Below, in pieces: positions 1 to 64,000 of a stretch of DNA of 64,000 nucleotides (within the stretch, counting starts at the first letter, position 1; each line of letters starts with the position of its first letter). The notes below the pieces were generated by a model. That model saw nothing but the letters and a program-made list of their open reading frames with translations, was not told the origin of the DNA and did not search any database. The stretch spans positions 27,466,001-27,530,000 of the forward strand of contig OZ024759.1 of NCBI GenBank assembly GCA_964016885.1, read 5' to 3'. Source of the DNA: Eledone cirrhosa. Taxonomy: Eukaryota. The position numbers and the translations under genes were made by a program.

Positions 1-53
1 TCAATCGATGTGTCAATATTATAAAGAAGAGAGATGGTTTTAAATGTACATCC

Positions 54-107
<54 letters not shown>

Positions 108-1381
108 ACTTAATTACATAAATATTCCATATTAAAGTATAAATTCAAAACGAAAGAAAACATTATAATTATGAAATCTTAATAAATATAATTATTTCTT
201 TATAAACAATATAATACACCAAAAAATATACAATCAAAGCAAGAAAAAAACCTAATTAATTCTACAGTAAGTGTATCGATTTGTCACACACGACATGGGG
301 GTGTCGGAACCTCCCTTTAAATATTGTATAAAGTTAGACTGTACACATGCAAACGTGTCTTGTGAAAGTTGGAATAAAAATAAACTATATCTACAAATAG
401 AATTATTTCCAGGTTGCTGCTAGAATTACACGATCGATCGGGTTTATTAAAATATATTTCCATGCCTAATCAAATAGTTTCTTTTCTTTAAACACCACTT
501 GACTGAAATGTCAATAAACAAAGGAAAATGAAATTACAGAAATATATTTATGGATGTATCCGCATTCAATGTTCAATCGGAGGTAACCACAGTAAGTAAG
601 GTACTCAATACATAGAGTATAAATATTGAATATAGAAATGGCTTTTACAGGACTAGAACTGTTTCATTCGAAGGAAATCATCAGTATAATTCAAGTAAAA
701 AAGATATATGTATATATATAGAGAGAGAAAGGACCATATCTCCGTGAGAAAACACAATATATTGTATATATTTCAAAGAAAAACATGTATTTTAGATGGA
801 ATCAAAAAAGTTTCCTCTAGCGCTATTGAGCTGGTTGATTGAGAAGCACAGCGATCAAACATATTTGTTATGTTTTGATTATATATATATAAATATAAAT
901 ATATATATATAAACCAACGATTTCGTTTGGTCCGGGCTAAATTGTTTAATACTCGCACATAATCCCGAACTTGCCAATAATAACTAGATGAGTGCGCTTT
1001 GAATCACGGACTGGCACTTCGGAAATGCAAGTCCTGTGAAATCATCGAGCGAATTGTAAGATTTAACGTACTAGCAAAAAATCAGTTTGTCTAGTTCGAT
1101 ACATTTTATATATATATATAAACAAAGAATGTGTGGTAAGATACCAGGTCGACCTTAGCGCACCACAGTGATCGATACTTAGGGTAGTAGAGTGGGTAAC
1201 AGGAAAAGAATGAGGACCCCGACGGTTGAGCTCCGGCCGTTTCGACAGCTAGATCCGATCTCAGTCCGAAACGGGCGAAGCTCAGCCGTCGGGGTCCTGA
1301 CTTTTATTTTATATACATATATATATATATATATACGTTGGGTGTTGAAATACAGGTAAAATAAATAAAATATTTACTAAC

Positions 1382-1513
1382 CACAGCATTAGAGAAATTA
1401 ATAACAGCAATGACTGACAGCATATACCATCGCCGCTTGTAAACTTTGTACTTGTCCATCGTAGGAATGATCACGTCTGTTGATATGACATTGCACGAGT
1501 TTGAATCAGCCAT
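1382..1513 (-). CDS. SLC49A3: First coding exon (44 codons) of an SLC49-family MFS transporter, closest to SLC49A3/MFSD7; the rest of the gene lies left of the window
   Basis: MADSNSC...YKVYKRRWYMLSVIAVINFSNAV matches the SLC49/FLVCR-family N-terminal Y-x-RRW + TM1 motif (NxSNA is typical of SLC49A3). Phase-0 donor GTG|GTTAGT at 1381. Context AAAATGG. Confidence 0.72.
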
Positions 1514-2409
1514 TTTGGCAAGTCACATGACGGTACTTAGAGTACACCGCTGAGTGTATGGGTTGGGGGGTCGAGTGGGTGTGTACGCTGTTAGATTAAC
1601 CATTCTGCTTAAACACAGAGATCCGTTGGCCGGGGGTGCCCATCTTCCTGCCAACAAATTGTTTTTACCTCCTTCAGGGCTTCTTAAGTTAACTAGCACA
1701 GGGCCGCATTTCTCCGAAATCTGATACTGGGTGTAGTGTGTGTACTGAGGCGTAACTAGCGAAAATTGTGCCTCTGGCAAGCTGTGAAATTGAGCCCCCA
1801 CCCAATGAAATTGTGACCCTGGTCATCTAATTTCCAGCCCTATGGAGGCCTAATAATTCATATATACAGGGTGGGCCAAAAGTCACTTCTTATTTTTTAA
1901 AATTCATAATCTTTTTTTATTATTAAAATATGATAGTGTTGTTGTTGTTGATGGTGGTGGTGGAGGGAAGCTTAGTATATCGAACACCAATATTTAACTG
2001 GTACTTTCTGTTATCGACCCCACCCACCCCTGGAAGAATAAAAGGTAAAGTTCACCTGGACTTAATATTTAAACTCTACTTCAGTATTGAGCACTCATTT
2101 CTCTCAGCCGTCGAGCCCTCTTTGGATTTTAGTCTTCAAATTTATTATTATTACTTTATATATATATATATGTGTGTGTATATTTCTTTAGAAATACGAA
2201 ATTCAATACATATATATATATATATATATATATTGTATGAGAGAAAAGAGTAGCCAATGTAAATATATACATACGTATGTATATATATAGAGAGAGGGGG
2301 AGGGAGAAAGGCGGATATTGTTATTTTAACCAATTAATCTGTTGTTGAAATCCAAACAAACAAACAAAAAGAAAAAGAAAATAGATATCGTTCGAGACTC
2401 AACGAAAAC

Positions 2410-2540
2410 AATTCTTCCGGATGTTTACTCGTTGCTATTGACAACGTAAGTGCGGGACTGTGAAGCAACAACATAACTAAACAATGCTGCTTCCGTGTTT
2501 ACTAAGAAAGTTTACGTACCTTGGGGTGTAACAGGTAATA
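2410..2540 (+). promoter_or_regulatory. Putative LRRIQ3 promoter/non-coding first exon with an RFX X-box-like site and ETS-like sites
   Basis: Unique CpG-containing stretch. GTTGCTATTGACAAC at 2431-2445 (X-box-like). CTTCCGG near 2414 and CTTCCGT near 2490. Candidate donors AAC|GTAAGT (2446) and CAG|GTAATA (2535). Confidence 0.5.
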
Positions 2541-3547
2541 TTTCACTTGTCTCAGTTAATTAGGGAGATTTTTTAATAAAAAGATCGATGGGAATCTGAT
2601 GACACGCTTAGTGGTATGAGTTTCGGTTCAAATCCCACCGAAGTCAGCTTTGTCTTTCACTCCTTTGAGGTCGATAAAAACAGTACCAGTTCACAGTACT
2701 GGGGTCAAATCTCTCTTTCTCTCTCTCTGAAGGAAATCGGTGGAGGTGATGATAGTAGTGGTGATGGTGGTGGTGGTGGTGATGGTAGTGTTGTTGATGG
2801 TACTGATGGTGGTAGTGTGGTGATGGTGATGGTTGTGGTGGTGGTGATGATGGTAGTGGTAGTAGTGGTGTTAATGATGGTGGCGATAGTGATTTCGAAT
2901 CCTGTCGAAGTAAACTTTGCCTTCCATCCTTACGGGGTCGATAAAATAAAGCACCTGTAATGCACTGGGATCGATTTAATCGCCTCTCCTTCTTCACCCA
3001 CTTATTCCTGGGAGGGTTTGTGGGGGAAGAGTCCTCAAACACTCCTTCCAACAGGTCCTGTCAGAAGCAACCATCTCCAATTGATCTGAGTGGATCCCCA
3101 AATGTGACTAGCCAAGCTTATGGTTGTTATCCAACCATCTTACTTAGGGTCTACCCCTGGTTCTCCTGCCAGCTGGTTTTGCCTATAAAATCTATCCAAC
3201 AAATCTTTCCTGGGAGATTCTAACTACATGCCCATAGTATCGGAGCAGTGATCTCTCAATTTGGAGAAGTAGCGGCTCTACCTGGAGTGACACTCTGATT
3301 TTACAGAAAATAATTTAGCAAATCTTTCCTGAGACATTCTAACTACATGCCCATATTATTGGAGCTGTGATCTCTCAATTCTGAGAAGTAGCAGCTCTAC
3401 CTGGAGTGACACTCTGATCTCCGAGCTACGCACTTTATCGGGTGATGTTACTCTTCCCTTCAAATTGCTGGCCTTGTGCCTAAAGTTGAAACAATTATTT
3501 ATACTTTACAGAACATAATTTAGCAGCTGCAGAGAAACTTGCTGAAG

Positions 3548-3898
3548 ATGAGTAGTGACAATGTTGGTCAGAGAATCTTCATGTGGGAAATAGAAGACAG
3601 TAAAAACTCGAACAACTTGAAGATAAGAAAACCAGAGAAATTAGCAATGAGAGAGAAATATTTCCAAGATGTGACTCTGGAGTTTCTTTGGGAGAAATTT
3701 ATTGATAATGATAGTCACGTTGTCTTTGACAAACTCTCAGTGCTGTCTTTCCGCAACCACCATCTACAAAGATTAGGAGATTTGAGCAAGCTGGTCTCAA
3801 ATTTACGAGTTTGTAATCTGTCCAGTAATTTCCTGAGAGATATTACAGGTATCCTGACTTGTGTTAATCTACAGAAATTGGATATTAATGGCAACCAG
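3548..3898 (+). CDS. LRRIQ3: LRRIQ3 coding exon 1 (LRR domain)
   Basis: Acceptor CTTTACAG ends at 3511, ATG at 3548. LRRs NLRVCNLSSNFLRDI and NLQKLDINGNQ. Donor CAG|GTAAGT, phase 0. Confidence 0.9.
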
Positions 3899-3973
3899 GT
3901 AAGTCATTTTCATCATCACCATCATCATCATCATCACAATAACCATCAACATCATCATCATCACCAGTTCACC

Positions 3974-4405
3974 CTGTAAAGTGGTAGTGCTGGTGATATG
4001 ACAAAAGCTTCCAGTACATGCTGTAAAGTGGTTGTGCTGGTGATAAGACAAAAGCTCCTAGTACATGCTGTAAAGTGGTAGCGCTGGTGATATGACAAAA
4101 GCTTCCAGTACATGCTGTAAAGTGGTAGTGCTGGTGATAAGACAAAAGCTCCTTGTATATGCTGTAAGGTGGTAGTGCTGGTGATATGACAAAAGCTTCC
4201 AGTACATGCTGTAAAGTGGTTGTGCTGGTGATAAGACAAAAGCTCCTAGTACATGCTGTAAAGTGGTAGCGCTGGTGATATGACAAAAGCTTCCAGTACA
4301 TGCTGTAAAGTGGTAGTGCTGGTGATAAGACAAAAGCTCCTTGTATATGCTGTAAGGTGGTAGTGCTGGTGATAAGACAAAAGCTCCCAGTACATGCTGT
4401 AAAGT
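3974..4405. repeat. 47-bp minisatellite, about 9 units, in a LRRIQ3 intron
   Basis: Unit CTGTAAAGTGGTAGTGCTGGTGATATGACAAAAGCTTCCAGTACATG. Confidence 0.95.
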
Positions 4406-4599
4406 GGATGATGGTGGTGGTGGTGGTGGTGGTGGTGGTGGTGGTGATGATGGTGGTGGTAATGGTGATGATGGTGGTGGTGGTAATGGAGATGCTAGTG
4501 ATGGTGATGATGATGGTGATGATGACGATGATCGTGGTTTTTACCTGCTTTCCCATAATACATTCTTCATTTTAACCTTATCTATTTCTATCTCCTTAG

Positions 4600-4923
4600 A
4601 TCTCCCATCTTCCTGACCAGCAACACTGGTCAAACATGCAACACCTGGAATTTCTTTATCTGCATGACAACGCCGTTGCAAGTTTGGAAGACGTGGAGAA
4701 CATATCTGGTTGTCCGAATCTTCTTGCTCTCACCTTATATGACACACCACTAAGTCTACAGGGCATCTACCGTTACTGCACTGTCAACAGCATAAAGTCA
4801 TTGAAGGCTTTAGATCAATTTGTGATTGCAGACGAAGAGGTTATTGATCACCTAAATCATTCAGATCGATATGCTGCCTTTCGGAAAGAACTCAAAGTTG
4901 ACCTTTATCCAGCACAGACACAG
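4600..4923 (+). CDS. LRRIQ3: LRRIQ3 coding exon 2 (LRR and LRR cap)
   Basis: Acceptor CTCCTTAG. ISHLPDQQHWSNMQHLEFLYLHDN...CPNLLALTLYDTPLSLQGIYRYCTVNSIKSLKALDQFVIADEEVI closely resembles vertebrate LRRIQ3 as I recall it. Donor CAG|GTAATT, phase 0. Confidence 0.92.
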
Positions 4924-4979
4924 GTAATTCTTAACTATTGTCCAGTAGGAGATTGCCAAGTGTGAGCAGCTTGGGATAG

Positions 4980-5555
4980 AGCTGGTACCACAATAATATG
5001 CACCCAGTCCACTCTGTAAAGTGGTAGTGCTGGTACCACAGTAATATGGACCTAGTTTACACTGTAGAGTGATAGTGTTAGTGCCACAATAGTATGCACC
5101 GAGTCCACTCTGTAAAGTGGTAGTGCTGGTACCACAGTAGTATGCACTCAGTCCACTCTGTAAAATGATAGTGCTGGTACCACAATAAAATGCACACAGC
5201 CTGTACTGTAAAGTGGTAGTGCTGGTACGACAATAAAATGCACAATAATATGCACCCAGTCCACTCTGTAAAGTGGTAGTGCTGGTACCACAGTAATATG
5301 GACCTAGTGTACACTGTAGAGTGTTAGTGCCACAATAGGATGCACCGAGTCCACTCTGTAAAGTGGTACTGCTGGTACCACAGTAGTATGCACTCACTCC
5401 ACTCTGTAAAGTGAAAGTGATGGTACCGCAATAAAATGCACACAGCCTGTACTGTAAAGTGGTAGTGCTGGTACGACAATAAAATGCACATGGCCTATAC
5501 TGTAAAATGGTAGTGCTGGTACTACAATAAAATGCACACAGCCTGTACTGTAAAT
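4980..5555. repeat. 48-bp minisatellite, about 12 units, in a LRRIQ3 intron
   Basis: Unit CTGTAAAGTGGTAGTGCTGGTACCACAGTAATATGCACCCAGTCCACT and variants. Confidence 0.93.
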
Positions 5556-5670
5556 TTCAAATACACTCACACTTCATCATTTTCAAGGTACCCAATGTTT
5601 ATTTAGTAATCTTGGTAATCTTTTTTCCAAATTCTTTAATAGCTAATTTAAATTCAGTGTATTTCTTTAG

Positions 5671-5837
5671 AAAAATGGTAACCAAGGAGCTAGCCTTCCA
5701 TGTCATCAGCTCCCTTCTGCTGTGAATGAATTTGAACTTATAAAAAATATAAGAAAAAGAATTAATGGCATAATCTCTCATCACAGCCCTGTGGTCATAA
5801 TTCAGAAATATATACGAGGCTATCTTTCTCGATGTCG
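5671..5837 (+). CDS. LRRIQ3: LRRIQ3 coding exon 3 (IQ motif); alternative in-frame acceptor at 5710
   Basis: INGIISHHSPVVIIQKYIRGYLSR is an IQ motif. Acceptors TTTCTTTAG (5670) and CATCAG (5709) are both in frame. Donor CG|GTCAGT, phase 2. Confidence 0.85.
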
Positions 5838-5939
5838 GTCAGTTAATGTTACATTTCTATATTTTTCATTTAAAGACAAAAGAAAATGTTTTTTCTTTAA
5901 ATTTGTTTAACCTCTTCAGATAACTCGCCCGAACATGTT

Positions 5940-6078
5940 TGAACTCTTTTCCAACAGTTCTAACTTCAAAGTTATGAACTCGTTTCCAACAGTTCATAAC
6001 TTCAAAGTTATGAACTCGTTTCCAACAGTTCATAACTTCAAAGTTATGAACTCGTTTCCAACAGTTCATAACTTCAAA
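5940..6078. repeat. 36-bp tandem repeat (about 4 units) of a hairpin-forming unit
   Basis: TTCAAAGTTATGAACTCGTTTCCAACAGTTCATAAC; AAGTTATGAACT pairs with AGTTCATAACTT. Confidence 0.9.
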
Positions 6079-6550
6079 GCTAGATGGAATTACTAGTTTA
6101 TTGATGTGACGTTTGTCAATCATTCAGATATGTGTTGTTAATAAATGTTTGTTTAAAAAAATAGTCATTTTACTGAAAAAACACCCAGCACAGCTACTGT
6201 AACTGTGTAAAATATATGCGGCAGTCAACAGGTTAAATGGGTTGCCATCACTTTTCTTATAACCTTATTGAATTACGAGGCTATCTTAGTTTGGTGCAAG
6301 GAATTGGAATTGAAAAGTTATACATACAGGTATTAAACTGAAAAATTCTAACCACCCTAAAAATAAAAAGCCCAGCTAAGGGCACAAATAAATTGCTACG
6401 GCCCCACTGCAAGGTGCCCGGGGCAATTTCCTCCTTTGCTCCCCATTAAATCTGCCCTGAAATTTTCTTGAGTTTCTGCTACAGAAACAACTATTTCTTT
6501 TAAAGCTTCTGCTTGTTTTAGTGTAACTAAACTGTCAACAAATCATTTAA

Positions 6551-6770
6551 CCCTTTAGTATTTACATTATTCTATATTTTCTATTGCATTTTCACAGTAA
6601 AGGCTTTATTTCACATAATTATTTCACATAATATCGAATCTATGAGATTTTACTATTGTTTATCTTGCTAACAATACCTTAACGTAATTATGAGGGCCGG
6701 TTATGGCCAGTTTGAACAGAAAGAGGTGAGAGAATTCTGGCTGGATATGACCGGTTTAAATACTAAAGGG
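6551..6770. mobile_element. piggyBac-type MITE in a LRRIQ3 intron (degenerate sister copy at 7201-7372)
   Basis: TTAA|CCCTTTAGTATTTA ... TAAATACTAAAGGG|TTAA: 14-bp TIR and TTAA target site. Confidence 0.85.
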
Positions 6771-6850
6771 TTAAGACACACTTACAAAACTTATCTTGAA
6801 TTTCTGCCATAACAACAGTTATTTTTTTTAATAGCTTTTATTTATTTTAG

Positions 6851-7025
6851 TGTAACTAAACTGAAGGCAAAACATTTGAGGTCAACAGATCCTTTCAAAC
6901 TATATGGCTCAAAGTCTCTTTCTGAATTGCCACCACTTGAAGAAATGAAACACCAAACAGAGAAAAAGCAGAAATTACTCCACCCAAAACAAGATTTCAA
7001 GTTGGTTCCTATTCCCAGTTTAAAT
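6851..7025 (+). CDS. LRRIQ3: LRRIQ3 coding exon 4
   Basis: Acceptor TTTATTTTAG is phase-2 compatible. Open frame VTKLKAKHLRSTDPFKLYG...LVPIPSLN. Donor AAT|GTACGT, phase 0, compatible with the next exon. Confidence 0.72.
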
Positions 7026-7634
7026 GTACGTAAATTTTAACTTCAGTTCAAGTCAGTTCCTATTCCCAGTTTAAATGTATGTAAAATTTAATACTGTTTG
7101 AACAGTATAGTGTCTAAGGTTCCTAAACAATATCAAATATTATAAATATAGAAAAACATTTACTAAAATATTTTACAAATATTGTTAAACACAAGTTTAA
7201 CTCTTGAACATTTACAGTACTCTATATATACCATTGTATTTTCGCAGTAAAGGCTTTACCTCAAATCATTATCTCGTATAATATTGAATCTATGAGATTT
7301 TGATATGGCCATTTTGTACAGAAAGAGGTGAGAGAATTTTGGCTGGATATGCCCGGTTTAAATGCTAAAGGGTTAAATAACGAGACAGTTGGTTATATTA
7401 CTAAATCCCTCCAAATTCTTGATTATTTTCTAAATTATTAGGAAATCATAAACAGTGTCTTTCATTATAAATATGGTAACGAAAGGATTAAATGTAAAAG
7501 GAAAAATTAGCAGAAAAATATTTTCTAAAAGAAAAAATATTAAATATTAAAAATAATTTTATATCTTCATACCTTCTGATAATAAATATTTTTTTTTAAT
7601 ATATATATATATATTTATTTTTGTGTCTTTCTAG

Positions 7635-8609
7635 AAAATTCTAAATCCTACTCGAATCAAATCCCCTGATTATAGCCAGTTTTCTTTCAAGGCACTAGCA
7701 AACATAAATGGCAACAATTGTGGTTTTTATCAAAACATACTTAAAACGGATTATCGTGATAAAGAAAAGAACAGCATCATATTGAAAAACAAGAAGAATG
7801 CAAAATATAAAAATCAAACTACAAACTTCCTGCGTGAAACTCTGGATGTGGGGGAGTCTGGTGAATATTTTCATTTCAATTTTACTGGCGAAGATGTACC
7901 GATTTCAACAATGCATTTGCAGGGACGCAGTAAGCCAATTCACAAAGTTTATGCATTCACCAATCTTACATTAGAAAATCATCTTATTAGCACAGCTATA
8001 AAAACAGCACACAGCCAATACCACCAAGTAGCCAATGTGCCAAAGCCAGAATCACTGAAAGTGCCAGTGGATTTGGATGTGATTATGTCAGAGAGGAAAC
8101 AGTTAAGAAAAGAAAAAATGTATAACAGACTTTTCAAACATGTCAGCAAATCTTGTATCTTTTCAGTTCAGCAGGCATATGAAGAACACAGACTGGCTGA
8201 AAAGAAGCAGATACAACGGAACGAGATATACCAGAGAAAGATAGAAGAGCAATTAAAAAAACAGAAACGAAAAGAAATCAAACTTAAGAAACATTGTCAG
8301 CAATTGGCAAAAAATGAAGAGGAAAAAACAGAGTTGAATAAAATAATTGAGAAAAAAGATTTAGAGAAGCAGCAGCATTTCACAGAGTTGCAAATGAAAA
8401 AGCTTGATTTTTCTAAGGTAAAATCTGAGATGGAGGCAGAAAGAAAGTTTGTCATGGATTTTTCCTGTAAGCATATGTCTATATCGAGGACTCTGATGCA
8501 ACACAACGAGAGCCAAGTGACATTTTCACAAAAATCTTTTTGTGAAAAACAACAACAAGAGCAACAGGATTCCATAATGGATCATTATTATCAACAGAGG
8601 AGGAAGTAA
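7635..8609 (+). CDS. LRRIQ3: LRRIQ3 coding exon 5 (E/K/Q-rich coiled-coil C-terminus, probable last exon)
   Basis: Acceptor TGTCTTTCTAG. In frame with the 275-aa ORF. TAA at 8607-8609 overlaps a possible GTAAGC donor. AATAAA near 8858. Confidence 0.8.
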   Translation, partial: KILNPTRIKSPDYSQFSFKALANINGNNCGFYQNILKTDYRDKEKNSIILKNKKNAKYKNQTTNFLRETLDVGESGEYFHFNFTGEDVPISTMHLQGRSKPIHKVYAFTNLTLENHLISTAIKTAHSQYHQVANVPKPESLKVPVDLDVIMSERKQLRKEKMYNRLFKHVSKSCIFSVQQAYEEHRLAEKKQIQRNEIYQRKIEEQLKKQKRKEIKLKKHCQQLAKNEEEKTELNKIIEKKDLEKQQHFTELQMKKLDFSKVKSEMEAERKFVMDFSCKHMSISRTLMQHNESQVTFSQKSFCEKQQQEQQDSIMDHYYQQRRK

Positions 8610-9242
8610 GCTGAGAACTATTGTGCCAAATATCAACTTCAAACTCCCCAGTGTCTAGCCAAATAGCCAAATTAAATGAGCAGAATATATAAAAGACAAG
8701 CCATGAGAAAGAAGAGTAGCTACAAGTCCATTGGCAATAGTAAGTTTGAAGGAAAAGTCACTTGAAGAACACAGCTGACAGACATCTGGCAATGAAACAC
8801 CTTGTGCCAAAAGTAGAAACAATTATTATCTCATGGATAAAATCTTTAAAATTCAGAAATAAAAAAAATATTTAAATAATTGAAAAATTAGAAGAAAATA
8901 AAATGAAAAAAAAAACACTTGGTTATTGTTAGCTGGTACTTTATTTTATCAAGCTCCAAAGAACAAAGGACAAAAGACAAAATTGACCTGTAGAGTGTTT
9001 AGGTGTGTAATATCAAGCCCTCGTGGTATTCTGGGAACCGACAATAAGAACAAATAATATTAGCAATCTTAATGTTAAATTTTAATGTAAGAATTGGAAG
9101 AATAGGTTCAATGTATATTGCATAGAAAATTTGGGTTTTTTTTTTTATTGGAGGAAAATAAAAAATAAAACAAAACAAATCAAAGATTAAAAATAAAATT
9201 AGAATTAGGTTTTTCGCTCTAACACAGTGGATACGTAAATGC

Positions 9243-9449
9243 ATTCATGAGTTTTATATTGAATAATTATATTTGATACGTTTGCAAGCAAACAGCCTCA
9301 TTATACTGTTTTTTAGATGACCATTGCTATCCTTTTATTGTCACCACTAGAACAAAAGGATGGCAATGGCCATCTCAAAAACAGTATAATGAGGCTGTTT
9401 GCTTGCAAACGAATCAAATACTATTATTTGATAAAAAAAACTTATGAAT
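9243..9449. repeat. Fold-back inverted repeat of about 205 bp
   Basis: CGTTTGCAAGCAAACAGCCTCATTATACTGTTTTT pairs perfectly with AAAAACAGTATAATGAGGCTGTTTGCTTGCAAACG; the arms extend further with mismatches. Confidence 0.92.
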
Positions 9450-11629
9450 ACAAATCAAAGATTATTATAGAATAAATTGTATTTAAAATAAAAAAAAAAA
9501 TAAAAATTTAAATATAATAATTGTTTCTACATTTAGTGTAAGGCCAGTAATATGAAGGAAGGGGGAAAAGTCAATTAAAGCAGCCCCAGTGTGTTACTGG
9601 TACATTATTTTAGCAACCCTGTAAGGATGAAAGGCAAAGCTAACCTCAGCAGGATTTGAACTCAGAATATATATCGCAGTAACTATATGCTGCAAAGCAT
9701 ATTGTCCAACACTCTACTGATTACTGCCAATACATCACCTTTAAATATACATGAGCACATACATGCATACATGAGAACATACATAATACCTGAGCACACA
9801 CACACACACGAGAACATGCAAACATACATCCCTGAGCACATGCACGCATACATACATGAGCACACACATACATGAGCACACATATATATATATGGAGAGA
9901 GAGAGAGACTAAAGAGTTACATGTGTGTCTGTGGCTGCAGGTTCTTAAGTCTTACTCATGATATATAATTTATTATACAGGTTACAGTGCCTCTGCTTAA
10001 TAAAAGAAGAAAGGACAGACAGAAATACAATTGTAACTAAAGCAAGCCAACCTTATCTGAGCTTGCTTCTCTTTAACAAACAAAATAAACACAACTTGCT
10101 TGCTTGGTTGTTGTACCAAAGTTGTAAATCCAGTTTCTTTTTCTGAATAGAATAAAATATTTTTATTGAAAGAGAGAGGGTCTTTGGAGTAACATTACTC
10201 AATAAAGTGTGTAACTTGGAGATCAGAGTTACTCCAGGTAGAGCCACTACTTCTCCGAATTGAAAGATCACAGCTCAGATACTATGGGCATGTGGTAAGA
10301 ATGTCTCAGGAAAGAATCGCTGGACAGATTTTACGGGCAAAACGAACTGGCATGAGACCTAGGGGTAGACCCCCCCAGCAAGATGGACCCAGATGCTTTG
10401 TTTCCTATCATCCATAACAAACTATCTTTATCATGCATGACAGACAGTCTTAGAAACATTGAAACACACAAGGCTTTCTTCCTGGTTCGAAAACTACTTA
10501 AGCCCCTGCTCATAGGATATACCTGCTTGATATACACAAAAAAAATTAGAATACAGGGCAAACCCCCCAATTTTACATACCAAAGTCAGCTTGGCGCAAG
10601 TAACTGGAATTGAAAAGTTATACATACAGGTATTAAATAAAAAAAAATCTAATCATCCTAAAACTAAAAGGCCCAGCTGAGGGCACAAATAAATTGCTAC
10701 TGACATCACTGCAAGGACCTCGGTATAAATAGGCCTGCTTACCTGTAAGATAAAATAGAGGGACATCTGGGTGCTTGATCTCTCATTTATCTTTTCCTTG
10801 TCTTCACTGGGCTTGTCTGTCTGTCTGTCACTCTTGTTAGACTCCTCCCCATCTAGCACAAGTTTGTCTTCACACACTTATTCCTGAGCGGATCATGGAG
10901 GCAGAGTCCTGTCAGAAGCAACCGTCTCCAATTGATCTGGCTATGTTTATCACAACAGTCAGGCCATCGTTCCAAGATATAGAAGACACTCTATCTGAGT
11001 GGGCATTGGTATATGGGGAAGGGTTCATTCTTAAGTTGAAGGAGAATCAAAGGACAACATGGTACAACATTTCTGGTAAGGATAGTGGCGGGAATCATTA
11101 AAGATAGTGACTAATGTGACAGGAGTTTCATACTTTTAGCAAGATGTCCAAGACCAAGGGAGTGGGTTAATGCTTCCGCTTGCCCTCCCATCTGCTGTGA
11201 CCCTCCTCAGCTCTTAACTGTCTGTGTCAGTGGTCCCACCATCCCACCAATGCTGTGACCCTTCTTAGCCCTGAAGAACTGTCCGTCTCAGTGGTCCCAC
11301 CATCAGCTGTAAACCTCCTTATCTTCATTGCAAAATACTGCATACCATTTCATCCAATGCACTGACAATTCTGACAACCCACTGCCCTAACCCTGGCAAC
11401 CTACTGCCCTAACCCTTCAATGACACATGTATGCTCCAGTCTTTGTGATATTAATATTAACAAAAGATAATCCTGACACAAGTGACCACCACCATTTAAT
11501 GTCTGTTTTCCTTGCTAGTAAGGGTTAGTCTGATGATGTTGATGGTAATTTGGGGGCAGAATTTTTCTGCTTGGATACATTTCCTATCCACCAACCAATT
11601 TAGTTTCGACTGGATGCATTTTATTTTGC

Positions 11630-12195
11630 TACCAGCACAAGAGAGACTGTTTGACAAGACTTACGAGGGGAGGGGCTGCCCTCTCTACCCTGTATCAGTT
11701 CTTATATAGAATGACTGCTCTCCTACCAGCACAAGGTGTCTAACGAAACTTGAGGTGACCTCTCTACCCTGTCTCCGTTTTTATAGAGTGAATGCTCTCC
11801 TACCACCACAAGGTGTCTAACGAAACTTAAAGCGTCCTCTCTACCCTGTAACAGTTTTTATAGTGACTACTCTCCTACTAGCACAAGAGGTGTCTAACGA
11901 AACTTAAAGCGTCCTCTCTACCCTGTAACAGTTTTTATAGTGACTACTCTCCCACTAGCACAAGAGGTGTCTAACGAAACTTGAGGCGTCCTCTCTACCC
12001 TGTATCAGTTATTATAGTGTGACTGCTCTCCTACCATCACAAGAGGTGTCTAACGAAACTTGGGGCGTCCTCTCAAACATGTATCAGTTATTATAGTGTG
12101 ACTGCTCTCCTACCATCACAAGAGGTCTAACAAAACTTGGTCGGGGGTCCTCTCTATCCCGTATCCGTTTTTATAGAGTGGCTGCTTTCCTAGAC
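11630..12195. repeat. 77-79-bp tandem repeat, about 7 units
   Basis: GGTGTCTAACGAAACTT recurs at 11735, 11812, 11889, 11966 and 12045. Confidence 0.92.
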
Positions 12196-12419
12196 AGGTT
12201 GCCTTCACTACAGAGCCCACGTCTATTTTCTAGACAAAGAAGGATGAAGCAGTTTAAATATTTAAAAAAAAATGACAAAGACAAAACACTCCTATTTAGG
12301 CATCATCATCGATACCATCACCACCAACATGATTACGATCATTGATCTTCACTACCGAAAATGTTTTCATAATGGTAGACAAAACAACAGATTGTTGTAA
12401 CTCGTGTCAGTCACGTTTG

Positions 12420-12674
12420 GTAAATTAGTGTGTGTTGAAACAGTAAGGAAGAGGAAACGTCAGTATTTTAGTCATGCCATCGGGGCCCAAAATTTGACTA
12501 CCCACATCCTTGAAGAACGAATACAGGGAAAAGGGGACAGGGAAAGGCAGAAACGGAGATGGTCAGGAAGGAGTTTGGCGGAATGTACGGCAATGGCAAG
12601 AGACAGGAAAAGATGGAGAGTGCTCGTCCATGGCCCCCGACCCTCATATGAGGACGAGATGAGGCTAGGCTAGG

Positions 12675-12675
<1 letters not shown>
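12420..12675 (+). mobile_element. Degenerate RTE-like LINE 3' fragment
   Basis: ETVRKRKRQYFSHAIG...ILEERIQGKGDRERQKRRW...MARDRKRWR resembles an RTE ORF2 end. Confidence 0.7.
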
Positions 12676-12738
<63 letters not shown>

Positions 12739-13075
12739 GCGCTTATAACAACACGAAGCTCTCCGAAAAAAAAAAAAAAAAAAAAAAATATAGAAACATT
12801 TAAACGAAGGAAAATATTCTGAAGAAAATTAGAGAAAAACCAAAAAGGCCAAATATGATAATGAATAAATAAATATTGACAAATTATTTATAATTCATTA
12901 TGAATGAATAAAGAAAGAAAAACGAAAGAGTTAATAAAGAGTGTCTCTCATTTGTTTATGTTCCTTATAAGACATCATGTCAACATTTATTAAATAAGCC
13001 GTAGAGACTGGTTGCTGTTCTGTTTGGTATATACTTGCTTTGATATTATATATATATATATATAACGTATATATA

Positions 13076-13127
<52 letters not shown>

Positions 13128-14357
13128 TTATATACATACATACATACATATACACACGCACACATATATAAAACGAAATTGGTCGCTTTGTTTCATTTTT
13201 TCAAATGTCAAGTTATTTTTGGTCCCGATGGTCTTCCATAGAGTTGTTAACACATTCTCTATTGTTGTTGTTATTATTATTGCTTGCTAGTTAAGTAAAT
13301 CTTGATTACTTCTCAAATGTTTTCTTGTGTAAGGGAGAGATTTATAACAACATATTTTAGCTTTTCTTTCGTGTGGATAATAATGGGACTGTTAAAACTG
13401 TGAATGTTGGGTTGTATTTTTTTTAAATTCACGTATACATTACACAAAAAGAGATCGTCTTTTTTCTTCTTCCCTTGTTTATCACTCCAAGTATCTCGGC
13501 AACACGGTTAAAATACACCAAACTCTAGCAAGTGTCTTGAGTCATACATATATATATATATATACACGTACACACACACACACATATGTACACATACATA
13601 CAAAACGTACATATACATATATACGTACACACACACACACACATATATATATATACATACATATACGTACACATATATACATTTACGCACACATTCATAC
13701 AAACGTACACATATATATATACGTACATACATACATATATATATATATACAAACACACGTTTTCCTTTCACACATCATTTTTCTCCTTTGTGCCATCCAG
13801 TTTGAAATCTAATTACAAATACACATATATACATTTACGCACACATACATACAAACGTACACATATATATATACGTACATACATACATATATATATACAA
13901 ACACATACGTTTTCCTTTCACACCTCATCATTATTTTTCTCCTTTGTGCCATCCAGTTTGAAGTCTAATTTAAAAAAAAAATAAATAAAAAAAAACTGGG
14001 AATAAATAAATATTTGATATAATACAAAAAAAAAATGTATGTATCCAAGTCTGCCTATGTGTGCAAATGGACGAACTTTTATCAGTAATTGTCAAAGTAG
14101 TCTTTAATGTATCTTTTTAAAAATATTCATTATTTTAGTTATTTTTTTTTTTTGGTCTTCATCTTCGCCCTCTGCCATATGAAACCGTGTGGTCTAACAC
14201 GGTTGATGTGTTTACCAGAATAACCACAAACGTACAACATTAGTTGGGGTTGCTTTTTAAATCTTGCCTTGCTTTGAGATTTTTGCTTTCGACACGCAGA
14301 TGTCTTGGTTGACTGGCTCATTGTGTGTCTGTGTGTACATATATATGCATTTATGTA

Positions 14358-14389
<32 letters not shown>

Positions 14390-14464
14390 AAACACGGATT
14401 TCTCATTGTTTTGCGTGGTGAGTTTGTGTGAGTAAAATATCTATGTGAAGGGCAAGTATGTGTG

Positions 14465-14525
<61 letters not shown>

Positions 14526-14948
14526 TTATATTTGTAATCCAGTGCTTACATGCTATATATAGTTGTATCATACAGTACTATGTATATAAATATACATTCA
14601 CACACACACAAATAGGTATTAAGCCTAGCCTATAATATAGTTGTAGAGGAAATATGAAGTTGCAACATTCATGCCTTTTCACATGAGAATTTAGTGACGC
14701 CGTGAGTGAAAACAGTCTCTTTCCAACATGAAGTATATATATATACATACATATTATATATATATACATATCATATATATATATATATATATAAAAGCAC
14801 TGTGTGAGAGAATGGTGAAATGTATGTCGAGAAGCCACCACGCATTCATTTTGTCCGACGGCGAGGCGAGAAAAAGAGATATCACAACCACGGCCACCAA
14901 CTACCATCATCCACCATCATCATCATCATCATCTTCATCACAATTTAA

Positions 14949-15317
14949 TTAGCAGCTGTCGTTGTTGCTGACATACTCTTCGAATCCTTCGCTTTCGGTC
15001 ACCAAAGCCCTCTCCAATATCACACGGCCTTCCTTGTACCTCTGGCTTTCCTCCGTGGCGAACTCATACACCCATCCGAGTTTCGACTCGCAGTTCTTAC
15101 AGGACACATCCCGCACCATATGGCGCCCGGTCAACATCACTCTGTCCTGCACCTCGCTGTAATTCAGGTTCACCACCCGATTGAAGAGAAAAGCTCTGCC
15201 CGTCGCACCCGTGAAACGAGTAGATATCAACTCGGAACGGTTGGTTAGAGGTATGTCGCAGCTGGCACAGGAGAAGAGCCTGGTGCCTCCTATGTGACGC
15301 AAGAAAACACGACCCAT
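14949..15317 (-). CDS. YPEL5: Protein yippee-like 5, uninterrupted 122-aa CDS
   Basis: [20 protein letters not shown]...[13 protein letters not shown]...[42 protein letters not shown]: two CxxC zinc-binding pairs and near-identity to YPEL5. Confidence 0.97.
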
Positions 15318-15459
15318 TGTCGTAAATAGTCAGATAGATAAATGCAAGCGAGGAAGCAGTATTTATATATATATATATAAGACTGAGGTGGTAGATATAT
15401 TTAGACAGAATCAAAGATGCATGGAGAAGTGTATATACACATAGATACCAGCGAGAGAA

Positions 15460-15494
<35 letters not shown>

Positions 15495-16439
15495 CAAGAA
15501 ACTATACCTATATAAGACTGGAGATAGATATATTAGATAGAATAGATTGGAAGTATGTATATACAGAAATAATATAAAATGTAAGCGAGAAAACACTTGA
15601 GAGGGTAGATATACTAAATAGTATTAAAAATGCAAGGACATATGTCTATATATATATACGTGTTTATATGTCTACAGTCGATAAATAGATAGATATAAAA
15701 CAGATATAGATAGATAGCTAGGTATAAAACAGATATATATAGAGAGAGAGAGATAAATAAATAGATATATAGATAGGTATGTGTATAACTAGCAGAGATA
15801 GACAGATAGGTATATAGATAGTAGAAATAATAAGATAGATAAATATATGTATAGCTAGCAGAGATAGGTATATATAGATAGATAGAATGGTGGGTAGATA
15901 GGTCTATAGATGGAATGGTAGATGGGTAGATAAGTCTATAGATAGAATGGTAGATAAGTCTATAGATAGAACGGTAGATAGGTCTATAGATAGAAGAGAT
16001 AATTAGATAGACAGGTACCAGAGATAGAGCAAATATAAATATAGAGAGGGGCTAAAATTAAATGATGCAAGCGAAATAAGATAAATATATGCAGGGAAAA
16101 TAAATAAATAGCTTAAATGAATATGGAAACCTCTTCGTCTTATTTTTTTGCTGCTGTCGTTATAAATATTTTTGTCTGACTTTTATCTCGCCTTTCATTA
16201 TTTCGTCTTTTACTAGTTTCTTCTCGTATGTCCTGTTTTCTTAATCCTTTTAATGCGTCTTTTCAAGAACGAGCAAGATAGTTTATGAATGGTTTGTAAA
16301 CTATAGTAAAACAGTTTTATGGATCCGTCAGCTTGAATTTAGTGCAAGTTCTTTAGTTATTATTTTCCTTCAGCAGAAATCTACGAAGGTGCGAATATAG
16401 CAGAACAGACTTGGACTCCTTTTCAGGGAAAACCAAAAC

Positions 16440-16460
16440 ATTTGTGACGTAAACAACACA
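16440..16460. promoter_or_regulatory. Overlapping CRE-like (TGACGTAA) and forkhead (GTAAACA) motif in the probable YPEL5 promoter
   Basis: TTTGTGACGTAAACAACAC lies in unique sequence about 1.1 kb upstream of the YPEL5 ATG. Motif match only. Confidence 0.3.
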
Positions 16461-16782
16461 TTGGAAACGAGGCTCAGTCAACAGCAATATTATGGAAACC
16501 TATACACTGACATAAATACAACAAACAAACAACAAAAACATTATTGATGCATGGATTGGCAGAATCGTTAGAGCGTCGGACAAAATGTTTTGTGCAAACA
16601 ATATCTATCCATCTCTCTCTCTATATATATACATATATATAATATATAAATTACCATCGCAGATGTTCGACGAGCTTTTGATTCCAGAGTCGGGTCCGAT
16701 TGATACAGATCGAACCTTGAGCTGATCAATCGCAAAATGCACGTCACACCTCAATAAATGTTATGAACATTTAACACCTCGT

Positions 16783-16834
<52 letters not shown>

Positions 16835-16837
<3 letters not shown>

Positions 16838-17692
16838 GGTGCGGCCGATATTTGTTCGCAATTTTCAACTGCTAATTTTATGCAAATTTTTTTAACTTCC
16901 GTTGTCACTCTTGACTTCGTAAAAACAGTGACTATATTTCCATTATTTATTTTCAGAATAATTGATTATGAATAATTTTGAACCTCCAAATTTGTGGAAG
17001 AGACACGGAGTTCTTCTTGGAATCCGCGCCGAGAGGACAAATAAGACCAGAAGGTCAACTCCCAGAACAACAGGTGGCTCTCTGTCTCATCCAAAGACGT
17101 GTCCAGAGTCATGCAGACAAAGTTTCCAACGACAACATTGGTCTTAGGTGTCGTCAGCAGTCAAGGTTACGTCATGCTACCTCACTTCTTCCTTGAGGGC
17201 CTCAAGCTGAACACCGATGGCTCGATCCGCGTTCTAGGTCGACCAGGTAGCTGCAGGTAGGCCGTACGTGTGGCAGCAAGACTCAGCGCCCTGCCATACC
17301 AGCCGAAAGACCCAAGCCTGGCTGTCAGAGAACTTCGTCGACCACACTTCACCTGACATCTGGCCTCCCAGCTCGCCTGACTGCAACCCCCTCGACTTCT
17401 TTGTGTGGGGCGCAGTGGAACGAGACACCAACAGATCTAGCTGCAATACGAAAGACGATCTGAGGCCAGGACCACAAGTGCCTTTAGGGGCCTAAGTCGG
17501 GGGACAGTGACGAAGGCCTGTAGCCGGTTCCGAGGCCGTCATCAAAGCCAATGGCAGGTTTATCGAGTGAAATCGAAAGAAAAAGTCATGAAGACAAACT
17601 GACCCAAGTTTGATAAATAAATCTTAAAAAATAAACTACTGTGTTATTTTTTCCTAGACAGTAATCTTGAGAACAGATATCGTCCGCACACA

Positions 17693-17695
<3 letters not shown>
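16835..17695 (+). mobile_element. Internally deleted Tc1/mariner element, DD37D (maT) family
   Basis: TIRs CAGGGTGCGGCCGATATTTGTTCGCAA / GAACAGATATCGTCCGCACACACTG between TA tracts. Transposase fragment WQQDSAPCHT...WPPSSPDCNPLDF has 37 residues between the 2nd and 3rd catalytic D. Confidence 0.93.
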
Positions 17696-17736
<41 letters not shown>

Positions 17737-19112
17737 GGCGTAATCATTATATTCAAGGGAATTAACTCCTGCAAAATATTTCAGAGTTATCTTTAGTTTT
17801 TGCAAATGGCCGAAATCTTAAGGAAAAATGTATTTAGGTCTCTATTAAAAGATTTCGAGGTAAAATTGTATAACCATGGGGATGATGGTGGTTTTTGTCA
17901 TGTTGATGTTGATATTAGCAGTGATGGACAGCATTCTTCACCCTATGAGATGTCATCTGTTCTTCGTCCCCTTTTGTTTGTTGCATAATACTGAAATATG
18001 GAGATGACATCAATCTGTACCTTGAGATAAAAAAGATAGATCCTGAACACTATAGATCTTTCCTGCAATCAGGCCTGGACACAATGCAGCAATGGATTAT
18101 AGCACTGCATCTTTCAAAACTTCCATGCTTCCTGAAATTCGCCAACACTACACCTGATATTCCCCCTCCATCAATGAGCTCGGCTGGTCTCACCTACCTT
18201 CACCTCCTATCTACTAACACTTGACCCACGTCCTTACACACCCAACACACCCCAGTCCCTGTCCATACTGTAAAGTGGCCGTGTTGGTGCCACGTTAAAA
18301 GGTACCCAATACACACTGTAAAGTGGTCGTGTTGGTGCCACATTAAAAAGCACCAGTACATACTGTAAAGTGGTGTTGGTGCCACATTAAAAAGCACCCA
18401 GTACACACAGTAAAGTGGTCGTGTTGGTGCATATTAAAAGGTACCCAGTACATACTGTAAAGTGGTCATGTTGGTGCCACATTAAAAAGCACCCAGTACA
18501 CACTGCAAATGTGGTTGGTATTAGGAAGGGCAGACATCTGTAGAAACCAAGCCAGTATGAGCAAGGCATGGTCACCTGATCTGACTTATCACATAACAGG
18601 ACAATTCGTCTAGCCCATGCTAGATTGGAAAAATGGATGTTAAACGGTGATCATATATATATATGGTGGTGATAATGATTATGTTCATGGTGTTGGTAAT
18701 GATGATGGTGATGTTGGTGGTAATGATGATGATAATGATGGTAGTGGTGGTGGTGGTGACAATGATGTTGGTGTGTTGGTGGTAATGATGATGATGATAT
18801 TGGTGTTGGTGATGATAAGGATGTTGATGTTGGTAATGATGATGGTGGTGGTAACAGTGATGATGGTGGTGATGGTGGTGGTGGTAACAGTGATGATGAT
18901 TATGATGGAGGGTGAGGAGGATTTTTTAATAGCTTACTTCCTCATTCTAAAGCAGGATAGTCTTACTGAGAACCTGAAAGTGAAGGGGGGGGGGGTCCTA
19001 ACAAAAGGAGAAAGAGAGGGAGAAAGATATATATATATATATATAGAAAGAGAGAGAGGGGAGGGAAGAGACAAGAGAAAAACAGAGTCCTGAAGTTGTA
19101 TGATTAACATAG

Positions 19113-19170
<58 letters not shown>

Positions 19171-19266
19171 AGATGTCACCATGAATGGACCTGTTATTTT
19201 TATCTAAAGACATTTTTTCCAATTCCAGCCCGCCCGTCCCCTCAATCTATTTTATTTCTCATTCTT

Positions 19267-19302
19267 TCTTCTGATGAAGGACTATCGTCCGAAACGTTAA
19301 GA
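19267..19302 (+). ncRNA. Minimal (Penelope-type) type I hammerhead motif
   Basis: UCUU-CUGAUGA-A-GGAC(UAUC)GUCC-GAAACGU-U/AAGA: stem I UCUU/AAGA, perfect 4-bp stem II, palindromic ACGU stem III. Confidence 0.65.
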
Positions 19303-19459
19303 CCCTCGTCCTGCTATATCAAGCGTTAGCCTAATATATCCCTTCCACATACTGTACCGATTGTGTTGTTATTTCTGTTTACCTTTTACATACATATATA
19401 TATATGTGTATGAATTATATATATACATATACATATATGTATAATTGTATGTGTGTGTA

Positions 19460-19507
<48 letters not shown>

Positions 19508-19511
19508 TACA

Positions 19512-19555
<44 letters not shown>

Positions 19556-19577
19556 CACACATATACAATTACACATA

Positions 19578-20471
19578 CAGGGTGAGGACGATATTTGTTC
19601 GCAAGATTACTGTCTATGAAAAAATAACACAGTAGTTTTATTTTTTAAGATTTATTTACCAAACTTGGGTCAGTTTGTCTTCATGACTTGTTCTTTCGAT
19701 CTCAGTCGATAAACCCGCCATTGGCTTTGATGACAGCCTCAAGGCGGCCTCGGAACCGGCTACAGGCCTTCATCACTGTCCCCTGACTTATGCTCCTAAA
19801 GGCACTTGTGATCCTGGCCTTCAGATCGTCTTTCGTATTGCAGCTAGATCTGTTGGTGTCTCGTTCCACTGCGCCCCCACACAAAGAAGTCGAGGGGGTT
19901 GCAGTCAGGCGAGCTGGGAGGCCAGATGTCAGGTGAAGTGTGGTCGACAAAGTTCTCTGACAGCCAGGCTTGGGTCTTTCGGCTGGTATGGCAGGGTGCT
20001 GAGTCTTGCTGCCACACCTACGGCCTACCTGCAGCTACCTGGTCGATCCTGGGCTTTACTACCTCGCTCAGAACACAGATGTAGCCATCGGTGTTCAGCT
20101 TGAGGCCCTCAGGGAAGAATTCGGGTTTTCTGAAGACGTCAGATCGTCGATCATGTGTTTTCCTCTCTGATGTTGCTTCATAGTTGAATCCTGAATCTTC
20201 CAATTCCTTTCTGACCATTTCCACCATTCTCCTGCTGATGCTGAGAAAATCTGAAATTTCCTTATTTGTCTTCCCGGCACGGATTCCAAAAAGAACTCCG
20301 TGTCTCTTCAACAAATTTGGAGGTTCAAAATTATTCATAATCAATTATTCTGAAAATAAATAATGGAAATATAGTCACTGTTTTTATGAAGACAAGAGTG
20401 ACAACGGAAGTAAAAAAAATTTGCATAAAATTAGCAGTTGAAAATTGCGAACAAATATCGTCCACACCCTG
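19578..20471 (-). mobile_element. Second deleted maT (DD37D) copy, opposite orientation
   Basis: TIRs CAGGGTGAGGACGATATTTGTTCGCAA / TTGCGAACAAATATCGTCCACACCCTG with TA flanks. Keeps the N-terminal HTH region (GKTNKEISDFLSISRRMV) and the catalytic C-terminus, with frameshifts. Confidence 0.93.
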
Positions 20472-20872
20472 TACATATATACATATATATACTGTATAGG
20501 TTATCCATGTTAATCTTCATTCATTCATTATTAATACTCCAGGAACTGCTTACCTAGAAACTGTCCGAAATCGGCCATCCAAATGCCACAACTAAGTAAA
20601 CATCTTGATGAGTCAGCCAACACCACATGTTAAAATCCTCCACGGTACAGATTACTCAGAACCTCTACTTGGATTCCCTTAAGTGATACTTTGTTTACTT
20701 CGATATATATATATATATATATATATATTGTTATATATATATATATATATATATGTTGGAAGATAGACGTTAAACGATGATGATGATATATAACAAATAG
20801 TTTTATCGCTCTACATGGCTGAATATCATATACTTTCATTAGCTCTGACAGTTGGCAGGTAAACAGTATAAG

Positions 20873-20913
20873 GTACTGATGAAGAGTAATCACCCAGAAA
20901 CATTAGTGTCTGC
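20873..20913 (+). ncRNA. Hammerhead-like motif, independent family
   Basis: GUA-CUGAUGA-AGAGUAAUCACCCA-GAA-ACA(UUAG)UGU-C/UGC; stems I and II are short or imperfect. Confidence 0.45.
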
Positions 20914-21624
20914 GGTTCTGTTTACATGCCAACACAAGAGCAAGAATGACGGAGTCATTCTACTCACATGGCTTAAAGAGGCTGTTTGCATAATTGTAAA
21001 CGAATCGAATATTATTATTAATATTAAAAATAGTTACGCCCCTTTACGATCTGAGTTCAAATCCCGCCGAGGTTGACTTTGCCTTTCATCCTTACGGGGT
21101 CGATAAAATATAGTACCAGTAATGCACTGGGTAATTGCTGGCCTTGTGCCTAAAGTAGAAACAATTATTAATATTAAAAAAACTCAGATATATATATATA
21201 TATGTGTGTGTGTGTACGTATGTATATATATATATATATGTGTTTATGTATATGTATATATATATATATATATTAATATATATAATATATAAGATCAAAA
21301 GATGGTGAGGTAATGATTCACATAGATGATATATATACATATTTGTGTGTATGTATGCATGTATATATATATATGCATATTTAAACATTACCAATTATAT
21401 ATATATATATATATATAGGAACAACTATGACCCCGACGGCAGAGCTCAAGCCGTCTCGATGGCTAATTCTGGACCTGAATTAGCCGTCGAAACGGCTTGA
21501 GCTCTGCCGTCGGGGTCATACTTGTTCCTATTACCCACTCTACTACCCTAAGTATTGAGTACTTTGGTGCGTTATGGTCCATCTGGTTCCTTACCACATT
21601 TCCTTCGTTATATATATATGTATA

Positions 21625-21660
<36 letters not shown>

Positions 21661-22391
21661 GAGAGAGAGAGAGCATGATTGCGAGAGTGAGAGAGATTGC
21701 TAGAAAGAAAGATGGAAGAGAGAGAGAGAGAGCTGGAGGAGAGTGAGAGTACTGAAGTTAATATGTCTAACATAGACAGATGATATAGGTCAGAGTTATT
21801 GAGTTGTTAAATTGCCAGCCACTGCATCCATTCATATGCTGAACAAAATGGTAAAAGAAAACCTGCTGGTTCAGGGATTCATTATGTTGATCATCTGATG
21901 TATTTTAGGAACAGTACCGGACAGCCGGACAGGCAGCCAGCCACTCTCTTCCACACCCAACCCACCCTACATAGCCATGTCTGTAAAGGAAGCTGTGTTA
22001 GTTGATTATATATTTTGATCCAGAACATCATGAAGAACAATAATGTTTCTTCTCTGAAGATTCTAAGAGAAGATTACATATAATTGTTTCTGCTTTTTTT
22101 CACAAGGCCAGCAAATACCCCAGTGTATTACTGGTACTTTATTTTATCGACCCCGTAAGGATGAAAGGCAAAGTTAACCTCGGTGGGATTTTAACTCAGA
22201 CCATAAAGGGCCGTAAAGAGAAGATTACATATAATTGTTGCTACTTTTGGCACAAGGCCAGCAATTACCCAGTGCATTACTGGTACTTTATTTTATCGAC
22301 CCTGTAAGGATGAAAGGCAAAGTTAACCTCGGCGGGATTTGAACTTAGAATGCGTCAAAGCATGGCGTCCGACCCTCTATGTAATCATATA

Positions 22392-22466
<75 letters not shown>

Positions 22467-22811
22467 GTTTTAACCTGATTAGTTCTTTCGTTGTTTTGGT
22501 ATTGTATGGTTGGGTTTTGCCTACCGCAATTTTCAATTTGTCAAGCTATTTAAACGTATGTTATTACTCTAAGGACCTACCCTGATTGAGTGCTTTGCTA
22601 CTCATTCCTTATTGTAGGTCGACTTTGCTTGGCCACAGCCAAAGCTTCGATTTTACCAAGCTTCCACTTATATATATATATATAAATATATAGTCCTATG
22701 CGAGCAAGACAACCACACTTGCCTCAAGTGGGAAAACTCCCGTCCAAACCCATGCAAGCGTGGAATATGGACGTTAAACGATGATGATGATGATGATGAT
22801 GATGATGATAT

Positions 22812-23150
22812 ACGATGGCTGCAAATAAGCGTTTGAATATTGCCATCGCTTAATGAAATGTTCAAAAATGTGAGACACGAATGTGACTCTTCAAACCAGC
22901 CAAAGACTTGCACCCTCTGGTACATACATAGCAACTGTAGATTCCTCTGGGACTTCCCAGTTTGGTTCTGACTGTGCATTCTCATATTTCTTTTAAGACC
23001 TCCCATGCTTGCACATTCTTACCACATCCTCTTCACTTTTTCAGATCATGCTGTTCATAATCTACATGAGGTCTATTCATATGATTTTGTTCATGTCTTA
23101 TCAGACCAGCTTTCTTCAGGCAGATTCGACCAAAGTGCTGGCAAACCAGA
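22812..23150 (-). pseudogene. Decayed triple C2H2-like zinc-finger segment, probably the ORF2 C-terminus of an RTE-clade LINE
   Basis: Manual translation: CQHFGRICLKKAGLIRHEQNH / *RGCGK-ECASMGGLKRNMRMH / CYVCTRGCKSLAGLKSHIRVSH*, with a stop and frameshifts; followed by GCAGCCATCGTAT(ATC)n. Confidence 0.65.
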
Positions 23151-23684
23151 TACTGCTCATATATATATATATATATATATATATCATCATCATCATTTTA
23201 CGTCCCCTTTTTCCCTGCTTGCAAGGGTGGGACGGGAATTGATTCTGGCTTGATTTCTACAGCTGGATGCTCTTCCTAACACCAACCTCATTTACAGTGA
23301 GTGCTGGGTGGTTTTTTTTGCCGTGGCACCTCCACGACCACTTTGCAGTGGAATGATAGGGACTGGGGTCCCTATCATTCCACTGCATTTCTACAGCTGA
23401 GTAAACTGGAGCAATGTGAAATAAAGTGTCTTGCTCAAGGAAACAACACATCACCTGGTCTGAGAATTGAACTCACAACCTTTCGATTGCAAGGCCAATG
23501 CTCAAACCCCTAAGCCATGTGCCTTCATATATATATACGGCTAATTCTGTACTGAATTAGCCGTCGAAACGGCTTGAGCTCAGCCATCGGGGTCTTACTT
23601 ACTCCTATTACCCACTCTACTACCCTAAGTATTGAGTACTTTGGTGCGTTATGGTCCACCTGGTTCCTTACCACTTTTCCCTCG

Positions 23685-23730
<46 letters not shown>

Positions 23731-23909
23731 CGTTGGCTCACATGTGTCTCTGGTCCATCTAGTGATCAGAGGCTCTGCTTGAGTACTGGCTGGTGAGGTG
23801 TTAGTTTGGTACCACATGTAGCAGTCTTCAAATATTCAAGGGTACCCAACCGAGTATTAGACATTAAGGAAACAGAAGACCACATGGTTGAGCTGTGATT
23901 TCTCAATTG

Positions 23910-24522
23910 AAAAGGGACATCAGTTGTAAATGAAGCAGAGAAAATAGCCTCAGGGATAGAAAACTAAGCCTCTAATCAGGACTTTCCCTCAAAAGGGACA
24001 TCAATTGTAAATGAAGCAGAGAAAATAGCCTCAGGGATAGAAAACTAAGCCTCTAATCAGGACTTTCCCTCAAAAGGGACATCAATTGTAAATGAAGCAG
24101 AGAAAATAGCCTCTGGGATTGAAAACTAAGCCTCTAATCAGGACTTTCCCTCAAAAGGGACATCAATTGTAAATGAAGCAGAGGAAATAGCCTCAGGGAT
24201 TGAAAACTAAGACACTGATCAGGACTTTCCCTCAAAAGGGATATCAGCTGTTAATGAAGCAGAGAAAATAGCCTCTGGGAGAGAAACTAAGCCTCTAATC
24301 AGGACTTTCCCTCAAAAGGGACATCAGCTGTTAATGAAGCAGAGAAATCAGGAATTTCCTTCAAAAGGGACATCAACTGTCAATGAAGTGGAGAAAATAG
24401 CCTCTGGGATTGAAAACAAAACCTCTAATCAGGACTTTCCCTCAAAAGAGACATCAGCTGTAAATGAAGTGGAGAATGTTGCCACTGGGATTAGAAACTA
24501 AGGTTCTAATCAGGACTTTCCC
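23910..24522. repeat. About 81-bp tandem repeat, 7-8 units
   Basis: AAAGGGACATCAATTGTAAATGAAGCAGAGAAAATAGCCTCAGGGATAGAAAACTAAGCCTCTAATCAGGACTTTCCCTC repeated. Confidence 0.93.
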
Positions 24523-24742
24523 CAGATGTTTTAATACTGGGTGGTATGAGTGGTAGAGTAGTAATTACGAAGTCTGAAGACCTCTGGATTGCTATGTGTA
24601 CCTTTCCACATATGTCTTCTCACCTGGTAATCAGATTTCAGATCAGCAGGTGGTGGTGGTGGGGGGGGGGGGGGGGGAATGAAAGTAACTGGATCGAAAA
24701 ATATTCATGTGGAATGTGTGTGTGTATATATATGTATGTATT

Positions 24743-24775
<33 letters not shown>

Positions 24776-25081
24776 ATGTGTGTGTGTGTATGTATGTATG
24801 TATGTCTATGGATGATTTTGTATGTACATACATATAAACCTATATATATATATATATGTATATTTATATGTATGTGTGTGTGCGTGTATATATGTATACA
24901 TATATATGTATGTATGTATATTTGTATGTATATATGTGTGTGTGTATATATATATATATATATACAACATGCATAAACATAAGTGTGTGAGTGTGAATAG
25001 GTAAGTATGTGTGTGTGTGCGTGTATATATGTATACATATATATATGTATGTATGTATGTATGTATATTTGTATGTATATA

Positions 25082-25113
<32 letters not shown>

Positions 25114-25340
25114 CAACATGCATAAACATAAGTGTGTGAGTGTGAATAGGTAAGTATGTGTGTATATAGACTAGTGTGACTGAAAACAAAAAAATACCAG
25201 CAAGAAGGGAGACAGTAATTTGTTATAAGTAGCACTTTTAAATACATACGTACATATATATATATATACACATACATACACTTATATATATATACACATA
25301 TATATACATACATTCATTCATATATATATACATACATATA

Positions 25341-25380
<40 letters not shown>

Positions 25381-25418
25381 CATACATATATATATACATA
25401 CATATATACATACATATA

Positions 25419-25459
<41 letters not shown>

Positions 25460-25894
25460 ACATACATATATATATATACGTACATACACATACATAGAAA
25501 CACTACACATACACACAAACATATATTAGATGTTTCAGCCCCCCCCCCTCACAGTAAGCGAGACCATAGGGAGAGAGGGACGACCCATAGTAACTTAGTA
25601 GTAAAATAGTACTAAAATACTATCTAAACTAAGGAAGACTGTTGTTAAAAGTACATTAATAGATCTTTCAAGAAATTCTGTCACCTGATACAAACAGCTT
25701 GCCATTACCTGTATAAGGGTAGAACCTGTATAAAGGTAGACCTTTACCTGTATAAAGTGAGACCTTTACCTGTATAAAGGGAGACCTATATCTAGGGCAG
25801 GTAAAATTTCCGAGATCCATAGACAAGTTCTCTCCAGCGGGCTCTGTCCCTCATTATCGCTGCCATGTCCTGTCCTTCAACATATGTTAACCTG

Positions 25895-26078
25895 CATGGA
25901 CACACTGCATGCCACAGCTTGAGATCGGTGTGGAAGTCGGACCTTCATAAAGACCTGAAGATCCGTCTCTTCATTGCTGTAGGGGAGTCTGTGCTGCTGT
26001 ATGGGTCTGAGGCTTGGACACAGACCATGAAACTCACTCAGATGGTGGATGGCTGCTACACGAGAATGTTGAGGGAGA
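25895..26078 (+). mobile_element. RTE-like RT thumb-region fragment embedded in a 22-23-bp minisatellite
   Basis: LRSVWKSDLHKDLKIRLFIAVGESVLLYGSEAWT...VDGCYTRMLR. Confidence 0.8.
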
Positions 26079-27573
26079 CTTCTTACCTGTATAAAGGTAG
26101 ACTTCTTACCTGTATAAAGAGATACCTTTATCTGTAAAAAGGTAGACTTTTTATCTGTATGAAGGTACACTTTTACCTGTATAAAGGTACACTTTCACCT
26201 GTATAAAGGTACACCTTTTATCTGTATAGACTCAGTCCAGGAATCGAACCCACAACATTATGGTCGTAAGTCAATACTCTTACCACTAGGCCACTATTAC
26301 TATTTATTGTTATCCAAGCATCTTGCTCAGGATCTACCCCTGGGTCTCCTGCCAGTTGGTTTTGCCCTTAAAATCTGTCCAGCAATTCTTTCCTGAGACA
26401 TTCTAATTACATGCCTGAAGTATCGGAGCTGTGATCTCTTAATTCAGATAAATAGCGTCTCTACCTGGAGTGACTCCTGTGATTCTTTCCTAAGACATTC
26501 TAATCACATGCCTATAATATCAGAGCTGTGATCTCTCAATTCAGAGAAGTAGCGTCTCTACCTGGAGTGACTCCTGTGATTCTTTCCTGAGACATTCTAA
26601 CTACATGTCTGAAGTATCGGAGCTGTGATCTCTCAATTCAGTGAAGTAGCATCTCTCCTTGGAGTGACTCCCTGACCTCTTCTCTCCTGTGACATTCTAA
26701 CCACATGCGCATAGTATCGGAGCTGTGATTTTTCAATTCTAAGAAGCAGTGGCTCTACCAGGAGTGACTCTCTGACCCCTGAGATACGCACTCTATCAAG
26801 TTACATTACTCCAAATAGCCTTCAGCAGAACCACTCTTTTGTAATATTTACTTACTTGATGCTGCGGTCAAAAGAAACTGATAGCTTAAATAGATTTTTT
26901 TGAAAATAATCCATTTATGGTGATACTCAGGTGGTATGAATCAGCAATAGTACTAACACAGTGTGATTCATACTCGAGGCTTACAGTGTACGTTGTATTT
27001 AGTATACAGAACACTGATCTGAGGTATTTTCTCTCAGCTGTATTGTGTAATACTACTGGTTCACATGTCATCACCACAACACCATCATCTCAGCCACCAT
27101 CAGTACAACCCTCCAACACCACCATCCACACCATTACAACCTCCACAACCACCACCACCACCACCACCATCATTATCTTCACAACACCACCACCACCTCT
27201 ATCACTATTACAACTTCCTCACCTTTACTCTCTAACTGTTACTTCCACCTAGATATGGTGGTGGTGGTAGTGGTGGTGGTAGTGGTAGTGGTGGTGGTGG
27301 TAGTGGTGGTGGTGATGGTGGTAGTGGTTGTGGTGACGGTGGTGATGGTGGTGATGGTGGTAGTGGTTGTGGTGATGGTGTTGGTGGTGATGGTGGTGAT
27401 GGCTGTGATGGTGGTGGTAGTGATTTAGGGGCTGGATGGATTTACTAGCAACAGCATGTAGGGAGGGGATGTTTTTTGTGTGTTTATATATAAAAATATG
27501 TATACACCCATACCTACATAATATATATATATAATATATAAAATGCATGTATATATATATATATATAAAATGC

Positions 27574-27634
<61 letters not shown>

Positions 27635-28114
27635 CCATGTATATATATCAAATGCATGTATATATATCAAATGCATGTATATATATCAAATGCATGTATA
27701 TATATCAAATGCATGTATATATATCAAATGCATGTATATATACACATGCATTTTCACACACACACACATACACACAGTAACATCACCACTGCCACCACTA
27801 ATCCATCACCATCATCACTTCACCTTTCAGCCCCACAACTACCCCCCTCTGTCACCCCCCCCCCCCCAACTACCCCCCCCTCTCCATCCCTCCCATTCCA
27901 CCCCCACAACTGCCATCCTCTCCCCCACCCCACACCACAACTACTCTCCCCGCCACCCCACAACTACCCCTCCTCATGCTATCATCACCATTACACAGCA
28001 CCCAGTGGCAGTCTGTTACTTCTAAATTCCTTGTAGCACCTCATTTAACAACACTTCCTACTTACTCCACACCCACAAAGATCCTCCCATGTCCCCCTCT
28101 CAGTATATCTATCT

Positions 28115-28164
<50 letters not shown>

Positions 28165-28374
28165 ACGAAGGAGTTGTGGTAAGGATCCAGATGGACCATA
28201 ACGCACCAGAGTACTCAATACTTAGGGTAGTAGAGTGGTAAATAGGAAAATGTATGACCCCCGACAGCAGAGCTCTATATATATATATAAATATATATAT
28301 ATAAATATATATAGAGAGAGAGAAAGAGAGAGTATGTATATATATTTATATATATATATATATATATGTGTATG

Positions 28375-28410
<36 letters not shown>

Positions 28411-28424
28411 TGTATGTATGTATG

Positions 28425-28455
<31 letters not shown>

Positions 28456-29159
28456 AAAAGGTGAGAGAGAGAGACAGACAGATGTAGTTACAGATATCTA
28501 CTTATCTATCTATCTATCTATCTCTCTATCTCTCTATATATATATGTATGTGTGTGTGTCACTATATATGTCACTATATGTGTCTGTCTGTCTAAATATC
28601 TCACCATTAGTGTTTTCTTTACTAGTTCACCCCAGTACTAACCCTTTCAAGTTCAGCTAGCCACAGTCCCCACCCCTTCCTCACAGTAACTCTAGTGTCA
28701 ATGAACAGTTAAATCTTCCACCACAACTAAGTCATTTGGAAAAAGGAATCCTTAGAGCAAATATCATTTTACTTTACACGCATACACATATATACATATA
28801 TTTATACATAGATACATACATTTATACATACATTTATACATATATACATACATTTATACATATATACATACATTTATACATAGATACATACATATATACA
28901 TACATTTATACATATATACATACATTTATACATATATACATATATACATACACACATATATACATAGATACATACATAGATACATACATATACACATGCA
29001 TACACACATACATATATACATACACAGACTTATACATGCATACAGATACATACACACACACATACATACACACAAATACATATACATGTATACACATACA
29101 AACAGACATACACACATTATATATGCATGCAAATGTATGCAAATATGTATGTATGGACC

Positions 29160-29316
29160 CAGCAGTCAGCAGCCAGTAGTCCAAGAAAACATTTTAGTGG
29201 GTCCGCATAAAAATTTAAATGTATTGATCTTTTTAAAAAAATTCATATTAGTGGTCCGCGGGATTTAAAATTATGAATTTAGAGGTCTGTGATGTCCGAA
29301 AGGTTGGCGACCGCTG
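29160..29316. mobile_element. hAT-type MITE (older)
   Basis: Imperfect TIR CAGCAGTCAGCAGCC / GGTTGGCGACCGCTG with 8-bp TSD TATGGACC/TATGGGCC. Confidence 0.7.
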
Positions 29317-29544
29317 TATGGGCCTGTCATTTCTGAGGGGCCGTATGAGCACCAACATGACATACAGTGTGTCTTAGAGGAGACCATCTCCTCTCCAGGT
29401 CTGAACAGTATTGAATTCTTCCAGAGAAGGAGAGAGAGATGAAAAGGAACTGGATTGAACTTTTTTTTTTTATTAATCTTAGAAGGGTGAAAAGCATAGT
29501 TGATTGCAAAGGAATTTGAATTCAACCCATGCAAGCTTGGAAAA

Positions 29545-30860
29545 ACAGAGTGGACCAGGTGCTTTTTTATTATGGCGCCAGGTGCTTTTTAATGTGGCAC
29601 CAGCACTACCACTAAACAGAGTGGACCAGGTCTTTTTTTATTATGGCACCAGCACTACCACTATACAGAGTGGACCAGGTCCTTTTTAATGTGGCACCAG
29701 CACTACCACTATACAGAGTGGACCAGGTGCTTTTTAATGTGGCACCAGCAATACCACTATACAAAGTGGACCAGGTCCTTTTTAATGTGGCACCAGCAAT
29801 ACCACTATACAGAGTGGACCAGGTCCTTTTTAATGTGGCACCAGCAATACCACTAAACAGAGTGGATCAGGTCCTTTTTAATGTGGCACCAGCACTACCA
29901 CTATACAGAGTGGACCAGGTCCTTTTTAATGTGGCACCAGCAATACCACTAAACAGAATAGACCAGGTCCTTTTTAATGTGGCACCAGCAATACCACTAT
30001 ACAAAGTGGACCAGGTCCTTTTTAATGTGGCACCAGCAATACCACTAAACAGAGTGGACCAGGTCCTTTTTAATGTGGCACCAGCAATACTACTATACAG
30101 AGTGGACCAGGTCCTTTTTAATGTGGCACCAGCAATACCACTAAACAGAGTGGACCAGGTCCTTTTTAATGTGGCACCAGCACTACCACTATACAGAGTG
30201 GACCAGGTGCTTTTTAATGTGGCACCAGCACTACCACTAAACAGAGTGGACCAGGTCCTTTTTAATGTGGCACCAGCACTACCACTATACAGAGTGGACC
30301 AGGTCCTTTTTAATGTGGCACCAGCACTACCACTAAACAGAGTGGACCAGGTCCTTTTTAATGTGGCACCAGCACTACCACTAAACAGAGTGGACCAGGT
30401 CCTTTTTAATGTGGCACCAGCACTACCACTAAACAGAGTGGACCAGGTCCTTTTTAATGTGGCACCAGCACTACCACTAAACAGAGTGGACCAGGTCCTT
30501 TTTAATGTGGCACCAGCACTACCACTATACAGAGTGGACCAGGTCCTTTTTAATGTAGCACCAGCACTACCACTAAACAGAATAGACCAGGTGCTTTTTA
30601 ATGTGGCACCAGCACTACCACTAAACAGAGTAGACCAGGTCCTTTTTAATGTGGCACCAGCACTACCACTAAACAGAGTGGACCAGGTCCTTTTTAATGT
30701 GGCACCAGCACTACCATTATACAGAGTGGACCAGGTCCTTTTTAATGTAGCACCAGCAATAACACTTTACAGAGTGAACTAGGTGTTTTTTTTTATTATG
30801 GCGCCAACACTACCACTATACAGAGTGGACCTGGTGCTTCTCAATGTGACACCAGCAAGA
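29545..30860. repeat. 48-bp minisatellite, about 27 units (source of the 379-aa repetitive ORF)
   Basis: Unit GTGGCACCAGCACTACCACTATACAGAGTGGACCAGGTCCTTTTTAAT; reverse complement of the 4-5.5 kb family. Confidence 0.96.
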
Positions 30861-31963
30861 CTACAGGCATTAATATTTATATTAAGCAGGATTCTACTCC
30901 TTCAATACACCCACTACACATTTCATTGTGGCGTTGAGTACTACATTGATTTGTGGTCTTCTTCACCATCTTCACACCATAGACACTCTATTCAGAAATT
31001 AATAGTAGCTATCAGGTTTATTTACTTTACTTTTACTTCTCTGCCTTTTCTTGAGGAAGCGGAGGAAGTGGACTGTATATGATGCAGGTGGGACTGGAGT
31101 GTAATGTGACCCTTGAAGTAGGGGTATCTATTTTAGCCCCCACATAAAGACTGCAGAGCCTTCAAGTCTTCATCTTGCCCAAAAGCTAAAGATTTATTGA
31201 AGAAAGTAGGGTAGACACTCCCCGCCCCTCCTTCTCTAATGATTATTAGAGAAAGTGAGGAGAAGGGGGTAAGATTTGAAACTACACCTAACTACATCAT
31301 ATCTACACCACATACACTAAACCACACATCAACCACCCCACCAACATCACACTACACTGCACCACATCTATCATGCTACACTACACCACATTACACCACA
31401 AAAAAAACAAATCAGCACCACACCGCACCACACCACACCACACCACACCACACCACACATCTGACCTCTACACACAAACCACATCTACCACACTACACAA
31501 CACCACACATATACACAAGATCTTCACCCCACACACAACCACACATATACATATGTAGTTATATATATATATATATATAGTAAAAGAATGGAGAATAACA
31601 TGGTCGGCTGTACAAAAAGGGTTTATATATATATATATATATATGAATATATACATATATGTATGTGTATATAATATAAATATACATACACACACATATC
31701 TACCACACACACACATATCTACCACCCACACCCAGTGAACCGGGGGTGGGGGGGTGGGGGGTGATGGGAATATTTGCTCAGATTTTATACCAAATGATGC
31801 TTTTGTCATTGTCTATTTATGCATGTATGTATGTATGTATGTATGTATGTATGTATGTATGTATGTATGTATGTATGTGAGTGTGTGTATGTATGTATGT
31901 ATAGTTATATGTGGGTATGTATACATATGTGTGTATGCATGTAAGTATGTAAATAAGTGTTTG

Positions 31964-32026
<63 letters not shown>

Positions 32027-32268
32027 CACACAGACACGCATACACATACATGTGTGTATGTCTGCATATTTATATGTCAGCAGGGGGGGAATATATAAAC
32101 TATCGCATGTATACATGTATATATGTATGTATATATACATGTATGTATATATACATGTATTTATGTATACATGTATGTATATATGTATTATTGCATCTAT
32201 ACATGCATATATGTATATGCATGTATATATATATATGTATGTATGTATATATGTATATATGTATGTAT

Positions 32269-32306
<38 letters not shown>

Positions 32307-32338
32307 GTATATATGCATGTATGTATATATGTATGTAT

Positions 32339-32376
<38 letters not shown>

Positions 32377-32606
32377 GTATGATAATAGGCAGGATGTGTG
32401 CATGAAGATCTATGTGTATTTATATAGCTGGGTGTATTGTACACAATATGATTCTCCTCCCCCAATACACATTTATACATATGTATGTATAAACACATGT
32501 ACATTAATGCCAACTCACATTACATTACAAATATATATATGTATATACATATATGTGTATATATTTATATATATATATATATGTATGTATGTATGCATGT
32601 GTATGC

Positions 32607-32680
<74 letters not shown>

Positions 32681-32909
32681 GTATATATATATATGTATGT
32701 ATGTGTATATATATATATATCTATGTATGTGTATGTATATATATATATATGTATGTATGTGTATATATATATATCTATGTATGTGTATGTATATATATAT
32801 ATATGTATGTATGTGTATATATATATATCTATGTATGTGTATGTATATATATATATGTATGTATGTGTATATATATATATATATGTATGTATGTGTATAT
32901 ATATGTATG

Positions 32910-32973
<64 letters not shown>

Positions 32974-32992
32974 TATATATGCATATACATAC

Positions 32993-33023
<31 letters not shown>

Positions 33024-34223
33024 TATATAAGAAAACATTACAGTAATACAACAGGAGGAAGCAATAATATCACTAATGATGTCACAGTTGTGTGATGAAA
33101 GAACTCTGAGAGACTATATATATATATATATTTTTTTTTTTAACTGTTTAACTGCCAGCTGAATTAATTACAGAAATATAAAATATACTGAAGCGAAAAC
33201 CAATCCAAACCAAACAGTGAGCATGTTTTACTATATATTTCTGACAATATTATAACAACATGACCCACCCCAAATATAACAATATCTGTTTCAACTCCCA
33301 ATTTCATATAAAAAACTTTACAAATCTATATATATATAGGAAAAGAGTCAGGACCCCGACAGTTGAGCTCCGGCTGTTTCGACAGCTAGATCTAAACTGT
33401 TTGGATCTAGCTGTCAAAATGGTTGAAGCTCAGCCGTCGGGGTCCTAATTCTTTTCCTATTATCCACTCTACTACCCTAAGTATCGAGTACTCTGGTGCA
33501 TTATGGTCCACCTGGTTCCTTACCACACTTTCTTTGTTATATATATGAAACGGGAGTAAGGTTCTATTCAAAACAGAGGTTATGGAGAAAAAAATTAGAA
33601 TTGGAAATAGAACGGAAAATCTATTTAAGGATCTGTTTTTCTTTTTTTCTATTTTGATTCGTCAAAGTGACATTATTGACATAATGAAACGATTTGAGTT
33701 CAAATCCCGCCGAGGTTGACTTTGCCTTTCATCTTTACGGGGTCGATAAAATAAAGTACCAGTAATACACTGGGTAATTGCTGGCCTTGTGCCTAAAGTA
33801 GAAACAATTATTGACATAATGAAAGGAACAATTCTATAAAAGAGTGCTTTTTGTGTTGATTTACGTTTAATTAATAGAAAAACCCCCGTGATAATAGAGC
33901 TTCCAATACTCAAGTTATAGGCTGCCAAAATTTTCACTATAGGAGGTTTAACCCCCATTAGGGTGTCTTAATATTATTGAAATTTGCTGAAATTTTTTGA
34001 TTAGGCATCATATCTTGTCATTTACCTATGGTGTAAATTTCATATAAATCAAAGGGAAAAAACTTTCAGCGGGGCTTTGTGCCCACGGAGGACCCTTTGA
34101 TTAAAATGAAATATACTTATCCAAGTACCCTGGGCAATGTAGTTTCAGAATATATATGCTTATGGGGTGTATCTTCAAAACCATAGGAGGAGTTCGTGAA
34201 CAAATAGACAGGAACTACAACTT

Positions 34224-34274
<51 letters not shown>

Positions 34275-35451
34275 CACGTGTATTTCTCTCTTTACCGTTA
34301 TAAAGAGCTTGGAATTTCTTCCTTGAGCTTATTCGATTATGAGGGAATATTGTGAGTTTTTAACTCAACATTTTAATTTGTTATATATATATGGTGGCTG
34401 CCAACTCGTTTTCGAGTACGGCCACTACTTTATATCCATGTAGGAGAACCCCTACTGATGCGCTGAACGAGTGTGACTTTTTAGTCCAGCCAGCGACTTG
34501 AAAGCTCTGGTACAAACACTACACTTGTGACAATTATTGACACATAGTGCTGGGCCCATGGTACCATGTGACGACAAATGCAGAGAGATCTCCAGATATA
34601 AAGCAATGCCTGTGCCGTGAAGCTTTTATAGTGAGCAAAGGCACTGCACAAAGCCAGTCCCACTCTCTTAACCAAGATGATATTTACCAAAAAGAAAAAC
34701 AAGTCAACATCATTGGATACCATCAGGGTTGCAGGTGTTATATCAGAGTTTTCCTTCTCCTAGAATTCTGCCTTGACAAAGGCTAAGGGGTCATCTCTCC
34801 CGGTGATTTTGGATGGCCATTGACTCTTAAGAGCTCCTTTGCCTTTTGACAGGTTTTATTTTTAGTCCTGCAGGATGTCCAAAGTCACCCTCCTCACCAA
34901 GAAACCTTGGTGGGGTTGCCAGTTTAGTCGCCAACGACCCGACCATGGGACAGGTTGTACTGGAATACATGTTACCAGTAGCACCAACTGGTGACCTGAC
35001 ATATTTGAGTTTTTAACTCAACATTTTAATTTGTTATATATATATATATATATATGTACACACACACACACATGTATATAACAATAATACTGTGAGTCAC
35101 AAGATTTCTCAAGAAGAGGACTGTTGTAATCTTAGGTTGTTTCCTGGGACTTTAGCCACAAAATTCCAAACAAAGAAATTGTTCAAACATCCTTTTGATT
35201 TTTATATATAAATTTCTTCATTTTTTTTTTGTTTGGGGTTGATGTTTTCCTTTCCATCCTGCCCCCCAGCCCACCACCACCACCACCACAAGCAGCAGCA
35301 CCAGCACCACCATCATCACCACCACCACCACCACCACCACATGATATAGACTGCAGATGCTGCAACTAACAGGGACTTGATAAGCAAAACACTTTTAAAC
35401 GAGATAAGGGAATATACTTTTTTAAATTAAGCAGAAAGAGCCTTGATTCTG

Positions 35452-35487
<36 letters not shown>

Positions 35488-35751
35488 AGTGTGTGTTTTT
35501 TTTTTGCATGTTAACATGTGCAAATATATGTATACATATATATATATATATACACACACATATATATATACATATATATACATAGATATATATATACATA
35601 TATACTTATATATATACATATATATATATACATATATACACACACATATATATATACATATACTTATATATATACATATATATATATACATATATACACA
35701 CACATATATATATACTTATATATATATATTTATACTTATATATATATATAG

Positions 35752-35798
<47 letters not shown>

Positions 35799-36160
35799 CA
35801 TATACATATACTTATATATATATATATACTTATATATATATATATATACATATACTTATATATATATATATACTTATATATATATACATATACTTATATA
35901 TATATATATATACTTATATATATATATATACATGTGGGTATGTGAGCGAGTGTGTCTGTGTGCATGCATGCACATGTATGAGATATATGTATGTGTGTGT
36001 GCATACATGTACATGTAAGACTGATATGTGTGTGTGTTTCCCAGCAAACAGTGCCTATATTGTTAAGCTCTCATCAGTCTGTTGGACTGAGGAAGGAAAT
36101 ATTGGTTGACTAATGAAGTCCAGCTTTCTTACTGATCAAATATCTACTACACGCACACAC

Positions 36161-36450
36161 ATCATCATCATCATCGTTTAACGTCCATGTTCCATGCTTG
36201 CATGGGTTTGGACGGGAGTTTTCCCACTTGAGGCAAGAGTGGTTGTCTTGCTCGCATAGGACTGTCTGGCGTGTTTTCTACAGCTGGATGCCCTTCCTAA
36301 CACCAACCACATTTACAGTGTGGGGCTGGGAGGTTTTTACCGTGTTGCCTACACGGCCACATTACAGCGTGGACTGTGTGTGTTTTTGTCGTGACACCTA
36401 CACGATCTCATTTGTTTCGGCCTGGGTGTTGTGGCACCAACATAACTTTA
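36161..36450 (-). mobile_element. SINE-like non-autonomous retroelement (family 3) with (GAT)n tail; copies at 22693-22810, 46675-46912, 49963-50245, 63168-63447
   Basis: Shared GTGGTTGGTGTTAGGAAGGGCATCCAGC...TGCCTCAAGTGGGAAAA...CCATGCAAGCATGGAA..TGGACGTTAAACGATGATG. Confidence 0.85.
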
Positions 36451-36967
36451 CATTGAAAGGGGCGGTGTGGATGGGGTGGGGATGGTGGGACAAAGAAATG
36501 CATATACATAGAGACACAGACACATATAGATATACATATACATACAAACATACATATGTACACATGCATACACAAACACACACATACACTCACCCATGTG
36601 CACAAACAGGCACCCACAACAACAGACACATACATACATACACAAATATATACACACAAACACACATATATATATATATTTGTGTGTATATATATATATG
36701 TGTGTGTGCGTGTGTGTGTGTGTATACATATATATTGTGTCCCAATGTGCACAGGGATTATTGGTATCGACCTTAAAATCTGAAACTGTAGTGATTTCCA
36801 GAGGTTGACTGAGAAGATGGGACTGTCCGTCTTTACTTTTGTTTCCACTGTCTTTGTCCTGTGTGCACCTAATTTTGAATGTATATATATCTATGGGCCT
36901 GTTATTTTTCTCTAAAAAGATTTTTTCTGATTCTACCCCACGTGTCCCTTCAATTTTTCTAATTTCT

Positions 36968-37277
36968 AAGTTGAAAGAGAAACTGTGTATAAGAGGGATA
37001 AGTTGTAGTGTGTGGGAGAGAAGACTGCGATGGTATGGACATGTGATGTATATGGAGGATGACCGATGGGTAAAGAAGTGCCAAGAAATCCCAGTAGAAG
37101 GAAGACGCAGCTGAGGTAAACCACGTAAAACATGGGCGAAGGTGATGAGAGCAGACCTCAGATCGCTGAAACTCACGGAGGAGATGACGAAGGACCGTGA
37201 TAACTGGAAAGATGCTGTGCTGAATAGGACCCGTCCAACCCTTGCAAGCAGGGAAAAGCGGACATATGATGATGATG

Positions 37278-37283
<6 letters not shown>
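36968..37283 (+). mobile_element. 3' fragment of the same RTE LINE family
   Basis: [37 protein letters not shown], with the same 3' UTR and (GAT)n tail as 48490-49145. Confidence 0.9.
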
Positions 37284-37314
<31 letters not shown>

Positions 37315-38036
37315 AGATGGTCCCCTAAATACGCACATGTATGTTTTCTTCCTCCCAAATTTTTTCTTATTTTCCCCGTTCCTTCCTCTCGTCACTCTTT
37401 ACTTTTTATTTATCTTCTATTTCTAATTCTATATTCTGATGAAGGACTAATGTCCAAAACCACCACTACATCTTTCCATCCCCCCACCCACCCCCAGTCA
37501 TTACTTCCTTGAAGATAATTTCTTGAGGGGGTGGTGGTTGTTATTTAGAGCCAGGGTGATCTAGGAGTGGGAAAAGGTGTGGCAATCTAGGTAGATTGAT
37601 GAGAGGTGAAGGAGAGTCTCTGTAGTGGTGGCGGTGGTGGGGTGGGACGGGGTGAGGGTGGAGTGTGGCGAAGGAGAGCGGCTGTGGTGGTGGTGGGGTG
37701 AAGGTAAGGATGGTGTGAGGGTTGGGTGAGGGTCGAGTGTGATGAGGTGGGGTGAGGGTGAAGATAAGGATGGTGTGAGGGCAGAGTGAGTGTGGAGTGT
37801 GATGAGGGAGAGTTGTTGTGGTGGTGGTGGGTGGGTGGGGGGACGATTGTGTGAGGGTGAGGATGGTGTGGTGGTGGTGGTGGTGGGTAATAAGTCCTAA
37901 AAGTAGTCAGTGTTGCAACACCCTACAATAACACACCACACCATTCACCATAGCGTGACAGTGAAAGTAGAGAAGAGCTATCAAATTTAGATTATTACAT
38001 TTAGAGAGGAAATGAGCTGTTATTAATATTAAATAT

Positions 38037-38257
38037 GGATGGTGGATTGGCAGAATTAGTAGAGTGTCGGACAACATGCTTTGTGGCATAGAGTTACGGG
38101 TCTTTACCTTCTGAGTTCAAATCCTCCAAGGTTAGTTTTACCTTTGCTCCTTACGGGGTCGATAAAATAAAGTACCAGTAATCTACTGGGTCAAGATAAT
38201 CAACTTTCCCCTTACCCCCAAATTGCTAGCCTTGTGCCTAAATTAGAAATCAATATT
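38037..38257 (+). mobile_element. Representative full-length tRNA-derived SINE (family 1; more than 20 copies or fragments in the window)
   Basis: A-box TGGCAGAATTAG, B-box GAGTTCAAATCC, central CCTTACGGGGTCGATAAAATAAAGTACCAG, 3' end GCCTTGTGCCTAAATTAGAAA + AT-rich tail. Confidence 0.88.
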
Positions 38258-40074
38258 CAATATGAAAGTTTACCATATTTCATTATAGTAATGTATGTAT
38301 GTATAGTCCCATAACTCCTGATAGAGTCGTAGGGGCCTTGTATTGACATACGACCATTCTTGGGCATTTTCAGCCTGCTGGAGCCCATCCCTCTCCAGGT
38401 CTGAGTACAGCAGATTTCTCCCAGAGAAAGATAGAAAGTGAGAGAGAGGAAATGAGAAAGAGATATAATGGAAGAATCCAGCCCAGTACTAGACTGGTAC
38501 TTTTTTATCGACCTCGGCGGGATTTGAACTCAGAAAGCAGAGAGCTGGGATGAAAACCATAAAGCATTCTATCTAACGTTCTAACAACTCTGCCAATTCG
38601 CTGCTTATTATAGTAAGAAACTTTAGTTTATTATAAATATCCCTTGCTAGAAGGGAACAAGGACCTTAAAAGAAGATGATGATGATGATGATGATGATGA
38701 TAATTTATAAAGTTTATTTACATTTGACTACATTCTAGCCCCAGCTATATAGCATAGCATCCTGAAAAACGACCCTAAATATGACTAGCTCCAAGTTATA
38801 TAGTATAGCACCCTAAAAACAGACTGACCCCAAGTTGTATAGTATAACAGCCTGAAAGAGACCCTAAAGAAAGACTAGCCCAAAGATATATAGTATGGCA
38901 TCATGGAAGAGATCCTAAAAATAGACAGAATTGTCAGTCACCCCTTAATGTAATTGTTTCTACTATTGGCACACGGCCATCAAATACCCAGTGCATTACT
39001 GGTACTTTATTTTATCGACCCTGTAAGGATGAAAGGCAAAGTTAACCTTGGCGGGATTTGAACTCAGAATGGCAAGGGCCCTTAATGTAATGGTATTCAA
39101 GAGGTACAGAACCGCCCCAGATCACCACTACCACCACCATCAGCATCACTACCACCATTATCATCACCACCACTACCACCACCATCACTACCATCATCAC
39201 CACCACTACCACCACCACCACTACCACTATCACCATTATCATCACCATCACCACAATTTCTACAACCACTACCACCACCACTACCATATCACTACCACCA
39301 TTATCATCACCCTCACTACCATCACCACCACTATCACCAACACCACCACCATTATCATCACCACTACCATCACTACCCTTGGCAGTGTTGTCATCACTAC
39401 CACTACCATCACAGCTACCACCCCTACACTGACATCAACACCACTACTACCTTCACTACCACCTTCACCATCAACACAACTACCACCACCACCATCACTG
39501 TGGTTGTTCTTGTTACTGTAGTCAACTACATCTTTGCCCTTCCCCTTCTTTTACTTAATTTGTTCTCCAGTTCCTCCTCACCACCACCTCCACCACTACA
39601 CCCCCCACCATCACAACCACCACCACCATCACCACCATCATCACAACCACCACCACCACCATCACCACCGCCATCACCACCACACTTACCATTCCACCCC
39701 TCCCACTTCCAAGGCTCATAGCCCTTCAAGCTGTCCCTTCTTCCCTTATCTTTCAGCCTAAGGAGGATCCCTAAATCATCTCAAGGGGCTTCAAGCTTTC
39801 AATCTTCACTTGTCTTTACCTCTGAGGCCCTTAATTAATCTTCATGGTAGTGGTGGCCCCTATTTCTTATAGCATGAGAAGGGGTGGAGAAAATATCACC
39901 AGTATATACATATATATATATAGACACACTATATATATATATATATGTATACATACATACATAGAGACACACCATATATATATATATATCATCATCATCA
40001 TTTTATGTCCATTCTTTCACGCTAGCATGGGTTACATGGGATATTTATATATATTTATATATATATATACACAC

Positions 40075-40105
<31 letters not shown>

Positions 40106-40437
40106 TATATATATATGTAATTATATATATATATATACATATATATATATACACACATATATACATACCTACATACATATACATACACACACACATATAT
40201 ATATATACATACATACTGTTTCACCTAAACCTATCAAAATTCCTCTCAATCCAACCCCTTCTAAAACCACTTTCAATATATATTCATTGCTGCATGTTCT
40301 TTGTGACCCCTAAATTTTGTTGTTTTTTTATTTTATTTTATTTTTTTTCTCTTTTACCACCAGAGGAGGCTGTGAAGGGACAGACAGACAGACAGACCCT
40401 ACCTCTGCTCCCATCATTAAAAAAATCCCCTCCAAAA

Positions 40438-40885
40438 CAGGGCTAGATTTAATGGGAGGGCAAAGGGGGCAAACCCTCCCCTCACACCCTGTGTGGGACT
40501 GCAGTGCCTCCTCCCCCCCACACACCCACCGATGGCCAGTAGCAAGTAGAGATCAAGCAAAGAACAAACACCCAGATGTCCCTCTATTTTATCTTACAGG
40601 TAAGCAGGTCTATTTATACCCAGGGCCCAGATTTAATGGGGGACAATTGTCCCAGACCTCCTGCAATTTATTTGTGACCCCGGCTGGGCTTTTTAGTTTT
40701 TGGATGGTTAGAATTTTTTAATTTAATACCTGTAAGTAATAACTTTTCAATTCCAATTGCTTGCACCAAGCTAACTTTGATATGTAAAATTGGGGGTTTG
40801 CTGTGTATTCTAATTTTTTGTATATGAGCCCCCCTCCCCCACCAAACCTGAAGTGACCTGCCCCCCAAGTTCTAAACCCAGCCCT
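40438..40885. mobile_element. Fragments of a CAGGGC-ended non-autonomous DNA element (related pieces at about 6286-6458 and 10545-10715)
   Basis: Shared blocks CAGGGC(C)AGATTTAATGGG and AACTTTTCAATTCCAATT(G/C)CTTGCACCAA, reverse-complementary to the 6.3 kb and 10.6 kb copies. Confidence 0.55.
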
Positions 40886-41829
40886 GCTCCAAAACTAGTA
40901 AATAGGAGAACTACATTAAAAATATATTTAGTAGGGAACACACACATACACACATACAGGCATTTCTACCTATTACAAACTCTCTCATACACACATTCAT
41001 ACATGCCCACACACATAATTGTTTCTACGTTTGGCACAAGGCCAGCAATTATCCCAGTTCATTACTGGTATTTTATCGACCCCCGTAAGGATGAAAGGCA
41101 AAGTTAACCGCGACAAGATTTGAACTCAGACCGTAAAGGGACGTAACTCTATGCTGGAAAGCATGGCGTCCAACCCTCTACCGATACTGCCAATTCACCG
41201 CCCTTACATATAATCTCCCTGCACATACACATAATCTCACACACATGCATGCTCAAACACACACACATATGCTCACACACACCCACTGCTCACACATACA
41301 CATACTCATATGCTAACACATGCTCTCTCTCTCTCTCTCACACACATACGCTCACACAAATACGCTCACACAAGCATACATATATTTCTAATCTCACACA
41401 CACACACACACATACATACATTCCTACACATATTTTTTTAGTTCACACACACATGCACATTCTCATAAGCTCACACACACACACACACATATGCTCACAC
41501 AGACATACATTACTCATAAGCTCACACACATATATGCTCACACATGCATACATATATTTGTAAGCACACGAACACAAACACACATATATGCTCACACACA
41601 CATGCACATATATGCTCACACATACATACATATATTTATAAGCTCACACAAACACATGCACATATTCTCTCTCTCTCTCTTTCACACACACACACTCAGT
41701 ACCCCACCCTCTCCAATAATTCTGTACTAGAAATACTTGTAATATTAACCAGATAAAATGTCAACCAATTTACTTAACTTACTATAACTTGATAATACTA
41801 AAACTAAAACTATAATGTCAACCAGTATA

Positions 41830-42116
41830 TTTCTTCATCCTCTTCTTCTACTACTTCTTCCACTTATTCCTGAGAGGGTCGTGGGGGCAGCATCCTCAAA
41901 CACGCCTGCCAGTGGGTCCTGTCAAAGGCATCCATCTCCAATTGTTCTGGCTGGATCCACAAGCGAGACTTGCTGAGCTCATGGATGTTATCCGACCATC
42001 TTGCTCGGGATATACGCATGGGTCTCTTGCCAGTTGGTTTTGTCATAAAATCTGTCAAGTGATTCTTTCCTGAGACATTCTAACCACATATCCATAGTAA
42101 TCGGAGTGGTGACATC
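41830..42116 (-). mobile_element. 3' end of a second RTE LINE family (other fragments at about 2990-3455, 10205-10385, 10878-10940 and 26320-26830)
   Basis: KPTGKRPMRISRARWSDNI...DRTHWQACLRMLPPRPSQE* followed by a GAA-rich tail; typical RTE ORF2 terminus. Confidence 0.85.
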
Positions 42117-45100
42117 TCAATTCAGAGAAGTAGTGGCTCTACCTGGAGCGACTCCAGTGATTCTTTCCTGAGACATTCTAACCCCATGTCTGTAATATCT
42201 GAGTTGTGATCTCCCAATTTGGAGAAGTAGCTGCTCTACCTGGAGTGACTCCAGTGATTCTTTCCTGAAACATTCTAACCCCATGTCTGTAATATCTGAG
42301 TTGTGATCTCTCAATTTGGAGAAGTAGCTGCTCTACCTGGAGTGACTCCAGTGATTCTTTCCTGAGACATTCTAACCCCATGTCTGTAATATCTGAGTTG
42401 TGATCTCCCAATTTGGAGAAGTAGCTGCTCTACCTGGAGTGACTCCAGTGATTCTTTCCTGAGACATTCTAACCCCATGTCTGTAATATCTGAGTTGTGA
42501 TCTCCCAATTTGGAGAAGTAGTGGCTCTACCTGGAGTGACTCCAGTGATTCTTTCCTGAGACATTCTAACCCCATGTCTGTAATATCTGAGTTGTGATCT
42601 CCCAATTTGGAGAAGTAGCTGCTCTACCTGGAGTGACTCCAGTGATTCTTTCCTGAGACATTCTAACCCCATGTCTGTAATATCTGAGTTGTGATCTCCC
42701 AATTTGGAGAAGTAGCTGCTCTATCTGGAGTGACTCCAGTGATTCTTTCCTGAGACATTCTAACCCCATGTCTGTAATATCTGAGTTGTGATCTCCCAAT
42801 TTGGAGAAGTAGCTGCTCTACCTGGAGTGACTCCAGTGATTCTTTCCTGAGACATTCTAACCCCATGTCTGTAATATCTGAGTTGTGATCTCCCAATTTG
42901 GAGAAGTAGTGGCTCTACCTGGAGTGACTCCAGTGATTCTTTCCTGAGACATTCTAACCCCATGTCTGTAATATCTGAGTTGTGATCTCCCAATTTGGAG
43001 AAGTAGCTGCTCTACCTGGAGTGACTCCAGTGATTCTTTCCTGAGACATTCTAACCCCATGTCTGTAATATCTGAGTTGTGATCTCCCAATTTGGAGAAG
43101 TAGCTGCTCTACCTGGAGTGACTCCAGTGATTCTTTCCTGAGACATTCTAACCCCATGTCTGTAATATCTGAGTTGTGATCTCCCAATTTGGAGAAGTAG
43201 CTGCTCTACCTGGAGTGACTCCAGTGATTCTTTCCTGAGACATTCTAACCCCATGTCTGTAATATCTGAGTTGTGATCTCCCAATTTGGAGAAGTAGTGG
43301 CTCTACCTGGAGTGACTCCAGTGATTCTTTCCTGAGACATTCTAACCCCATGTCTGTAATATCTGAGTTGTGATCTCCCAATTTGGAGAAGTAGCTGCTC
43401 TACCTGGAGTGACTCCAGTGATTCTTTCCTGAGACATTCTAACCCCATGTCTGTAATATCTGAGTTGTGATCTCCCAATTTGGAGAAGTAGCTGCTCTAC
43501 CTGGAGTGACTCCAGTGATTCTTTCCCGAGACATTCTAACCCCATGTCTGTAATATCTGAGTTGTGATCTCCCAATTTGGAGAAGTAGCTGCTCTACCTG
43601 GAGTGACTCCAGTGATTCTTTCCTGAAACATTCTAACCCCATGTCTGTAATATCTGAGTTGTGATCTCCCAATTTGGAGAAGTAGCTGCTCTACCTGGAG
43701 TGACTCCAGTGATTCTTTCCTGAGACATTCTAACCCCATGTCTATAATATCTGAGTTGTGATCTCCCAATCTGGAGAAGTAGCTGCTCTACCTGGAGTGA
43801 CTCCAGTGATTCTTTCCTGAGACATTCTAACCCCATGTCTGTAATATCTGAGTTGTGATCTCCCAATTTGGAGAAGTAGTGGCTCTACCTGGAGTGACTC
43901 CAGTGATTCTTTCCTGAGACATTCTAACCCCATGTCTGTAATATCTGAGTTGTGATCTCCCAATTTGGAGAAGTAGCTGCTCTACCTGGAGTGACTCCAG
44001 TGATTCTTTCCTGAGACATTCTAACCCCATGTCTGTAATATCTGAGTTGTGATCTCCCAATTTGGAGAAGTAGCTGCTCTACCTGGAGTGACTCCAGTGA
44101 TTCTTTCCTGAGACATTCTAACCCCATGTCTGTAATATCTGAGTTGTGATCTCCCAATTTGGAGAAGTAGCTGCTCTACCTGGAGTGACTCCAGTGATTC
44201 TTTCCTGAGACATTCTAACCCCATGTCTGTAATATCTGAGTTGTGATCTCCCAATTTGGAGAAGTAGCTGCTCTACCTGGAGTGACTCCAGTGATTCTTT
44301 CCTGAGACATTCTAACCCCATGTCTGTAATATCTGAGTTGTGATCTCCCAATTTGGAGAAGTAGCTGCTCTACCTGGAGTGACTCCAGTGATTCTTTCCT
44401 GAGACATTCTAACCCCATGTCTGTAATATCTGAGTTGTGATCTCCCAATTTGGAGAAGTAGCTGCTCTACCTGGAGTGACTCCAGTGATTCTTTCCTGAG
44501 ACATTCTAACCCCATGTCTGTAATATCTGAGTTGTGATCTCCCAATTTGGAGAAGTAGCTGCTCTACCTGGAGTGACTCCAGTGATTCTTTCCTGAGACA
44601 TTCTAACCCCATGTCTGTAATATCTGAGTTGTGATCTCCCAATTTGGAGAAGTAGCTGCTCTACCTGGAGTGACTCCAGTGATTCTTTCCTGAGACATTC
44701 TAACCCCATGTCTGTAATATCTGAGTTGTGATCTCCCAATTTGGAGAAGTAGCTGCTCTACCTGGAGTGGCTCCAGTGATTCTTTCCTGAGACATTCTAA
44801 CCCCATGTCTGTAATATCTGAGTTGTGATCTCCCAATTTGGAGAAGTAGCTGCTCTACCTGGAGTGACTCCAGTGATTCTTTCCTGAGACATTCTAACCC
44901 CATGTCTGTAATATCTGAGTTGTGATCTCCCAATTTGGAGAAGTAGTGGCTCTACCTGGAGTGACTCCAGTGATTCTTTCCTGAGACATTCTAACCCCAT
45001 GTCTGTAATATCTGAGTTGTGATCTCCCAATTTGGAGAAGTAGCTGCTCTACCTGGAGTGACTCCAGTGATTCTTTCCTGAGACATTCTAACCCCATGTC

Positions 45101-45875
45101 TGTAATATCTGAGTTGTGATCTCCCAATTTGGAGAAGTAGCTGCTCTACCTGGAGTGACTCCAGTGATTCTTTCCTGAGACATTCTAACCCCATGTCTGT
45201 AATATCTGAGTTGTGATCTCCCAATTTGGAGAAGTAGCTGCTCTACCTGGAGTGACTCCAGTGATTCTTTCCCGAGACATTCTAACCCCATGTCTGTAAT
45301 ATCTGAGTTGTGATCTCCCAATTTGGAGAAGTAGCTGCTCTACCTGGAGTGACTCCAGTGATTCTTTCCTGAAACATTCTAACCCCATGTCTGTAATATC
45401 TGAGTTGTGATCTCCCAATTTGGAGAAGTAGCTGCTCTACCTGGAGTGACTCCAGTGATTCTTTCCTGAAACATTCTAACCCCATGTCTGTAATATCTGA
45501 GTTGTGATCTCCCAATTTGGAGAAGTAGTGGCTCTACCTGGAGTGACTCCTGTGATTCTTTCCTGAAACATTCTAACCCCATGTCTGTAATATCTAAGCT
45601 GTGATCTCTCAATTTGGAGAAGTAGCTGCTCTACCTGGAGTGACGCTCCAGTGATTCTTTCCTGAGACATTCTAACCCCATGTCTGTAATATCTGAGTTG
45701 TGATCTCCCAATTTGGAGAAGTAGCTGCTCTACCTGGAGCGACTCCAGTGATTCTTTCCTGAGACATTCTAACCATATGTCCGTATTATCAGAACTGTTA
45801 TCTCTCAATTCAGAGAAGTAATAGCTCTGATTGGAGTGACTCTTGCAATTCTTTCCTGAGACATTCTAACCCTAT
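42060..45875. repeat. 97-bp tandem satellite, about 39 highly similar units, derived from RTE ORF2
   Basis: Unit GTGATTCTTTCCTGAGACATTCTAACCCCATGTCTGTAATATCTGAGTTGTGATCTCCCAATTTGGAGAAGTAGCTGCTCTACCTGGAGTGACTCCA. ORF-track entries recur every 97 bp. Confidence 0.97.
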
Positions 45876-46923
45876 GCCCATGCAAGGAGACCAAGGACAC
45901 TTAAGGTCTCAACTGTACAGTTTATTTTTACTACTGGATATTTTCTATTGCAAAACAGAATAAGTAAAATTAAACCATATTAGGAGAGGTTGGCCATAGT
46001 AAAGTATTTTAGTAATACTGGTTTTAGATTGAGGCACAAGGCCAGCAAGTTTGGGGAGAAGAAAGTTGATTAAACCAACCCCAGTGCATTACTGGTGCTT
46101 TATTTTATCAACCCCGTAAAAATGAAAGGCAAAGCTAACCTTGGCAGGATTTGAACTCAGAACAAAAAGGGCTGTAACTCTATGCTGCAAAGCAAGGTGT
46201 CCGGCGCTCTACCAATTCTGCCAATCCACCACCCTGTGTTTTAGCAATACAAACTAATTTTTTTAACCATGATTGTCTACACCCTCCATTCGGCCTCCCA
46301 TTGGTAACATGGGTGTATTGGAAACAGGGAAGAATTTTTTTTTGGGGGGGGGGGGGGGGGGGATAAAATTGCAAATATGGTTTATCAAAACATGAAGTAT
46401 TATGTTTAATAAATAGTGATTTTATAATTAGATCAAAAAATAAAAAATGAGCACAAATTATTTATTACATGAGAGGGAGATGATTATATATTTAAATGTG
46501 TCATGGGAAATACGGATTAAATAATTTAGTCCTATCTTAAAGATATACACTTCCTGTAAAAACAATAGGAAAGAAAAAAAATAAGGTTGATGTTGAGCTG
46601 GTTAAAATACACCTTGATCATATATATATATACAAGGTAAAAAGCAAGTAAGCTATATATATATATATATGTGTCAATGACACAACAGACCACACTGTAA
46701 GGTGGCCGTGTATGAGACACGGTGAAAAGGCTCCCAGTCCACACTGTAAATGTGGTTGGTGTTAGGAAGGGCATCCAGCTGTAAAAAAACTGGCAAGAGA
46801 CGCTTCCGTGCGAGCGAGACATGGTCTCTCGACCATTCCTGTATCAAATGGAACAAAACTGTCTAACCCATGCTAGCATGGAAGATGGACGTTAAACGAC
46901 AATGATGATGATATATATATATC

Positions 46924-46956
<33 letters not shown>

Positions 46957-47226
46957 ATCAAGCATTCCTATATTCCCTATCAGAATTGTTTAAAACTAAA
47001 AGAACATATTACAAGATTAAAAATATTTCATGGACATGATTATTATTATGAATGAAAGCTAATACTACATTAGTGTTTATTGAGCAAATATAGTTTGTTT
47101 TAAACCAACAGAGGCAGTAATGCCCTCTTCATATATGAATCATCTCTAATAAAAACATAACCCCACACCCACAGTCATTCATCAGTCGCTATTTAAAATA
47201 TGAAAAAAAATTAATCCTGCAGAAAG

Positions 47227-47839
<613 letters not shown>

Positions 47840-47840
<1 letters not shown>

Positions 47841-48187
47841 TCATCATCATCATCATCATTTCATTTTACGTCCGCTTTTTCCCTGCTTGCAAGGGTGGGA
47901 CGGGAACTGATTTTGGCTTGATTTCTACAGCTGGATGCCCTTCCTAACACCAACCTCATTTACAGTGAGTGCTGGGTGCTTTTTTGCCGTGGCACCTCCA
48001 CGACCACTTTACAGTGGAATGATAGGGACCCCATTCCCTATCATCTCATTTCTACAGCTGAGTAAACTGGAGCAATGTGAAATAAAGTGTCTTGCTCAAG
48101 GAAACAACACATCACCCGGTCTGAGAATTGAACTCACAACCTTTCGATTGCAAGGCCAATGCTCTAACCACTAAGCCATGTGCCTCC
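47840..48187 (-). mobile_element. tRNA-derived SINE (family 2) with an RTE-type 3' tail; sister copy at 23183-23527
   Basis: Head TGGCTTAGTGGTTAGAGC...GAGTTCAATTC, CORE-like CCTTGAGCAAGACACTT, AGGAAGGGCATCCAGCTGTAGAAA. Tail near-identical to the RTE at 48490. Confidence 0.88.
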
Positions 48188-48281
48188 ATATATGTATATA
48201 TATATGTATATTTATATATATGTATATATATATGTATATTTATATATATGTATATATATATATATGTATATATATATATAC

Positions 48282-48332
<51 letters not shown>

Positions 48333-48378
48333 CATATATATATATACATATATGTCTATGCATATATATATATAGATA

Positions 48379-48421
<43 letters not shown>

Positions 48422-48489
48422 AAATATGGAGAAAAATACTGCAGGTAGCGCATGGATAACATGTAATATATATATATATATATTCATCA

Positions 48490-49145
48490 TCATCATTATC
48501 ATCATCATCATCATTTTACGTCCGCTTTTCCCTGCTTGCAAGGGTGGGATGGGTCTTATTCAGCACAGCATCTCTCCACTCGTCACGGTCCCTCGTCATC
48601 TCCACCGTGAGCTTCAATGATCTGAGGCCAGTTCTCACCACCTCCTCCCATGTTTTTCATGGTCTACCTCTACCACGTCTTCCTTCAACTGACATTTCCT
48701 GGCACTTCTTCACCCATCGGTCATCCTCCATGCGCATCACATGTCCATACCACCTCAGTCTCCTCTCCCATACACTACATTCTATCCCTCTCAGACACAG
48801 TTTCTCTCTCAACACATTTATGCTGGGTCGTTCACGCACATTTACACTGCACATCCAACGGAGCATGCTTGCCTCATTTCTCTCCAGCCGTCGCATATCC
48901 TCTGCAGTTGCTGCCCATGTCTCACTACCATGCAGCATCGCGCTCCTCATACAGGCATCATACAACCAGCCTTTCGTACGCAGGGAGAAACCCTTCTTCG
49001 TCAACAGAGGAAGCAGCTCGCTAAACTTCTTCCAACCCGTCCTTATTCTAGATACTATGGCCTCGGAACACCCTCCTCCCATGCTAATCTGATCTCCTAG
49101 GTACCGGAAGCTATCCACCACTTCTATAGCGCCCTCCTGCATTTG
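48490..49145 (-). mobile_element. 5'-truncated RTE-clade LINE (RT C-terminus, 3' UTR, (GAT)n tail)
   Basis: [14 protein letters not shown]...[16 protein letters not shown]...MLHGSETWA...[15 protein letters not shown]...GRRGRGRP. Ends CTTGCAAGCAGGGAAAAGCGGACGTAAAAT(GAT)n. Confidence 0.93.
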
Positions 49146-49553
49146 AAAAATGTGTCTATCTGTATATACATATATATATATATATACATATATACATATA
49201 TATGTATATACATATATACATATATGTATATACATATATGTATATACATATATACATATATGTATATACATATATACATATATGTATATACATATATACA
49301 TATATGTATATACATATATATACATATATATAAACATATACATATATAATATATATATACATACATATACATATATAAACATACATATACATATACATAT
49401 ATATATATATATATACATATATATCTATATCTATCTATATATATATATATATTCATTTATGTTTTATGGTCATTCCTTTTAGTTAACCATTGTGTAATTG
49501 TAGAAATGCACTCAATGTTACACCACTCAACCCTCATTGATGTTGAATCCTGT

Positions 49554-49583
49554 GGGTTAGGGTTAGGGTTAGGGTTAGGGTTA
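49554..49583 (+). repeat. Short interstitial telomere-like repeat (GGGTTA)5
   Basis: GGGTTAGGGTTAGGGTTAGGGTTAGGGTTA. Confidence 0.85.
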
Positions 49584-49722
49584 AATATTAATTTGATTAA
49601 AACAACTGGAGGTTTGACTAGAGGTATCCTATATAGAAAAAGTACTCTTCCATATGGAACTCATCCATTTTGGCCACTTGTTGCTTTAATAAAATTATAT
49701 ATATATATATATATATAATATA

Positions 49723-49781
49723 GAAGAGCTTCTACAGGACTAGAACTGTTTCATTCATGAGAAATCATCAGGAAGCTCTTC
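49723..49781 (-). ncRNA. Type I hammerhead ribozyme motif (second copy on the plus strand at 49778-49824)
   Basis: GAAGAGCUUC-CUGAUGA-UUUC(UCAU)GAAU-GAA-ACAG(UUCUAGUC)CUGU-A/GAAGCUCUUC: full core, 10-bp stem I, 4-bp stem III, GUA site. Stem II is weak and closed by U.U. Confidence 0.7.
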
Positions 49782-49907
49782 CTGATGATTTCTCACTAAT
49801 GAAACAGTTCTAGTCCTGTAGAAGCTCTTCTATACTAAAACTTTTTTACTCTGCTATGTATTGAGTACCTTACTTACTGTGGTTACCTCCGATTCAACCC
49901 AGAATAA

Positions 49908-49964
<57 letters not shown>

Positions 49965-50261
49965 CATCATCATAATCATCATCATTTAACGTCCATCTTC
50001 CATGCTTGCATGTGTTTGGACGGGAATTTTCCCACTTGAGGCAAGATTTGTTGTCCTGCTCGTATAGGACTGTTTGGCGGGTTTTCTACGGCTGGATGCT
50101 TTTCCTAACACCAACCACGTTTACAGTGTGGACTGGGAGGTTTTTACCTTGTTACCTACACGGCCACATTACAGCGTGGACTGTGTGTTTTTTTGTCGTG
50201 ACACCTACACGACCTTATTTGTTTCGGCCTGGATGTTGTGGTACTGATGTGTATATATAAG

Positions 50262-50520
50262 AAAACAGCACAGTTCCCATGACTTTCGGAAACATTTTTT
50301 CACGCTCAGAGTTGCTGAAGCATGGAACAAACTACCTGCATCAGTTGTTAGCTGTCGAGACACTGCATCCTTTAAGGCCTCTATGCTTCCCGAGATCTGC
50401 CAACACTACAGCTAACACATACACACATGTACTTCCCTGACATTTGTGTATTATTCTATGTACTTTCTTGACGAGTTGTAGTGCACCTGAGCACTTTACA
50501 CAATAATTTCATTATTATTT
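50262..50520 (+). mobile_element. CR1-type LINE 3' end (other pieces at 17910-18180, 52467-52710 minus, 55795-55862)
   Basis: RKHFFTLRVAEAWNKLPASVV, plus NTRGHAYKV at 55.8 kb, are CR1 ORF2 terminal motifs; (ATT)n tail. Confidence 0.8.
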
Positions 50521-50823
50521 TATATATATACACATCAGTACACAACGGATACAGTATATTGAAGGAATATATTAGGTTAATGCTTGAAATAGCAGGAAGA
50601 GGGTCTTAATGTTTCAGACACTCACTAGTTTCATGAAAAGAAAATCTTTTCCGGGGAAATTATTGGATTTTTCTAAATTTAAAAGTTTCTTAGGAACTTT
50701 CAATGTTTATTTTAGCTTTAGCTGTCTGAAGAGTTCAGGCTATCTTAACTGATAGTCCTCAGTGAAATATGTTTAACAGAGTTTTAAATAAACCCGAATC
50801 AACTGAATATGGCCTCTGATCTG

Positions 50824-50866
<43 letters not shown>

Positions 50867-51236
50867 CTGTTATATATATATATATATATATATATAGTAA
50901 TAATAATAAATTTGAAGACTAAAATCCAAAGAGGGCTCGTATTATCTTCGTTTTTTCCGTTCATTGCCAGAGAACGTCTCTATGAACCACCTAAGAGAAC
51001 ATTAGTCTACGACTTCTTTTATACCATAAACGTGGTTCTGTCTTTGCGCGTAATTGTTTTTCACTGCTCCTATTAATGACGTATTATATTTGTTTTTCCC
51101 CGTTTTTTTCCGGTTGCAACGTTTTTTTGAAATATCCACTTCTGCGTTTACAGATTGACTTTGTTAGTTTCAGAAGATCCCGTTAAGGGTGAAAGCAGTG
51201 ATTCTTTACTTAAACTTTAATCTGTTATTTTAATAA

Positions 51237-51273
<37 letters not shown>

Positions 51274-51769
51274 AACGGAAAAAACGAAACAAAATTTCAT
51301 TTCTCACTCTTATTTATATATATATATATACTGGTAGACATTAATATTATAAGGGGAATCTCAAAGAAAGTCAACACTAAACATAATAAGGCTTAAAAGC
51401 TGCTTTGCTTATGGAATGTGTCTGTGAGTGGGTGGGGAGGGATATATCTACAAAGAAACCCCCCCCCCCCCTCTCCCATCATCGCAACATTTTTGGACAT
51501 TACTGAAAGAGACAGCAGCAGAACTTGTTGCCTGTGGGGCTAGAGAAGAGGGGCTGCTTGCTTGTTAGTGGGGGCAAGCTTGGAATCTTTTAGAAAGATT
51601 CCATTCTCCAGTGCACTCAGCCTCGCTTCTTCTCCCCACCCCCTGGCTCTGTCAGCCTTCCCATGGGAACAGCTGAAGCAGGAGCAGCGCGGGGATAGTG
51701 GTGGTGGTGGTAGCTAGCTATCCTAGGAATTGGTTAGATGAAAAAGAAGACAAGCCGATGAATAGGACA

Positions 51770-53880
51770 AATTCTTTCTACTTTTGGCACAAGGCCAGTA
51801 ATTTGAAGGGAATAGGGAGGAAAGATGATTTAATCAACATCAGTGCATTACTGGTACTTCATTTTATTAGCCCTATACGGATGACAGACAAAGGTAGGGA
51901 CAATAGATAAATGTAAGCAAACAGTGAGATAGGTCTCATCTATTTACAGTTGGAATTCTTAAATGTAATCACAAATTCTATTCTGATAATTTCTTCCCTT
52001 GGACATCTTGGTTATGGAATTCTCTTCTTGCCATGAACTGGAATTTGCAAAAATTTAAAAGCAACATCAATTGTCATCTTCTCTCTCTTTCTCTCTCCTG
52101 AAATTATGGTCTCTCTGTCTTGTCCTTCTCCCTTTTCCAGTAACCCCCTTGCATGTTAGTGGCTTTATTGCCTTACTTGGAGTGAATAAAAAAAAAGAAG
52201 TATGAGGTGAGATATGAGATCAATCTAGGGAGGTAAAAAAAAAACCCAAAATAAAAAAAATAAAAAAATAATTGTTTCTACTTTTGGCACAAGGCCAGTA
52301 ATTATCCCAGTGTATTACTGGTACTTTATTTTATCGACCCTGTAAGGATGAAAGGCAAAGTTAACCTCGGCGGAGTTTGAACTCAGACCATAATGGGCCG
52401 TAACTCTTTTCCGCAAAGCTTGGCGTCCAGCCCTCTACCGATACTGCCAATCCACCACCCTTTCAAAATAATAATAATAATGAAATTATTGTGTACAGTG
52501 CTCAGGTGCACTACAACTCATCAACAGTGCATGTATAGTACATAGAATAATGTACAAATGTCAGGAAAATGAACAGTACACGAGTCATGAAATACATGTG
52601 TATGTGTGTATGGAGGGGAGGGGGGACATCAGGTGTAGTGTTGGCGAATCTCAGGAAGCATGGAGGTTTTAAAGGATGCAGTGTCTCGACAGATAACAAC
52701 TGATGCAGGTAGTGGCTTTATTGCCTTGCTTGGGGTAAATAATAAAAAAAAAGTATGAGGTGAGATATGAGATCAATCTAGAGAGGTATAACCCCCCCCC
52801 CCCCCAAATAAGAATAAAAAAAATAATAATGGTTCTGATTTAAGCACAGGGCCAACAATTTGGCGGGGAGGGGAAAGTAAATTAAATTGACCCCAATTCA
52901 TTTCTGGTACTTTATTTTATCGATCCCATAAGGTTGAAAGGCAAAACTAGCCTCGGCGGGATTTGAACTCAGAATATAAAGGGACGTAACTTTATGCTGC
53001 AAAGCATGTTGTCTGATGTTCTACCAACCCACTGCTCTCATAATAACAATAACAAAGGGGTTAATTATAATTGTTTCTACTTTTGGCACAAGGCCAGCAA
53101 TTACCCCAGTGCATTACTGGTACGTTATTTTATCGACCCCGAAAGGTTGAAAGACAAAGTTAACCTCGGCAGGATTTGAACCCAGACCGTAAAGGGCCGT
53201 AACTCTATGCTGCTAAGCATGGCGTCTGACCTTCCACCGAGATGACAATTGATGTTGCTTTCAAAATAATAATAATGGTTTCTGATTTTAGACACAAGGC
53301 CAGCAATTTTATGGGGAGGGGGCTAGTCGATTAAATCGACCCCAATGCATTACTGGTACTTTATTTTATCGACCCTGGAAAGACAAAAAGCAAAGCTAAC
53401 CTCAGCAGGATTTGAACTCAGAACATAAAGGGTTCTAACTCTAATGCTGTGAAGCATGTTGTCCCACACTCTACTAATACTCTCAATCCACTGCCCTTAA
53501 CCCTTTAGCATTTAAACCGGCTGTATCCAGCCAGAATTCTCTCACCTCTATCTGTTTAAACCAGGTGTAATTGGCCACTCATGCTGATGTTAAGGTATTG
53601 CTCTCAAAATAAATAATATCAAAATCTCATAGATTCAATATTTTGTGAGATAATTATATGAGGTAAAGTGTTTACCGTGAAAATATAATTGTTTCTACTT
53701 TTGGCACAAGGCCAACAATTACCCAGTGCATTACTGGTACTTTATTTTACCGTGAAAATATAATAGTATATATAGAGTAATGTAAATGCTAAAGGGTTAA
53801 TAATAATAATAATAACATAAAGGGCCGTAACTCTAATGCTGCTAAGCATGTTGTCGGACGCTCTACCAATTCACTGCCCT
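51770..53880 (-). mobile_element. Cluster of about 7 same-orientation family-1 SINE copies and fragments
   Basis: Repeated TTGGCACAAGGCCAG...CTGGTACTTTATTTTATCGACCC...GGATTTGAACTCAGA blocks. Confidence 0.85.
53501..53796. mobile_element. piggyBac-type MITE, same family in reverse orientation, with a nested SINE 3' fragment
   Basis: TTAA|CCCTTTAGCATTTA ... TAAATGCTAAAGGG|TTAA. The internal SINE piece is flanked by the direct repeat TTTACCGTGAAAATATAAT. Confidence 0.85.
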
Positions 53881-55515
53881 ACTGTAAAATATCTTAGATG
53901 TGAATGAACTAATTAGAAGAAGCAAGATTATCTACAGGACCACTCATTAATTATATAAACAATGAGTAGATATAAACTAGGCTTGATGGGGAGGTAGTGG
54001 TATGGGTGGGGGGGGGGGACATACAGATAAGGGTGGGGTAATGAGGGAGGTGAGGAAATAGGTAGGTAGCGAGGTAGGTAGGTAGGTAGATAGGTAGGTA
54101 GGGAGGTAGAGAGGTTAGTAGGTAAGGAGGGAGGTAGAGAGGTAGGTAAGGAAATAGGTAGGTAGGTAGGGAGGGAGGTAGAGAGGTAGGTAAGGAAATA
54201 GGTAGGTAGGGAGGGAAGTAGATAGGTCGGTAGGTGGGTAGGTAAGGAAGGGACAAAGGAATATGGGTTGGTAGGTAAGTAGAGAGGTAGGGACAAAGGT
54301 ATGTGGGTGGGCAGGTGAGTAGAGAGGTAGTGAGACGTGGTGTTGAGGTAGATATGGTAGTTAAGGGTGGGTCACCCTGGAAAGATGAGATGAAGTATTG
54401 AGGTAGATATGGTAGTTAAGGGTAGATGAGGTGTTGAGGTAAATATGGTGGTTAAGGGTATGTCACCCTGGAAAGATGAGATGAGGTGTTGAGGTAAATA
54501 TGGTGGTTAAGGGTGGGTTACCCTGGAAAGTAGATTTTAAAAAAATTATATAAAATAAAATAAAATAAAGGAAAGAAGAAGAAAGTTTGTGATAAGAAGG
54601 AGAAAGGAAGTTCTGAGAAAGTGGATTGTAATGGAAACTTGAGAATAGAGACTGTTTAACTAGAGATAGGGTGGGGAGAGGATGGTGGTGGGGATGTGTG
54701 TGGGGGGGATATATGTGAGGGGGGAGGGGTCGGTGGCGGTGGGGAGGGATATGGGGGAGGTGGGGTAGGAGATATGTGTCGGGGGGGGTGTAGGGTGGTG
54801 GGATATATGTGAGGAGGTGATGGTGGTTGTAGGGTGGGCTTGTGGGAGCCGGTGGTGGTGGTATGGTGGAAGATATGGTAGGAGAGTGGGCCGGGAGATA
54901 GGAGCGGTGGGGTGGTGGATAGGGGAGGAGTGAAAGTGGCGGTGTGGGCAGAGGGGGAGAAAGAGGAAGAGGTTAGGGAGATAGATAAAGAGAGGAGAGA
55001 AGATAGAAGAGCAGGGGTGGGGCGGAGATTGATGAGGGCAGGAAGAGGGGAGATAACCGAGGAAGAGGGGAGAAGATAGCAGGGGAAAAGGAAGGGGTAG
55101 ATAGAAAAGGGGGTGAAAAGACAGAAGAGAAGAGGAGAAGAAAGAGGGGGGGAGAAGAGAGATGAGGAGGGGAGAAGATAAAAGTGAGAAAACAAGAAGA
55201 GGTGAGAAGATAGCAAAACGGGTGGATGGACGAGAGAGTGGTGGTGGAGAAAGGGAGGAGAGAAAGACAAGCGGAGGGAGGGAGAAGTGGATGTAGAAAG
55301 AGAGATGAGAAAAAGAAGGAAAAAAAAAGAAGAAAAACATGAGTGTAAGAAAAGAGAAGATGAAAAAGAGAAGAAAGCATGTCCCAGGAGGAATAAGTGA
55401 AACAAGGGAAAAGACAAAAGAACGAAGGAAGCCGATATAAGGAACAGAAAAGCAGAACTACCAGACAAGATTAGACTGGAGATGATATAATTTGGGAGAT
55501 GTCATATATATATAC

Positions 55516-55578
<63 letters not shown>

Positions 55579-55767
55579 ATATTTATTTTTATTTTCCTCC
55601 GTTAACTCTCTCTCGGAGTCCTCCCACACACACACACACTCTCCTGATGAAGGACTTATGTCCGAAACGTCGTAAACAATATCCGCCCCCACTCTCACCA
55701 AGCGTGAAGCTCATAACACCATGTACCATTTACTCCTGCGTTTGTTTGTTTATTTGTTATTTCGAAC

Positions 55768-55798
<31 letters not shown>

Positions 55799-56150
55799 TT
55801 TTTTGAAATTCCATGTGTCTAACACACGTGGGCATGCCTACAAAGTCAGAAAACAACACAGTTCATTGTTCTCCTAAACACAACCACACGCGTTTTGAAG
55901 GTGGGGTAATAATGACAATTTACCGATTTGGCTGCTATTTCTAGTAAACGGTCCCGTCGATTATTTCTGTTTTATTTCCATTTACCATATAAGCATTATA
56001 TATAATTGTTTCTACTTTTGCCACAAGGCCAGCAATTACTCAGTGCATTACTGGTACTTTATTTTATCGACCCCGTAAGGATGAAAGGCAAAGTTAACCT
56101 CGGCGGGATTTAAACTCAGAATGGCAAGGGCCGTAACTCTACGCGTCAAA

Positions 56151-56197
<47 letters not shown>

Positions 56198-56591
56198 GTG
56201 TCTGTGTGTAATGACTGAATATGTATGTGTGTATGTATATATATATATATGTGTGTGTGTGTGTCTATATATAATGACCGTGATAAACTAGAGAAAGACA
56301 ACATCCGCATGGAAAATAATTGGTAAAATAAGCACGAACACACAGTAAATGTGGCGAAAAAAAGGAAACTTTTAATTAATAAAGATTACCCGGCCTTGAA
56401 GGAGCGCCATCTAGTAATCACATCTGCCTACGACATGTTGGTGGGTTGTTCATGTTGTTGTTGTTGTTGATTAGCTCTAGGTCGAGTGGTAGTAGTAATG
56501 GTGGTGGTGGCGGTGGTGAGGCTAGTTGATTGAAACATCAAACCAATGATCAAATCTATTCCAACGGTGACCACTTCGTCTAATTTGTTCC

Positions 56592-56783
56592 CAGTGTCGG
56601 ATTTACCAATGTGCTTAGGTGTGCTTAATCACAGGACCCCGTTGATCAGGGATAGTGGGGGTGTGGTGGGGGCATCTTCCTGGCCTGAAGATTTTTGACG
56701 ATGAATTATCTCCTTCGGGGACCAAATAAGGGGCTTCATAACTTAACTAGTACAGGGCCTCATTTGTCCGAAATCCGACACTG
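56592..56783. mobile_element. hAT-type MITE
   Basis: TIR CAGTGTCGGATTT / AAATCCGACACTG with a perfect 8-bp TSD TTTGTTCC. Confidence 0.88.
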
Positions 56784-57058
56784 TTTGTTCCATCCCAGGA
56801 AATTTAATGAGCAAGGCCAGTATTAGAACGGCTCTTCCACTATACAGTGGTGGCCATAACTGGACCCCCACGAAACCTAAGGTCGCACATTCATGTTTAA
56901 AGACTATGAAATTATAATATAAAGTGAATAAGCTCTCTTCTGCAAAGAGAAATTTGGCAAGGTCAATAGGACCCCTTACCTCACATCCAGTGGAAGACGT
57001 GTTTCATGGCTCTTCCCCTCCACGACCACCTCTCGGGAAGAAGAAAAAGAAAAAGAAA

Positions 57059-57089
<31 letters not shown>

Positions 57090-57624
57090 GAAAAAGAAAA
57101 AGAAGAAGAAGAAGAAGGATTGTTTTGGGTTTGGGATCCTAGAGGTCTCCTCAAAAAATTCATGTGGGCTGTGAATTTTTTTTTTTTTTTTTCTGGGATG
57201 GTCTTGACATATTGACGGGCCCTTCCTTGACACTCGGGGAACCCTGATTGACATACCAGCTGAGCACCCTATTTTATAAAGCCTGTCTAATAAATATATC
57301 GTAAAAAAAAAAGGGGGGGGGGGCGGGTATGTTACTTTCAACAGGCATGTTGTTATTGCTCCGACCCGATATGCCTTGATTGAATAGACTTTGATTTTTT
57401 TTAAAAAGCGCTCCATTGTTGACCACCCCGTCTTTAATTCCGATGTATGTATGTATGTATATGTGTGTATGTATGTATGTATGTATGTATGGATGGATGG
57501 ACCCGTAACCCCTGTTGGAATAGTAAGGGAACCCCAGTGACATAGAGCGTGTCTAAGTCATTTTGAACCTGGCAGAGGAGTTAATTCCCCCTCCTGATCT
57601 GAACGCGGCCGCTTTCTTCTTCTT

Positions 57625-57662
<38 letters not shown>

Positions 57663-57743
57663 AAAGTTTTATTTAAAATTGTTGGGTTACAACAAGTAAA
57701 TATTTTATAACTGATATAAAGCACTCGACAAGTTTTGGAGTAG

Positions 57744-57992
57744 ATATACGATATTAAACAAATGGAAACTATATTTATAAAACCATATTTATTTCATTAT
57801 ACATATTTCGGGGATACCATATTAAAAATATGGCATGCCTTCTTCAGATAAAATACAATATATAAACAGTTTATATATTGTATTTTATCTGAAGAAGGCA
57901 TGCCATATTTTTAATATGGTATCCCCGAAATATGTATAATGAAAAAAATATGGTTTTATAAATATAGCTTCCATTTGTTTAATATCGTATAT
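57744..57992. repeat. Near-perfect 249-bp palindrome centred on 57868
   Basis: Arms are reverse complements around AAAC-A-GTTT with only a few mismatches. Confidence 0.95.
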
Positions 57993-58315
57993 ATATATAT
58001 ATATATTTTATTCTTTCTCTTAGACTTCAGGTATTTTTTGAAAGCTAAACATTGGCCCCTGCAATGCTACCGTGGGACCTCTGGGGCCCACTTGCCATTG
58101 GACAACCTGGCCAGTCCGCCACTGTACTCTACTATGTATTGAGTACCTTACTTACTGTGGTTACCCCTGATTGAACCCGAAACACACACACATTTTATAT
58201 ATATAGGAAAACGCTTAACCCCGACGGCAGAACTCAAGCCGTTTTATTAGTCTCCAAATTCCAGATCCATCTCACCGTTTTCCTCAGAAACAATGTATAT
58301 ATGTATCGCTCTCTC

Positions 58316-58396
<81 letters not shown>

Positions 58397-58745
58397 TGTT
58401 TCTGAGGAAGACGGTGAGATGGATTTGGAATTTGGAGACTAATAATATGTGGTTGCATAATTATATATCATATATATATGAAGGTAGAGATGACGAGGTG
58501 GTATTAAAGAGAGAGATAACAACCCAAGATGGAGGGGTGGGGGAGAACACAGGAGGAAAAGGAAGGTTGGAAAGATAGAGAGATATATGTAACAGGGGCA
58601 AAGATGATGACGTAGTATTAGAGAGGAAGGGAGTGATAATGACATAGGAGAGGGAGAGGAGAAGGAAAGAAAGCGAACAACACAAACTATAACTATAAAA
58701 GATGATGAGGAGGTATGCGAGAGAGAGAGAGAGAATGACACAGAA

Positions 58746-58782
<37 letters not shown>

Positions 58783-59079
58783 ACAGAAGGGTGAGAAAGA
58801 AAAAGTAAAACAGAGAGAGAGAGAGTGAAAAGGAGGCAGGATGAGAAGTTAGATCGAAAGTTAGAGAAAACTGAAAAACTTTTTACAAGTGTCCCGTCTC
58901 GTTCAAACAGCATCAGCTCTTTATAACACACACATACACATATATTATATATACACACACACACACATATTATATATACACACACACACACATATTATAT
59001 ATACACACACACACACACATATTATATATACACACACACACACATATTATATATACACACACACACACATATTATATAT

Positions 59080-59121
<42 letters not shown>

Positions 59122-59350
59122 CATAAACACTAATATACATCATAAACACTAATATATATATATATTATATATACGCACATCACACATAATATATATATAT
59201 ATATATATATATACTTCGTTTTTGAATTTGTTTTGCAAGATTTCTTATCTGAAAAAAAAACGTGTGTTGAAACATATTGTTATAATTTGGAATTTGGGAG
59301 GGTCGTTGAAACGGGGTGAGCTCAGCCGTCGGGCATTAGCTTTTAACTCT

Positions 59351-59381
<31 letters not shown>

Positions 59382-59691
59382 CATACATATACACACACAC
59401 ACCCTTATAAATATCACGGAATGTTGTGAATAACACAGCAACAACTTGTGTCCTCATTATATAAAATCAGAACAATTTGTGATTAGTTAAAAAACGGAAA
59501 AAATCTCCAACTTTCAAACATCACATTATCAATATTAACATTAATAAGAGTGGTAGTAGTTAATAATTGCATTTTTTAAATATTATTTATTGTTTAGTGG
59601 GGAGGGGGTTATTTATTTATTTATTTATTCTGGGGGAGTTGGTGAGGGAAAGGACACGTGACTATTGGCGTTACAGTGCGAGATATCAACA

Positions 59692-59796
59692 ATGACAACG
59701 GGAAGGAGCGGCAGGAATCATAACAAGGCCAACAGTGTTGGAAACAGCATGGCTACCTCAGGCATCACTATAGGACAGGAGGTTGTTATTTACGAG
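59692..59796 (+). CDS. Candidate first coding exon of an unidentified gene (MTTGRSG...MATSGITIGQEVVIYE; second ATG at 59749)
   Basis: Unique CpG-containing sequence preceded by CACGTGAC (59655) and ATTGG (59664). Open frame ends at a good donor GAG|GTATGT, phase 0. No downstream exon recognised in the window. Confidence 0.45.
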
Positions 59797-61001
59797 GTAT
59801 GTAGGACATTTATTATCATTATCGTTATTATTATTATTATTGTCCTTGTTGTTGTTGTTGTTGTTGTTTCTTTCCTGGAGTATCTTCTTCTTCTTATTAT
59901 TGTTGTTGATTTCACAAATTAACCCTATTCACGCCTTCTTTTGCCTTGCCTTGCCTGGTCTGGCCTTGCCCTCGATCCCATCCGATCCTCTGTTAGACAT
60001 CAAATATAAAGCTGTTTCTAAATCCATGTGCTGTCATGTCATGTCATGTAAAAATTATAATTCCATTCACATCTACAAATGCCTTACTAGAAAGAAAACA
60101 TTAAATTGACCCCCTACCCTCAATATTTAACTGGATCTGCTTTATTTTATATACAACCCCTGAAAGGGAACGAATGAAAGACTAAAGACTAAAATCAAAA
60201 TTAACTGATCTGTACTGGATTTGAACTCGGGACGTAAGAGATCCGAAATTAAATACGTACCATTAAATAAAGACATTTCTTTTATCCAATGATTCTGCCA
60301 AACCCTTGTCTTAACTTCACTTAATATCCTCGGACGAGGAAAAGGCATGAAAGCCACAAGGATCCATATTTTCCCTCCCTCGCTGTCGTCGTCAACATTA
60401 AAGTGTTGAGTTCAAGAAATGACCACCGTGTTTATCAGCTCCGCCCCTTAAAATATTTTAGTTGTAAATAATACTGGTGTATCAAGTTTGTTTTTCTCTT
60501 TCCCTGCGGGGTCGATAATATCAAGTGCCCGAACAAACACCGGAAGAGATCGATTTAATCGATCGAGTTGTTGTTCTCTCTCTGTGTCCTCTCCTCTCCC
60601 ACCATACCTCACCGCCCCAACACCACCACCACCTCTTTTGCCATTGATCTTCTCTGGATCGATAAAACTCAAGGCACCAAATCAAAAATAGTGATCGCTA
60701 TGCTATGTTCAATAAAATCAAATTAATATTTATCATCGTTGATCTGTGTGTGGCAATTCTCAGGTTTTGAGAGGGGCACACGAGTTAGTTTTCTAAGAAA
60801 AACTGGATCTCATGTCTCGGGGAAGGGGGGGGGGGTGTTATTTAACCCCTCCTTTCAATTGTTGGAAATTCATTTATGTTACTATAAGTGAAATGTCACG
60901 TTCGCCACCTCCTTCTTCCTCTCCACTCCATTACTAAAACAAAACTCTGAAAGTTATCGTTTAAGAAGAAATCCTTTTATAAACCTCTCTCTCTCTGCGT
61001 G

Positions 61002-61051
<50 letters not shown>

Positions 61052-61168
61052 CATAGGTTTACCTTTTGAGAAGCTCAGGCTGTTTTTGTCACTATATTCC
61101 ACAGTGAAATGTACATTACTGATTTTAATAAACCAAAACCAAATGAACATTGCCTCGGATTTTTATTG

Positions 61169-61254
<86 letters not shown>

Positions 61255-61319
61255 TGGGGGGGGGGGGAGCGGGTTTATTGAGAAGCACAAAAATCAAACA
61301 TATTTATGTTTTAATTCTT

Positions 61320-61391
<72 letters not shown>

Positions 61392-62034
61392 CCATTTGTA
61401 TATATAATCGGTGGATTCCCGATGTATATCGGGAGGTAGGTGATCACAGTCTAAAAAAATAAAAGTACTCAATACGTTAGGAGTATAGGCATCTTTATTT
61501 ATTATAGAGAACTCACTTCTGCAGGATTAGAACTGTTTCATTCGTAATAAATCATCAGGAAATCTCTGATGATTTCTTACGAATGAAACAGTTCTTGGCC
61601 TGTAGAAGTCGTTTCAATAAGAATAATAATTGTTTCTACTTTTGGCACAAGGCCAGCAATTTTGGGAGAGGGTAAAGTCGATTAAAACGACCCCAGTGTA
61701 TTACTGGTACTTTATTTTATCGACCTCGTCAGGATGAAAGGCAAGCCTTATCCCCGGCAACAAAATTTATATATATGTGTGTGTTGTTCATAATTGCTTT
61801 TCTAAACTAGTTGATATGTTTCTCTGCCCTTGGGGGAAGGGGTATGATGTGTCAACACTATCCCCCACCTCAGTCCACTCCCCGAAGGCAGGGCGCGGAT
61901 GTCTCTTGTATTTTGTTGATGGTGGTGGTGGTGTGTGTTGTTTTCTAGTTGTTTGTGTGTGTGTGTGTGTGTGTCCTGGTCTTGTATGTTCCAGGGCAAA
62001 TTCATATGGGGTCAGACTTATTATCTATCACTAG

Positions 62035-62605
62035 CCTTCCAATCGTGACCAACCCATCTATTTTTAATTCGTTCAATGTATCTAGGAGATACTGCTTTGT
62101 TGAGTGTGTCTCAAATTTAAGTAAACTTATTATTATTAAAAGCGTTCCATTTATGACCAACCCATCTGTTTAAATGTATCAAAGAGAGGACTGCTTTGTC
62201 GGGTGTGTGTCAAACTTTAATTTAAGCAGACTTAATATTAAAAGCGTTCCATTTATGACCAACCCATCTGTTTAAATGTATCAAAGAGAGGACTGCTTTG
62301 TCGGGTGTGTCAAACTTTAATTTAAGCAGACTTAATATTAAAAGCGTTCAATTTATGACCAATCCATCTGTTTAAATGTATCTAAGAGAGGACTGCTTTG
62401 TCGGGTGTGTGTGTATGTGTGTCAAACTCTAATTAGAGCAAACTTGTTAATATTAAAAGCGTTCCATCTATGACCAACCCATCTGTTTATAAATTCTGTT
62501 AATGTATCTAAGAGGGATTAATTTGTCGTGTATATGTGTGTCTCAAACTTTGATTTAAGCAGACTTATTACTAAAAGCGTTCCATTTATGACCAACCCAT
62601 CTTTA
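62035..62605. repeat. About 100-120-bp tandem repeat, 5-6 units
   Basis: AAAAGCGTTCCATTTATGACCAACCCATCTGTTTAAATGTATC...GACTGCTTTGTCGGGTGTG repeated. Confidence 0.9.
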
Positions 62606-63542
62606 AAATAAATACAGTCCATGTATCTAACAAAGAAAGGCGACCATGTGGAGTATGTCTTATTTTAATTTAATTTTTAAAATCATAGTTTATAGGGTGT
62701 GATTTTAAAGGGGACAAACACGATAGCTACTTCTAACATCATATACAACAGACTGAGTGCTTTCTGGGCCCCATGTGTGTGTGTTGATGTATGTGTTGGT
62801 ATTTGTATGTGTGTGTTAGTATATGTCTGTATGTCTGTTAATGTATGTATGTATATATATATGTGTATATACATATATATGTGTATATACATATGTGTGT
62901 GTATATATATATATATATATATACACATATATATATATATATACGTGTATGTGTGGGTGTGCTTGGTTGCGTGTGTATGTGCACTTATCTTTAATTTACC
63001 TTGTTCGTAGCTCATTTCTATCACAAGTTTTATGTTTGTCTGACCTACTGGTACTGTGTCAACATTGCCCCAGAACCACCACACAGTCCCCCTCACCAAA
63101 TACAGGGTGGGGGCGGGGGGCTCTTGTATTTTGACTGTTGTTTAGTAGTGTGTGTATAGATATATATTATCATCATCGTTTAACGTCTATCTTCCACGCT
63201 AGCATGGGTTAGACGGGAGTTGTCCCACTTGAGGCAAGATTGATCGGGTGACCGTGTCTCGCTCGTATCTGGCAGGTTTTCTACGGCTGGATGCTTCTTC
63301 CTAACACCAACCACATTTATAGTGTGGACTGGGAGCTTGTTACCTACACGACCATATTACAGCGTGGACTGTGATTTTTTTTTTTTAGTCGTGACACCTA
63401 CACGACCTCTTTAGTTAGGACTGGATGTTGTGGTACCAACATAACTATATATATCTATATCTATATATACTTTATTTTTCCCTTCATTTCGTGTTCTTCT
63501 TGTGAACTTCCCTCCTTACTCCCTCTCGGAGTTCCTCACAAC

Positions 63543-63578
63543 TTTCCTGATGAAGGACTTAAATCTGAAACGTCGAAA
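63543..63578 (+). ncRNA. Minimal hammerhead motif (related copy at 55644-55672)
   Basis: UUUC-CUGAUGA-A-GGAC(UUAA)AUCU-GAAACGU-C/GAAA. The 55.6 kb copy has a perfect GGAC/GUCC stem II but a poor stem I. Confidence 0.55.
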
Positions 63579-63685
63579 CCTCCCTTACTCTCAGCTAGCA
63601 TGAACCTAATACAACTATGTACAATTGACTCCTGCGTTTGTTTGTTTGGACTTTTGAACTTTATATATATATATATATATATATA

Positions 63686-64000
63686 CATGGTGCGGACGAT
63701 ATTTGTTCGCAAGATTACTGTCTAGGAAGAAGTAATACAGTAGTTATATTTTTTAAGATATATTTATCAAACTTGGGTCAGTTTGTCTTCATGACTTGTT
63801 CTTTCGATCTCACTCGATAAACCCGCCATTGGCTTTGATGACGGCCTTGTGATCCTAGCCTTCAGATCGTCTTTCGTAATGCAGCTAGATCTCTTGGTGT
63901 CTCGTTCCACTGCGCCCCACACAAAGAAGTCGAGGGGGTTTCAGTCAGGCAAGCTGGGAGGCCAGATGTCAGATGAAGTGTGGTCGACGAAGTTCTCTGA
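63686..64000 (-). mobile_element. Third maT copy (3' end; runs off the window)
   Basis: Same TIR and transposase 3' sequence as 19578-19960, starting in a (TA)n tract. Confidence 0.9.

What the first reader, a model, noticed from the sequence alone, without database searches (positions are those of the whole stretch)
49718..49905. Back-to-back double hammerhead ribozyme cassette in a (TA)n tract
Seen: a palindrome of about 115 bp with a hammerhead core on each strand. The minus copy reads GAAGAGCUUC-CUGAUGA-stem II-GAAA-CAG(loop)CUGU-A/GAAGCUCUUC, with predicted cleavage after the A opposite 49733. The plus copy would cleave after 49820. A tail CTATGTATTGAGTACCTTACTTACTGTGGTTACC follows and recurs at 575-620 (minus) and 58132-58170. 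The same core is at 641-684 (minus) and, again as an inverted pair, at 61505-61615. Loop II differs between copies (UCAU, CUUC, UUAC) while the UUUC/GAAU stem is kept, as expected if structure is selected. Established: Penelope-like retroelements carry type I hammerheads in their pseudo-LTRs and often leave inverted termini, and non-coding hammerhead-bearing retrozymes exist in metazoans. Inference: a tiny non-autonomous self-cleaving retroelement family that could cut a transcript from either strand. Caveats: stem II is closed by U.U instead of R-Y, and the full palindrome competes with ribozyme folding.
Basis: partly seen in the sequence, partly recalled or inferred. Interest (0 to 1): 0.85.

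Follow-up and report, generated by a model that had tools for sequence, protein, structure and literature searches.

The report
Back-to-back Penelope retroelement ribozyme stub
This palindrome is one of thousands of stubs left by a known kind of jumping gene (Hydra-type Penelope element) whose end carries a predicted self-cutting RNA; it is not a separate two-way ribozyme device, but the fixed meeting point of its two arms likely marks where the element's RNA starts.

Summary
The palindrome and hammerhead cores are real. They are the terminal repeat (pLTR) of a Hydra-clade Penelope-like retroelement. The core has 24,101 exact matches in the genome. It flanks an intact 713-aa TERT-like RT/GIY-YIG ORF with the Hydra motifs in 3 of 20 long loci, and the window's own subfamily precedes the same ORF. 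Back-to-back pairs are the family's routine product: 4,108 have spacers of 0-14 nt, and 89 of 100 sampled carry the tail on one arm only, as here. The U.U stem II is common in published Hydra hammerheads. The window's plus copy is damaged, and the full hairpin (-94 kcal/mol) outweighs the ribozyme fold (-17). The less ordinary part is that arms stop at helix I's first base, about 30 nt below a TATA box, usually with one extra base (27 of 29), the signature of a capped RNA start. Intron-less copies exist. Both point to sense-RNA templates. Cleavage and start site are untested. The scan noted similar run-off ends earlier in other genomes.

The parts
49695..49719 (.). left (TA)n target microsatellite
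   Evidence: 149 of 200 sampled arm ends abut a TA run
49716..49777 (-). inverted short arm: helix I 5' strand, hammerhead core 49733-49771, about 17 nt past the predicted cut site, no tail
   Evidence: 98% identical over 62 nt to subfamily B pLTR copy L011
49733..49771 (-). type I hammerhead core (CUGAUGA, U.U-closed 3-bp stem II, GAAA, 4-bp helix III with 8-nt loop, GUA); folds with helices I and III as a monomer
   Evidence: (z -2.8)
49772..49781 (.). head-to-head junction; the minus arm ends exactly at the first base of native helix I (predicted RNA start), and the next base fits either an added cap-type base or the start of the plus arm
49778..49911 (+). long arm: 4 nt of helix I, damaged hammerhead core 49782-49820 (stem II C.U), then 92 nt past the cut site including the tail
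   Evidence: 95% identical to the ORF-linked subfamily B copy L091
49854..49911 (+). one-sided pLTR tail, which in full elements runs on into the ORF (ATG 136 nt after the cut site)
49911..49959 (.). right (TA)n target microsatellite
542..684 (-). older relative: single hammerhead plus tail (GAAGCC-type helix I, 5' strand lost)
58125..58205 (+). tail-only fragment of the same pLTR
61505..61615 (.). older, decayed back-to-back pair of the same family

Best explanation
The palindrome is two short copies of the hammerhead-bearing end of a Hydra-clade Penelope-like retroelement joined head to head in a (TA)n tract, likely made when the element's enzyme cut both target strands and copied the sense RNA from two internal start points back to the RNA's predicted capped first base. 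Shown: family membership, the ORF link, one-sided tails, clustering of junctions at helix I, the extra base, and spliced copies. Inferred: (1) a TATA promoter inside the retained intron starts the RNA at the first base of helix I; (2) RT starts about 15-24 or about 90 nt past the cut site (as PAc does at two sites in vitro, PMC11167929) on uncleaved RNA; (3) the two run-off cDNAs are joined 3' to 3' by end joining, often with microhomology or short templated bits. The hammerhead is a passenger here; in the parent RNA it would remove the capped first 45 nt or process tandem precursors, probably weakly or with protein help. The window locus itself is likely inert.
For: 24,101 core matches, control 0. 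HHR-tail-ORF-intron-TATA-HHR-tail architecture with an intact 713-aa ORF in L131, L139, L143, 3 of 20 long loci; window subfamily ahead of the same ORF in L091. ORF fold is TERT-like (pLDDT 93, top Foldseek hit TERT, E 1.6e-8) with Hydra motifs. Pairs by spacer: 0-14 nt 4,108; 15-44 nt 1,012; 45-74 nt 155. In the 100 sampled pairs only 10 of 200 arms carry 8 or more native bases upstream of C3. One tail only in 89 of 100 pairs; arm ends peak at 15-24 nt (86 of 200) and 85-94 nt (61 of 200) past the cut site. TATA lies 35-37 nt before C3 in 36 of 43 stored copies that had a TATA match within 45 nt, i.e. 29-30 nt before helix I. Non-native extra C (cDNA sense) in 27 of 29 arms ending at helix I in non-overlapping pairs; C also follows in 12 of 22 and 12 of 30 arms of the GGCUUUC and GGCUUC subfamilies, where fold-back would add A or T (hand counts). 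An extra G marks capped full-length L1 insertions (PMC11702581, passage). 13 matches to the exact GT-AG spliced form. A 310-nt tandem ribozyme repeat with the same stem II shows no junction at its helix I start (2 true loci with spacers up to 35 nt; 11,684 monomers).
Against: No RNA data: the start site, cap and cleavage are inferred from DNA only. In overlapping short pairs the extra C is seen in only 3 of 7 arms, and in subfamilies A and B the same C could come from a 1-nt fold-back on helix I (second base also fits fold-back in 13 of 27). Many arms stop one base short (61 of 200) or shorter. The predicted start, the helix I edge and the intron acceptor lie within 2 nt of each other, so they are hard to separate. 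The tandem-repeat control is a different element with a different helix I. At the window junction the extra C is ambiguous. 9 of 100 pairs had no tail detected and 2 had two. Clade placement rests on motifs and fold, not on a tree with reference Hydra sequences.
Confidence: 0.85

Rival explanations
1. Same element, but the palindrome comes from self-priming (fold-back) of one strand, for instance on an antisense template as proposed by Arkhipova et al. 2013, or from trimming of a cDNA flap back to the helix I hairpin; the junction then marks RNA or DNA structure, not a capped start.
For: PMC3846280 (passages) reads junction palindromes this way. Both arms share the subfamily in 66 of 69 and loop II in 85 of 100 pairs. 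In subfamilies A and B the extra C equals the first fold-back base, and 4 arms match fold-back for 3-4 nt. The window junction reads as a 4-nt fold-back equally well.
Against: Fold-back match stops at 1 base in 14 and at 2 bases in 11 of 29 arms. C is also the commonest added base where fold-back predicts A or T. Spliced copies need a sense template at least sometimes. Simple fold-back does not explain two different, fixed outer ends.
Confidence: 0.2
2. One reading: an independent tiny non-autonomous element (retrozyme-like) whose two ribozymes cut transcripts from either strand and which moves as a palindromic unit.
For: Thousands of such pairs exist, far more than ORF copies (read depth on the hammerhead-tail is about 1,000 times that on the ORF in contigs of run X1; a rough measure). 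A true tandem retrozyme with the same stem II exists in this genome.
Against: The sequence is the pLTR of an autonomous element. Spacers are heterogeneous. No tandem monomers here. The plus ribozyme is damaged and the hairpin is about 78 kcal/mol more stable than the ribozyme fold. The stubs lack the TATA box.
Confidence: 0.05
3. The hammerhead of this family is no longer catalytic and is kept only as part of a protein-binding or promoter signal.
For: Stem II is only 3 bp behind U.U; metazoan PLE hammerheads cleave poorly in vitro (PMC4209133); PAc hammerhead mutants do not affect insertion and no RNA reads ended at its cut site (PMC11167929). All sampled insertions span the cut site, so uncleaved RNA was copied. 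The tail is as conserved as the ribozyme between subfamilies (75 of 80 vs 47 of 51).
Against: All 4 differences between subfamilies A and B fall in loop II or are a compensatory pair in helix I; helix I has double changes at 3 pairs in a 12-row alignment (rows are related, so about 2 events). Core positions vary less than the upstream body among 29 copies picked on the body alone (5 of 377 vs 535 of 12,181; p 0.002; not corrected for base composition).
Confidence: 0.2

Closest known systems
Hydra clade of C-terminal EN+ Penelope-like elements (Craig et al. 2021, PMC8557442; sections 11 and 15, passages, and supplement part 2 with Files S1/S2 seen), e.g. Penelope-n_HM, Hydra-1_Ajap, Hydra-1_Obim
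   Same: Single RT + GIY-YIG ORF, RWK-type and DKT motifs, CxCX5C linker, CxxC and CxH around the conserved E and N, no CCHH, (TA)n targets, type I hammerhead; many listed Hydra hammerheads read ctgatgat ... tgaa, the same U.U closure.
   Different: Hammerhead differs from the listed Hydra-1_oBim motif, so a different family; 8-nt loop III versus 1-3 nt; unit about 5.4 kb rather than under 3 kb because of a 2.5-3.2 kb microsatellite intron; very high copy number with near-identical intact copies.
Inverted 5'-truncated pLTR with one-sided tail in EN+ PLE insertions (PMC3846280 passages; PMC8557442 Fig. 2 legend; close opposite-strand hammerhead pairs in PMC4209133, parts 1-2 of 4 read)
   Same: Head-to-head inverted copy, tail at one end only, palindrome at the junction.
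   Different: Here the commonest product is the minimal one, both arms stopping at helix I; tail about 70 nt rather than 30-40; an extra cap-type base at the junction is not mentioned in the passages I read.
PAc (Poseidon, Anolis) in vitro system (Frangieh et al. 2024, PMC11167929; parts 1-2 of 4 read)
   Same: Two internal RT start sites downstream of the hammerhead give the tail; both target strands are cut and extended; uncleaved RNA is the substrate.
   Different: Different clade; here both ends lie upstream of the ATG, and the evidence is genomic only.
Drosophila virilis Penelope pLTR (as described in PMC4209133 and PMC8557442)
   Same: Retained intron overlapping the internal promoter, with its 3' end at the 5' strand of helix I, so that splicing changes helix I.
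   Different: The intron here is kilobases of TA/TG microsatellite.
Metazoan non-LTR retrozymes (bioRxiv 10.64898/2026.07.22.740005, part 1 of 5 read; PMC7229834 search listing only)
   Same: Type I hammerhead, Penelope connection.
   Different: No tandem monomers; the sequence is colinear with an autonomous element's pLTR.

Membership tests
Hydra-clade PLE | Single ORF with TERT-like RT and C-terminal GIY-YIG endonuclease | tested here: met
   713-aa ORF; model pLDDT 93, top hits TERT; Y587/Y602/G604/R613/H617/E672/N685 invariant or nearly so in 100 rows; Pfam GIY-YIG only sub-threshold
Hydra-clade PLE | N-terminal RWK motif and DKT in place of DKG | tested here: met
   RWR at 38 (conservative variant), DKT at 116; RW[KR] in 113 and DK[TS] in 120 of 120 homologues
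Hydra-clade PLE | CxCX5C linker; CxxC and CxH either side of conserved E and N | tested here: met
   C566/C568/C574, C666/C669, C694/H696 conserved in 99-100 of 100 rows
Hydra-clade PLE | CCHH motif absent | tested here: met
   The two Cys inside this GIY-YIG core are present in only 9 and 1 of 100 rows
Hydra-clade PLE | (TA)n insertion preference and hammerhead in the pLTR | tested here: met
   149 of 200 arm ends at TA runs; hammerhead on both sides of the ORF
Hydra-clade PLE | Short element, generally under 3 kb | tested here: not met
   About 5.4 kb between hammerheads because of the intron; a descriptive trait, and the spliced form would be about 2.4 kb
Hydra-clade PLE | Phylogenetic grouping with reference Hydra RTs | not tested
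   No reference Hydra protein was available as a stored sequence
Type I hammerhead ribozyme | Core C3-U4-G5-A6-N7-G8-A9, G12-A13-A14, A15.1-U16.1, H17 | tested here: met
Type I hammerhead ribozyme | Three helices with covariation | tested here: inconclusive
   Helix I co-varies (3 pairs with double changes, 0 of 500 shuffles; hand-picked related rows); helices II and III do not co-vary in this set
Type I hammerhead ribozyme | R10.1-Y11.1 pair closing stem II | tested here: not met
   U10.1.U11.1; a described natural variant (PMC3088659 passage; Hydra File S2)
Type I hammerhead ribozyme | Self-cleavage after NUH | not testable with these tools
   needs in vitro transcription
Non-LTR retrozyme | Tandem hammerhead monomers without a coding parent | tested here: not met
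   No tandem array at the locus; colinear with an ORF-bearing element
Non-LTR retrozyme | Circular RNA intermediate | not testable with these tools
   No RNA run listed

The most novel reading that the evidence does not exclude
Thousands of minimal palindromes record the Penelope insertion reaction in vivo: both target strands are primed on sense RNA at two fixed sites, copied to a capped start at the first base of hammerhead helix I, and joined 3' to 3'. This would settle the sense versus antisense template question raised in 2013, place the ribozyme at the very 5' end of the mRNA where it could decap it, and give a young Hydra-clade element with intact ORFs for testing, one that also spreads a 3-kb microsatellite intron.
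Probability: 0.6. Interest if true: 0.6.

Novelty: new member of a known kind. Interest (0 to 1): 0.38.

Why it matters
As a locus it is ordinary debris. As a family it is useful: how Penelope-like elements make inverted ends and what their hammerheads do are stated open questions (PMC8557442 section 15; PMC3846280 discussion). Here the junction statistics give a sharp prediction (capped start at helix I, extra base only on capped templates), and near-identical intact copies make a Hydra-clade test feasible. Two searches found no paper describing a cap signature at PLE junctions, but most subscription papers are not searched. Each full copy also carries about 3 kb of TA/TG microsatellite, which may feed the microsatellite load of this genome.

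Tried and rejected
Rfam scans gave only miRNA-hairpin noise and a sub-threshold HH10 hit. Pfam did not name the RT, NCBIfam and PDB sequence searches found nothing useful; a single-sequence fold failed (pLDDT 32) and was repeated with an alignment. No RNA holder listed, which says nothing on expression; contigs laid cannot show RNA ends. tblastn found no ORF remnant in the window. I first read the upstream body as an ORF-less element; rejected once the microsatellite intron was crossed. I first took the GGACTA-type pairs as a fourth subfamily; they are a separate 310-nt tandem repeat, and they contribute to the 45-74 nt count (11 of the first 50 loci, hand count). AGCT self-complementarity as the cause of the junction was rejected because subfamily A, which lacks it, joins at the same place. 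Counts of stem and core conservation from pattern-selected copies are circular and were not used; the body-selected set was. Solo 5'-truncated copies were too few to test for the extra base. The 100 sampled pairs are the first 50 listed on contig C1 for each of two spacer classes, so long spacers are over-represented, and a few may be segmental duplicates. Supplements of the bioRxiv retrozyme preprint and of PMC11167929 were not seen and may bear on novelty.

Full report
Observation. The palindrome runs 49720-49833 between two (TA)n tracts, with 52 of 54 arm positions complementary. A relaxed type I hammerhead pattern matches four times in the window against 0.05 expected. The minus copy folds with helices I and III as a monomer (z -2.8); the plus copy does not (z +0.47), because it keeps 4 bp of helix I and has a C.U mismatch in stem II. 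On the whole palindrome the long hairpin scores -94.2 kcal/mol against -16.6 for the hammerhead fold.

What family. The plus arm has at least 40 genomic matches at 95% or better, and the core with a free 4-nt loop has 24,101 exact matches, control 0. Copies that are not inverted continue upstream into a TATA-containing body and some continue downstream, 136 nt after the cut site, into an ORF. The window's subfamily (loop UCAC, helix I AGCUUC/GAAGCU) precedes a decayed copy of this ORF in L091, 95% identical to the window arm. A sister subfamily is very young: 22 of the 40 best hits to 401 bp of its endonuclease end reach the top score, and 3 of 20 long loci hold an intact 713-aa ORF. The layout is hammerhead, tail, ORF, 2.5-3.2 kb GT-AG stretch of TA/TG microsatellite, TATA, hammerhead, tail. 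The protein model is confident (pLDDT 93) and its best structural match is telomerase RT. RWR, DKT, CxCX5C, CxxC and CxH are present and CCHH is not conserved, which are the marks given for the Hydra clade (PMC8557442 section 11). No tree with reference sequences was built. The host looks like an octopod cephalopod from its repeat content (recalled) and from other notes of the scan; I did not test this.

The ribozyme. All core nucleotides are present. Between subfamilies A and B the 51-nt motif differs at 4 positions, two in loop II and one compensatory pair in helix I, while the 39 nt upstream match at only 27. A third type has GGCUUC/GAAGCC; helix I co-varies in a hand-picked 12-row alignment, though this reflects about two events. 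Among 29 copies chosen on the upstream body, core positions differ at 5 of 377 cells against 535 of 12,181 in the body (no composition correction). The U.U closure of stem II is shared by many published Hydra-clade hammerheads (File S2) and was reported as a natural, tolerated variant (PMC3088659). Activity is untested; metazoan PLE hammerheads are weak or protein-assisted in vitro.

The palindrome. Inverted 5' copies with a one-sided tail are the described PLE pattern. Here the back-to-back form is the routine product: 4,108 loci with spacers of 0-14 nt, 1,012 with 15-44, 155 with 45-74 (the last includes another repeat). In 100 sampled pairs, 89 have the tail on exactly one arm, 9 on none, 2 on both. 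Outer ends peak 15-24 and 85-94 nt past the cut site; the window's arms end at 17 and 92. This matches the two RT start sites and double-strand cutting shown for PAc.

The junction. Only 10 of 200 arms keep 8 or more native bases upstream of C3; 100 keep 5 or 6. That point is the first base of helix I and lies 29-30 nt below a TATA box (TATA to start spacing is from my own knowledge). Of 29 arms that end at that base in non-overlapping pairs, 27 add a non-native C on the cDNA strand; in overlapping pairs 3 of 7 do. In subfamilies A and B a 1-nt fold-back on helix I would add the same C, and the second base fits fold-back in 13 of 27. In the GGCUUUC and GGCUUC subfamilies fold-back would add A or T, yet C follows in 12 of 22 and 12 of 30 arms, and the same C-W-G spacer recurs in all three types (hand counts). 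An extra G at the 5' junction is the mark of cap copying in full-length L1 insertions (PMC11702581). A 310-nt tandem ribozyme repeat with the same stem II has no junctions at its helix I start, an imperfect control. At the window's own junction the minus arm ends at this base, and the next C fits a cap base, a fold-back or the start of the plus arm equally.

The intron. The microsatellite stretch begins with GT about 100 nt after the stop codon and ends with AG inside the 5' strand of helix I. Thirteen matches show the exact spliced join, several continuing into the ORF end. So sense RNA is a template at least sometimes, retention is the rule, and splicing would shorten helix I from 6 to 4 bp, as described for D. 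virilis Penelope.

Mechanism and verdict. Most likely the enzyme cuts both strands of a (TA)n site, primes two cDNAs on uncleaved sense RNA at the two tail sites near its 5' end, runs off at the capped start, and the two 3' ends are joined. Family, layout and end statistics are shown; promoter use, cap, priming and cleavage are inferred. The antisense self-priming idea of PMC3846280 remains a rival. The locus is a new member of a known kind and probably inert; the family's junction record makes an open mechanistic question testable. I reached the run-off reading, before seeing that the scan had noted similar ends in other genomes; those notes are unchecked and are not counted as support.

Noticed in passing
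L125-L144, e.g. L143:3479-6465: Full copies carry a 2.5-3.2 kb GT-AG intron made mostly of TA/TG microsatellite, shared between copies; the element may be a source of such tracts genome-wide.
   Followed up: partly
L257-L300 (e.g. G000:C1:1239881-1244260): A 310/311-nt tandem hammerhead repeat (11,684 monomer matches) in head-to-head arrays shares the UUUC...GAAU stem II and core with this family; possibly a retrozyme derived from or moved by it. Other notes of the scan describe what seems to be the same repeat.
   Followed up: partly
L076, L083, L084: Another hammerhead repeat (AAUAUUG/AAUAUUC-type helix I), two copies 466 bp apart in L083.
   Followed up: no
L087 minus, about 1583: A different minimal hammerhead plus tail directly abutting a truncated copy of this family.
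   Followed up: no
L042 minus: 369-aa frame of another, diverged YRDD reverse transcriptase of the same kind, so several Hydra-like families coexist.
   Followed up: no
L224, L211: Some junctions hold a third partial hammerhead or short templated snippets, and a few pairs join arms of different subfamilies (3 of 69), which would need two template RNAs.
   Followed up: no
window 49554-49583: Short interstitial (TTAGGG)n run about 140 bp left of the insertion.
   Followed up: no
window 42058-45876 and 29578-30857: Homogeneous tandem arrays (97 bp x 39, 48 bp x 27).
   Followed up: no
window 61633-61765 and 22065-22349: Abundant SINE-like repeat next to the second palindrome (recalled as an octopus SINE; not tested).
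   Followed up: no
run X5, organism B: Contigs of a second organism cover the pLTR body and hammerhead, including an opposite-strand joint, so the family is not confined to one species.
   Followed up: no
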